Shown one piece after another: positions 1 through 64,000 of a stretch of DNA of 64,000 nt (the stretch's first letter is position 1; each line of letters begins with the position of its first letter). Below the pieces are notes generated by a model. That model was not told the origin of the DNA and made no database searches. It saw only the letters and a list, made by a program, of their open reading frames with translations. Both the position numbers and the translations under genes were made by a program. Where the stretch lies: contig CM075989.1 in assembly GCA_038087875.1 (NCBI GenBank), forward strand, positions 13,268,001-13,332,000, written 5' to 3'. Source of the DNA: Malacoraja senta. Taxonomy: Eukaryota.

Positions 1-214
1 TCTAACCTCAGTGGCATTGTCATTCGCTAGTGAACTGAGCTTTCTGTTCTATTGCAAGATTATTTGTGTACAGGTCGTGTGCAATTTTATTGAGATTAGA
101 TCCAAGAAATAACTGACCAGCGTTGTTTGCTTTTTCCAGCGGATTAAGAAATAATACTTGGGACGCCCATTATAGATGCCGTTTCAGATAATTATTCAGT
201 TTAGTAAGGTTGAT

Positions 215-1020
215 GATTAACTGTGTGGATGGTTGTCTGAGGCTATAGGATATCAATTTTGTACAAAATGGCAGATTAAATTTAATCCAGATGAATGTGA
301 AGTGATGCATTTTGCAAGCACTAATTAGGTTAGGACATACACCATGAATGTAGGGTCCTAGGGAGTATTGAGGAACAGAAGAACAACGGTGCACAAGTCC
401 AAAGGTCCTTGAAGGTGATGTCCAATTAGATAACTTGGTTAAAAAGGTTTATGTATATCAGTCAGGGGATTGAAAACAAGAACAGGAAGGTTATGTTCCA
501 ATTTTGTAAAATTATGGTCGAACACCAGCATGCAGTTCTACTCACAATAGGGAAACGTGATGACATGGAGAGGTGCAGAAATGCTCCATCTCAGACGGAG
601 AGATGGAGCATTTTAGTTGTGTGGAAAGTAGGAGAGGCTGGGGCTGTTTTTCCTGGAGTGGAAGAGGTTAAGATGGAACATGACAGGCATATAAAATTGA
701 GGGGTAGAGATAGGGTACCCAGCAGGAGGCTTTACCCCATAGCAGAGGTAGATAAAATTAAAGGCTCTATGTTTAGAGGGGATCTGAAGAGGACATTTTT
801 TCATCAGAGTGGATAAGTACGTGGAATGCGCTGCCAGAAATAGTGGTTGAACAGAGATAGTCGCTGACAGCATTTAAATGTTTTGATGAGCACTGAATCA
901 GTAACCTGAACCTAGAAGGCTACAGGACAAGTGCAGAAGAATTAGATTAATACAGATGGGTCAGCGTGGATGTGGTGGGTTGAATGACCTCTTTCCATGT
1001 CGTATGACTCCATGACTATG
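215..1020 (+). mobile_element. Degenerate CR1-type LINE 3' fragment
   Basis: Matches the end of RT (W-FN--KC-V-HFG) and the tail of the CR1 copy at 26003-28282; ends approximate. Confidence 0.8.
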
Positions 1021-1341
1021 ACAAATATGGGTTATTTCCAGACACTGAAGAATAGTGATCTTGGGTTGGAAAGATTGAATAGATTTGGCCTTTAGTTTCC
1101 CATGTTCAAATGAGATGATTGCACTGAAATGTTTTAAAAATTCTGACACTGCTTGACAGGGAGGATGCTTCCTTGGCTGAGAGTTTAGAATCAAAGGTCA
1201 CATTCTATGTATGATGTAGATGATTTAAGACTGTATTGAGGAGAGATTTCTTCATACAGTTGAAGCATCTTAAGAATTCTCTATCCCGGAGCGCTGTGGA
1301 ATTAAGTGATTGAGATTATTGAAAACAGATTTATAGAGCGA

Positions 1342-1478
1342 GCCTGAAGAAGGGCCCAAAATGTTTCCTCTCCGTGTTCTTCTGGGATGCTGCCATACAT
1401 GGCGAACTTCAGTAACTAAGTTACTCCTGCATTTTGTGTCTTTCCTCGATAAACCAGCATCTGCAGTTCCTTGTATCT
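1342..1478 (+). mobile_element. Short Penelope-derived element (degenerate)
   Basis: ctgaagaaggg...gatgctgcc...agttactcc...ccagcatctgcagttcc, shared with the 3' end of the element at 36501-37757. Confidence 0.7.
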
Positions 1479-2014
1479 AGTTTTATAGTGATTATTAAAA
1501 GAATGAAGGGATCTAGTAGTGAAGGAAAATGGAGCAAAGCAGCCAACAATGCTCAAATGCCTCTTTTATGTTATCAGTTAAATGTCAACTGATTTTTATG
1601 ATTATTTGCTTGTTTTTTTCTTGCACACAACTGTACATTCTACACCCAAAATTCTCAGTAATTTTCCAAATCCTTGGAACTCTTTGGAAAGGTACAATCA
1701 TAGCTATTTGCTGGTGAAAAATGCATTTGCATTGAATTTGTGCGGATTGATCTCTTCCGGGTAAATTTTCCAGAGTGTGAAAAAAGATAAGTGATCTGAA
1801 ATAAACAGAAAAGTTGTGAAAGAGAATTTGCCAGTAATTGAATTGCCTTTATGTGTTTATTATTATTTTTCAAAAAGTATCCACCATATTTCTGTAAATT
1901 CACAGATTGGGAGCAGGACATATTGTGCAGTGTTGTCACATTGCTAATTTAATGCTGAGACTTGGGAAGTATTTATCTTCTGAAGTATTTACCTTGGTTT
2001 GTTTTATTTTATAG

Positions 2015-2094
2015 TCCCAAAAATCCTGGATAGAGAATACCTTTACCAAGAGAGAATGTGTTTATATAATTCCAAGCTCAAAAGACCCACACAG
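2015..2094 (+). CDS. TRPM7: TRPM7 exon 2 (SQKSWIENTFTKRECVYIIPSSKDPH)
   Basis: ttatag|TCC ... AG|gtaaag; 80 nt. Confidence 0.96.
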
Positions 2095-2429
2095 GTAAAG
2101 GAACGTAAATTTATTTGTGATTCTGTTTTCAATGTACTTTTTTTTAAATATAGGTGATATTTTTCTTATGTATATATTGCTTACGGGACTGTGGCCAAAA
2201 CCAGTGATTTTGTGCAGATGAAGGTTCTTGGGTTAATTTTAAATATGGTTATGGAATTACACTGATTTAAGCTTCGAGGGGGCTATTGTGATTTGTTATT
2301 CTTCTTTGTATCCATTGTCAGATGTTATTCATGACCTTGTTCATCAAACTAAGGAACTTTATTATAGTGTTGCAGTTATATAGCACAAAAACAGGTCCAG
2401 CAGTTCACAATGCCCTGTGGGCCTTCTCA

Positions 2430-3718
2430 GCTCAACTAATTTCCCAACACCTATTTAAAAGCCTTCTTTGCTAAGGTGTCACTTAGTCGTGAGAGAGTAC
2501 CTGCTTCTTCAGCCTGTCAATTCTTGATTTCAACTACCTTCCAAGTGGAAAAAACGTTGACTATCCTGGATTAATCTCTTCTAAGTGTAGTGTAATCCTG
2601 TGCATCAGAATTGTTTTTCAATAATTTCCCTACTCTTGATGTTTGGCTCACGGGCCTATAATTACGTGGCTGATTCCAACTGCCCCTCTTAAATAAAAGA
2701 GGCATCTCTTCTGTGGCCAGAAAGATTTGAAAATTTTCTTTGAACTCCCAACAAATTCCTTTCTTACCTCCCATTGCAGCCTAGATATTTATCCACCTTT
2801 TAAAATATAATTTTTGACCGCATGGATACAATAAAGACTCAATGAGCAATTGGACATCTCCTGCTGTCTCCATTTCAATGGTAATTTGTTCAAAGGTTCC
2901 ACTGATCCACTCCTAGAATTCTCTCAAGCTCAAAGTTCTTCTGCATTGTGAATGGAGATGGCAAGCATTCAATTAAGTCCTTGTGCCCTCGTGAATCGTA
3001 CTCTTTCTCCAGTTACTCTCATGCTTTAATATTCTTATAAGAACACATTGGAATTTTCAAGTCTGAAGAAGGGTCTCGACCTGAAACGTTGCCTTTTCCT
3101 TCGCTCCATAGATGCTGCCTTACCCGCTGAGTTTCTCCAGCATTTTTGTCTACCTTTGATTTTTCCAGCATCTGCAGTTCCTTCTTAAACGTTGAGTTAC
3201 TCCAGCACTTTATGTCTATCTTTGGAATTTTAATTAGTCTTGTCAGTTGATGTCATTTGATTTGCTTCTGCACTCTCCTAATTATTTTAAGTACCTCCTA
3301 CACATTCCCTATCCAGTTGGGCTTTGTCGGATTTCCGTTCTCTAAAACTAACGTAAGCATTCATTTTTTTAGATCCTACCCCTTGTCACTTGACATCCAG
3401 GGTACCTTATACTTGTGCTGTTATCCTTCACCATTATGGGAACAAGTTGGCCTTGAACTCTCGTTTTCTGGATCCTCACACTGGTCATCCCTAGAGTAAA
3501 GAAAGTAGTCACTCCCAGTGCAATTGTTTACCAGGTTCTATTTTATCAACTTGAAATCAGCCTTCTCACAATTCAGGATCCTAGTTTCTGGTCTATTCTT
3601 GTTCTTCATAACAACCATAAAACTTGCTGCTACAATCACTATCTCCAAAATATTCTCCGACTGACACTCCCACCACTTGCCCACCAACACTTCCAAAGAT
3701 TCTGTGTATCCCCCTTCT
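2430..3718 (-). mobile_element. Old CR1-type LINE fragment, interrupted by younger insertions and continuing after 4617
   Basis: Minus-frame RNYRPVSQTSRVGKLL resembles CR1 RT GNYRPVSLTSVVGK; ends approximate. Confidence 0.6.
3058..3221 (+). mobile_element. Short Penelope-derived element with hammerhead-like motif
   Basis: Starts agtctgaagaagggtctcgacctgaaacgtt; flanked by ttggaatttt direct repeats (3048-3057, 3222-3231). Confidence 0.85.
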
Positions 3719-3720
3719 AT

Positions 3721-4615
3721 AGGGGGGTTGCACGTAAGGTCACCGGGTCATAGGGCTTGACGCACGGAGCCGCTCAATCCATCTGGAGGACATTCGTCAC
3801 TTCCGGTATACATTATTAATGCTACAAACGCGTACTTTCCTACCTGTTAAAAAACGCCAAAATGTTGACTTTTTTCGCTGTAAAAAATTGTGGAAGTCGG
3901 GGTAAGTGTGAGAGACATGTACCCAACTTCAGAATACCAAAAGTGAAGCGAAATGAAGGTAAAGAGAAGCGACAGCTGAAGGGACAACAACAGCTAAAGT
4001 GCTTGGCGAACATTGGCCGTGCAGATATCGGAATTGAAAATATTGGGATTTATCACGTTTGCTCACTGCATTTCATTAACGGTAAGGCATTATTTGTGGT
4101 TTTTCTTGATTCCTTTGGTATCTAAAAAGTCTCAGAAGTGATAAATCTGGTTGTAAATTTTGCTTCAGAGGCGTTTTCTTTTTGTATGTAAAAACCCACT
4201 TAAACCATGGGCGATTTTAAAATTTTACAGACAGATTTATCCCTTCTGAAATTTTTTAGATGCCAAAGGAATAAAGAAAAAACACAAATAATGCCTTGGT
4301 TGATGAAATGCAGTGAGCAAACGGCCAATGTTCGCCATGCACTTTTGCTGTTGTCCCTTCAGCTCTCGCTTCAATCTAACGTCATTTTTCCTCACTTTTT
4401 GAATTTTGAAGTAGGCTAAATGTCTCCCACGCTTATCCCGATTTCCATAATTATTTACAGCGCAAAAATTGACAATTTCGGCGGGTTTTAACGGGCCCGC
4501 TACGCTGGAAACAATGGTAAGTACTTACCTGCAGTTCATCGCGTGTAATCCATTTGGCGTAGCGTAGCAACAGTATGGGTCATGGGTCGTGACCCGACTG
4601 CCGTGAAACCTCCCT
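3721..4615. mobile_element. Non-autonomous DNA transposon, ISL2EU/Harbinger-like, with two inverted THAP-domain relics
   Basis: Imperfect TIRs aggggggttgcacg / cgtgaaacctccct; AT (or TATA) target duplication; ORF 3862-4125 has FRIP...VCSLHF THAP signature; inverted copy at 4232-4492. Confidence 0.75.
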
Positions 4616-5464
4616 ATAGTAGGACTATCTATGTATTGGCTCAAAAAGCTCTCCCAAGATGCATTTGAAAAAAATCCTGCTCCTTCTAAATCTTTCACAC
4701 TAAAGTTTCCCAGTTAAATGGGGAAAACTTAGTTCTTCTATTGATAAAATATTATTTGTACACTTCACATTTAATTTGTCCACATATCTGTTCTATCTCC
4801 CACTAGCTGTTGTGTACCTGCAGCAAAGTGATTGCTCCTTTTGTTGCTAAGTTCCATACATTTAGTCGTATTTGAAGAACTTCCTATAATATGCCCCATC
4901 ATTAGTACAGTAATAGCCCTTTTGATTTATATTGCATTGCAGCTGATTCTTTTGATCGTCATTGTCCTGCCGAAGATTCTATACCTTGTCCTTTAGTATG
5001 CCCTTTCCTTGGTTTCAGAATTTCTTGGATAATGAATTACTGCACCAAATAATGGAGTTAATTGCCTTTAGTGGGTGCTGATTTATATCATGTTTCCTTG
5101 ACACTTTAAAAAAGCTGCTTCACATTCTGCTTTGCACATCATTTGCAATCAACATTCATCTTTTCCAGAAAGTTCTATTGTAAATTTACTTTTTTCTATT
5201 TGACACATTTGTGAAAATGTTGACAATTTTTGAAATAATTTGTGATATACTTTATCCAAGGATGTTTCACCAACATGGTGCCAAAATCTTGGAACTAGCC
5301 TTTAAGAGCTTAAACAGAATGCCATATATTCCCAAGCTTGTCTCTGTCAGTGAAGATCATGACTGCTTTATGACTTTATTCAAGACAGTTAGGTATTGTT
5401 CTGGGGTCCACAGGAATCAAGCAATATAGGCAGAGAATTGGAACAGGGTACTGAATTTGGGTGA

Positions 5465-5623
5465 AGATAGACAGAAATACTGGTATAACAGCAGGACAGA
5501 CAAACTGTCTGAAGAAGGGGCTCGACCCAAAGCGTCATCCATTCCTTCTCTCCAGAGATGCTGCCTGTCCCACTGAGTCCCACAGCATTTTGTGCCTATT
5601 TTCGATGCAGTTCCTTCCGACAC
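5465..5623 (+). mobile_element. Short Penelope-derived element
   Basis: ctgaagaaggggctcgaccc...gatgctgcctg; flanking direct repeat actgaatttgggtga. Confidence 0.75.
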
Positions 5624-5776
5624 ACTGAATTTGGGTGATAGCCATAATTATATTGAAAGGCAGAGTGGTCTAATAATTATATTGAAAGGACTGAATGGTC
5701 TAATTCTACTTCTATTATCTGGTTTTATTTCTACTCATCTATGTTGTACTAAATATCTTTATATCCTTCTCATAAA

Positions 5777-6625
5777 GTCATAGAGTCGTTACAGAGGGCA
5801 ATCAGACCCTTCCATGCTAAACCCATCTGCCTGTGTTTGGCTCGTATCCTTCTAAACCTTTCCTACCCTTGCACCTGTCCAAATGTCTTTTAAATGTTGT
5901 GATAGTACCTGCCTCCTCTATCAGCTCGTTCCATATACCCACCACCCTTTGTGTGAAAAAGGTGCCCCTCAGGTTCCTATTAAATCTTTCCTCTCTCATC
6001 ATAAACCTTTGTCCTCTGGTTCCTGATTCCCCAACTTGGGATAAAAGGCTCTGCATTTACACTACCTATTCCCCTCATGATCTTATACATCTCTATACAA
6101 GCACTTCTCATCCTACTGTGCTCCAAGGAATAAAGTCCTGACATGCTCAACTTCTCCCTATAGCTCATGCCTTCGAGTCCTGGCAAAATCTTCATATACC
6201 TTCACTGTACCCTCTGCAGCTTAACAACATCTTTCCAATAACCATTTGTTGGCAGGAGAAAGTGGTGGTGACCCCCCCCCCCCCCCCCCCCCCCCCAAAA
6301 TTGAATACAATACGCCAAATGTGGCCTCACCAATGTCTTATACAACGGTAACATAACATTCCAACTTCTATACTCAATATTCTGACTGATGAAGGTCAAT
6401 GTGTCAAAAGCCTTCTTGACCACCCTTTCTACCTGTGACATCGCTTTCAAGAAACTATGTGCTTGCACTCCTAGATTCCTCTGCTGTACAACACTCCCCA
6501 GAGCCCTACCATTCATTGTGAAGTTCCTGTCCTGGTTTGACTTCCCAAAATGCAAAATATCACACTTCCTTGTATGAAACTCCATTAACAATTCCACAGC
6601 CCACCTGTTCAACTGATCAAGATCT
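5777..6625 (-). mobile_element. CR1-type LINE 3' fragment
   Basis: Minus ORFs LYKTLVRPHLAYCIQFW and FFTQRVVGIWNEL; CR1 tail near 5777. Confidence 0.9.
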
Positions 6626-7079
6626 GCCGCTTAAATTCTTCTTCCCGTTCTTCACTCTGATCTTTGTCTTTGACATCTTGCACAGTTTCCACAGAGCCGA
6701 GTGAAAACTCGAGGAACATCAACTCATGTTCCATTTAGGCACGCTGCCGTACTTGAAACTCAATATTGAAATCGCCAGTTTTATAAAGGGTATATGTCCA
6801 ATCTGTCTAATAAGCGAGTTCGGTATTCCGAAAAATGCAAAGAATCATGGGATTTGTCAAAGGTCATTCACCATAAAGAAAAAGCGAATGACGTGCTGGC
6901 TGAAGAAACTGTATAAATTCTTATCTTTATTCATAATTTATGTGTAAAGATATATTTAATCTGAGGAACGAGGGTGCCATGTGGTCACTTTATAGGAAAA
7001 TTAATGTATTCCAGACTGAAACACAACGATGATAGTTTCCGAGTTGAATTTCACTATTCTGCTAATTTCAAGGCGACCA

Positions 7080-7590
7080 CAGCCGGGCTAACTGACAGCC
7101 CCGGACTGACGACACCAGCGGCCCCAGGCCCACAGCCAGCACAGAGAAGAAACTTGACTCCCTCTGGGCCAATCAACAGCCCCGGACCGATGACACCAGC
7201 GGCCCCAGGCCCACAGCTCAACTCCTGCCGGGCCAACTGACAGCCCTGGACCAACGACACTAACGACCCCAGGCCCACGGCCAGCGCGGAGAAGAAGCGC
7301 CATCTCCAGCCCAACCCCACTCCCCCATGGGCCGGGGACCGCTAGCCAACCCCCCCCCCACCCCCCCCCCCCTCCGGCGTCGGCGAAAGCCGAGCACCAG
7401 CCATACACACAAAGAGCTGCAGCAACTCGGCCTTTTCCCCGCGCCGGCTGCAAGCCCAGCCCGGCACCTCAGGCCACCCCCGGACGGGGATGGGACACCC
7501 GGGAGGGGACGGGGACGACCCAGCGGCAACTCAACAGCACCCGCAGACCCGGGCCCGATCTTGCTCACTCACCAAAGCATAAAGCAATAA
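7080..7590. repeat. GC/CpG-rich unclassified insert with about three tandem units
   Basis: acagccccggac...acaccagcggccccaggcccacagc at ~7095, ~7176 and ~7240. Confidence 0.6.
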
Positions 7591-8114
7591 AAACGACAAA
7601 ATAATCTTAGCTTTTAACAAAGGAACAACAAAATACAACTATTTCATAGTTTGAAAGCAATATTTTCTTACCTAGAAGAATCAAAGCTGGAAAAAAACGG
7701 AAGACATGAAGGTGTATGTACACAGCTCCACTGCTTTCCAGCAATGTTTATGCATGGTGAACTTTGACCTGGGCATGCACAGTCGGAATACCGAATTCGC
7801 TTATTGTTCTTCGTGAGACACTTGGATTTTATTTATTCTTGATTGGAGTTGTGAGTTGCTTGCAATGCCAATCTTTTTGTCTACACCTAACTGCCCACAA
7901 ACCAAGTGGCTTTTTCTACTGCTTCACAGGGAATTTACAAGTCAAGTACATTGAGTCTGGAGTCATGTAGGTCACATGAGCGAAGATGACAGATTTACCC
8001 ATGAAAGTCATTAGTGAATCAGATGAGTTTTGTGACAACCAGTTTTTTTGTGGTCACCATTCCTGATGACTTTTTTTTAACATTTGACATTATCAATTTA
8101 ATTTAAAATCTACA

Positions 8115-9431
8115 TTAAAATTAGATAATTTATCACTTTTTCTTCCAATTGTGAATAACCCTTTGTTTAAGCCTTCATGGTTGGACGGGGGTTTTACACA
8201 ATGGAAGAATTATGGAATTAAAAATATGGGACAACTTTATAAGGAAGGCACCTTTCTGACATTTCAGGAGTTGCAACAGACTTATGGACTTCGAGGAAAT
8301 GATTATTTCAGATATCTTCAACTTAGAGATTATGTAAAATCGAACTCTCAAAATTTTCGAATTAGAAATTCAGAAATTCTTGATGAATGTTGGAACAAAC
8401 ATCCTAATACAGAAAAATTAATATCTTATATATATAATATCTTATTAGACAGTGACATTCCTTCGACGGAATTACACAGACAAACATGGGAAAAAGAATT
8501 AAATCAAGTAATAACGAAAGATACTTGGGAAGAAAGTTTGCAACACATACATCAGTGCTCACTAAACGCCAGACATTCTCTAATACAATTTAAAGTAATA
8601 CATAGGTTACATTATTCAAAAACAAAACTACATAAAAATTTTCAACATATCTCACCTATATGTGATAAATGTCAACATTTAGAAGCTACATTATCTCATA
8701 TGTTTGCAAACTGTATAAAAATTAAAAAATTCTGGGTAAATATTTTCAGTATAATATCTAAAGTAACCGGCACACAATTGGACCCAGATCCAAAATTAAT
8801 AATACTCGGAATATTAGAATTAAATCAAACATTTAGAACAACACAAAGAAACTTTATTGATTATAGTTTAATAACAGGAAAAAAATTAATTCTAAAATTT
8901 TGGAAAGGCCCTACGGCCCCCACAATCAAAATGTGGATTATAGAAATGACGGAGACCTTAAACGTGGAAAGAATCAGATTTTCCCTGTTGGACAAACAGG
9001 AATTATTCGTAGGAACATGGTCTCCTTTTATTGATTACTTAAAGGGTCAGAATAGTTCAGCACAGGAACCTGACTAGCACTCGGGCTAAAGAATGGATGA
9101 AATGCTATACTCTGAAATGTACGAATATATCTCGAATGAAGTTTTTTATTTCAATACATTTTTCCATTCTTCTTTAACTATTTTTCTCCTTTTTTTTTTT
9201 TTTTTCCTTTGTTTTTTTTGTTTTTTTTAATCTTCTCTTTCTTTTCTTTCTTTACTTCATCTATCTCTTTAGTTCTATCTAGTTTAAAAAAAAAAGGCAA
9301 AAGGTATTGGAGACAATGTAATAATAATTGACAATATTATCAATTTAAAAATGTTAGACTGTAATGATGTAAATAGGTTGTGTACTTATCTCCAATAATA
9401 AAAAATATTAAAAAAAAAAAAATTTAAAAAA
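8115..9431 (+). mobile_element. 5'-truncated L1-clade LINE (ORF2 C-terminus, 3'UTR, poly-A)
   Basis: Uninterrupted ORF 8151-9077 with CCHC knuckle CDKC-8x-HMFANC; AATAAA and A-tail; 15-bp TSD aatttaaaatctaca (8100-8114, 9432-9446). Confidence 0.92.
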
Positions 9432-10195
9432 AATTTAAAATCTACAACTACAATGGAGGGATTCAAACTCTGATTATTGGATTAATCATTCATGAAATGA
9501 TTACTCGGGTAGCGTAATCATTTCATGAATATAGTCTGGTGAATCTTCATTGTATCCTCAATGGCGAGAGGGGGAGAATTGCAAATATTTACCACGCTTT
9601 GAGTGAAGATTTTTTTCTTCTCAGTCCTAAATGGCTTTGCCTGATTCTGAAACAGTGTCCCGTTATTCTCGGTTTAGCTCGGGGAAAGCTCCTCCCTATA
9701 TTCACCCAGTTAAGAATATTATCAACATCTAATAAGACCTCTCACCCTTCTAAATTCTTGACAATACAGTCCCACTCAGTGTCTCACTACAACACAACTT
9801 GCCAACCCATGAGCCAGTCCGTCGAATCTTTGCTACACTCCCTCGGTGGCAAGGAGTTCAAAACTGTTCAAAGTCACCCAGGTATGGTCTTACTAGGGTT
9901 CTAAAACAGCCTAAATAAAATACACTGTACTAATTTGTACAGATAGTCTACTGAGTTTCAACTTTTAATCCCTTTGTTAGATAATAGTGCTCAACTGATT
10001 GCTTAAATAAAATACATGCTATTGATGTATCTGAATTCTATTCATTCTGGAAAGATTCCAAACCATGAAGGCATTATTTTCAATGCATTAACTGAATTTA
10101 AATTTGTCTGTGTATTGACAAACACACTCCTTATTATCTGTTGTACGTGCAATCAGAAACTCTGCAAAAGTTCACTTTATTGCTTCTGGTTTCAG

Positions 10196-10234
10196 ATGTC
10201 TTCCAGGATGTCAGATATGCCAGCAGTTGGTAAG
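10196..10234 (+). CDS. TRPM7: TRPM7 exon 3 (CLPGCQICQQLV)
   Basis: ttcag|A ... AG|gtgagt; 39 nt. Confidence 0.95.
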
Positions 10235-10348
10235 GTGAGTTTTATTTTAATGAGGTTTTATTTTCAGAATTGTTTAAAACAATGAATTTCTAGTGCCTAT
10301 CTGTATGTCAGGAGGAGCACTCCTGATTTGAATTCATTTATTGCTGTA

Positions 10349-10590
10349 CTGTGGCACAGCAGTACAGTTGCTGCCTAACAGCGCTTAAAGCGCCAGAGAC
10401 CCTGGTTCGATCCCGACTACGGGTGCTATTGTACGGAGTTTGTACGTTCTCTCCGTAACCGCTTGGGTTTTCTCCGAGATTTTCGGTTTGATCCCACACT
10501 CCAACGACATACAATGATGTAGGTTAATTGGCTTGGTATAAATGTAAATTGTCCCATGTGTGTAGGATAGTGTTAATGTGCGGGGATTGT
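10349..10590 (+). mobile_element. tRNA-derived SINE (HE1/V-SINE type)
   Basis: A-box tggcacagcag, B-box ggttcgatccc, V-like core ggagtttgtacgttctctccgt. Confidence 0.85.
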
Positions 10591-12063
10591 AGAAGTTGTG
10601 TATCTTAAAATTACCACAAAGTCCAGGATGCTGGATGGAGAATTGGATTTGGAGCATTTGATCTCAAGAACATTGTCCTGCCTTAGTGGATAACATGAAT
10701 TTTCATTTGAACATATTAGCGTCAAAATACAGTGCTGAAAATACATTTAGACTGAATTAGATTGAGTGATACTAATGAGCTGTGCAGAGCTACACTTAGA
10801 AAGGTTGAAGTGCTTAGTTTTGCAGCTGTTTTTCCACAATCATTTACAAAGTCGAGTTTCTGCTGCTTTTGAAACGTTAATGTTGTTCCTGTAGTAAATT
10901 CACAGCAATTACATCTTGAGTCTGGTTTATTAGAATGTAAATCTCATCATAGTTAATGGCTGCTAGAATATTCTGTGTGTGTGTGTAATTGCAGCCAAGT
11001 TCAACAGGTTTCATTTATCTTATGTGCTCTACTTGACATTTGCAGAAGTCAAATGCATTCTTTAATTCCTTTTTAATGCTGAACTTGGTAAAATGACCAC
11101 CCCAACATTAAAATTGTACTTAAATGATATCACCTTGCTTTAAAGCAAGTGATTACCACTTTACAACTGAAAGCGTTAAGGCTCAATGAACAATTTAACG
11201 CAATTCTTTTTTTTTCTCCAAAATGGGTGATAAGGTTGTATTTGGCATGTGTATTGCTGCTTGAATTTCTGGCAGTCTGTCTCATTACCAGATAATGAGA
11301 CTCTGGGAATGTTCGGTTTACATAACGGTACGAGCAAAACTCCAAATTTCTGGCTGTGGATTTGGAAGATATTTATTTACATGGTGCCTTTCACGATCTA
11401 AGGGAATATAAATGTGAATTCATTGTTGAAAGAATTGGAGGAGAGTTGAGAAAACGTTATTGATTTAATAAGTCAAGAGTCAAGAGAGTTTTATTGTCAT
11501 GTGTCCCAGATAGGACAATGAAATTCTTGCTTGCTGCAGTATTGTAACAATTAAACTGGCATCCAAATGGGTGGTAGAGAGAGGAAAACTAATTGTATTT
11601 TAAGTAGTACCTGGCTTAAGGCGCCATGACCTTTGACTGACATGGGCATAATAAGTCAGGTGTGCTGAAAATCTCTCTGATTCCGTGATAATACAAAGTA
11701 CTTTAAAGACCATGCGTTGATACTTTGTTGTTGTTCAGAGTATATACAGATGAATAAAAATGTGAAAGGATGACAATGAAGCTTATCCCTTTTGTAAAAG
11801 TGCAAGCCTCTTCAGAGCATCTATCCCAATCCAATTTCAGAGCATTTTCTCCCATATTCCTATATTTTTTCTTTCTCATACGTATCCTTCATTGTTGTTT
11901 CCCTTGCATAAATTTATGATTGTCATTTAATGCTGTTTAAAATGGATCTTTTCCAAGGAAAATGCTTATTCTCCTTTGACAAAATTCAATGATATTAATC
12001 CAACAACAAATCTATATGTTGTACTTACTAATCCATAATTCCCCATCTACTACTTCCTTACAG

Positions 12064-12262
12064 GTGTTGCTGTGGGCGATTGGTCCGGCAGCACCTTGGC
12101 TTCACTGCAAGTCTGGCAATGAAATACTCCGATATAAAACTGGGTGAAACTGCAAACTTGGAGAAAGAAGAATGGTCAGTGGAGAGACACACCAATGAGA
12201 GTCCAACAGATGCTTATGGAGTTATTAATTTTCAGGGAGGGTCACATTCTTACAGGGCCAAG
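12064..12262 (+). CDS. TRPM7: TRPM7 exon 4 (CCCGRLVRQH...GGSHSYRAK)
   Basis: ttacag|G ... AAG|gtttgt; 199 nt. Confidence 0.96.
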
Positions 12263-12718
12263 GTTTGTAAAATTTGCGATCTTGTAAATTTGTTAAATTT
12301 GACTTTAAATGACGGTGTAATTTCCATGGACAAAACATTATTTAGAAACTAGAGGCTAATAATACAGTGGCCCTAAGTCATTTGCTATCTACTATTTACC
12401 TTGAGGTTCTTTTTGGATATACTCTGTGCCATCCTGAATGCCCCTTTGTGGGGTGCTCCTGTCCAGGGATTCCCAGGAGATAGTGGCAATCGTTGCACTT
12501 TTCCGAGGAGGTTTTGAGAACATCTTTGATTCTTTTCCTCTGTGGTCCCACTTCCCCGTATATGTAATGAATTACTTTGAAATAATTAACATTTGATTAA
12601 GACTGCCACATGAGGAAGTGCTATCATGGCAAGTGTCCTGTGTTTCATACAAACATTTATATTGTTAGAAGTTTAAACATTTTTCCCATAACTTTCCTTT
12701 TGTTTTGAATTGATGCAG

Positions 12719-12932
12719 TATGTGCGATTATCCTATGACACGAAACCTGAAGCTGCTTTAAAACTAATGCTGAAAGAATGGCAGATGGAGCTACCTAAAC
12801 TTGTCATATCTGTGCATGGAGGAATGCAAAACTTTGAACTCCATCCACGCATTAAGCAAGTTGTTGGAAAAGGCTTGATCAAGGCAGCAGTCACCACAGG
12901 GGCTTGGATTCTAACTGGAGGGGTGAACGCAG
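12719..12932 (+). CDS. TRPM7: TRPM7 exon 5 ([10 protein letters not shown]...LTGGVNA)
   Basis: tgcag|TAT ... AG|gtaaca; 214 nt. Confidence 0.96.
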
Positions 12933-13843
12933 GTAACACAAAGAAGCTTTGAAGCATTGAAGTTTAAATCCTGACTCGGATGTTGCCCAGCAATGATTTT
13001 CTGCCAAATTTCCTATCTGTGTGTCACTTGTCACCAACTTATACATTTGATCAGAAGACTAGCTGAATTGTGAGGGACTTGTTAAATACTTGCAACATCA
13101 CAAACTTTTGTGTGTTTACTTTAACATTTTTAAAGACCACCTTTAATTTTGATAATTTTAAGTTTGATTCCAATGAGTTAACTAATTGGAGAATGATTGA
13201 AATGGGCCATTGCTTCCAGATAATGCAGGATAGTGTGCAAATTAATGTTAACTGCATTGAAGAAATATTTAGTTATGTTATTGATTTAATAAACATCTTT
13301 TACTGACTTATCAAAATTTACAGCAGGATGCACGAGCTTTGATTAATAGTTGCAAATTATACGGCTGACATGCCTATTCTTAGCTATTTCCATTGAAACT
13401 TGCAGGCAATGATTAGTTTGAAATCTCAAGTTGTGTCTGGAAAACAAAGACTATATTAAAACATCGCACAGCAGCAAGATACTTGCCATAAGTGGTCTGC
13501 CAACTGATTCATTTATAGACAATGGTTTATTTCATTAATGCATGCATATATATAGATATAGTTATTCAAAAAAATATATTGAGATGGGTGTTTTCACTGA
13601 CCCCATGAGTGAGCGGATAACAAGGATATTCATCTATAAGGACTCTAAATATGGATTGTCATCCCACTGTAGCATGCTGTAACAAACTAGGAGAATGAAA
13701 GAGATTTGCTTAAATTAGTATTTTAAAAAAATCCATATGAGCAAGGTTTATGTCTCTCTGTTTGGTCCCTTGGACTATACTAGTGCACCAAAAGTTTAAA
13801 TTTGGTGTTTCGTTGTGTTAAATGGAATATTTCTTCTTCTTAG

Positions 13844-13968
13844 GTGTTGTGAAACACGTTGGTGATGCACTGAAAGAACATATTTCACGATCTTCTCGGA
13901 AGATTTGTACAATTGGAATTGCCCCTTGGGGTGTTATTGAAAATAGGAATGACCTCATTGGAAGAGAT
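13844..13968 (+). CDS. TRPM7: TRPM7 exon 6 ([12 protein letters not shown]...NDLIGRD)
   Basis: cttag|GT ... GAT|gtaagg; 125 nt. Confidence 0.96.
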
Positions 13969-14061
13969 GTAAGGGGTTACATTTTAAGTTGAATTGAGCG
14001 TTGTTGAATTTTAGTCTGGTTTTAAATACTTTTTGATGTGACAACATTTCTGTGTTTTCAG

Positions 14062-14233
14062 GTTGTTGTACCATACCAGACCTTGTTAAACCCTCTGAGT
14101 AAATTGAATGTTCTAAATAGTTTGCATTCCCATTTCATTCTGGTGGATGATGGCACAGTTGGGAAGTATGGTGCTGAAGTTAAGCTTCGGAGAGAACTAG
14201 AAAAACACATCAACCTCCAGAAGATTCATGCAA
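14062..14233 (+). CDS. TRPM7: TRPM7 exon 7 ([11 protein letters not shown]...LQKIHA)
   Basis: ttcag|GTT ... A|gttagt; 172 nt. Confidence 0.96.
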
Positions 14234-14359
14234 GTTAGTTCTGCAGACATTTATAATAATCATAATATCAGCAAATTCTTCCCTTAACTCTCTGTATCCA
14301 TATCCTTCTCCCTGGTGAATACCGCTGAGAAATATTCATTTGTTACTTTGATTTTACAG

Positions 14360-14534
14360 GAATAGGCCAAGGTGTACCAGTAGTTGCTTTAATATTTGAG
14401 GGTGGTCCTAATGTCATCCCCACTGTGCTCGAATACCTGCTAGAGACACCCCCTGTACCTGTGGTTGTTTGTGAAGGGACTGGGCGAGCTGCAGACCTAC
14501 TGGCCTTTGTGCACAAGCAGACTGAGGAGGGAGG
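14360..14534 (+). CDS. TRPM7: TRPM7 exon 8 ([16 protein letters not shown]...QTEEG)
   Basis: tacag|GA ... GG|gtaagt; 175 nt. Confidence 0.96.
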
Positions 14535-15313
14535 GTAAGTTACTGATGCAATTTATTCAACAAAGGAAACGAACATCACTGTAATCTGTGCCTAGACAGT
14601 GTTTCTCACTCAGGAAAACAGAATGTGGGGTGTATCCACGTGTGCCTTTTATGTAATTATGCATCTCCTTGTCTCACTGTAAAACTGAAGTATGGAAATT
14701 ACAGTAATGCTTAACTGTCTCGTGGAATATGAGATTACCTGTCTGAGCCACTTCTTCTGATCACTCTCTTTTAATTAAACACTACCCAGTTAACTACTTT
14801 TGACAAATTCCTTATCCAAATATCTAGTTTTGCATAAAAAAGACTTTTAACACGAGACCGAGGCAAAATATTTAAGTAGGAAAATTGATTCTAGCCACCA
14901 GTGATTTGTAAAAATTGTTGCTTCTTGTTAACAACTTACCAATCTGCAAAAGTAGTCTCTTTCACTTTCTATGTTGAAGTCCTTTAATCCTGGAGCACAC
15001 ACCAATGCCATTTATTCAATACTTGAGGCTAGAAGGTTAATTTGTGTGAAGAAAGACTGATGTGAGGCAAAGCGTAATAAGAATTTTATGAATTTGCAAG
15101 GTAACAGTTTACATTATTGATCAATCAGGCCAACAGTATTTAGCTTGTGGAATCGTGAATTAGCTTGTAAGCAACTAACAAGTTTGTTTTTCTGCATGAA
15201 ATCTGGACTTGTGAAATTATTTATCTTGAATAACCTTTTTAGAATATTTTATAACTAATTCAATATGCTTGGCTGACTTTACTGATTAATTATGACTGTT
15301 TGGTTCCCACCAG

Positions 15314-15437
15314 TATGCTTCCTGATGGGTTGGAATTGGAAATCCTCACCACAATCAAAAAGACTTTTAACTTCAGCCAAAATGAAGCATTTCATTTATT
15401 CCAGACTCTGATGGAATGTATGAAGGCTAGAGAACTT
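15314..15437 (+). CDS. TRPM7: TRPM7 exon 9 (MLPDG...TIKKTFNF...ECMKAREL)
   Basis: accag|T ... CTT|gtaagt; 124 nt. Confidence 0.95.
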
Positions 15438-16491
15438 GTAAGTTTGCCACAAAAGTACGTTGTAGCGAGCTAGTAAATGATATATTTTTCAAGTCCAGAT
15501 CTGAATTTGATCCGTAGCAATGAAATAGGGATATCTGCACCCTTGTTAACGAGGATGAGTTTGGTAAAGGTCCTTGGTTTTTCACAATTTAGTTTTTTTT
15601 TAATGTTTCTTGCTTGAACTTTTAAGACTTTGTATTGGGAATGAGGAAAACTGGCACTGGTCATAGGTGAGGCTCAGAATGCAATACTAGGGCTGAGCAT
15701 ATTCTAGCAAGGCAGTATTTGCTCAGGATGAAAACATTGGTTAGGCAGGGGAGGGATGTGGTGGTGGAGAGGGGGGCGGACAAAGTGACGGCCGCCCCAG
15801 GAAAAGCGACAACTGGTGGGGGGGGGGGGGGACAGACGGTGACTGAGCACGTCCTGTCGGCAGCAGCCTGAAGAAAGCGCTGTCGGTCAGGGGCTACAAC
15901 AACAGCCACGTCAACGGACGATGCGACAGCTCGTGAGGAAGGCCTCGCGTGCATTTCTTTGTTTCTGCCTAGTTTTAAAGTGATTCCAACTTGCATAAAA
16001 TCTGACTTGCTTAAGGGTTTATGGGATGTAACCCTGCATTTAGCCATTGAACCTGGGTAAAGAATGCCACAGATTAACTTTTAATGAGCAAAGAACTCTT
16101 TTCTCATTGCATTCTTGACATCTTAAACTAATATAATGACTCTTCCACTTATCAAAGGGAAATGTGATCCATGCCTTTTCTTTCACAACCAAGAATTTAT
16201 TTGTGTTGAGAGCTTTGAAATGTTCTCTATATTTTACCCTGCATATCTCTATAGTATATACTGAGCAAATCCTAAACAAATTAGTAGCCTCCTCTCCAAA
16301 AGTGCATGTAGTTATTGATTGGGGGAATGTTTAGGCACAGCTGAGATGATATCCACCTACTTGAATTTGATACCTGCACAAACCTTGCTATAATAATAGA
16401 AGTAACATCTATGTTGTAACTTTCATGGAAAAATCATTACCAAGGGCTTCATTAAGGAGAAGAGATCGAACATGTTATTTTACATTTTCAG

Positions 16492-16564
16492 ATTACTGTA
16501 TATCATATTGGGGCAGAGGAACATCAAGATATAGATGTGGCCATTCTAACAGCATTGTTAAAAG
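16492..16564 (+). CDS. TRPM7: TRPM7 exon 10 (ITVYHIGAEEHQDIDVAILTALLK), GC donor
   Basis: ttcag|ATT ... AAAG|gcaagt; 73 nt; phase 1 matches exon 11. Confidence 0.93.
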
Positions 16565-17742
16565 GCAAGTATTCTGGGCTTGACCAGCTTCTTGGAACAC
16601 CATTCTTAATTTCATTTTATTTGGTGCTGATATCTTGGCTTTCTTTTATTACATTGAAGGTGAGATGTATTCATAGTAAAATTTGTTCCTTAAAAGGATA
16701 TTTAAGAAAGTTTAAGATCCACCTTTGATTTAATTTTGCAATAAAGTGTACGGTGTTAAGTGGTCTTGATTAGTTCTGTGTACAGAAGTTTATTAATCTG
16801 GTGCTTAAATATATATTTTCAGTAGCAATACAGCAGTGTACCAAATTGTTCCAGATTCTGCATGGTCATCACCTTTTTAATGAAGAAATCTATCCTTTCA
16901 ATCCTAAATCTCTTGTCATAAAACGCAAGATGACCCGTAGACAAATGGGATTAGAGAAGAAGCCAAAATAAACTACATTATATTGCTATTCTTTGATAAA
17001 CCCACAAATCCCACAGCTATCTTGACCATATGTCCTCCCACACTGTCTTCTATAATGGTGTCATCCTCCTTTCCCAATTTCTCCCTCAGCCACATCTCCA
17101 AACTTTCTGAAATATCCCCCTTCCTAAAGCATGGCTTCCTTTCTGCCATATTTCCTCCTTTGTCTGTATTTCTGCTCTGATCCTGAAAATGATAACCAAT
17201 ACAAGCATTGTCTCCAAGGCTCCTCCTTTACAACTCTGATTTGAAATTATCAAGCCTTGGGGATTTGTCAATTTTTTTGCACCATTTTCTTACTAATAAT
17301 GTTCTTTACTTCCTCAGCCTCATCAGATTCATGGTTTCTTTACACTTCTGGAAAGTTATTTTGACATTTGGATGTTTGTTCTGCCATTTTCCTGCTTCCC
17401 CATTATAAATTCTTCCAGATCTACTCTTGCAGATAGTTGCTCACAGATTATATATAAAGATGTATTAATTACTTGGAGCATTGCGGCCAGCGACCTTGAT
17501 TATTGGGGGCATTGCCTTCATCTGTCAGCTATGGAATCATTCCATACTTAGCCTAAAAATCAAGCTGACCATAACAGTAACAATTATTTTTGCTGTTGAT
17601 GGTCTACTTTTTACTCTGAGTGTGAAATGATAGTCAAGAGGAACCCGTTTTTGTTGTTTGGAATAAGAAAACAGAATTATTTCTAGAACCTACTCCAGTT
17701 CTCAAAACTCCTATTTCCCTAAACCTTTAACTGTTTATTCAG

Positions 17743-17843
17743 GTACCAATTCTTCTGCATTTGATCAATTGATCTTAACACTTGCCTGGGACAGAGTGGA
17801 TATTGCCAAGAATCATGCATTTGTTTATGGGCAGCAGTGGCAG
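17743..17843 (+). CDS. TRPM7: TRPM7 exon 11 ([22 protein letters not shown]...QQWQ)
   Basis: ttcag|GT ... CAG|gtatgt; 101 nt. Confidence 0.96.
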
Positions 17844-18009
17844 GTATGTTCACATTTCAGAAAAATTAAGTTTATATTCAACCAGAGAGAGAAATGAATG
17901 AAGCAAATCTTCTGCTATCCTGTGTTTGCTGTTTGTCTGCTACCTGGGCTATGCTATTTCTCCTAGCCCAATCTACAGCATAGTTTTTTACCTGGGAGTT
18001 TGGCTCCCA

Positions 18010-18892
18010 GCCCATCAAGGTACAGGACTTCTGACTCGAGCTGTAGTGATGGGAATTACATCAACAACAAAGAAACGTGACTCCTACCTGTTCCCAAACC
18101 GCCCTTTTTGTCCTTGGCCTCCTCCATTGGCAGAGTTGGGCCACGTGCAAACTGGAAGAACAGTACTTCATATTTCCCCTTGGATAGCCTACAACCCAAC
18201 GGAATGAACATTGAATTCTCCAATTTCAAGTAAGGCCTCCACTCTTTTTTTCCCTAACCTCCCACCCCAATGCGCACAACGTTCTCCCACAACCCTAGTC
18301 ACCCTGCTCCTTTGCCCTCCTCTGCATGCAAATCTCCCATCCCCGAGTCCCATATTTTCCCTTTACCCCCTTCCCGTTCCACACTTATCCACCCTCCAGC
18401 TCTACATTTACTCACAAGCCTTTCTTGACGTCCTCTGAGGGAGGGCTATATGTATGATTTTATGTATGTACTTAATCTATGAACCACTGTTGTATAACAT
18501 TAGTACCTCCACCAATGTAAAGCACTTTGGTCAACGAGAGTTGTTTTTTAAATGTGCTATAGAAATAAAAGTGACTTGACTTGACTACATTTCACTCCCC
18601 TTTCCTTATCTGACATACCTTGGTCTTCATTACACCTCCAACCTTTGGCACTTACTGCACTCATCTGCTAATCGGCACCCCTCGTCTATATCCACTTATC
18701 AATTGCCAACTCTGCCCAATCAACTTCTCTCTTTTCCAACTTTCTCCTCCCTACTCCATCAATCTGAAGAAGGGTCCTGACCTAAAACGTCCTCTGTTCT
18801 TGTCCCTCCACAAATGCTGCCAGACCCACTGAGTTCCCCCAGCATCTTGATTTTTGCTCAAGATTCCAGCTTCTGCAGTTTCTTGTGTCTCT
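18010..18892 (+). mobile_element. Penelope-like element 3' fragment with nested L2-like tail (~18413-18584)
   Basis: Matches the end of the GIY-YIG ORF (CKLEEQ..IF) and terminal motif of 36501-37757; nested piece ends aataaaagtgacttgacttga between ctacattt repeats. Confidence 0.75.
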
Positions 18893-19295
18893 TACCGTCA
18901 TACTTTCTTTGAGTGTTTGATAATCTTGAAATCACGAACATTAGAAATCACTTAGGATTTCTGAAAGAATTCTTTCTTTTTAATTAAACTTTTCTCGCTG
19001 ATTTCATTCTGTTTATAGCTGAGCTATGCAGAAGGCAACACTTAAACCTCTGCCTGAGATTTCCTAAATATAGGTATGTCCACCAGCAGGTCTCAGCAGA
19101 AGACTTGTTTCACCATTTCAAGTGGATTTTAATTTTATAATGCTTATTTGTAAAGGTAACAATGGAATTGTTGCCTGTTGAATTCAAAACTTCTTTATAT
19201 ATTCAATTATTTGCTAATTATGTTTTATTTAGATAGGTGTAGGCATTTATCATACCTTTTTTAGGTCAACCTCTAATTGGCATTGAATGTTTCAG

Positions 19296-19430
19296 GTTGG
19301 ATCACTTGAACAAGCGATGTTGGATGCTCTTGTCATGGACAGAGTGGAATTTGTGAAACTTCTCATTGAAAATGGAGTTAGCATGCACAAGTTCCTCACA
19401 ATCCCTAGACTTGAAGAGTTATACAATACA
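19296..19430 (+). CDS. TRPM7: TRPM7 exon 12 ([17 protein letters not shown]...EELYNT)
   Basis: ttcag|GTT ... ACA|gtaagt; 135 nt. Confidence 0.96.
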
Positions 19431-19534
19431 GTAAGTGGAAGGGATGTCAAAGAAAAACTACAAATACTGCAAATCTGAAATAAAAACATAAAACGTTGGA
19501 AACACTTAGCAGTTCGGGTAGCAACTATGAAAAA

Positions 19535-19636
19535 GTAAGATAGCCACAAAATGCTGGAGTAACTCAGCAAGTCAGGCAGCATTTCTGGAAAAAAACAATG
19601 GGTGACATTTTGAGCTGGAACCCTTCTTCAGACTGA
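19535..19636 (-). mobile_element. Short Penelope-derived element (degenerate hammerhead)
   Basis: acaaaatgctggagtaactcagc...cccttcttcagact. Confidence 0.75.
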
Positions 19637-20208
19637 AAGATAGAGGTGGAGTGGGGGGGATAAAAGGGCCAGAACAAAACAGGGCTGGCAACAAATTACC
19701 TCAGGAAGGGTTGAGTTCATAATGGCCCATTGTTGGCTGGGGCAGATGTGCTAACGACAGGGATACGAGGACGTCTGTATCCCTGTTTTGTACCGACATG
19801 TATGCCTGTTACTGCACTGGAACAGGAGCTTCAGCATGAAAGATTAACTCTGTTTCCCATTCCACTGATGTAACCTGACCTGCTAAGTTTTTCTAGCAGT
19901 TTCTGCAAATTTTCAATAACGAAAAATGATGGTTAATGCTTTGGCATTACAATGCAATAGTTGTTTGGGATGTTGCATTATGTGTATGGAAAATATTTAG
20001 GATTTCATACTTTGTGTATTTCAAATTGATCTGTAAGAACATAAACTGGGATGCATGACCTTGTATCAAATTAAAGAGTGTTAATATATTGATTAATCCA
20101 AAATGTATTTTCCGTTTGTTTGTGGCTATACATTGAACTTCAACAGTACTTTACAGTGAACATTATAAGGATGAATTAATACAAACGTCTTTCAAATACA
20201 GAAGTAAT

Positions 20209-20351
20209 TTCAAGATTCAAGAATCATTTTAATTGTCACATGTACCAATTATGGTACAGTGAAATTTGAGTTACCATACAGCCATACTAAGTGAGAAAAA
20301 CAACAATATACAATTCAGCCACATAAAATAATATTTAACATAAACATCCAC
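20209..20351 (-). mobile_element. Retroposon 3' tail (Rex/L2-like), same family as 41961-42450
   Basis: ttcaagattcaag...attgtcacatgtaccaatt...ttaccatacagccatacta shared by both copies. Confidence 0.65.
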
Positions 20352-20482
20352 TGGGAGCTGTTTGTTAGCTCTGCTGAAATTAGTGACATTCTGCAGAAGT
20401 GGGCAATGAAAAAATATTTACTCTGCCTTTCCTGACCGTTGCTGGATAACTGCTTTTGTATTTTTGTGCTCTTTCAATGCAG

Positions 20483-20536
20483 AAACAAGGGCCAACTAAT
20501 CCAACATTGCTTCATCTAGTGAGAGATGTTAAACAG
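20483..20536 (+). CDS. TRPM7: TRPM7 exon 13 (KQGPTNPTLLHLVRDVKQ)
   Basis: tgcag|AAA ... CAG|gtaatc; 54 nt. Confidence 0.95.
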
Positions 20537-21533
20537 GTAATCTTACTCTTGCTAGTCTTTAAGCTTTGTAACTACATACTGAGATCTCGCACCAATGTTT
20601 AAAATAGCTTTAGAATACATATTTTACAGTGATAGTTGAACCGATATGTCCAATTAAAGACAGACACACACAGATGATGGAATTTGGAAGAAAAAATGAA
20701 CTACTCGGGGAACTCAGTCTATCAAACAACAACTGTGAAGGCCAAGGGACAGTCGATGTTTTGGGTCGAGGCGCAGCATCAGGACTGAGCGTAGAGAGGA
20801 GAGGCAGGGGTTGTCAGGAGATAGGTGCAATTGAATGACGAGGGTGATGGGAGGCAGTGAGTGATAAGTACAGACAGATATTGAAAGAGAAGGGAAAAAC
20901 AAGTAGATGGATCATTTTTCTTGCTTTCTGCAATTCCCTGTTATAGATGTGTATGACAATGACATTTGTAACATAAAGATGATTTTCTTCCAACATCTCT
21001 TTAATGGCATTGTTTTGTTAGTAAGAAATGTCATTTTGAATTGAAGCTATTTATGCTTGGTTATGTCCAGCAGGATAGTTGAAGGAAGAGTTCAGCCTCG
21101 TTGAGTCATAGTCAGACAGTATGGAAACAACCCTTAGCCTAACATATCCATGTTAGTCATCAACACTAGCCTTACACTCAGCCCATTTTAATCCACCCAA
21201 ATTTCTGCTCAGATTCTAGCACATATTTATATAGTGGGGTGATTTACAGTGCCAATTAACATTCTCACCAGCACATCCTTGGGGTGTGGCTAGAAACCAA
21301 AGAGCACAGGACGTGCATATTCTTCAAAAACTACTACGGAGGTCAGGTTTGAAACTGGTTCACTGGACGCATTTTTATTTTTATCAATTGCTGTTGGTGA
21401 TGCCTTTTCATATTTTAAGTTGAGCCACTGAGTTATGTTAGAAAGATGCATTGATCTTAACCCATTATTATTTCCCTGAGGGTGAAACTTCACTCTGATC
21501 ATGGAATTAATAATTTTGATTTATGTTTCATAG

Positions 21534-21674
21534 GGGAATCTTCCTTCAGATTATAAAATCACTTTGATTGATGTGGGTCTTGTCATCGAATATCTTATGG
21601 GTGGAACATATCGATGTACGTACACAAGGAAACGTTTCAGAATTATCTACAACAATCTTCATGGACACACTCGG
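21534..21674 (+). CDS. TRPM7: TRPM7 exon 14 ([24 protein letters not shown]...HTR)
   Basis: catag|GGG ... CGG|gtatgc; 141 nt. Confidence 0.96.
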
Positions 21675-22569
21675 GTATGCTCTTTGCTTTCCAGAATATT
21701 TCATGTATATGAAGTATAGTCAGCTAGCTCAATGTAATGACTTAGAAATGAACAACGAGGGTTTTTGAACCACATGCAAAGTTGATAATGTTCTGTGCTT
21801 GACTGCAAGTTATTGCTAATTTATCCTAATGCCCCAGCCTGCCACGTAGCTCACCATGTGGATAAAAAGTGGGGAATATAAAGATGCAATATTTTTCATT
21901 TGCTCACAATGTTATCTATGGATTGTAGCACTTGGTTTTAGCTTTTGATTTTGATCAGAAATTATTTTCTACATTTATAAACGAGTTAAAATGACTCTCT
22001 TTAGAATTGAAGTGAATTTATATATTCAATCCTGTTATGACAAAATGCTGCTCAGGTTCTGCTTTAGGCAAACTAATAGTTGTGTTGGCATGTTTGTCAA
22101 TAGATGCATGTAAGGGAATCAGAATCAATTGCATCAGGTAATATCTTTTCATGAAGTTCTTAGTATCAAATCAACTTTTAATAAAGATATCTTCATACTT
22201 TCAATCTCTTCCGTTTGTTTTTATATCTTAAAAGGTTTTAATATTTAATAACATTATTATTCATCCTAAATTGCATCATCTCTCGTATCCCTATGGTAAA
22301 TTTCATCTGATACTCAGATGCCCAAAATACCAGTCTGACGGAATTTCTAAAGTTGCACTTTGTGGTTACTGAATTAATAATCCAGAAGCCTGGACACATA
22401 ACTCAGAGACCACAAATCAATTCAAATAAAATTGTAGGAATTTAAAACTCTTGTTAATTAAAGTGACCATAACGCAGGAGAGTATGTTCAGCCCTAACAT
22501 CTAAACTCGTGTAACACTTGAATATCATTGGAAATTTTTAATGAGTATTCCTTTACCCTTTTAATCCAG

Positions 22570-22704
22570 AGATCTGGGCGGCATTCATCAAGCAGTATAC
22601 CTCAGCTACGCAAACACCAGGAGTCACTGACTAATCGAGCAGACAAAAAGGAAAAGACTCGACATAATCACTTCATTAAGACTGCACAGCCTTATAAACC
22701 TAAG
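22570..22704 (+). CDS. TRPM7: TRPM7 exon 15 (RSGRHSSS...HNHFIKTAQPYKPK)
   Basis: tccag|AGA ... AAG|gtactg; 135 nt. Confidence 0.95.
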
Positions 22705-23082
22705 GTACTGGGAAACATGGCATAACACGTTTGGCAGATAGAGGAGGTGAATGCACTACCTGCTAGATTTTAAACACAGAAAAACATACTCTCATCACAA
22801 CTGAGTTGTCACGCTAAGTGTGCATAGATTTCAATGATATAGGCTTGTCTACGGAACATTTTATTTTTATTAGTTTATTCATGTTTTCATTCGGTTTATT
22901 TGAAAAATGTATTTGAAGAATGCCATGGCATTCTGCTATCTAAAATCTTTGTCTTGCACTACCAGTCCTATAATCCAATGAACTGATGCTCATTGAGTAT
23001 TTTTCTCTATCTGGAATCTCTTTAAACCTAGCAAGAATTTCAATGATCTTACAAAACTATATGTATTGTTCTTAAAAATGTG

Positions 23083-23212
23083 TAAGAAAGAACTGCAGAT
23101 GCTGGTTTAAATCAAAGGTAGACACAAAGTGCTGGAGTAACTCAACGGGTGAGGCAGCATCTCTGGGGAGAAGGAATCGGGGACGTTTCGGGTCAAGACC
23201 CTTCATCAGACT
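23083..23212 (-). mobile_element. Short Penelope-derived element with intact minimal hammerhead core
   Basis: Minus strand agt-CUGAUGA-a-GGGU-cuug-ACCC-GAAAC-GUC; 8-bp TSD aaaatgtg (23075-23082, 23213-23220). Confidence 0.85.
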
Positions 23213-23294
23213 AAAATGTGGTATGTTAGAGTAAGTGCCCACCACTTTGCAAGATACTTTTCATAAGAAGCAGAAGTGTTTCCCAAGCTTGTTG

Positions 23295-23755
23295 TAATAC
23301 AGTACGGAAAGAGATTGTGCAGCCCACCATGTACACGCCAGACAGTGGGCACCCATCCATATTGATTCCATCTTTCAGCACTTGGCCTATAGCATTCTGT
23401 GCCGCTGCAATGCAAGTGCCTGTTTAGATGCACAAATTATGTCAGCAACTCTGCTTTCACCACTCTCTCCAGCAGCGCATACCAGGTACTCTCTACTCTC
23501 TAGGTGATAGGTCCCCTTCAAATCAGTCCCCTCTTAACCTATAGTTTTATCAACCTTTGAGATGGGTGATTCTATCTACCTTATCTATACCCCTCAATTT
23601 TATATGCCTCAATCATGTCCCCTCTTAACCACCTCCCCACTCCAGGGAACATGGACCTAGCTTTTCCAGTCTCTCCTCGCAATTGAAATGCCTCATCCAT
23701 GCAAGATCCCAATGAATCTTGTTTACATCCTCATCAGCGCTATCTCATCTTTTGA
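23295..23755 (-). mobile_element. Degenerate CR1-type LINE 3' fragment
   Basis: Resembles the reverse complement of the CR1 3' region; ends approximate. Confidence 0.65.
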
Positions 23756-24086
23756 GATGTAGACAATTATGGTAGCTTTCAAAATTCTGCAGCAGAAATG
23801 CTTGGATCTGAGACGGGGTCAAGCAACTGATAGGTCCAGTAGCTGAGAAGCCAGAGACTCAGAAGCAAGTGATCTAATTAATCATCGTGACAGCCGCTAA
23901 GTCAACAGGTCTAATGTTGCACTCTCCACAGTTTTTGCAGTTTAAATAGACAGGTGCACATATCATTAGTAAATTAGCAACCAATTTGATTTGAATCACC
24001 GAGCATATCGTTATCTTATGTTAACTTACTTTTTTTACCCTGTTTTTAGCAAAGGAAATGTTGACTCTGTATTTTTGCTTTATTAG

Positions 24087-24367
24087 CCCGAATCCTCTGT
24101 TGATCAGGGAAAGAAAAAGAGAGCCAAAGATGAAATTGTGGACATTGATGACCCCGAAACCAGATGTTTTCCCTATCCTTTCAATGAACTACTAGTGTGG
24201 GCTGTACTAATGAAGAGGCAGAAAATGGCTATGTTCTTTTGGCAACATGGAGAAGAGTCCATGGCTAAAGCTTTAGTTGCATGCAAGCTAAATCGATCTA
24301 TGTCATGTGAAGCAAAGCAGAGTGATGTTGTTGATGATACTTCTGAAGAGCTGAAGCAATCTTCTAG
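24087..24367 (+). CDS. TRPM7: TRPM7 exon 16 ([11 protein letters not shown]...[12 protein letters not shown]...EELKQS)
   Basis: attag|CCC ... AG|gtcagt; 281 nt. Confidence 0.95.
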
Positions 24368-24577
24368 GTCAGTCATTATTAAGTACGGTAATTTTGATAT
24401 CTAGGGACTTTGTTCCTATAGCTGAGTTCAGAAGAAGTCACTTTCATGTGATTGAAATCATTTAAACTGATATAATGTAAAGAATCATTTCAGATTTACG
24501 TGTCATTTTATGTATTTCCTTTTTTAAACCTTTAACTGCAAGTGCTGGTAGATGGTCTAATCTTAGAACTGTTAACA

Positions 24578-24800
24578 GGATGGCACAGTGGCGCAGTTGG
24601 TAGACCTCCTGCCTTGCAGAGCCAGAGACCCGGGTTCGATCCTGACCTCGGGTACTATCTGTGTGGAATTTACTAGTTTTCCCCACGTATGGGATTGGCC
24701 TCTGAAAATTTCCCCTAGTGTGTAGGGAGTGGGTGTGAACTGGGGATCGATGGTCGGCGTGGAATTGATGGAGTGGACCGAAGGGCCCGTTTCCATGCTC
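24578..24800 (+). mobile_element. tRNA-derived SINE (HE1 type) with CR1-like tail
   Basis: tggcgcagttgg A-box, ggttcgatcc B-box, tail gaagggcccgtttccatgct. Confidence 0.85.
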
Positions 24801-25161
24801 AAACTAAAATTTAGTGTATGATAGCCAGCAGTCGGATAATTGACCAAATGATTTTACAACTTCCAAGCTGGGTAATGCTATCCATCTCTGATATAGCTGT
24901 GAAAGTGAATTGGTGAACAGTTGACCATGATAATAATGTAGAGAATATGTAGTCAGAAGATCAGCAGGTGTTCAAATTGAATAACATGGTAGTCAACAGT
25001 ATTGACATGGTAGTCAGCCATTGGTCAGGGAGTAGATGGAATCAAGGGAATTAATTTTGTGGCAAAGTCTGAAAAATTATGACTTTTGCTTTTCGAGTCA
25101 TTGATGAATGGATGTATGGACATATTGTGTAAACCCTCAACCCTTGTGGAAAACCCTCTTA

Positions 25162-25619
25162 AGGGGCTGTCCCACTGCGGCAACCTAAACCACGAGTTCT
25201 GGCGAGTTTGCCCTCGACTCGTACTCGCAGCATGGTCGATACGAGGTCCTAGGAGGTCTTTGTACCTCTCCTTCATGCTCGAGGATAGTCCCCGCGTACT
25301 CAAGGCCTCAGCTAGGTCGCAGCATATTTTTCAACATGTTGAAAAATGCCCGCGAGTAAAAAAAGTCGCCATGGAAAAAATCGATACTTTTTTTACTCGT
25401 AGGTTTAGTCGTAGTAGGTCGGCATGTTATTCATGGGTAATCGAGGGTAGTCGAAGGTAGTCGTAGATAGTCTTCAACATAGTCGAAGGAGGTCTTCTCC
25501 ACTCTCCACTGTTCGGAGTCCAATTTTCCCGAAGCTAGTCTTCAACATAGTCGAAGGAGGTCTTCAACATGACATTTTTTCAAACTCGCGAATTAGGCCG
25601 CCGCAGTGGGACAGCCCCT
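25162..25619. mobile_element. PIF/Harbinger-type MITE
   Basis: Perfect 20-bp TIR aggggctgtcccactgcggc; TTA target duplication; internal tagtcttcaacatagtcgaaggaggtctt repeats. Confidence 0.88.
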
Positions 25620-26002
25620 TTAGGAATGAAATGTTATCTTTAGATGGAGGAAGTATAGTCAATTTAGACTTGAATGATTGTTTAAACTTAATTAATTGTG
25701 GTTTGTATTCTATTCCTGCTGTACTTGTATAAGGATGCATTCAGTGTGTCAAGCTACTGATAGGTTCCGAGTGCTGGAAGATAGAGAGTATTTCAATTTG
25801 CTGTTGTAAACTAGTATTAATGGTGTTTTCACTGTTTTGAAGCTCACCTAGACCTCTTAGTAGTAGGTTTAAAAAAACAACAACATCTGGTGTCTGAATT
25901 AAGCAGAACTTTTATCAAGTAAGCTATTGTTCTTTTCCCTTGGTAGCTCACTCTGCAAACATGCAAGTACAGCGTTTAAGTGGGTTCTGTCAGCATGCAA
26001 TC

Positions 26003-28282
26003 AAAGATGGCTCAGTAAAACTATAAAGGATAGTATTCGGCTGAAGGCAAGGGCATATAAGGTAGCTAGAGATAGTGGGAGGGTAGAGGATTGGGAAGCA
26101 TTTAAAGGTCAGCAAAAAATAACTAAGAGATTAATTAAGACGGGGAAAATAGACTATGAAAGGAATTTAGCGAACAACATAAAAACTAATAGTAAGAGTT
26201 TTTATAGCTATATAAAAAGAAAAAGGGTGGCTAAGGTGAACGTTGGTCCATTGGAGGGTGAGACTGGAGAGTTGTTGGTGGGGAACATGGAAATGGCAAA
26301 GGCATTAAACGAGTATTTTGTATCAGTCTTCACCATAGAAGACACAAAAAATATTCCAACGCTGGATAAACGGGGCGGTAGGAATGGAGGAGCTAAATAC
26401 TATTAAGATCACCAAGGAGGTGGTATTAGGGAAATTAATGAGACTGAAGGAGGATAAATCCCCTGGGCCTGATGGATTACATCCAAGGGTCTTGAGGGAG
26501 ATAGCGGTGGGGATTGTGGATGCATTGGTGATAATTTTCCAAAACTCCCTGGAGGCAGGAACGGTCCCAGTGGATTGGAAAATGGCCAATGTAACACCTA
26601 TATTTAAAAAAGGAAGTAAACAGAAGGCGGGTAACTATAGACCGGTTAGTCTAACATCGGTGGTGGGTAAAATGTTAGAGACAATTATTAAAGAAACACT
26701 AACGGGGCACTTGGATAAACATGACTTCATCGGACAGAACCAGCATGGTTTTGTGAAGGGGAAGTCCTGTTTAACGAATCTGCTCGAATTCTTTGAGGAA
26801 GTAACAACCCGGGTGGATAAAGGGGAACCGGTGGATGTGGTATACTTGGACTTCCAAAAGGCTTTTGACAAGGTGCCACATAAGAGACTATTGCTAAAAA
26901 TAAAAAATTATGGGATTGGGGGTAATATATTAGCATGGGTAGAGGATTGGCTAACAAATAGGAAACAGAGAGTGGGGATAAATGGTTCATACTCGGGATG
27001 GCAACCGGTAACTAGCGGGGTTCCGCAAGGGTCGGTGCTGGGACCCCAGTTGTTCACAATTTATATAAATGATTTGGAGGAGGGAACCAAGTGTAATATA
27101 TCAAAATTTGCGGACGATACAAAAATGGGAGGAAAAGTAGGGGATGAGGAGGATAGGAAGAGTCTGCAAAAGGATATAGATAAGCTAGGTGAGTGGGCAA
27201 CAACTTGGCAGATGAAATTTAATACTAATAAATGTGAAGTCATTCACTTTGGGGAAAAAAAATGATAGGGCAAGTTATTTTCTAAATGAGGTGGAGCTGC
27301 GTTGTAATGCAACGCAAAGGGATCTAGGGGTAGTAGTACATGAATCACTAAAAGTTAGTATGCATGTGCAGCAAGCAATCAGGAAGGCCAATGGAGTTTT
27401 GGCCTTTATTGCTAGGGGGATTGAGTATAAAAACACGGAGGTCTTGCTGCAGCTGTACACAGTATTAGTGAGACCACATTTGGAATACTGTGTACAGTTC
27501 TGGGGTCCATACTTAAGAAAGGATGTACTGGCCCTGGAGGCAGTGCAGCGAAGGTTTACAAGATTAATTCCTGCAATGAGGGGATTGACATATGAGGAAA
27601 GGTTAAGTAGGCTGGAACTCTACTCTTTGGAGTTTAGAAGAATGAGAGGCGATCTCATTGAAACATATAAGATCGTGAGGGGCCTTGATCGGGTGGATGC
27701 ACCGAGGATGTTCCCAATGATCGGGGAAACTAGAACTAGGGGACATAGTTGTAGAATAAGAGGGGGCTCTTTTAAAACTGAGATGAGGAAGAACTTCTTC
27801 ACCCAGAGGGTGGTTAATTTATGGAATTCACTGCCCCAGGGAGCAGTGGAAGCAGAAACATTAAATATATTTAAATCTAAAATAGATGTTTTTTTAGCTG
27901 CCAAGGGGATAAGGGGCTACGGGGAGAGGGCAGGGATATGGACCTAGGTATGGTTAGTATAGTAAGACCTGAGTGATCTCCTGGACAAGTGTCGATCGCC
28001 TGGATTGGGGTCGGAGAGGAATTTCCCGGATTTTTTTCCCGAATTGGACCTGGGTTTTTATCCGGTTTTTTGCCTCCCCCAGGAGATCACGCGGTTCTTG
28101 GGGTGGAGAGGGGTGATAGCGATATAAAGGGGAGGGTAGTGTCTTGTGTTCTGTGTCTTGTGTCTACTGTTTGTGGGTAAGGGTGTCTGTTTAGTGTTCA
28201 GCCATGAGCGAATGGCGGTGCGGGCTCGATGGGCCTGGTGGTCTACTCTCGCACCTACTTTCTATGTTTCTATGTTTCTATG
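26003..28282 (+). mobile_element. Young 5'-truncated CR1 LINE with RT domain (two frameshifts)
   Basis: Overlapping ORFs with PGPDG, NYRPVSLTS, DFQKAFD, GVPQGSVLGP, FADD, RPHLEYC; (ttctatgt)n tail. Confidence 0.95.
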
Positions 28283-28412
28283 GTGCATGAGCTACTGTGT
28301 ATGCTTATATTGTGTCTGATCACTTTAACTGAGTTTTCTTTAAACACTATTTCTTAAGGTATTTTACATATAAACTTAAACAGTTGTTGATTTTATTACT
28401 GTTGTGTTTCAG

Positions 28413-28641
28413 TGAATTTGGACAATTAGCTGTTGATTTACTGGATCAGTCATTCAGACAAGATGAAACCATGGCCATGAAGCTGCTGACTTATGAACTG
28501 AAGAATTGGAGCAACTCGACCTGCCTCAAGTTAGCTGTCCATTCGAGACTTCGGCCGTTTGTAGCACACACCTGTACTCAAATGCTGCTGTCAGATATGT
28601 GGATGGGAAGATTGAACATGAGAAAAAATTCATGGTACAAG
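28413..28641 (+). CDS. TRPM7: TRPM7 exon 17 ([10 protein letters not shown]...NMRKNSWYK)
   Basis: ttcag|T ... AAG|gtaaaa; 229 nt. Confidence 0.96.
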
Positions 28642-28815
28642 GTAAAATGTTGCATGTTCTAATGTTTTATGGAAAGAGAAATGAAGAAGAGTAGATAATT
28701 GAGCTAATCTGAACATACTAAGGAGATAGCATAGAAGCCAAGGCATTAGGTACAAGTCACTGAAAGAATTACCTGAAGAATCCGTGTGTTGACATTTACT
28801 TTTTTTTTGGGGCAG

Positions 28816-28971
28816 GTTATTCTCAGTATTCTATTCCCACCTGCTATTCTCATGCTGGAGTTTAAAACCAAGGCTGAAATGTCTCATATTCCTCAAACTG
28901 AGGATGCACATCAAATGAACATGGAGGACAGTGAACACAACTTTCAGAGTCCAACTGATCAAATATCAATG
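28816..28971 (+). CDS. TRPM7: TRPM7 exon 18 ([17 protein letters not shown]...QISM)
   Basis: ggcag|GTT ... ATG|gtaaga; 156 nt. Confidence 0.95.
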
Positions 28972-29690
28972 GTAAGATAGTTTCAAATATGAATCATTTA
29001 TGTGATGAAACAATTGGGATAGAATATTTTTCATAACTCTTGGCATGCAACTGTTTCATACTTTGCCCTGGCCCCATCAAGCACCTCAGGCCCTTCTGTG
29101 ACTGAGTCTCCCGATTCCACATTGGTTCATCAAACATCAACATTGGTTCATCAACCACCTCAGAACCCAGATGGAGGCAAATTATCCTTCACCCAAATTT
29201 AAAATGTATTTGATTAATTTTTGTTTCTGCTATCAGAAATATATATTTTTATATTCAGAAACCTTTCACTTTGTAAGGCTGTCTGCAGTCTGCTTATTTC
29301 TTTAAGTCGCTCCATGGAGGGCCAGGCCATCTTCTAAAAAATGAAGTGTGGGTGGTTAAATATGGGCAACTGGTTTGGCTAGGTCAACTATGTGTTTGTG
29401 TGTAGCGGGGAGTTTTTAAAATATGCCACCGAATTGGAAGATTATTTTTTTTAGGGAAAGTTGCAGAATAACAATAGGGGTGCGAAGTAGTAAGGTGCAG
29501 GAGAATGACACAGAAGTGTAGCAAATAGTTTAACAGTGACTGAGAACTACAGCAAAGCCATGTGAAACAATCAAATTGGTGACCAAGGGGAAAAAAAGGT
29601 GGAAGAAAATGATTCTTCAAATGATTTCACCGATCAATTATGGTTGTGAGTTAAAATTGTGCTATATGATATGGAACTATTTTTCTGCAG

Positions 29691-29834
29691 GAAGTATTTA
29701 AAGAAGAAGGAATCTGTGACCACCATGAAGTGAAACATGATGATACAAGTCTGACTAAACCAAGAAGATTGCCTATCACAAGAAAGTTCTACTCCTTTTA
29801 CCATGCACCAATTGCAAAGTTTTGGTTTAACACA
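29691..29834 (+). CDS. TRPM7: TRPM7 exon 19 (EVFKE...RKFYSFYHAPIAKFWFNT)
   Basis: tgcag|GAA ... ACA|gtaagt; 144 nt. Confidence 0.95.
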
Positions 29835-30469
29835 GTAAGTGATAAGCGAAACAAATGGAAACATTACACTGTTTTAAAATAGAATCATTATTAAATTGTG
29901 TTTAAGGAAGCTGGTGATCTAGGCTTTCTAGAATCAATTATTTTCAGTTTCCCTTAATTGAGTGAGGAACTGGACATTCTGTTTATAGATCCAAGGTCTA
30001 TTATTGATTCTGGGGAAAAAAGAAGGATCTTCCTAGAAGAGTTAGTCATATAAAAAGAATTTGGTTATAAATGTGCAGTGAGTTAGAACTTTGATTCATT
30101 ACCTGGACTGTAATTCCTTGAAGGCCAACTATGGAACCCACTCTTTCAAATATGTGTGTCTCATGAGTTTACCCTGAGGAACAGGCTCAGTTCGCAATTT
30201 CATTTTAATAGTGCAAAACTGCTCTTAGTTATTCAATGCAGAATTCAAAGATGCTTGAGGGCGGAAGTGAATGCAAAACAGGGAGGATACGCAAATTGCA
30301 GTATGATTAAAGTAATCTGCTTAATTATTTGACAACAAAATAAAATTTAAGGAAGATGGAACAAAGGATTTGTGAAATGCAGAGCTTGAAGATGTGTCTG
30401 GCAGGTCAGCCTGGCCATGTCCCATGGCCAGAGGAAAGAAAGAAAAAAAAACTAAACCAATATCACAGA

Positions 30470-31320
30470 TGAACATTTGGTACAGAGAGAGAAATCGAGT
30501 TACCCAAAGTTGTATTATTTAATACTGAGTCCAGAAGGCTACAATGTGTCAAGACAGAAGATGAGATGCTGTTGCTTAAGGTTGCTATGCTGGACGATCG
30601 TCCTTTTCCACCATTCAGCAACCCTAACAAATTTTCCAGGTGAAGCAATGATTCATTTGCACTGCATCACTTGTACTGCATTTATTGTTTACAATGTGTT
30701 CTCCTCTACATTGACAAAACCAAACGCAGATTAGGTGACTGTTTTGTAGAGCACTTACGTTTAGTCCGCAGGAGCGACTTTCAGCTTCTCGTTGACAGCC
30801 CTTTTAATTTCCCATCTCATGCTGACTTAACTGTTACAATGATTGATGCCTAATGCAAGCTTGTGGAACAGCATTTCATCTTCCATCTGGAAACTTCTGG
30901 ACTCTGTATTAAATTCTACAACTTTGGGTAACTTAATTTCTATGTCAGTATCAGTTATCCACCTGTGATATTGGTGCAGTCCCCCCCCCTCCCCCCCCCC
31001 TTTTTTTTCAGCCTGACTTGCTGGGCATGTCCTCCTGCTCTGCATTTTGGACTCCTACCTTGTTTGTCAGTGTTCCTTTGTCTATGTCTTTGCACTCTAC
31101 CTGCTCCAATTGACCTATTGACATATACACCTTATGCCCATGGTCACCCTGTTTTTAATCTTATCGGAGACTTCCCTTCTCCATACTCCATTTAGCATAA
31201 TGTTTTTGTCTCCTTCCCAGTTATAACAAAGAGTCTTTGACTTGAAATGCCAACCCTGCTTCTCTTCCTACAGATGCAACTTAACATGCTTGAGTATTTC
31301 CAGTTTTTCCTGCTGTAGTA
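30470..31320 (+). mobile_element. Old Penelope-like fragment (GIY-YIG relic) preceded by an inverted piece
   Basis: ORF 30671-30853 YCIYCLQCVLLYIDKTKRRLGDCFVEHLR; reverse-complement piece at ~30490-30600. Confidence 0.7.
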
Positions 31321-31398
31321 CTATGCATGAAGTTTAGACTGCTAGCTTGAGGAGTCTCCTGCATTTCAAAACACTAATGTATCTTTTATTATTTTCAG

Positions 31399-31527
31399 TT
31401 GGCTTATTTGGGATTCCTCATGCTGTACACATATGTTGTCTTGGTACGAATGCAAGAGTCACCGTCAGTACAGGAATGGATCGTGATTTCCTTTATTTTT
31501 ACATTAGCCATAGAAAAAGTTAGAGAG
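31399..31527 (+). CDS. TRPM7: TRPM7 exon 20, S1-S2 ([16 protein letters not shown]...IEKVRE)
   Basis: ttcag|TTG ... GAG|gtatga; 129 nt. Confidence 0.96.
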
Positions 31528-32462
31528 GTATGAGTCACTCTTAATATTTTCTATCCATAGTTTAATATTGTATGCATTGTTTGTAAAATATTCTGTATTA
31601 AATTGTTTCGTGAAGACATCTGCTAAAGTTGAGTGTGGGACCATGGTGTCCTCAAGGCTCTGAATTTTAGTCATTTTGTATTTTGTAGCTTTTTGGTTCT
31701 TTTCGTCCTGAGCTAGACATATCTAGTCTTTATTCGCTTTGCATCATTGAAACATGATTGTTCATTCATTGTTGTCTGCAAGCCCCTACCACTCCCCTAC
31801 CCCTCCCCAAGAATAGTTTTTTAATAACTGTTTGAACCTTCCCTATACAAAATTTCTCACACTCTATTAATCCATCCTCCGTCACATTATTTTGGTTAGT
31901 TCACCAATACTGAATATCATTTCTCCTATCTCTTTACTGCATTTTCCATGTTGAGCCCATATTTATCATTCATAGTGGTGAAGCACAATTGACAACCTGT
32001 AACCACTAAAACACGCTTCCAAACAACCCAAAACTTCACCCATCCTTTTTCTCCAGAGATGCTGCCTGACCGGTTGAGTTACTCCAGCACTTTGTATCTA
32101 TCTGCAGTCCTTTGAAACCTCTTTAGTTTCTTGCACATTTCCCTCAACAACTTTTGTCATCCACATGGCATCGTGAAAATCAAAAAAGCTGGAAATCTGC
32201 AATAAAAATAGTAAATGTAAGAAGCACTCAACAAGTCAGGTCGACTATGTAGTCTCAGGTCGAACCCCAACCGTTATCATATCTCCACTCATGAAACTCC
32301 CTGCTGTTCATAAATTATTTCAGAGTGGCTCCATGAGTTTGTTTGATTTTGTCATTTCAAACTCCAGAAGTTTAATGAAGCAGAAATCTAGCATTGCCTA
32401 ATCTAACCTGCTATTTTTAGTTTGTCAATGGGATTACAAGGTATTTTTTTTTTTTTTTTTAG

Positions 32463-32684
32463 ATCTTCATGTCAGAAGCTGGAAAGATAAATCAGAAGAT
32501 CAATGTCTATTTCAGTGACTATTTCAACATCACTGACGCACTTGCTATAATTTTATTTTTTGTTGGTTTTGGACTGAGGTTTGGAAGTGGGCAAGTGAGG
32601 ATTGCTGGGAGAACAATGTATTGCCTCAATATTATATTTTGGTATGTGCGACTTCTGGATTTCCTGGCAGTCAATCAGCATGCA
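32463..32684 (+). CDS. TRPM7: TRPM7 exon 21, S3-S4, 3' end cut by the assembly gap (IFMSEAGK...LLDFLAVNQHA)
   Basis: T-tract ag|ATC; open frame runs into the N run at 32685. Confidence 0.95.
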
Positions 32685-32884
32685 NNNNNNNNNNNNNNNN
32701 NNNNNNNNNNNNNNNNNNNNNNNNNNNNNNNNNNNNNNNNNNNNNNNNNNNNNNNNNNNNNNNNNNNNNNNNNNNNNNNNNNNNNNNNNNNNNNNNNNNN
32801 NNNNNNNNNNNNNNNNNNNNNNNNNNNNNNNNNNNNNNNNNNNNNNNNNNNNNNNNNNNNNNNNNNNNNNNNNNNNNNNNNNNN
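32685..32884. other. Assembly gap (200 N)
   Basis: Run of N; left side is mid-exon 21, right side is inside an L1 RT region. Confidence 1.
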
Positions 32885-35000
32885 ATTCGACACCGTTACG
32901 AGTAACACCTTTAAAGGAAGTGGAGGACCTTAAAGAAATGGCCAGTGGTTCAATAGCCAAAGCGAAGAGAGATGGAGATAAAGGACAGCCATGACGTGTC
33001 CCATGTTCCAGTGCAAAGTATTCAGAACGAATATCAGTTGTTTGAACACTAGCTTGTGGCAATGCATACAGTAATCTTACCCAACTGATAAATTTATCTC
33101 CAAAATCAAATTTCTTCAATACCGTGAATAGGTACCCCCACTCAACCCAATCAAATGCCTTCTCAGCACCTAATGAAATTACAATCTCAGGTAAATTATC
33201 AGAATGTGTTGAATAAATAATATTTAAAAGAGTACGAATGTTGAAATATAAATGGCGTCCCTTAATAAAGCCATTCTGTTCCTCAGAAATAATACTAGAC
33301 AAAACCCTCTCTAGACGGAGAGCAATAATTTTGGCCAAAACTTTTACTTCAGCATTCAGTAAAGGCAGAGGTCTATAAGAACCACAGGAAGTGGGATCTT
33401 TATCTTTCTTTAAAAGAAGAACTATCGACGCTTGAGTCAGTGTGGGAGGTAACAAACCATTTTACAAAGATTCATTGAACATCAACAAAAGCATCAATAA
33501 ATTTCTTTAGGAACTCTATTCGAAATCCATCAGGACCTGGGGCTTTGTGAGATTGCATTGCTGTAATTGCAAAACGTAGTTCTTCAAGGGAAAGTGGAGC
33601 ATCCAATTCTTTTGCACGGTCAGAATCAATGGTAGGATTCTCAAGATTGGCCAGGAACTGATTCATTTTGGTAGTATCAGCAATGAATTCTGATTTGTAT
33701 AGGGAAGAATAAAATGATTTAAATGTGGCATTAATTTCCACAGTCTCCGTAACAGTCGTGTTAAATATATTATTAATTTGCCGTATAAGACACGAGGTGA
33801 ACTGACGTTTTAATTGGTGTGCTTGAAATCGATTTGCTTTGTCACCATGTTCATAATAAGTACCACGAGTTTGTAACAACAGTCTCTCAGCACTTCTGGT
33901 AGAAATAAGATCAAACTCCGCCTGAAGATTAAGACGCTTCTTAAATAGTTCTGGAGAAGGATCGGATGAACATTCTTGATGAGGCTATTAATAGCAGATG
34001 TAAGCTCTGTAAGCCTGGTATTGCGTTTTTTTATTAGAATAGGAGAATATGAAATAATCTGCCTTCTAAGAAAAGCTTTCAGTGACTCCCAAATTAATGA
34101 AAAAGATGTAGATTCACTCTGGTTAAAGAAGAGAAAGTCATCCATTGAGTTTGAAACAAATTCACAAAATGTTTTATCGGCCAACAATAATGAGTTAAAT
34201 CTCCAAGGGGGGGGGGGAGTAGATTTATGTATAGGTAACTGAATATCTGGAAATAATGGTGCATGATCAGATATTAGAATACTTGAATAATCTGAGTAAA
34301 CAACACATGAGTTGAGACTTATCTATAAAGAAATAATCTATTCTTGAATATGATTGATGTACCTGAGAAAAGAAAGAGAACTTTTTGGTTGAGGGGTTAC
34401 AAAGTCTCAAAGGGTCAACCAAACCACTCCGGGTCATAAAATCAGAAAAAGATTTAGACATAGCTGATTGGGATAAAGTGCAGGGACTAGAACGATCTAA
34501 CATTCGATCAAAAACACAATTCAGATCACCTCCAAAAAATAACAAATGGGTATTTAAATGAGGTATATTACTAAGTAATCTATTAGAGAATTCATCATCA
34601 TCAAAGTTAGGTGCATAGACATTTACTAACAACACATTTGCATTAATGTACCTGCAACTATTAGATATCGACAATTTTTATCAGCAATAACATAGTTGAT
34701 AAAAACTGAATTGTTTTATTAATTAAAATAGCAACCCCTCTAGCTTTAGAATTAAAATTGTAGTGGTAGACCTGACCTATCCAAGAGGACTGCAGCCAAT
34801 GATGATATTTAAGTCTAAGATGAGTCTCGTGCAAAAAAAACTATGTCAGAGTTAAGCTGTTTTAGGTGACTGGAAAGCCTGGATCTTTTAATAGGATTGC
34901 CCATACCATGTATATTCCAAGTGAGAAAACGAATAGGTGTGCGTGAGCGAAGATTGCAGGGATTCCAATTAGCAGATTTATGTGTGAAGAGAAAAAAAAG
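32885..35000 (-). mobile_element. L1-clade LINE ORF2 (APE endonuclease to RT), frameshifted, running into the gap
   Basis: Minus frames FLTWNIHG, NVYAPN, GGDLNC, YSRIDYF, KAPGPDG, SYRPLPLLN, AEKAFD, GCPLSP. Confidence 0.92.
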
Positions 35001-35018
35001 AAGAAAAAAAAGAAAAAA

Positions 35019-35050
<32 letters not shown>

Positions 35051-35129
35051 AATCACTCACACAATCACTCACACAATCACTCACACAATCACACACACAA
35101 TCACAAACACACACACACACACTCACACA
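35019..35129. repeat. (CA)n / (CACTCACACAAT)n compound microsatellite
   Basis: Directly visible. Confidence 0.95.
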
Positions 35130-35337
35130 ATCTTCTGTGATGAAAAGCACTAATGGCAGGTTTTGCAGTAAATTTGTGTTTTGTCTTGCTAAAACGTTGG
35201 GCTTACACACTGAATTCTACAGCTGTCTATTAACATTTAAGTTTGCATTAGTTAGAAGAGCTTTATGTGAATAGAGCACTTGTTATGTCTCCAATTGATC
35301 CATATTAGTCAACCTTGCTTTTCCTTTCTCCATGAAG

Positions 35338-35470
35338 CCTGTGCCAACAACACTGAAGAAGGTGCAAGGCAACGCTGTGTCATTGGATATTGGATAACGC
35401 CATTTTTACAAGCAGTCTACCTCTTTGTACAGTATATTCTCATGGTGAATCTTCTCATTGCCTTTTTCAA
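35338..35470 (+). CDS. TRPM7: TRPM7 exon 23, outer pore loop and S6 ([43 protein letters not shown])
   Basis: pyrimidine tract-catgaag|CC ... AA|gtgagt; 133 nt. Confidence 0.93.
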
Positions 35471-36290
35471 GTGAGTATATTCTTGCTTCCAGTTATACAG
35501 TTAATTAAAAGGGCACATTGTGTCAGTTTTATATATTATCTAAATTCTGTGGGAACCAGGGGGCACAAGCACAGCCTAGCAAGTACAATAACAATGTACA
35601 ACAGAGGCAGTGCAGTTTGAGATTTACTCTTCACCTTGCTGTTAATAGCTTTTTAATTGGCTGTCATTATTCCCACCCCGTAATTCAGTCCCTCAATTCC
35701 TTTTGTTTTCCGATTCACTAAGTCCTCCTTGAAGCCTACTTTTTCAGCAAACCTTTTGGCTAAACCTTGTTACTTTCATAAATGGAGATTTTCTTGAACT
35801 TCTGAAACGAATACAACTTGTTCGTCATGGTAGTGCAGCGCAAAATACTTGCAACAACTTGTTTTTATTTTGGCAACCTTTTAATGCAAATAAGGCCTTA
35901 AAGAGGGAAAATTGGCATTGAGTCAAAAAGGAGTTTGGATTGCATTTGGTCAAACAGATGTGATCTCAGAGCTACGGTGTGAAAGGTTTATGGAAAAAAT
36001 TCTGGAGAGCAAACTAAGGAGCTGAATGCAGAGTCACCTAAGGAGCAGAAAGAGATTGCACACTTCAGATGTTTGATTAGAAAAAATAACTTGAACACCA
36101 ACATTAATCAGTCAATAAGATTTCAGCGCTCAGTAATTAATGCGTCAGAATTTTTTTGAGAAAACAATTTCTGTCAATTAAACTTTGTAAAATGGCCTAA
36201 ATCCTTTTTCAATAATTAAAAATGATCACAATGTACAGTAAAACTAATAAAACCATAGTGTGGTAATACATTTTCTATTTTTCTTTTTAG

Positions 36291-36478
36291 CAATGTGTAT
36301 TTCCAAGTGAAGGCCATTTCAAACATTGTATGGAAATATCAACGGTACCATTTTATCATGGCATATCATGAAAAACCTGTGCTACCGCCACCTCTCATCA
36401 TCCTCAGCCACTTCGCTTTAATGATCTCTAACATTTGCCGTCAAGGAAAGAAACATGACAGAGGTCAAGGCGGGCCAA
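36291..36478 (+). CDS. TRPM7: TRPM7 exon 24, TRP domain (NVYFQVKAISNIVWKYQRYHF...GGP)
   Basis: tttag|C ... A|gtaagc; 188 nt. Confidence 0.96.
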
Positions 36479-36500
36479 GTAAGCAGTATATTCAGGATGT

Positions 36501-37757
36501 TTAAGAAGGAACTGAAGATGCTGGACAATCGAAGGTAGACAAAAATGCTGGAGAAACTCAGTGGGTAAGGCAGCATCTATGGAGTGAAGGAAATAGGCAA
36601 TGTTTTGGGTCGAACCCCTTCTTCAGACTGATGTGAGGGTGGTGGGGGGAGGGGAGAAAAAAGGAAGAGGTGGAGCCAGTGGGCTGAAGGAGAGCTGAGA
36701 AGGTTAGTAGAAAGTAGGGACTACCTGAAATTAGAGAAATCAATGTTCACACCGCTGGGGTGCAAACTGCCCAAGCGAAATATGAGGTGCTGCTCCTCCA
36801 ATTTACAGTGGTCCTCACTCTGGCCATGGAGGAGGCCCAGGAGAGAAAGGTTGGATTCGGAATGGGAGGGGGAGTTGAGGTGCTGAGCCAACGGGAGATC
36901 AGGTTGGTTATTGTGAACCGAGCGTAGGTGTTCGGCGAAGCGATCGCCAAGCCTACGCTTGGTCTCACTGATGTAGAGCAGCTGACATCTAGAGCAGCGG
37001 AAGCAATAGATGAAGTTGGAGGAGGTGCAGGTGAACCTCTGCCGCACCTGGAAAGACTGCTTGGGTCCTTGAATGGAGTCAAGGGGGGAGGTAAAACGAC
37101 AAGTGTAGCATTTCCTGCGGTTGCAAGGGAAAGTGCCCGGATGGGAAGGGACGAATTGACCAGGGAGTTACGGAGGGAGCGGTCTCTGCGGAAAGCAGAC
37201 AGGGGAGGAGATGGGAAGATGTGGCAAGTGGTGGGATCATGTTGGAGGTGGTGAAAATGTCGGAGGATTATTTGTTGTATGTGACGGCTGGTTGGGTGGA
37301 AGGTGAGCATAAGGGGGACTCAGCCCTTGTTACGAGTGGAGGGGGGGGGGGGGTGGGATCTGAGAGCAGAGTCACGGTATATGGAAGAGACCCTGGTGAG
37401 AGCCTCATCTATAGTAGAAGAGGGGTACCCCATGTTCCCTGAAGAATGAGGACATAAATTCTGAATGTGAGGACCACCGTAAATTGGAGGAGCAGCACCT
37501 CATATTTCGCTTGGGCAGTTTGCACCCCAGCGGTATGAACATTGACTTCTCTAATTTCAGGTAGTCCCTACTTTCCTCTCCCCTTCTCAGCTGTCCTTCA
37601 GCCCACTGGCTCCACCTCTTCCTTTCTTCTTCCCACCCCCCCCCCCCCCCCACCCTCACATCAGTCTGAAGAAGGGTTTCGAGCCGAAACGTTGCCCATT
37701 TCCTTCGCTCCATAGATGCTGCCTCACCCGCTGAGTTTCTCCAGCATTTTTGTCTAC
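36501..37757 (-). mobile_element. Penelope-like retroelement (GIY-YIG endonuclease C-terminus) with inverted terminal duplication
   Basis: ORF 36721-37047 FIYCFRCSRCQLLYISETKRRLGDRFAEH; inverted arms 36534-36818 / 37467-37758; 17-bp TSD cagt(a/g)tattcaggatgt. Confidence 0.9.
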
Positions 37758-38279
37758 CAGTGTATTCAGGATGTCAATTGCTAAAATTATTATTCAGTGA
37801 TCTACAGTTGCATGATTTCTTGCATATGCTAGTTGGCATCATAATGTTTTCTGTTAAGTGAAGTTGATTTTATTTAAGAGATTAAAAGTCCACATTTGAC
37901 TTTTTGTAATAACAAGCTACATACAAATTTTGGCACTTTAAATTCTCTTCCCTCTTTGGTGTGTTCCAGGTTGATTGCACTATTTTTGTTCGGTATCTCC
38001 TCATTGCAGAATTGTATTCTTTATAATTGGTATTTTCATAGATCTTTTCACATTTGCCTTTATTCAAAACAAAACTCTTGCTTCTTTGCATTTGTTGGAA
38101 TGCCTGCAATCTTTGCCTATTAATCTGGAATTTAACATATCCTAAATTATTTTATCCACAGATTCTCAGATTTATATGCTGTCGGATTTTCAGAGTTTTT
38201 AGATGAATAAATTTGTTGCTTTCTTTTGTCAAAATGTTCTCAACAAATTGCACATTTCCCTTGATCTTGTCTCTTGCAG

Positions 38280-38412
38280 AACTGTTTGTAAGTGAGGATG
38301 ACCAGAAAAAATTGCATGACTTTGAAGAGCAATGTGTGGACAAATATTTCCATGAAAAAGAGGATCGGTTTCATTCAGGTAGTGAGGAACGAATTCGAGT
38401 GACTTCTGAAAG
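38280..38412 (+). CDS. TRPM7: TRPM7 exon 25 ([18 protein letters not shown]...RIRVTSE)
   Basis: tgcag|AA ... AG|gtagtg; 133 nt. Confidence 0.96.
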
Positions 38413-40561
38413 GTAGTGTCTTTTATAAAGAACTAAAATACCATATTTAGTTGTTTTAAAACTGAAGTTTTGATTCAGTTTGATCTTGTGCAGTTAACTG
38501 ACGTATCATAATCTGCAATTACTAATATTTTAGCAAATTTAGCTGCCATTAGGACAATTTAAAATCTCGTTACAGATCTAGCCCAGAATCGTGTCTGGGG
38601 TGGCCGTGACCCCATCTGGGCATCCCCTATTGGCCCTGTTGTCTCACAGGCCCTCTGGAATCCAGCAGTATGGTCTGAAAGATGGGACCTCAAGCTGCAT
38701 GGTGCAAAGGCAGTATCCCTGATGGCCAGCAATGCAGAGGATGAAGCTTTGCCAGATGTAACATTTTGCAATGATTTCAATAGGCTCTGAATGTCTCTGA
38801 TATTCATAGAAAATAAAAAGCTCTTAAAATTAAGCAGACAGAAGCAAAAAACAGTTGACAAAGCCAAAGTATATTTCCCAATAATTAAAAACCATGGAAA
38901 GGAAGCAAAATTTAAAATAACTTATTTTCCCCCTGGTCTCTATTCTTTTGTTTAACAGTCGCTATTGAAATAATTTATTCTTTGATCATGAACCAGGTAT
39001 GACCAGATCAACGAGATTCCTTCTTTCTGCCCTTCCACCGACTAGATCCCAGCATTGGATTGCATATAAAGTTAGGCAGTATAAATAGGGAGTCACGGAG
39101 TTTACACACACTTGGTAGACACAAAATGCTGGAGTAACTCAGCGGGACAGGCGGCATCTCTGGAGAGAAGGAATGGGTGACGTTTCGGGTCGAGTGTTCT
39201 GCATCTGCAGTTATTTCCTACACAGTTTGCACGCACTAGTTTGGGATGAGTTTCATTGCCTGAACGCCAACTGTTTCATTAGAACCACTGGCACAGGTAA
39301 GCATGAGCTGGCTGCTCATCTGATGGCACATATCATCCAGTACAATAATGCATTGTTGTTGAAATGTAGTTCGATTCAAACTACTTTAAAAGTTGTATCC
39401 AGTTGAAGTTTAACTTGCTGAAATAAATGGTATCTTCAACTACATACAATGAAACTGTTTGCTCAAAGCTATCGTAATGTCCCACCTGAAGGGTTCAAAA
39501 GTTGAAGCCCATAATTCAAAGATATTTTTGCTTCATAATTGATTTTTATTTACTACCTAAAAGTCCTATATCCTGTTTTGATGTTATGATTCCCATTTGG
39601 TGTTAATTTGTTGTACACACAGTTATAAGCAGCAGACATAATATTGAGAATTTAACTGGTATGATTTCCTGACACTGCAATTTGTGATTTTAATGTTGAG
39701 TAGCAATTTAAAAAAACAAGATGCTGGAGTTTATTTACCCTCTTAAATGGAACTAATCATCATATTTAGTAATATGGCATACACTTGTGGAATCCTACAA
39801 CAAGGAGATATTAAATTTTCCAGTTAGGTGCTGGGAACCTATCATCTTTGAGGTTCACCAGTGAATCATTTCCCCTTCTTACCATTGCTTGTTGAACCAG
39901 ATGACACATAGGTTTATACTTAAACATAATTTGAGCTATTGACCTTGTACCATAATTGACACAGACTCCAAGCTTCCTTCCTTTTCTTAAGTCACCTCTC
40001 TCTTATAGCCCATCTTGTGGATATAGCTATCCACTTGGCATACTCTCTGCCTCTATAAACCAACTCAAACCAGCAACATCTCTGCCCTTGCCATATCCTG
40101 CTCATCTACTGCTTGTGTCTTGTTGATACACTCAAGGTGAAGTTGTCAGTGTTTGAATTATTTGGTCATTGCCATCTTTATCTCTATGAAACCCCATCTT
40201 CACACTTCCCAGGCCTTCCATTGAAACGCCTTTGACGTTGTATAACTCGTTCTTTGTCCCACTATTATTTATGCATTCACTCACCTAGGTCCAAGGCTCT
40301 AGAATTCTATGCCTGAACTACCATCTATCACCACCCCCACCACACCATTTTACTGCTTTTAGACTCTTTAAATCCTCTTTGACCAAGCTTTGCCTCCACT
40401 TCTAACACCAGCCCTTTTGATTTGGTGTCCATTTATTAATCTTGCAAGATAATTTGGGGGAAATGGTGTCGCATAAATACAGTTTGTATATCCGAGACAT
40501 TTTGTGATCTTCATTTATTTAGTCTAGTGTGAAGTAATGAAGACTTCTCTTTTCTATTTAG

Positions 40562-41289
40562 AGTTGAAAATATGTCCATCCAATTGAAAGAAGTAGGTGA
40601 TCGAGTAAATTATATAAAGCGTTCATTGCAAACATTGGACAGTCAAATAGGGCACTTGCAGGACTTGTCAGCTCTTACAGTGGATACATTGAAAGCACTG
40701 ACTGCTCAAAAAGCTTCGGAGGCCACAGAGGTGCACAATGAAATTACTCGTGAGCTCAGCATTTCAAAAAATCTGGGAGAGAATGTTTCTGATGTCCCAC
40801 TTAAAACTTCGTTGAAGAAGCACAGCATTGGAAGATATTTTGGCTCTTCTTTTCCTCAGCGAGGGATTAACACTGGCAATTCTATCTGTACGGATGGTTT
40901 TCTTCAAGAATATGTTAACTCTTCCCCAAAGGAGGTGTGCAGAAAATTTGGTCAGGAATTACTTCCAGGTTCCCAACAAAATGAACAGAATTTTCAAGAG
41001 GCTGGTTCCTCCGGCTGTGCCTTATTACCAAAAGCAGCAGCGCTCTCTGAACTTAGGCATAGAAGCCATGTTGGCCTTGGGAAAACTCAGTCTTTGACCA
41101 ATGACCAGAAACCAGGACAGTCATTCCATAGCATACCAAATCTCTCCTCCCCATCTGCCAGATTTTTTGTTAGTACCCCATCTCAGCCAAGCGGTTCAAG
41201 CCAATTGGAGCTTGTGCCAGATTCGGTCGATTCAATTAAAACTGGTGTAGATGCTGACAGGAGTTCTGTTGAATTTGGGGCCTTTGTTG
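40562..41289 (+). CDS. TRPM7: TRPM7 exon 26, coiled coil and Ser/Thr-rich linker ([15 protein letters not shown]...[10 protein letters not shown]...VEFGAFV)
   Basis: tttag|A ... GTTG|gtaagt at the conserved EFGAFVG boundary; 728 nt. Confidence 0.93.
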
Positions 41290-41960
41290 GTAAGTATAGT
41301 GAAGTTGTTTGTGCTTTACCTGAAGAAATTTGCTACTGCCCTTCTCATCCTGCTTGCAGCTTCTGTTGCAGTAATCGTACTACACCTTGCTATGAGACTG
41401 AAGGATATCTTAATCATGCATTCATTGATACTGAGAGTAGCACAGACACTGATATTAATGACCGAAGCACTGAATGTAACCCAAGTGCCATGCACTACTT
41501 TGAGAACCAATTCGAAAAGAATGGACCTCTGCAAACAGGCGAGTTGACTTCAGCCACCATATCCAGTAAAGAGACCCATGAAAAATACAGAAAAGAGCAA
41601 AGAAATTTGGACGATTGCTTCATGCAGGCTATCGAATTGCAAAGTCAACATATCAATATTGGGAACTGTTCAGGACATCTGAGTGACCTGTGGAACAAAA
41701 CCCAATTTAGAGGTTTGAGCTCCTGTACCACTGTAACTTTACGGGACTTCTGCTGGTTGCAGGTGACTTCACTGTTGGTGCACTGCTTGGGACACTCCTT
41801 GGTTTTATTGTCCTTTTTCCTATATTTATGTTGCTTGAGTAAGGCACTACTGTTCCATTCTGTTTTACCCAGTTCAGTAACACTTCCACATCCTCTTAAA
41901 TGTCTCAGATTTGTACCTCAAACCCATGCTTGCTTTTAGCAATTCTGAATGTTTCCTTCC

Positions 41961-42450
41961 TTCAAAGTTTCAAAGATCAGTTTATTGTCACACGTACCAA
42001 TTAAGGTACAGTGAAACTCAAATTACCATACAGCCATACTATAAAAAAAAAGCAACAAGACACCCAACTACATAAAAGTTAACTTAAACATCCACCACAG
42101 TGGATTCCTCACTGATGGAAGGCAATAAAGTCCAATCTTCTTCCTCTTTATTCTCCCGTGGTCGGGCAATGGAACTATCTGCAGTCGGGGCGAACAAAGC
42201 TCCCGCGTCGGGCGGTCGAAGCTCCTGCGACTTGGAGCTCCCGAAGTCAGTCTCTAACCAGAGAATGCGAGCTCCACGATGGTAAGTCCTGCAGGCTCCC
42301 ATGGTTGGAGCTCCCGAAGTTGGTCTCCAGCAAGAGGCCGCCAACTCCTCGATGTTAGGCCGCAGTGCAGACGGAGATACGATACAGATAAAAATTGCAT
42401 CTCCGTCGGGGTAAGAGATTTTAAAAGGTTCCCCTCCCCCATCCCCCACC
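41961..42450 (-). mobile_element. Non-autonomous retroposon with GC-rich body and Rex/L2-like tail
   Basis: Tail shared with 20209-20351; internal ggagctcccgaagt repeats. Confidence 0.65.
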
Positions 42451-42817
42451 TGGCCCTAGATTTGACATCTGAATGGTTTCCATAAGATAGAATTGATAAG
42501 ACCTTTGCTTGGTCTTGAATTAAAAATCAATTACTTTAATTAGAAAGGGTATACGGATTGAAGCATGCAAATTTACAACATTAAATTTAAAACTAATTGT
42601 AAAAAATATTTTATATCAAAAAAGTGTTTGCTATTTTAAGTATCAATTTCCATTTACTTTGCAATCAATTGTACCTGTGGTGGTAGGGATTAGGCGTGCG
42701 AGGTCAGATCGGAAACGTTTCAAATTTGCATGTATTTTACTAACATTTTCTTTTGTATTGTCAGTTTATTAGCAACCATAAAATAAATTCTGTTCATCTA
42801 AAATGTAAATATTTCAG

Positions 42818-42912
42818 GCCACAAAGATGTATTGGAGCTGCCAAAGTTAGGAACTGGAGGAGTGCTGAAATTCAAAGACCAGAAAATAACTGTGGGAGCC
42901 ATTCATGATTTG
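42818..42912 (+). CDS. TRPM7: TRPM7 exon 27 (HKDVLELPKLG...AIHDL)
   Basis: ttcag|GC CAC AAA GAT (cf. mammalian HRD); donor TTG|gtacac is weak, but phase 0 matches exon 28. Confidence 0.75.
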
Positions 42913-43022
42913 GTACACTGATTTGTACTTCCTTTTCTCACTCTCCTCCCCACACTCCTCAGACACTCTACTTTTTGTATTGAGGTTCATTGAATGTTAT
43001 TAATATCTCCTTTCTTTATTAG

Positions 43023-43131
43023 GGTGCCCACCATGGTGACTATCATTTGAGGACAGTGAATTCTTATGCTGGATTTGCGGAGTTTCATGGCAGTCAGTTA
43101 ACTTCTACTGCGTCTGCTCAAGCATTCTCTT
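43023..43131 (+). CDS. TRPM7: TRPM7 exon 28 (GAHHGDYHLRTVNSYAGFAEF...AFS)
   Basis: attag|GGT ... T|gtaagt; resembles mammalian LKRVSSLAGF. Confidence 0.85.
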
Positions 43132-43427
43132 GTAAGTTATTGTTACAGATATTGTAGCAACATTTAAGAGAAAAATAAGACCTACAAAAACATGCAGGGA
43201 AGAGAAGGTATATGGGCTGTAAGCAGGCAGATCTGATTAGTTCACATTGGCATAATTTCCACGATGGGCCGATGAGCCTTTTCCTGTGCTGTACTATTAT
43301 GTTCCAAGTCCCAGTTGGTTAGACTTTACAACATTTGTTTTTCTTCATATCCCCTCTAAACGTCTTACTTGCTTTGAACTTAGGCCTTCTGGTCTTAGAT
43401 ACCCGTGCCATGGGGAATAGTTTCATA

Positions 43428-45042
43428 AGTGCCCTCCATAATGTTTGGGACAAAGACCCATCATTTATTTGCCTCTGTACTCCACAATTTGACATTTGTA
43501 CTAGAAAAAATCACGTGGTTAAAGTGCACGTTGTCAGATTTAAAGGCCATATTTATACATTTTGGTTTCACCATGTAGAAATGACAGCAGTGTTTATACA
43601 TAGTCACCCCATTTCAGGGCACCATAATGTTTGGGACACAGCAATGTCGTAAATGAAAGTAGTCATGTTTAGTATTTTGTTGCATATTCTTTGCATGCAA
43701 TGACTGCTTGAAGTCTGCGATTCATGGACATCACCAGTTGCTGGGTATCTTCTCTGGTGATGCTCTGCCAGGCCTGTATTGCAGCAATCTTTAGCTTATG
43801 CTTGCTTTGGGGGCTAGTCTCCTTCAGTGTTCCCTTCAGCATATAAAAGGCATGCTCAATTGGGTTCTGATTGGGCGATTGACTTGGCCACTCAAGAATG
43901 GACCATTTTTTAGCTCCTTTGTTGCTTCAGCAGTATGTTTTGGATCATTGTCTTGCTGTAGAATGAACCGCCAGTCAATGAGTTTTGAGGCATTTGTTTG
44001 AACTTGAGCAGATAGGATGTGTCTATACACTTCAGAATTCATTATTCTACTATCATCAGCAGTTGTATCATCAATGAAGATAAGTGAGCCAGTACCTTCA
44101 GCAGCCATACAGGCTCATGCCATAACACCCCCACCACCGTGTTTCACAGATGAGGTGGTATGCTTTGGATCTTGGGCAGTTCCTTCTCTCTTCCATACTT
44201 TGCTCTTGCCATCCCTCCGATATAAGTTAATCTTCGTCTCATCTGTCCAAAAGACCTTTTTCCAGAACTGTGGTTGCTCTTTTAAGTACTTCTTGGCAAA
44301 CTGTAACCTGGCCATCCTATTTTTGCGGATAACCAGTGGTTTGCATCTTGCAGTGTAGCCTCTGTATTTCTGTTCATAATGTCTTCTGCGGACAATGGTC
44401 ATTGACAAATCCACACCTGACTCCTGAAGAGTGTTTCTGATCTGTCGGACAGGTGTTTGGGGATTTTTCTTTATTATAGAGAGAATTCTTCTGTCATCAG
44501 CTGTGGAGGTCTTCCTTGGTCTGCCAGTCCTTTTGTGATTAGTAAGCTCTTTCTTCTTAATGATGTTCCAAACATTTTGGTAAGCCTAAGGTTTGGCTGA
44601 TGTCTCCAGTAAGTTTTATTCTTGTTTCTCAGTCTCATAATGGCTTCTTGGACTTTCATTGGCAGAACTTTGGTCCTCATGTTGATAAACAGCAATAAAA
44701 GTTTCCAAAGGTGATGGAAAGACTGGAGGAAAGATTAGGTGCTGAGAGCTTTCTTATACCTGCATTAAGGAGGCAATTAAACACACCTGAGCAATTACAA
44801 ACACCTGTGAAGCCATATGTCCCAAACATTATGGTGCCCTGAAATAGGGGGACTATGCATAAATACTGCTGAATGGTGAAATGGTGAAACCAAAATGTAT
44901 AACAAATACCCTTCAATAAAATCTGACAATGTGCACTTTAACCACATGTGATTTTTTTTTCTATTACAAATCTCAAATTCTGCAGTACAGAGGTAAATAA
45001 ATAAATGATAGGTCTTTGTCCCAAACATTACGGAGGGCACTG
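43428..45042 (-). mobile_element. Tc1 transposon (IR/DR type), near full length, transposase disrupted
   Basis: ~210-bp TIRs starting cagtgccctcc with inner ccataatgtttgggaca repeats; TA flanks; minus frames WTDETKINL, VKHGGGGVM, FILQQDNDPKHT. Confidence 0.93.
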
Positions 45043-45900
45043 TAGTATCTCTCATTAGAACCCCTCTGTCTGCTCTTCTCCAATACAAGCCCAGGCAACA
45101 TTTGGCTGATTCTCCTCTGCGCGCTCTCCAGTGCGCTCACACATTTCTCTTGCTCTATGCACAGATTCCCTCTACGGAGGCTAAGGGGCTCCACTCCCCT
45201 GGTTACCCTTAAGGCATTTATAAAATACCATGGGAGTTTGTTTAATATTATCTGCCAGTGATATTTCAAGACCCTTCTTTGCCCTCCTAATTTTTGTGTA
45301 AGCATTCCCACTACACTCTATGCTCCTGTAGGGTCTCCGTCTATGTGCTTCCCTCTTTTTTTATTTTTCAAACTCTTTATTACTTAACATCCATGATTCC
45401 CTGCATTTGCCTTTATTAACCATAATCTTTACTGGAACATGTTGACCCTGAACTTTCTTTTTTATTTGTAAATGACTCTCAGTTCCCCAGTGTGTATTTA
45501 CCTGCATTTAACTTCAACCTGTCTGTGTTTGCCAGGTCTTGTCCATTGATATTGAAGTTGACCTTGCCCCAATTTAGACAATCCCTTTCCATAACTACTT
45601 TGGAACTTAATGTTGTCACTATTTCAAAAGTGCACACCCATTTACCCTGCTTCAATCTCTGGGATCAGATCTAGCACTTCCCCATCCCTAGTAGGACTAT
45701 ATTTGTAACGTCATTGAATTGTTTTGACATTAGGAACTTTACTGGCAAGTGATGTATTTGGATATATCCCAATGTATTTGTACAATGGTCTTCCACTTCC
45801 TGGCAGCAATCAAATATGAGGAAATACTTAAAACAGCATTGAAGCCTTTCTGATATAGTCTTTACAGCAATGACTTTAATGTGTTTCTTTTGTTTACCAG

Positions 45901-45986
45901 TACAAGGCAGGGGTGGTAAAGACAGGACCAGGGCCTCAGCTGAAGATGTAACATTCTACCGAGAGAATTCAAAAGCTTCTCTACTG
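45901..45986 (+). CDS. TRPM7: TRPM7 exon 29 (QGRGGKDRTRASAEDVTFYRENSKASLL)
   Basis: accag|TA ... CTG|gtcagt; resembles RRPSTED...DSKAAL. Confidence 0.85.
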
Positions 45987-46522
45987 GTCAGTTTGATTGC
46001 TATGCTTGTTATCAAATAATGTTGGTGATGTAATATTAATTTTGAAAAATAAACATTTTAAACTGTGTTCATGGGTGGTTTAAAAATAGCATTTAAACAC
46101 AGTGGGTCTGTGATTTTATAATGTGGCACACAAGTCTCCTCTATTTGATGCACGTTTTGAATCCTTGTGTTTTTATTGGGCCTTTCTTAGACCGATGCCA
46201 TCTATTTTAATTGTTCTCCATCAATACACAAGCTGATGATAAGAATAAAAAAATTGAAGATGCTGGAAATTAAAAAATGCATGGAAACAATTCATAGCTC
46301 AGGCAGAAACTGACAAGGAAGTGGTTAACATTTCAACAGGCCTAGAAGGGTCATACGACGAAGAGTCTTTGTTAAAACTTTAATGCAGTTTCGCTTTGGA
46401 TACTGCTTAACCTGTTTTCATGATGATGAATTCTAGATGTTATCTGAAATTGCTCCTCTTTGTACAAAAGGGAAAACCAGTCTGACTGTCCATCATTTCC
46501 ATGTTGCTCATGAATTTATATA

Positions 46523-46600
46523 CCGTATTTCCTGGCAATGAAGATGCTATTTTCTACCCAAAAATAAGGCACAAAAATGTACCTGCGTCTTGGAGGCTGA
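46523..46600. mobile_element. Probable pogo/Tc2-type terminal fragment
   Basis: ta|ccgtatttcctggcaatgaagatgc...gcgtctt terminus; no matching right end seen. Confidence 0.4.
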
Positions 46601-47059
46601 AGGTTAGGTTGTTAGCCAAGAAAGATAGCCAAGTCTATCCCTCATTGCTGGCAGCTGATGGGAAGCGGCTGTAAAAGGACAGCACCGGTTGGGGGGGGGA
46701 AGAGTTCATTTCACAGGGTGTGGGGAATCTGCAACTAGCTTGGCTTATATAGTCAACAGGTCTTTTGTCTTTCACATATCTCCATTCTGTCTGTTCTGCT
46801 TGGCATAATGTTATACTAAATACAACACACTAATTACCATGAGCATTACTACAAAGACTGCTGCAATCCGGTAACGTTCAATAAAAGGATGTTACTTCAT
46901 TCTGGTTGCATGCTGCCAAAACTTGCTTGCTAAATTGTGTAATCTCTACCTGACTTGTTTAATAAAGCAAATATTTGTTTTGCTACAACATGGTTTTGAC
47001 CAACTGTGTTAACTTCCCAAATTCATACAAAGTCCTCCAGTCATTCAAATTGTATCATA

Positions 47060-47630
47060 TCAATGAAGGGAGATAAATAAAAGATCATTTTGGTATGACA
47101 AGCCAGGGTAGGATTTGCACAGTAAATGATAGGGCAGTGTTATAGTTCAGAAATAACTTTAATGGTGCATTGAAGTGGGAATGCAAGTAGACAGACAGGG
47201 TAGTAAAGAAGTTGTTGGGCATGCTAGTCTTCATTGGTCAGTGCATTGTGTACAGGGGTTAGGATGTCATGGTTCAGCTTCACAAGACATAGGCAAGCCA
47301 CATATGGAGTACTGTGTACAGTTTTGGTCGCCCTGCTGCAGGAAGGATGTCATTAAACTGGAAAGAGCGCAAAAAAAGATTTACGAGGATGTTAATCAAG
47401 TCTGAAGGATTCGAGTTGTCAGTCGAGTCTTTTTTCCCTGGAATGCAGGAGACTGAAGGTTGGCCTTTATTGAGGTGTATAAAATCTTGAGGAACAGTTT
47501 TTTCCCTAGGGTAGGGGAGTCAAAAGGAGCATAGGTTTAAGGTGAGAGGGTAAAACTTTAAAAGTGACCTGAGGAGCAATTTCTTCACACAGAAGGTGGT
47601 GGGTATATGGAACAAGCTGCCAGAAAAAGT
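47060..47630 (+). mobile_element. Degenerate CR1 3' fragment
   Basis: KPHMEYCVQFWSPCCRKDVIKLERAQ. Confidence 0.85.
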
Positions 47631-48357
47631 AATAAGAGTCAAATACATTCTTGCAAACTTTGTAAGCCTCTGCTCTCCTCTCTGACTTTCTTTGAAGCAT
47701 TCATTTTTTCATGTATCGTGCCTCTTTTTGACTGCTATTTTCAGTCCAAAACAAGGAGCAAGATCCTAAACTGGGCTGAGATTTACTGGAAATTCCTCCT
47801 TCCTCTTGATGGGAAAGTGTTAATTTACAATAAGATGCCCTCAGTGTTAATTTATCTTCACTTACAAATGAGCAAATTTTGTTCAAGAAAATTTTGAATA
47901 ATTGACAAATCTGTTTTGAGTATCCATCATAAATGACATTACATTCAGGATGAGCTTTACTGAAATGATTTGTTTGTTTCCAAAACAGATCCTTAAGGGG
48001 ACTAGAATTAATAACAGGATAACTCGGGTCAGGTACCATTGGCAAAGGAAAAAAAATGGTTATCACTTATCAGATATTCATTAGAACTGAAAAATGAAAT
48101 GAACAGACTTTAAGTAAAAGTAGTAATTTCCAGGTAAAGAACGTGATAAGGTTGTAGCCTAATTCCATTCCAGGAAGAACTATTTACATTAAATTCCTCC
48201 TGATTTTAAATCTTGTAATCTACAAGCTAGAGCATAAACTAACTTTATACCAAACACTGGATGTGCACACAGCCTGAGAACAATGTCATTAAAGCATATT
48301 GTACATTATGTTTATCAATGTGTTCATGTGCACCATCATTTTTCCATTTTGCTTTAG

Positions 48358-48398
48358 GGTCGTCTGGAAGATAAATCTGTTGCATCCAGTAGTCAAAT
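48358..48398 (+). CDS. TRPM7: TRPM7 exon 30 (GRLEDKSVASSSQM)
   Basis: tttag|GGT ... AT|gtaagt; 41 nt; phases 0/2 fit the neighbours. Confidence 0.75.
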
Positions 48399-48534
48399 GT
48401 AAGTGGATAGAATTTAATAGATTCCTAGAAATTAAGGCATGGTTATTGGAGATAAATCACTCATTGAATCACGGCTGGGCAGTTTCCTTGACCCAACTGT
48501 GTTCAGCTTCTTCATCAATAATCTTCCTTCCATC

Positions 48535-48995
48535 TTAAGGTCAGAGGTGAGCATGTTGGTGATGACTGCACAAATTTCTATTCCATTAGAAATGCTATAA
48601 ACGGGAAAGGGCACAAAATAGATTTAAGAGGATGTTACTGGGGCTGGAGAGTTCGAGTTATCAGGAGAGTCTGGATAGGGTGTGTTTTTTTCCCCCCTGA
48701 AAAGTAAGAAGCTGGGCTGTGATCTTATAGACGTATATAATATGAGGGACAGCCTTTTCCCATGGCAGGGGAGTCGCAACCTAGCAGGTTTTAAAGTGAG
48801 AGGCGAGAGCTTTAAAAGGGAATGGTGGGGCAATTTCTTCATTCAGAAGATGATGGGTTTGGACAATAAGCTGCCAGAGGAAGTGGAAGAGGTGGGTACA
48901 GTTACAATATTGAAAAGACACTTAGACAAGTACCTAAATAGGAAAGGTTTGGAGGGATATGGTCCAGGTGCAGACCAGTGGGCAGTGAGTGTCTT
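48535..48995 (+). mobile_element. Degenerate CR1 3' fragment
   Basis: NFFIQKMMGLDNKLPEEV...LKRHLDKYL. Confidence 0.8.
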
Positions 48996-49740
48996 CATGG
49001 AGAATTGGTATTTGTATTCGTTTATTATTGTCATGTAAACTAAAATTGAATGAAAAACTTTGTGTTATCCAGGCAGGTCATACTGTACCCAAATGCAATA
49101 GGTTGTGCAAAAGAGAAAATAAACGACCCAGAATATAGTTTTGCAGCTACAGAAAAAGTGCAGATAAACAAAAAGTGTGAATAGTGCACCGAGGTAGATT
49201 GGAAGGTTATGACTGCATCCAGGAAGCCTCACGGGAGTTGAAGGATGTGGGAGAAAGGTTGTTGCTGAAAACGAGACAACAAAAATCCTGAGAGCTGGCA
49301 TAAATTTGGTTGTTCCATATGATCTTCTATTTCATAAGAAAATGTGAAAATATAATAGGGAATAAAATTACATGAATATAATGAAGTTAAATCAGTTTCT
49401 ATTTCTGGTCATTGCTACTTTGGATGACAAATGTTATATTTACATTAATAGATCTTAATGTTATTAATCTATTATTGATAGTCTGTGAACCGACTGTCCC
49501 AAATATTCATGTCATCAGAGCAGTATTAGGTCATTCAGCCCTTCAATTCAGTCATGGCTGATCTATATTTCTCTCATTAAACCCTGCATAAGCACAACAC
49601 AGATTTAGCTAATTATGAATTATGAAAACTTATTTGGTAAAGTTTTCTACATGTTTAAATAATTTACTTGGCATGTAAGTAATTGATTCTAGTTTTAAAT
49701 CTTTTTGATCAATTGTGAATTGTTTAATTTTTCATTTCAG

Positions 49741-49766
49741 GGCTGCTGGTGAAGATGCCTTAAGTG
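49741..49766 (+). CDS. TRPM7: TRPM7 exon 31 microexon (AAGEDALS)
   Basis: ttcag|G ... G|gtaaga; 26 nt; phases 2/1 fit the neighbours. Confidence 0.75.
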
Positions 49767-50777
49767 GTAAGACTTGAATTCAACATGTGCTAATTGAATC
49801 TCCATAATACTTATATTTTATTGAAATCATTTGATTTTAAAGAAGCTGTCTCAAAATGTAACTCTACTGTTGTAGTGAGCACCAGTGCTTTGTTCCAGCT
49901 TTCTCAGCTTTGTGATTATGCAATGATAGGACTTTTATTTAGTAATCTTGGCTTGTTTTGTGTCCAAGCTATTTTGTATTCATACACCATGCGTTTAACA
50001 TTGCTAAACTGACAACTTTTTTACCTTTATGGAGCTTTAGTTAGTGTTTTGGAAAATAATGCAGTGCCTTGTGCGAATAATCAAAATCTGGTTATAAAAC
50101 CTAATCCCAATAAACCTTTGATAATTAAAATGCTTTCACTTTTTTCAGATCCTGTTAAGTTTGCTATGCTGCAAGGACATAATTGGATTTATTTCTCCGT
50201 ATACACTAATCCTTTTCTTTCACTAGCTTCACATAATGCGTTTACTTGCTTTCTGCTTAGCTAACTTTCCCTATGTAGACAAAGTATTATTACATACTTC
50301 GAACTGATTATTTATCAGGTATTTATTTAAATGCTCCGTACTTTATTGTGTATTGCATATCTTAAATGTTAATTAAAAACCGGATAATTGAAGTACACAG
50401 CAAGTTGGGCAACAGTATTCTCAGTATTTAAAATCTTTCTTGGGTGTTGGAAAATACTTGTGCCACTCGAAGAAGAGCAGACCAACTGAGAAATTGTCAG
50501 CTTTCCAGCAAGATGCCTGAAATCAGTGGTTGGCGCAGTCCCGTTAATGATGGTCATAGTTGTTAACTCCGGCCTCCATTATTCTGGAAAAATGGCAGCT
50601 TGTGTGAACATGTTTATTCTGCAGTCGTCCTGAAATACATACTGATGTGCATGAAGAATATGATTTTGTGAAGTGATTGACTTTAATGCTGTTTGGAATT
50701 CTGATGTGTTCCAAACCCATCTATGTTTTGGCTTTGTGTAGGGAGAGTTTAAGGGTCTTGATCTCCATCTTTTTCAG

Positions 50778-50831
50778 CACAACACTTTTACAATGCTCAT
50801 CAATCTCATGCAAGGCAAAGAAAAATGGGAG
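50778..50831 (+). CDS. TRPM7: Candidate extra TRPM7 cassette exon (AQHFYNAHQSHARQRKMG)
   Basis: tctttttcag|CA ... GAG|gtaaga; 54 nt, phase 1/1, no stop. Confidence 0.6.
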
Positions 50832-51069
50832 GTAAGATGATATTGATATTTTCAGCTTCTCAAAGCACAGTTTTTAAATGGATTGTCATTTTGTTTTGTA
50901 ACAGAAATTAATAGCATTTAAAGATTTAAAAATTTCAGGGAAAATTAATTATTTTACTTTGTGTAAATATGACTCGTATTTATAATAGTAAACCATCACT
51001 GTTTTTGCAAGAACTGCTATGTTTCATTTTAAAGGTGCTATGTCTCTTTTTCCCTCCTTTGCCTCTTAG

Positions 51070-51120
51070 TGATTGGTTCTCCTTTTAAACCTGCACTGGA
51101 TGTAAATTACTACTATTCTG
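51070..51120 (+). CDS. TRPM7: TRPM7 exon 32 (IGSPFKPALDVNYYYS)
   Basis: cttag|TG ... G|gtcagt; 51 nt. Confidence 0.93.
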
Positions 51121-51212
51121 GTCAGTGTGACTAAACATTAAGCTTCATAGATGTTTACTTTAACTGCTGTTTCCCTTGACTAATGATGAGCTCTGTGTAT
51201 CTTTCTTTACAG

Positions 51213-51278
51213 CTGTTGAGAGGAATAATTTGATGCGACTTTCTCAGACGATTCCATTTACTCCTCTTCCAAACAGGG
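51213..51278 (+). CDS. TRPM7: TRPM7 exon 33, kinase dimerisation segment (VERNNLMRLSQTIPFTPLPNR)
   Basis: tacag|CT ... G|gtgagt; 66 nt. Confidence 0.96.
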
Positions 51279-52049
51279 GTGAGTAGAATTTCTGGCAACT
51301 TGAAATGACACATCTTTTTACCTAAATGTAAAACGCTTGATTGCCCATTCTTGTTGACACGTTCTACTGTTGTCAGGTTTTTGTTTCTTTCATTGAGAAT
51401 GCAAATATAAACTTTTTTTTGCTCTGTCAGCCATTATGATTAGGATAAAGCACATTGTCGCATCTTAAAGTCAATGTTTGTAATTTCCGGCAACTAATTT
51501 CATTTCTATATTCATGCCCAAATGTTTTCAATAATCTGTTCATCTATTGTTATTTTTTGTCGGTTGCCATTTTTGCTTGATTTTCATTTATCTTTTGACT
51601 TGTTTTCAGAAATCATTTGTCACTTAAAGTTATCAGTTTGTTTGCACTAAGGTTACAGACAGTTGACCTTTTTGCACTCAATTATCACAGCTCTTCTTTT
51701 CCCCCTCCTTAATCTATGCAGTCAGTGGGAAAATATCTTCCCTTGTCTGACTAAAACCCTTTGACTTTGGTTTTATTGTTCACATTGGAGCACATAAGAT
51801 CACCAACATACTGCTGCACATAGTAAGTTTTCAATAGCTATTAATTCCTGTAATGTTTGTTTTTGGGTTACGCTGAGAGACTGTATTCTCCTGAAAGACT
51901 CTTCAACTAAACAAAGTGAGATGTGCAGAAAGCTCCTGGTATCCTTAATTCAAATTAAATGTTGCAGTATTTTGTCTACTTTCCCAAGAAAATTAAGATT
52001 AGAAATAAATAGTGGCTTTGCCAGCAACACCAGTACCCCTCATGTTCCT

Positions 52050-52500
52050 TAATGCATGTACACAGCAGGGACTGTAGGAACATTAATATACAGACAGCTT
52101 GGGAGTGCACGTCCAATGGCTCACTGAAAGTAGTGATGACAGCATTTGGCATGCTTGCGTTCATAAGCCGAGCTATTGAGTACAAGAGATGGTAAATGTT
52201 GTTGCTGTACAAAACATTGGGTGGCCCCCATTTAGCGTAATCGCTATATTTCTGGTTAGCACATTGCAGAAAGGCTATGGTAGCAACAAAGCACAGAAAG
52301 GATTCACTTGGATGTGACCTGGAAAGGAGGGCTGTAATTATGCGGAGAGATTGGTTAGGCTAGGTTTATTCTCACTCAAATGTAGGCAGCTTTATAAGGT
52401 TTATAAAATTGTAAGGGGCGTAGATAAGATAAATGGTCAGTCTTTTCCCCAAGGCAGGGTAATCTAGAACTAGAGACACAGGTTTAAGATGAGAGAACTA
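52050..52500 (+). mobile_element. Degenerate CR1 3' fragment
   Basis: Similar to 27300-27780; ends approximate. Confidence 0.75.
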
Positions 52501-53136
52501 AAATATAAAGGAGGTGGGCTGATAGAGGCCACTTTCTGTGCATTACGATTCCCTGATTTGGGGATTAATTGTTTTTTTGAGAAAATGTTACAGTTGGGTT
52601 TACATTTAGTCTTCAATGCAACGCAGGATTATAACGCAGACAAAATGTGTAGCTTTTACTTGGCTTTTGTGCAATAGGTGCACAGTTTAGGGAGCACCTG
52701 ATACTTGAACTCATAACCCAATGTTACAATTTTGCAAATTATTTAGGTTTTGATATATTGAAGGCTTCTGAGTGAGACACTAGATAAGGCCCGACTGCCT
52801 ATTCAGATGCATGGGTGATGTAGGCAGAAAATATGTGTTTCAAAGATTCAAAGTTAATGATGGATTCCAGCATTTTACCAATATTTGGTAGATTACTGAA
52901 CCATGGTTTCTTATTCTCCCCCACTCTCCCTCTCTCTCTCTTCCTTTTTGAATTGCAAAGTAACTTCTGTTTTCAGTTTGCTTGAGGGTTTCCAAAATGT
53001 AAGGATTTTTGAAAGATCACTCCCAATAAATCCACTCTCTCTGCAGCCACTTCTTTAAAGAATTATGATGCAGGCCATCAGGTCCAAGATAATTTTTCAG
53101 CCCTTACTCCTAAGTTGCTTGTTAATTGATCTGGGT

Positions 53137-53720
53137 CATGAGTCATACAGCGTGAAAACAGACCCTCCGGCCCAACTTGTCCATGCTGACCAACATGGCC
53201 CATCTACACTAATCCCACCAGCCTGCATTTGGCCCATATCCTTCTAAACCTATTCTATTCATGTACCTGTCCAAATGTATTTTAAACATTGTGATAGTAC
53301 CTGACTCAACTACCTCTTCTGGTGGCTCCATATACCCACCACCCTTTGTGTAATACGTTGACCCTCGGGTTCCTATTAAATCTTTCCCCTCTCACCTGAA
53401 CATATGCCTTGATTCCGCTACTCTGAATAAAAGATTCCATGCATTTACCCCATCTAATCCATGACTGACTGGGAGTTGCGGCTCGCTGCCGTTGCTCAGC
53501 ATCACGAGAGAGTATCGTACTGCATATCGCTAGCCCGGGAAAAGATCACAATTCGAAGTACCGTTTCCACTGAATGTGTATCACCTTTGCACCATCGTAA
53601 AGTCGAAATATTGTAAGTCGAAGCATCGTAAGTTGAGGAGCATCTGTACTCCAAATGTGGCCTCACCAATGTCTTGTACAACAGTAACATAACCTTCCAA
53701 CTTCAAAATTCAATATTCTG
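53137..53720 (-). mobile_element. CR1 3' fragment, interrupted by a Tigger piece
   Basis: Minus LLLYKTLVRPHLEY; CR1 tail near 53137. Confidence 0.85.
53465..53646. mobile_element. Tigger/pogo terminal fragment (Tigger5/MER47-like)
   Basis: Ends catcgtaagttgaggagcatctg|TA; body resembles the recalled MER47 3' end. Confidence 0.8.
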
Positions 53721-53729
53721 ATGAAGACA

Positions 53730-54485
53730 GAATGTTGTAGACAGAGGGATTCAGGAGTACAGGTGCACAGTTTCCTGAAAGAGACATCACTAGATAGGCT
53801 GGTAAAGAAGGCTTTTGGTATATTTGCCTTTATCAGTCAGGGTATTGAGTATTGTACATTCTGTTACAGTTGTACAAGACGTTGGTGAGGCTGCATTTGA
53901 AGTTTTGCGTTCAGTTTTGGTCACCCTGCTCTAGGAAGGATATCATTAACCTGTTCAGTGCCACCCCCAAGTATACTCTGGTCAGAGTATACTAGTGAAA
54001 AAAATCTTAGCAATGAACAGGTTAAGCTGGAAAGAATACAGAGAAGATTTGCGAGTGTCGCCAGGACTTGAGGGTTGGAGCTATAGTGAGAGGTTGTGCA
54101 GGCTAGTTCTTTATTCCTTAGAGTGGCGAAGGCTTAAAGGTGCTCTCATAGAGGCAATATAAATTTACGAAGCAATTGATGGGGTAACTACACAGATTAT
54201 ATTTCCCAGTGTAGGGGAATCAAGAACCAAAGTAGGTTTAAAATGGGAGGGGAGAGATTTAATAAGAACTAGATGGGCAATCTTTTCACTCAGAGTGATT
54301 GGTATATGGAACGAACTGCCAGAGCAGTTAGTTGAGGTAGGTACTAAAACAACATTTAAAAGACACTTGGATAAAATAGGAACGGTTTAGAGGGATATGG
54401 GCCAAATGCAGACAAGCTTGTGATTGGGAATCTTGGTCAGCATTTACTAGTTGAGTCGAAGAGCCTGTTTTCCTGCTATATGATT
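53730..54485 (+). mobile_element. CR1 3' fragment
   Basis: ttgtacaagacgttggtgagg...ttcactcagagtg...gagcctgttttcctgctata tail. Confidence 0.88.
53950..54021. mobile_element. 72-bp piggyBac-like MITE
   Basis: TTAA duplication on both sides; TIR cctgttcagtgc / gcaatgaacagg; removing it restores the CR1 sequence atcattaagctggaaaga. Confidence 0.8.
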
Positions 54486-54949
54486 GGGTCTAAAAAAAAC
54501 AACGTGCTGGAGGAACTCAGCGGAGGTCAGGCAACATATGTGGAGGGAATGGACAGATGAAATTTTACACCAGGACCCTTCTTCATACGCTGTTTTTCTT
54601 TGCAGTGAAGACTTGGTTTAGACTGCCATCTACTGGATGTTAATTGTATGTAATATTGTGTTATACTTTGGGTCTACTTCGGAGGCTTAAATTTATTCCA
54701 TGGTTGATTCAGTCTGATCCGTCTGTGATGCCTCTAAAACATTTTCTGGCTTAATACCATTTCCCAGTCCTAGATCTACAGCATTATGTGCCTTGTACTT
54801 TTTTTAAAGTGAGGATTTTCGCTGCCTCTGTTCTTTTAAGGTAGAATGCCAAACTGCTGCCAACCCTTCAATGTAATTAATTGTCTGAATGGGTCAGAGT
54901 GGGTAGTATTGACTTCTTTCCTCCATCTTGAGCAGTGTTGTCTTAATGC

Positions 54950-55285
54950 TGCTTACTGGCCTGAGATGAGATGGATGGTGACATTTATGAGGGACACAAA
55001 TAAAATATGTAGCCAGTCTTTTCCCCAAGGCAAGGGAGTTTAGGACCATACAGCACAAGTTTAAGGCGAGAAGGGAGCTCTGAGGGGCAGGCTTTTCAAG
55101 CAGAGGGTGGTTATTATCAGGAATGAGCTCTCAGAGGAGGTGCTGGATGTGGGTACAACTACAAGACTTAAAAGGCGTTTGGACAGGAAATACAAGCATG
55201 ATGTATGGAATTAGTGTAGATAGGTAACACTATCAGCATGGACGAGGTGGCTAAATGGACCTGTTTCTATGTTGTACGATTCTAT
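54950..55285 (+). mobile_element. Degenerate CR1 3' end
   Basis: cagagggtggtt...ggacctgtttctatgttgta tail. Confidence 0.7.
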
Positions 55286-55503
55286 TACCAGTTGTTGGAA
55301 ATCTGAAACCAATGTAATCACTGGAAATAGCCAGTGGATCAGACAGCATCTGTGGAGTTAGGCCAAACAACGTTGGTGTGAAGTTTGCTGTATTTACAAT
55401 TTAGACAGAAGAATTTATTAAAGTGAGACAATACTGAAATGCTTGAAACTATTATTATAATAGTGGACTGTTTTGAAATGTTTGCTTCACATTTGTGTTA
55501 AAG

Positions 55504-55787
55504 GTGAACCTGTGACAATATATCGACTTGAGGAGAGCTCACCAGTCAGTCTGAACAACAGCATGTCTTCCTGGTCGCAACAGGGCCGATGTGCCAAGAT
55601 TGAGTTCTTAAGTAAAGAAGAAATGGGAGGAGGATTGAGGCGAGCTTTAAAAGTAGAGTGCACATGGTCTGAGTTCGATATATTAAAACCAGGGCAGCTG
55701 TATATTGTGAAATCTTTTCTTCCTGAAGTAGTGAACACGTGGAAGAGAATCTACAAGGAAGATACTGTATTACATCTGTGTTTGAAG
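55504..55787 (+). CDS. TRPM7: TRPM7 exon 34, alpha-kinase N-lobe ([10 protein letters not shown]...GGGLRRA...YIVKSF...HLCLK)
   Basis: taaag|GT ... AAG|gtacgt; 284 nt; ATP-binding Lys present. Confidence 0.96.
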
Positions 55788-56657
55788 GTACGTGCTCATC
55801 GTATACATATTTGGCTCAGTGGGCAAGAGAAGGTTACAGGATTTTTTTATTACTAGTGAGCTGTTAACTGTAGCATCCCATAGACTCTGGAGTTGCATTT
55901 TCCTCTGTGACTGCGTAGTTGTTGGGGTAATTATCCACTGTAAATGGCCTCTGTGAGGCTTTGAATTGATGGGAGTGTGGAGAAAATCAAATTGGATTTG
56001 AGTAGGTTTAGAATAGGTGGTCAGTGGGAACTATGGGCCAAATGATCTATTTTCTTACTGTTTGACTGCTTCAACGTTTTTTTATATTCAGAAGGGGTCC
56101 TTGAATAAGTCAGGATTTAAGACTATTTCCCTCAATTGGCAATTGTCAGATATGATTCCTAATGCTTTTATTTAAGAGGTAAAGTTAACACAGTACTGCT
56201 GAAAGATAAACTTTATTTTTGTATGTTTGATTGTTCAGGTAGCAGTCTTCTACTTGTGTTTTTTTTAAAATCTAAACTATATTTTCAAAGTTAATGGAAG
56301 CATTATACTTTTTCAGCTTTTTACTAGAAACTGCACTACATAATTACTACTCTGTCCTAAAATCAAATTTTTCTTTCTAAACCGGTAGTTGGGATTATGC
56401 TGGCCAGTGATATCAGATGTGCTGCAATTGGCAGAACATGATCCATTCAGTTTGGTATTAAATGAAACTGGATGGTTTTGTGCTTTAAAGGGATATTGTG
56501 TTTCCTATGGGATTTTCTACGTAATAGTTGTAAAATCATACGTTATGCTGTCTGACTGGCTACTGTCGCTGGTTTGGTGGAATGCCAAATCAGTATATGT
56601 CAGATGCTATCTTGTAGATTTGTCAGAACATGTTACCAGACAATCTCTTGTTTCTAG

Positions 56658-56740
56658 GAGATTCAGCAGCAGAGGGCTGCACAGAAGCTCGCCTTTGCCT
56701 TCAACCATATGAAACCAAAGACCATTCCATACTCTCCAAG
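56658..56740 (+). CDS. TRPM7: TRPM7 exon 35 (EIQQQRAAQKLAFAFNHMKPKTIPYSP)
   Basis: tctag|GAG ... AG|gtgagg; 83 nt. Confidence 0.96.
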
Positions 56741-57469
56741 GTGAGGAGAAATAATTGAATCGGCATCTACAATCTCTACTTTAAAAAAAAACTATTATTA
56801 TAAATTCTTTCCTCCAATTTTCTAATCACTAAAGAACGTTAAAGTTTAAATTGTAATTCAGATAGCTCAGTTTTGTTGGAAGAGCAGCATTTCAGTGTGA
56901 AGATGGAACACCAACAGAAGTATAGTGTAGATAGAATTATAGAATGGAATAATTCACCAAATTTCTCCTAATTACCAAACCGCCAATACTTGTGGAGGCT
57001 GAATGTGACATTGATTTGCTTGAGTTATATAACAGACCGTTATTTGATGTTGTAGAAGACCTTCAAACATTGTTATGTTGAAAAAAGCACAGTATTATGC
57101 ACAATTGTCATGAATGCTGAATCATCATCTGATCAGTAATGAGGAACAGAGCCTTCAGGTCCAAATGGATGGTTTCTGAGCTTGTTTGCCATGCTTCCCT
57201 AGCAGAAGAAGTAATGCCTTTGAAAACAATTGCCAGTTATTCTCATCCCAGTATTATTTTCGGATAAGATTGGTATAACTTTACTGTTTCATCGATTGCT
57301 ACAGGATGGAAAGATATGTGGAATATTGTACACATAAGGAACAGAAGCAGTGGTAAACCATTCAGTCCCATTGTGCCTGCTCTGCCAGTCATTGATTTTA
57401 TAGCTGATCTTTTACCTCGGTATACTATTCCCTGATTCTTTGTATCTAAAAGAAAATCTATCAATGTGA

Positions 57470-57795
57470 ATCTATAGGGTGAATGCATAGTCTTTTTCCC
57501 TGGGGAGGAGAATCAAGAACTAGAGGGCACAGATTTAAGGTGAGCGGGCAAAAACTTAATAGGAATCCGAGGGGCAACTTTTTCACACAGTGGGTGGTTG
57601 GTATATGGAACAAGTTGCCAGATGATGAAGTTGTACTATAACAAAGTTTAAAAAACATTTGGACAGGTACATGGATCGGAAAGGTTTAGAGGAATATGGG
57701 CCAGGTGTGGCAAATGGCACTAGCTTGGATGATGTAACTTGGTTAACATGGATAAGTTAGGCTGAAAGGCCTGTTTCCATGTTGGTTGGCTCTAT
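57470..57795 (+). mobile_element. CR1 3' end
   Basis: gaactagagggcacagatttaaggtgag...ggcctgtttccatg. Confidence 0.82.
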
Positions 57796-58035
57796 TATTA
57801 TAATGTGTATTTGTGCAGCACCTTTAATGTGACAAAGTCCCTTAAGACACTTAAGAAGAGAAAGAATTCATGTTTTTCCTTAACAGTACAAGCATAAGTT
57901 TTTAATTATAATATCTGTCAGGAAGAGTAAGTTAGTTTGCTACCACTATAATTATTCATTATATTGTTTGTGTCTATATAGTTACATAGTATAGTTGTCT
58001 CCTATGTTATATTGAATAAATGTCTGATTAACCAG

Positions 58036-58241
58036 GTTCCTGGAAGTGTTCCTTCTGTATTGTCATTCAGCAAGCCAATGGTTTGCAATTGAAGAATGTA
58101 TGACTGGGGAGTTCCGGAAATTTAATCATAACAGTGGTGATGAGATCCGTCCAAACAACATGCTGGAGGAGACCATGCTTGCCTTTAGTCACTGGACCTA
58201 TGAGTATACGAGAGGTGAACTATTGGTTCTGGACTTGCAGG
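58036..58241 (+). CDS. TRPM7: TRPM7 exon 36 ([12 protein letters not shown]...[20 protein letters not shown])
   Basis: accag|G ... CAGG|gtgagt; 206 nt; catalytic Asp present. Confidence 0.96.
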
Positions 58242-58565
58242 GTGAGTACGATAAGCTTTTGTTAAAATGAAGTAGCTTTACATTAGTTGTGAACACTGAT
58301 TTTTTTTAAATTATTCTTAAATAGTTAATAATTGATGATTCTAAACTTCCAAATGTCATTTTTAAAAGGCTTCGATATATGATCATGTCAGAACACTGAA
58401 CTGTTAAAATTAAGCAGTTTCAAACAGATTATAAATTGTAAAAACTTGAAACTTTTCTTTTGGTAGCAATAGGTTTAGGTTTATTATGGTCATTTTACCG
58501 AAGTACAATGAAAAGCTTGGTTTTGCATGCTGTTCAATCAAATCAGGTAATACTATACATAAATA

Positions 58566-59548
58566 GAGTAAACCCGCGTTATAACGGGCCATGGAGGGAT
58601 GAGGGTATGGTGTCCTTTATTGCCAATTGTCCTCTAAAACTGAGTATGGTATTATCATTGTATGTAGTTGAAACAAAGAACTGCAAATGAAGGTTAATAT
58701 ACAAAGGGACACAAGGTGCTGGAGTAACTCAGCAGTCATGCAGCATCTCTGGAGAACATGGATAGGTTACATTGGGACACTTCTTAAGACCGATTCAGCC
58801 TACTCCAGCACTTTGTGTTGTTTCACTTTAAAACTAGGTGATAATGCCGCTGGTCTGCATCAGCGATTCCTTCTTCACCACGACCGCACGGTCTGAATAA
58901 CACTGCTGTTGCTGCTGCTCAAGTTGTAGCCCTGGTCGTCAGCTCTTTCTTCATGCCGCTGCCAACAACAAGACACACTCGGTCACTATGGGGCTCTCTC
59001 GCCTCACCAGCTGCTGCTTCCCATTGGCCGTCGTTTTGTCCGCTCCACCGCCGCCTCCTCCCCCACAGTGGCCGACATCTTCCAAGGTGGAGTATGTCAG
59101 TGATTCCGGGAGAGGAGGTGGCCGAGGAAGGGAGGATGTGGGGAGGGGAGGCCGAGTGCACAGAGTGGTGGGAAAAGAGGGAGGGGAGAGGCTGAGTGCA
59201 CAGAGCAAGGAGGAGATGGTGGTGGAGGAGAAGTGGACCAAGCAACAGCCGACAGGATGAATCGGCAGCTGGTGAGAAGGGAGGGAGCGCCAGAATGATT
59301 GGGCGCTCCTTGTTGATGGTGGCGGCCTGAAGAAAGGGCTGTCCCCAGAAGCTACAACAACACCCACGTCAACTGGACTGTACAGTGGTTGAAGAAGGGC
59401 TTACTGGTGCACTTTCCGAGCCCGGGTGGTGTTGGAAGCCGGTTGTAAGCGTCCAGGAAGGTGGTACGAGCAAGGGGCAGTGTGGGCAGGTCCGTCCGCA
59501 ATAGCCAAAATCCACTATAAAGGGGTCTGTTAAAACAATAGTTTACTG
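58566..59548. mobile_element. Non-autonomous Tigger/pogo-like element with GC-rich interior and nested Penelope-derived piece (~58672-58820)
   Basis: Ends ta|gagtaaacccgcgttataacgg and ctgttaaaacaatagtttactg; splits a Rex-like tail that resumes at ~59551. Confidence 0.65.
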
Positions 59549-59684
59549 CACAATCAAGTCAAACTCAAGAAAGAATAAAGTGCAAGATACACGATGCAGA
59601 ATATAGTTCCCAGCATCAGTTCCAAGACAAAGTCCAATGTCTGCATTGGGGTAGAGGTGAATCAGATGGTAGCCCAACTAAGCA

Positions 59685-59890
59685 ACTTAGAAAATAGGTG
59701 CAGGAGTTGGCCATTTGGCCCTTCGAGCCAGCACTGCCATTCAATATGATCATGGCTGATCATCCAAAATCAGTACTCCGTTCCTGCTTTCTCCCCATAT
59801 CCCTTGATTCCGTTAATGCCAAGAGCTATATCTAACTATCTCTTGAAAACATCCAGTGAATTGGCCTCCACTGCCTTCTGTGGCAGAGAA
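59685..59890 (-). mobile_element. CR1 3' tail
   Basis: tagaaaataggtgcaggagttggccatttggcccttcgagcc...catggctgatc. Confidence 0.75.
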
Positions 59891-62048
59891 TTATGGAAGG
59901 ATTGTTCAGATGCCTGATAACAGAGGGAAAGAAGCTATTCCTAAGTCTGATCGCCCATGCTTTCATGCGCCTTCTGCCGGATGAGATCAGGGAAAAGAAG
60001 GAATGACCACGGTGGGACGTCATTGATTATGTTGGCTGCTTTTCCTAGGCATCATGAAGTAGAGATGGAGTCCATGGTGGGAATCTTGGTCTATGTAATA
60101 GTCTGGCTACATCTATAACTCTTTGCAATTTATTGTGGTCTTGGGCAGAGCTGTTCCCAAAGCTACCTGTGATTCAACTAAAAAAATATGCTTTATGTTG
60201 AATAAATTCTAAATAACACGGAGATTAATACAGCTTTCATCGTTCTTCTGAGTAGAGTTTGTGATAAAATAATCTGCTCCTGGTTAAGTAAGTAAGTAAG
60301 TTTATTGGCCAAGTATTCACATACAAGGAATTTGCCTTGGTGCCCCGCCCACAAGTAACAACATGACATACAGTGACAGTTACGAATGACTTACGAGTTA
60401 CGAATGACTTATGAGTTCGAATAGTTATAAAGTAATTTGCTTTGACCGTTAAATCTGAAGCAAGCTGTGCTTGGATTAAATAACTTCTTTAGTTCGTCAG
60501 TGCTTCCCGTGTCTGTCGATACCACCCATTCTCTCTGCGAGTTTCTGTCCAATTGCTGCTCTGGTTTCCTCCGCTGTTGATAGGTGAACTGGCTACTGCA
60601 AATTGCCCCTTGATGTAGGAAATGGCAACAAATGTTAAAACGGGGAGATTGGGCATGTGAGAGAACAATTAAGTCTATTGATGACGTAGGTGTGGGTTAC
60701 ATTGATGGGCCTTTGATGAGATACCCACAATGGAGACTGGTCCAAAAGGTATCCAGGCAAAGTGGATCCAAACTGCTGGTATTACGAGGGTGATGGTAGA
60801 AGGTTTTCGTGATTGGATGCCTGTGATTAGTGGTGGTCCACAAAGATTGGGGCTGGAACCATTGTTTTTAGCAATGTACATGAATGATTTGGACATGCAT
60901 GTAGGAGGCATGATCCATAAGTTTCCATGCTGTGTGATTGTGACACTCTATGGCTAAAGGGAAGACTGGGACTAATGAAATTTCTGTGCCGGGAGTTCAC
61001 ATGAACTCAATGGAATGGATGTTTTTATAATGTATATAAAACACAGGAAAAATATAATGTTTGAAAAACTCTGCTCACGACAGAATCTGATGGAATGTCA
61101 TTAGCATGATTCTGTTTCTCTCTACATAACAGGATAATGCCATTTGACCACTTGCTCCTACATTGCTGTTATTGCGGAATATAATGGCTGACCTAGCCCT
61201 GTCATTTTTCGACACTACCCCTTATCCTTTGGTTCTCTTAATATCTAACAAAACTCCCTTGGATGCAGGTTGGCATGAGTATTTCAGATTTCTGTCCCCA
61301 AAAGTAAACTCTATGATAGGGCCTGGTAAATAATTAATACGCAGAGACATTTGACAGGTGTTGATAATGACGTCTACTTTATGCATAAGACCAATTATTG
61401 TCAAAGCTACTAATCACTCTAGAAAGTGGAACTTAAATTGTTAAAGTGTACGATAAAGGAAACTACCATTATTTAGACAAGTTATGAAAGCATTTGCTGA
61501 CACAAGGGAGAAAGAGAAGCCGTTGAATGAGTGCCATGAACAGGTCTAGACACAAAACTTAAAACAAACACCAGGCAAAATGAAGAGTGTAGCAGCATCC
61601 AAAATGTCCTTACATTTACCATGGTGATAGGACGTGCAATCAGAAAAATGTCATAGCCTGAAACTGAAGCTGACCGAATGTGAAGACCGTAGCATTTAAA
61701 TGGGGTCGAGCTTCTTTGTCATGGCATTGCTATTGAAGCTTTAAGCCCGAAGGACATAAATCCATATTGATATAAAAACAGAAAACGCTGGAAACATTGA
61801 GCAGATGAATAGCATTTGTGGAAAGATAAATAGAAATAATGTTTTGTGTCTCAGACTTTTCATTAGATGAAGGGTCTTGGACCTGAACCATTAAGTCTTT
61901 CCCTTCCACTGATATTGCCTGACCCTCAAACTGCTTTCAGCATTTTTGCATCTATTTCCAGTAGGTGCATTTATTTCATGTTCTACATTGATATATTTGT
62001 AAGAGGGGTAGGGTAGTTTAATCTAGTTCTGTATATTTACTTTTATAG

Positions 62049-62100
62049 GTGTTGGGGAGAACTTAACTGATCCTTCGGTAATAAAGTCTGAGGAGAAACA
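62049..62100 (+). CDS. TRPM7: TRPM7 exon 37 (VGENLTDPSVIKSEEK)
   Basis: tatag|GT ... CA|gtgagt; 52 nt. Confidence 0.96.
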
Positions 62101-62873
62101 GTGAGTATTAATTTAAATATCAATTTTCCTCCTTCCATGACACATAATTTTATGGTAGTGCAATGATCTGTACCTAATGTCTTTGGCAATGCAGTAACTT
62201 CAATTTCTTGGCAGGAAAATTTGTAGAATCATATTTCTTTCTGGGAATTACGCAAGGAAAATGTCAGTCTTTAGAGGTTGCAAAAATTATTTACTACAAT
62301 TGTAGAGATGCTGGAAAATAGGAACAGGAGTAGGTCATTTCCTCCTGATGCTGTTTCGCCATTCACTGTGTTATTGCGGATTTGTGATCCAGCGCAATAA
62401 ATCAATCTTTTTTTACATTTTCCGTCAAAAATTATGTTACTTTATTTGTTTTTGTTGGAAGTTTTACTAAATAAAGCATAAGGAACAGTACATTCAACAC
62501 GCACCTGCTTCACCGCCCAGTTGTACTGTGGTGTTTATTCAGTGCTACTTTCCCTCAGTGCTAACACTAACATGTTATCCCTGGATTCCTTAAATCTGAA
62601 AATGTTATCATATGGAAGAGCAGTAGAAAACACCATCCACATTCATGAAGGTCACGAGTCACCTGCCTCAATGTCACTTTCCAGCACTTTCCTCCTAACC
62701 CTTGGTTTTCCTTAATGTCCATGTATCTATTGATCTGAGCAGTGAATCCTATCTTATGGTGCATACCAAGCACTCTTGCTGGATGTGAACCTGCAGACAC
62801 ACTTTAAGCTAACGCATTGTTACCTGCATTCTGTAGGTGACTGCAATATCCAAGTTTATGCTGTTTCTTTCAG

Positions 62874-62980
62874 GTCACATGACATGGTATTTGGACCTGC
62901 CAATTTGGGAGAAGATGCAGTTAAAAACTTTCGATCAAAACACCATTGTAATTCTTGCTGCGGGAGACTTAAACTTCCTG
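62874..62980 (+). CDS. TRPM7: TRPM7 exon 38 ([35 protein letters not shown])
   Basis: ttcag|G ... CCTG|gtaaga; 107 nt; Gly-rich motif and Zn ligands intact. Confidence 0.96.
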
Positions 62981-63335
62981 GTAAGATTTTATTATTATTT
63001 TTCTGAAGTCTTTTCTCTCTGTGAGCAATGACTCATTACTGTACAAACCCTGAAACCCCTGTGGTGAGCTGCACAATAACTGGGATGTTTGGATCATGGG
63101 CAGAATCCTCATGAAATCCTTATTCCTCCGTTCAAGCAGCAACTGTGGCATTGGAGTTGCTTCACACCTGGAAAGTTATTGTGGTCAGCTTTGAACTGTT
63201 AAGTCTGGGTTTTAGCTAATGTAGCATATCCAAGTATTGAGTTTCAGAGCTGAACTAGATGGTTTATTTCCGCAATATATTTATGAAGAAAGCCATTTGG
63301 TGTTACGCAACTAAATATACACGTTTAACCTAAAG

Positions 63336-64000
63336 CATGGGGTAGGCAACCTTGTTCTGCATAGGGGCCAGGACCCATGCCTGTGAGTGGATGGTAGGCC
63401 ACATATATACATATTTATATATTTAAGCAATATTATGTCTACTGAACATAGCAGTTAGTTTGAGACACTGGTATTGAAACTACTCTCACCCCTCTGTCCT
63501 AAACTTCATGCAGACCCTTTGTTACCCTCTCTTCCCCCTCCCCCCATTCACTCTCTCCTCCCCCCTCCCGTCCCCCTCCTCCCCTCTCTCTCCACTTCTC
63601 CTCATCCTCTCCCCGCTCTCCAACGGCCAGCAGCGCGCCATCTTTGTGGAGGGCAGTCCTGGCCCTGACCCTCCCCCGGGTGAAGCGCGGGGACGGATGG
63701 TTCCGGGGCGCGCTGAGCACCAGGCACCACAGCCGCTGCAACTGCAACTACACTTTTACATCAGTGGAACCGCACCCACCAATCTAACTAACCTTTTGCC
63801 CAGTTCGTGGGGTTATATCAGTCCCGATTTTTTGTATCCACAAACAGGATTGCTAGGAGCATTAAAGCAAGTCTTTATGTTGCTGGCCATATTAAATGTC
63901 GCTGTATTAAACAGTCTAAAGAAGTCTAGATGACAGGAAAAAAAATACGCCTGCGGGCCAGAAGATTTAGGGTTATGGGCCGGATGTGGGCCGTAGGTTG
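63336..64000. mobile_element. hAT (Charlie-like) non-autonomous element, right end cut by the window edge
   Basis: Left catggggtaggcaacc; right ...gcgggcca...gggccgtaggttg reads as the start of the reciprocal TIR. Confidence 0.7.

Follow-up and report, generated by a model that had tools for sequence, protein, structure and literature searches.

TRPM7 is an essential channel for Mg2+, Zn2+ and Ca2+ fused to a kinase, and the coupling of these two halves is debated. The channel and the kinase are separable by caspase cleavage (M7CK fragments). In canonical human and mouse TRPM7 the joint reads ..EFGAFVG/HRDSMDLQRF.. (the slash marks a splice border, here and below); the window, i.e. the 64,000-nucleotide stretch of DNA analysed here, contains this gene too, its proximal donor and its phase-1 joint being unchanged. 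Compared with this canonical form, the shark, tetrapod-like and fish loci have 89-215 more codons and a second donor, whereas mammalian loci are devoid of an open extension.

The linker of human TRPM6, which is constitutive, presumably contains GGGYVNWAFSEGDE and then ..KKKKNTQGL..; both resemble blocks of the extension described below, GY[VIL]N..F..DE and ..K..[RQ]GL. TRPM6, the paralogue of TRPM7, has a longer channel-kinase linker of which this segment would be a constitutive part, whereas in TRPM7 of the window the segment stands behind a strong upstream donor. This likeness is a lead: the extension might be ancestral TRPM6/7 exon sequence, the proximal TRPM7 donor being added later. A search for TRPM6 with a mixed alignment (one full ORF and extension-only rows) had only TRPM7 among the matches listed, the exon part of the alignment still contributing to the score, and no chain of TRPM6 exists in the PDB. 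Besides, no paper was found to contain the motif strings of the extension, nor do they occur in the supplementary files of the 2026 study of TRPM evolution (PMC13143021), a study that leaves splicing aside.

Regulated alternative 5' splice-site extensions offer another comparison. Like them, the locus has two in-phase donors, the weak one downstream, and a conserved adjacent intron; it also displays the same raised dN/dS and lowered dS with respect to the constitutive exon part. Such a combination of raised dN/dS and lowered dS is a documented signature of alternatively spliced coding sequence. The difference from this class is that here we infer the use of the distal site from sequence comparison. 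Truncated forms are also found among TRPM channels, for example TRPM2 variants such as TRPM2-S, cited in PMC10576435. Read-through transcripts of our locus would likewise give a channel without kinase. TRPM7 cleavage, however, works at the protein level and TRPM2-S involves other exons, and here the kinase-less product is only possible, its tail being non-conserved.

Such a TRPM7 isoform is described neither in the reviews PMC10576435 and PMC12799467, nor in PMC13143021, nor in the papers retrieved by targeted literature searches. We take the feature to be a probable splice form of a familiar gene; it stands out because it is old, because mammals have lost it and because it lies in the linker between channel and kinase. 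The best explanation of the data presented below, to which we give a probability of about 0.7, is that exon 26 carries a second 5' splice site of ancient origin, the use of which yields a TRPM7 with a long linker.

TRPM7 exon 26 and its open frame

The gene in the window is TRPM7, since its exon 26 aligns to the mouse and rat TRPM7 chains of the PDB (E 1e-35); the Pfam search with the exon 26 translation also matches PF16519, the TRPM tetramerisation coiled coil (E 7.8e-19). The short form of exon 26 (40563-41289; this exon, like all exons and splice sites below, is on the + strand) encodes the coiled coil and the start of the S/T-rich linker, and ends with ..VEFGAFVG; the RNA contigs end or branch at 41289/41290. 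There the proximal, canonical 5' splice site G/GTAAGTAT occupies 41290-41297, in phase 1, and GTAAGT directly follows exon 26 in all ten loci examined. Exon 27 (42818-42912), starting with (G)HKDVLELPKL.., has a phase-1 acceptor and is delimited by the joints 41289>42818 and 42912>43023; exon 28 (43023-43131), with a phase-0 acceptor, is supported by the second of these joints and by contig pieces 43022-43131 in the three RNA runs X1, X7 and X11.

Past the donor (GTTG/GTAAGT) the frame of exon 26 continues for 215 stop-free codons, up to the TAG at 41937-41939, exactly as the first-pass annotation of this DNA had read it. The improbability of such a frame in an intron, also claimed there, is borne out: the stop-free run to which it belongs (40533-41939, 468 codons) comes top of the 7067 runs counted in the six frames of the whole window, whose mean is 17 codons, and a run of 215 codons without a stop has a probability of 3-5e-6, about 3e-6 on the local base composition. 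We likewise found the reported turn of the DNA to T-rich within the open frame, the sense strand being A-rich until about 41675 and T-rich beyond, and the positions given for AG/GTTTGA (after 41712), CAG/GTGACT (after 41762) and AATAAA (42124-42129) are all correct. Further long stop-free runs, of 243-329 codons, are present away from exon 26 (8088-9077, 26339-27947 (+) and 32553-33461 (-)) and are probably transposon ORFs; the window also has a gap of 200 N at 32685-32884.

It had further been claimed that the whole 215-codon frame is meaningful, which does not hold for codons 142-215. When the window is compared with the sister species (locus L001), frameshifts occur only after 41763: the T-rich, non-conserved tail of the open frame (41763-41939, + strand, ending with the TAG) differs by 4/177 substitutions, and L001 lacks 4 nt (41823-26) and has 1 nt more (after 41897), two changes which break the frame. 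In 89 other ORFs the tail beyond the distal site measures 1-109 codons, with a median of 26, as one expects of non-coding sequence. The last 75 codons of the window had a ~1% chance to be free of stops, and its tail is among the longest of this distribution. The frameshifts in L001 and the random-like tail lengths elsewhere thus indicate that the last 75 codons are unselected; on the sequence comparison, the open frame at 41713-41939 would be plain intron, stop-free by chance.

Spread of the 141-codon extension and its constraint

The first part of the frame past the donor, 423 nt or 141 codons (41290-41712, + strand), is a conserved alternative coding extension, predicted to be disordered and Cys-rich at its start. 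We searched with the whole 455-residue ORF, i.e. exon part plus extension, and 146 proteins were returned, mostly ORFs on genomic contigs of public runs; the clade labels used here for these Logan-contig ORFs rest on similarity to few named sequences. About 90 genomic-contig ORFs from other vertebrates also read through FGAFVG/GTAAGT, and continue for 89-215 further codons (median 161), to [RQK]GL. They comprise a close shark relative (P0001), tetrapod-like ORFs (P0002-P0011 and P0015) whose exon part is like mammalian/bird-type TRPM7, and teleosts with other ray-finned fishes (P0032-P0130), among which Caranx, Xenoophorus, Dissostichus and Tachysurus are named. Mammal-type ORFs, those matching mouse TRPM7 and that of the giant panda (P0016), behave differently: they reach a stop 4-63 codons past the donor, in AT-rich sequence without the motifs. 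The best reading of this distribution is that the segment is at least as old as the split between sharks and bony vertebrates, and that it was lost in mammals. Two frog-like ORFs, P0122 and P0123, similar to that of Ranitomeya (P0112), also close their frame 7-27 codons past FGAFVG, without motifs. Frogs may thus have lost the extension besides mammals, or these contigs, which are short, could simply end there.

Three blocks are shared in the alignments A1, A2 and A4. C.YP.VV is next to the proximal donor. GY[VIL]N..F..[DE]E, an 11-residue short linear motif (41403-41435, + strand), has its N and F invariant, and its G, Y and E nearly so. The basic end, L..L[WR].[KR]..[RQK]GL, keeps its G and L invariant. 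Homology does not depend on close relatives: in a leave-clade-out test the tetrapod-like profile scored the window extension at 58 bits, the best of 500 shuffles reaching 6.7, and the teleost profile scored it at 16.4 bits, against 5.8 for the best shuffle. From A4, AF2 produces a disordered model (mean pLDDT 51.6, pTM 0.14), whose sole local pLDDT peak is at the GYLNHAF motif, with a block mean of 69. The insert is thus best described as a disordered linker bearing short linear motifs and no domain. Pfam has no family for the window extension or for 41 orthologous segments, and a search of the ESM Atlas with the extension gave noise only and no useful neighbour.

A single-sequence search of the 216-aa extension against 1.84 billion representative proteins gave 0 matches. 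Taking this null result as a sign of non-conservation is however precluded by the orthologous ORFs that the whole-ORF search recovered; the single-sequence search was blank because the orthologous extensions are too diverged at that database size. An ORF derived from a transposable element or from the antisense strand was also considered, and ruled out: none of the minus-strand ORFs is long, and in all species the segment is found as a homologue at the syntenic place within TRPM7.

Three deposited gene models contain the extension segment, those of Caranx melampygus (INR49_020224, P0072), Tachysurus ichikawai ('TRPM7 isoform X1', P0126, L011 256-3531) and Xenoophorus captivus (XENOCAPTIV_010835, P0063). 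They terminate in it or shortly beyond, or else leave it midway by a splice that leads directly to a late exon. These models are genomic predictions of the submitters, not cDNAs, and look like prediction artefacts due to the long open frame.

Between the window and L001, the extension (41290-41712) differs by 3/423 substitutions (0.7%), all three non-synonymous, and by one in-frame insertion of ATA, to be compared with 71/1213 substitutions (5.9%) in intron 25 and 9/727 in exon 26. This ATA, inserted at 41451/41452 in L001 and in all three related-species runs, is the only indel between window and L001 within the extension; it adds one Asn to a D/N/T-rich stretch. We calculated dN/dS by the Nei-Gojobori method in extension and exon 26 for six pairs of loci. 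For the extension it is below 1 in every informative pair: 0.46 for L002/L003, 0.70 for L002/L004, 0.52 for L005/L006, 0.56 for L004/L006 and 0.22 for L007/L008; for exon 26 it ranges across pairs from 0.07 to 0.23. Besides, in 5/6 pairs the extension has a lower dS than exon 26. The dN/dS values of 0.5-0.7 indicate moderate constraint only. The maintenance of the frame is the stronger argument for selection: the identity of the extension between clades is just 20-35%, with many indels, and every one of these is in frame. Altogether, these comparisons argue that purifying selection acts on the first 141 codons (41290-41712) in sharks as well as in tetrapod-like species and ray-finned fishes.

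The distal donor and its intronic flank

The extension ends at a weak 5' splice site, AG/GTTTGA (41713-41718, + strand), in phase 1 and in frame with exon 27. The motif [AG]AG/GTTTG[AG] is found in 10/10 loci (window, L001-L008 and L010), synonymous positions included, and in all of them the site splits its G codon in phase 1, as the proximal donor does. Exon 27 lies 0.6-1.7 kb downstream in the same contigs, with a phase-1 acceptor in seven loci (window, L002-L006 and L008), and orthologous HRD or HKD exons were recognised downstream in L002-L006 and L008. As the phases of 41712 and 42818 match, a splice between them would keep the frame and add 141 residues. The extended linker through the donor after 41712, as proposed in the first-pass annotation, thus receives comparative support from the homologous open codons, the invariant AG/GTTTGA and the phase of exon 27. 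With T at +3 and +4, GTTTGA fits the donor consensus poorly: the distal site scores about 0 bits versus 5-7 bits for the proximal one, on a hand-entered consensus matrix.

The start of the intron behind this poor donor is highly conserved. We measured the identity by segment among five tetrapod-like loci. The 60 nt past the distal donor reach 0.89, the top value of the locus, above exon 26 (0.81), exon 27 (0.80) and the successive thirds of the extension (0.79, 0.64 and 0.69); the remaining intron is at 0.49-0.58, and intron 25 at 0.37. This flank (41713-41772, + strand) includes the donor-like TGGTTGCAG/GTGAC (41754-41767), a region where 15 nt are identical between the window and L002. This conserved RNA element probably governs which donor is chosen.

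The site CAG/GTGAC itself is 50 nt from the distal donor in the window, L002, L003 and L006, 49 nt in L004, 51 nt in L005 and 40 nt in L010; L007 and L008, which are teleost loci, do not have it. It had been claimed that CAG/GTGACT (41762) joins exon 28 in phase 0 if exon 27 is skipped. Its nucleotides are indeed conserved, but a spacing of 40, 49, 50 or 51 nt according to the species means that no in-frame junction to exon 28 is conserved, and this claim has to be abandoned. TGGTTGCAG/GTGAC is rather a nucleotide element, which could bind U1 and so enhance the weak donor, or could itself serve as an alternative donor that shifts the frame in most cases.

We noted that the exonic CTGTGG.CCA (41690-41700, L-W codons) is able to pair with the intronic TGGTTGCAG (41753-41762) over 9 bp, which would loop out the weak donor; the pairing positions are columns 34-43 with 101-109 of alignment A3. 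As an RNA stem around the distal donor this pairing (RNAalifold, 9 bp, -1.9 kcal/mol) is unsupported: the positions are nearly invariant and display no covariation.

The working of the locus is then most likely as follows. The strong proximal donor (G/GTAAGT after 41289) would give the familiar short linker, and the weak distal donor (AG/GTTTGA after 41712) would keep 423 more bases in the mRNA. This would insert 141 disordered, Cys-rich residues bearing short linear motifs between the coiled coil and exon 27, the kinase staying in frame, and the conserved 60-nt flank would help or gate the weak distal donor. The open frame with its homology and constraint, the phases, the invariant donor, the conserved flank and the RNA crossing the proximal donor are observations; from them we infer that splicing from the distal donor to exon 27 really takes place, and that the insert has a function. 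Which function is a matter of speculation: GY.N..F..DE could be a phosphotyrosine docking site of the pYxN type, an export signal or an acylation signal, and roles of the insert in docking, export or S-acylation are equally speculative.

An insert of 90-215 residues in the coupling linker would be a natural handle on channel-kinase coupling; if it exists, partners or trafficking signals proper to one isoform (GY.N..F..DE, the Cys cluster) should be found in zebrafish, chicken and shark models. It also bears on the division of ancestral functions between TRPM6 and TRPM7. More tentatively, and we would rather doubt it than assert it, non-mammalian vertebrates might make a second, long-linker TRPM7, containing an ancestral TRPM6/7 segment with the Cys cluster and GY.N..F..DE, through a 60-nt element that activates the weak donor, and mammals might have lost this form. 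If true, the textbook mammalian TRPM7 would be a reduced form, and part of the role of TRPM6 in mammals would be fulfilled elsewhere by a splice form of TRPM7. On a more practical side, some deposited fish gene models end in the extension segment or mis-splice it, and the locus illustrates neatly how a very weak donor can be followed by a strongly conserved stretch of intron.

RNA across the proximal donor and competing explanations

X1, X7 and X11 are contig-based runs of related species, and they are RNA since they contain the canonical joints 41289>42818 and 42912>43023. In X1, contigs cover 41261-41706 at a depth of 4.45 and 41699-41983 at 2.47, with exon 26 at 8.13, the spliced contig at 14.2 and other intron sequence at about 0. 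The X11 contig, limited to the extension (41317-41565), has a depth of 4.49, with exon 26 at 7.91, the spliced form on the same contig and, again, other intron sequence at about 0. X7 is deeper: one contig spans 41261-42022 at 19.3, exon 26 being at 69.3, the spliced contig at 79 and other intron sequence at 9-13. The extension contigs of X1 and X7 begin 29 nt within exon 26 and hence cross the proximal donor. By contig depth, the extension amounts to 25-57% of exon 26 in the three runs.

Retention of the whole intron is ruled out by the uneven cover: in X1 and X11 the depth is 4.45-4.49 over the extension and 0 at 42532-42705, the 3' part of the intron, and intron 25 is also at about 0. All the spliced RNA-derived ORFs recovered from several species read FGAFVG/HRD.. 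or HKD.., which indicates that the proximal donor is the main donor everywhere. The first-pass annotation had suggested to look for coverage past 41289 and for the junctions 41712>42818 and 41762>43023. The coverage is there in X1, X7 and X11; as to the junctions, no joint from 41712 or 41762 is among those listed for these runs, whose contigs drop rare branches. A search for spliced long-form ORFs with the Caranx extension similarly gave only genomic-type ORFs of 419-496 aa and one gene model, in a search limited by ORF length and by contigs that break at splice branches. Neither this result nor the proximal joint of the spliced ORFs weighs much against the distal site, given such breaks in the assembly graphs. 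The raw reads of X24 (poly(A) RNA, organism F) contained no TRPM7 reads in the 6% sampled, repeat reads only.

The contigs of X1 and X7 do not end at 41712 or 41762 but go on until about 41983-42022, which means that some of this RNA, at least, is unspliced at both sites. This makes a truncated transcript possible in this species, since some RNA runs past both sites into a repeat bearing the AATAAA. One may then suppose that the proximal donor is skipped, that polyadenylation occurs in intron 26, and that the 141 codons with the run-on to the chance stop form the C-terminus of a kinase-less TRPM7. That 42532-42705 is uncovered in X1 and X11 suits this proposal, as the RNAs stop or splice earlier; so do the read-through contigs of X1 (2.47) and X7 (19.3) and the models of Caranx (P0072), Tachysurus (P0126) and Xenoophorus (P0063), which end in the extension or just past it, though these are predictions from genomes and not cDNAs. 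The AATAAA at 42124, proposed earlier as a possible end of a kinase-less transcript, is present, and RNA does pass the donors; on the other hand the signal belongs to a lineage-specific multi-copy repeat of intron 26 (41950-42450), and no conserved feature speaks for a truncated product. The ends of the read-through RNA in X1 and X7 (about 41983-42022) also fall in this repeat, where depth is unreadable, the word depth of the X7 contig rising there to 350-3286 versus 19 alongside. Our comparison of sequences found neither a conserved poly(A) signal nor a conserved C-terminal tail for a kinase-less form, the tail being frameshifted between sister species and of random length elsewhere. Polyadenylation in the intron also leaves unexplained that the frame stays open precisely as far as an invariant GT, whose phase is that of exon 27, and that the next 60 nt are conserved as nucleotides whatever the frame. 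We consider this explanation unlikely.

Two other explanations appear weaker still. The site really used might be CAG/GTGACT (41762), joined to exon 27 in a mostly frame-shifting manner and giving an mRNA targeted to NMD, which would tune the dosage of TRPM7; the 141 codons would then be conserved for reasons operating at the RNA level. The near identity of TGGTTGCAG/GTGAC from shark to tetrapod-like species regardless of frame, its being closer to the donor consensus than GTTTGA and the reduced dS of the extension would all agree with this. RNA constraint cannot, however, account for 89-215 open codons with in-frame indels, nor for protein motifs that persist as the nucleotides diverge; L007 and L008, of teleosts, have an open extension yet not the site, and no such joint is among those listed. 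This makes it quite improbable. Even less credible is a relic, an unused remnant of a once-longer exon 26, the RNA being slowly spliced pre-mRNA and the frame being open because sharks evolve slowly. The missing distal junction among the joints listed, the mere three substitutions between window and L001, all non-synonymous, and the loss of the segment in mammals, seemingly shared by the two frog-like ORFs, go in this direction; but neutral decay would have closed the frame repeatedly, whereas about 90 ORFs are open despite 20-35% identity and in-frame indels. In addition dN/dS is below 1 in all informative pairs, and the cover in X1 and X11 is limited to the extension and does not concern the whole intron.

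As for the repeats, X24 reads fall on the one at 41950-42450 with only 90-95% likeness and then diverge, and the contig of the sister species (L001) ends inside it. A second multi-copy repeat lies at 43400-44600, in intron 28, with word depths in the thousands in the RNA-type runs.
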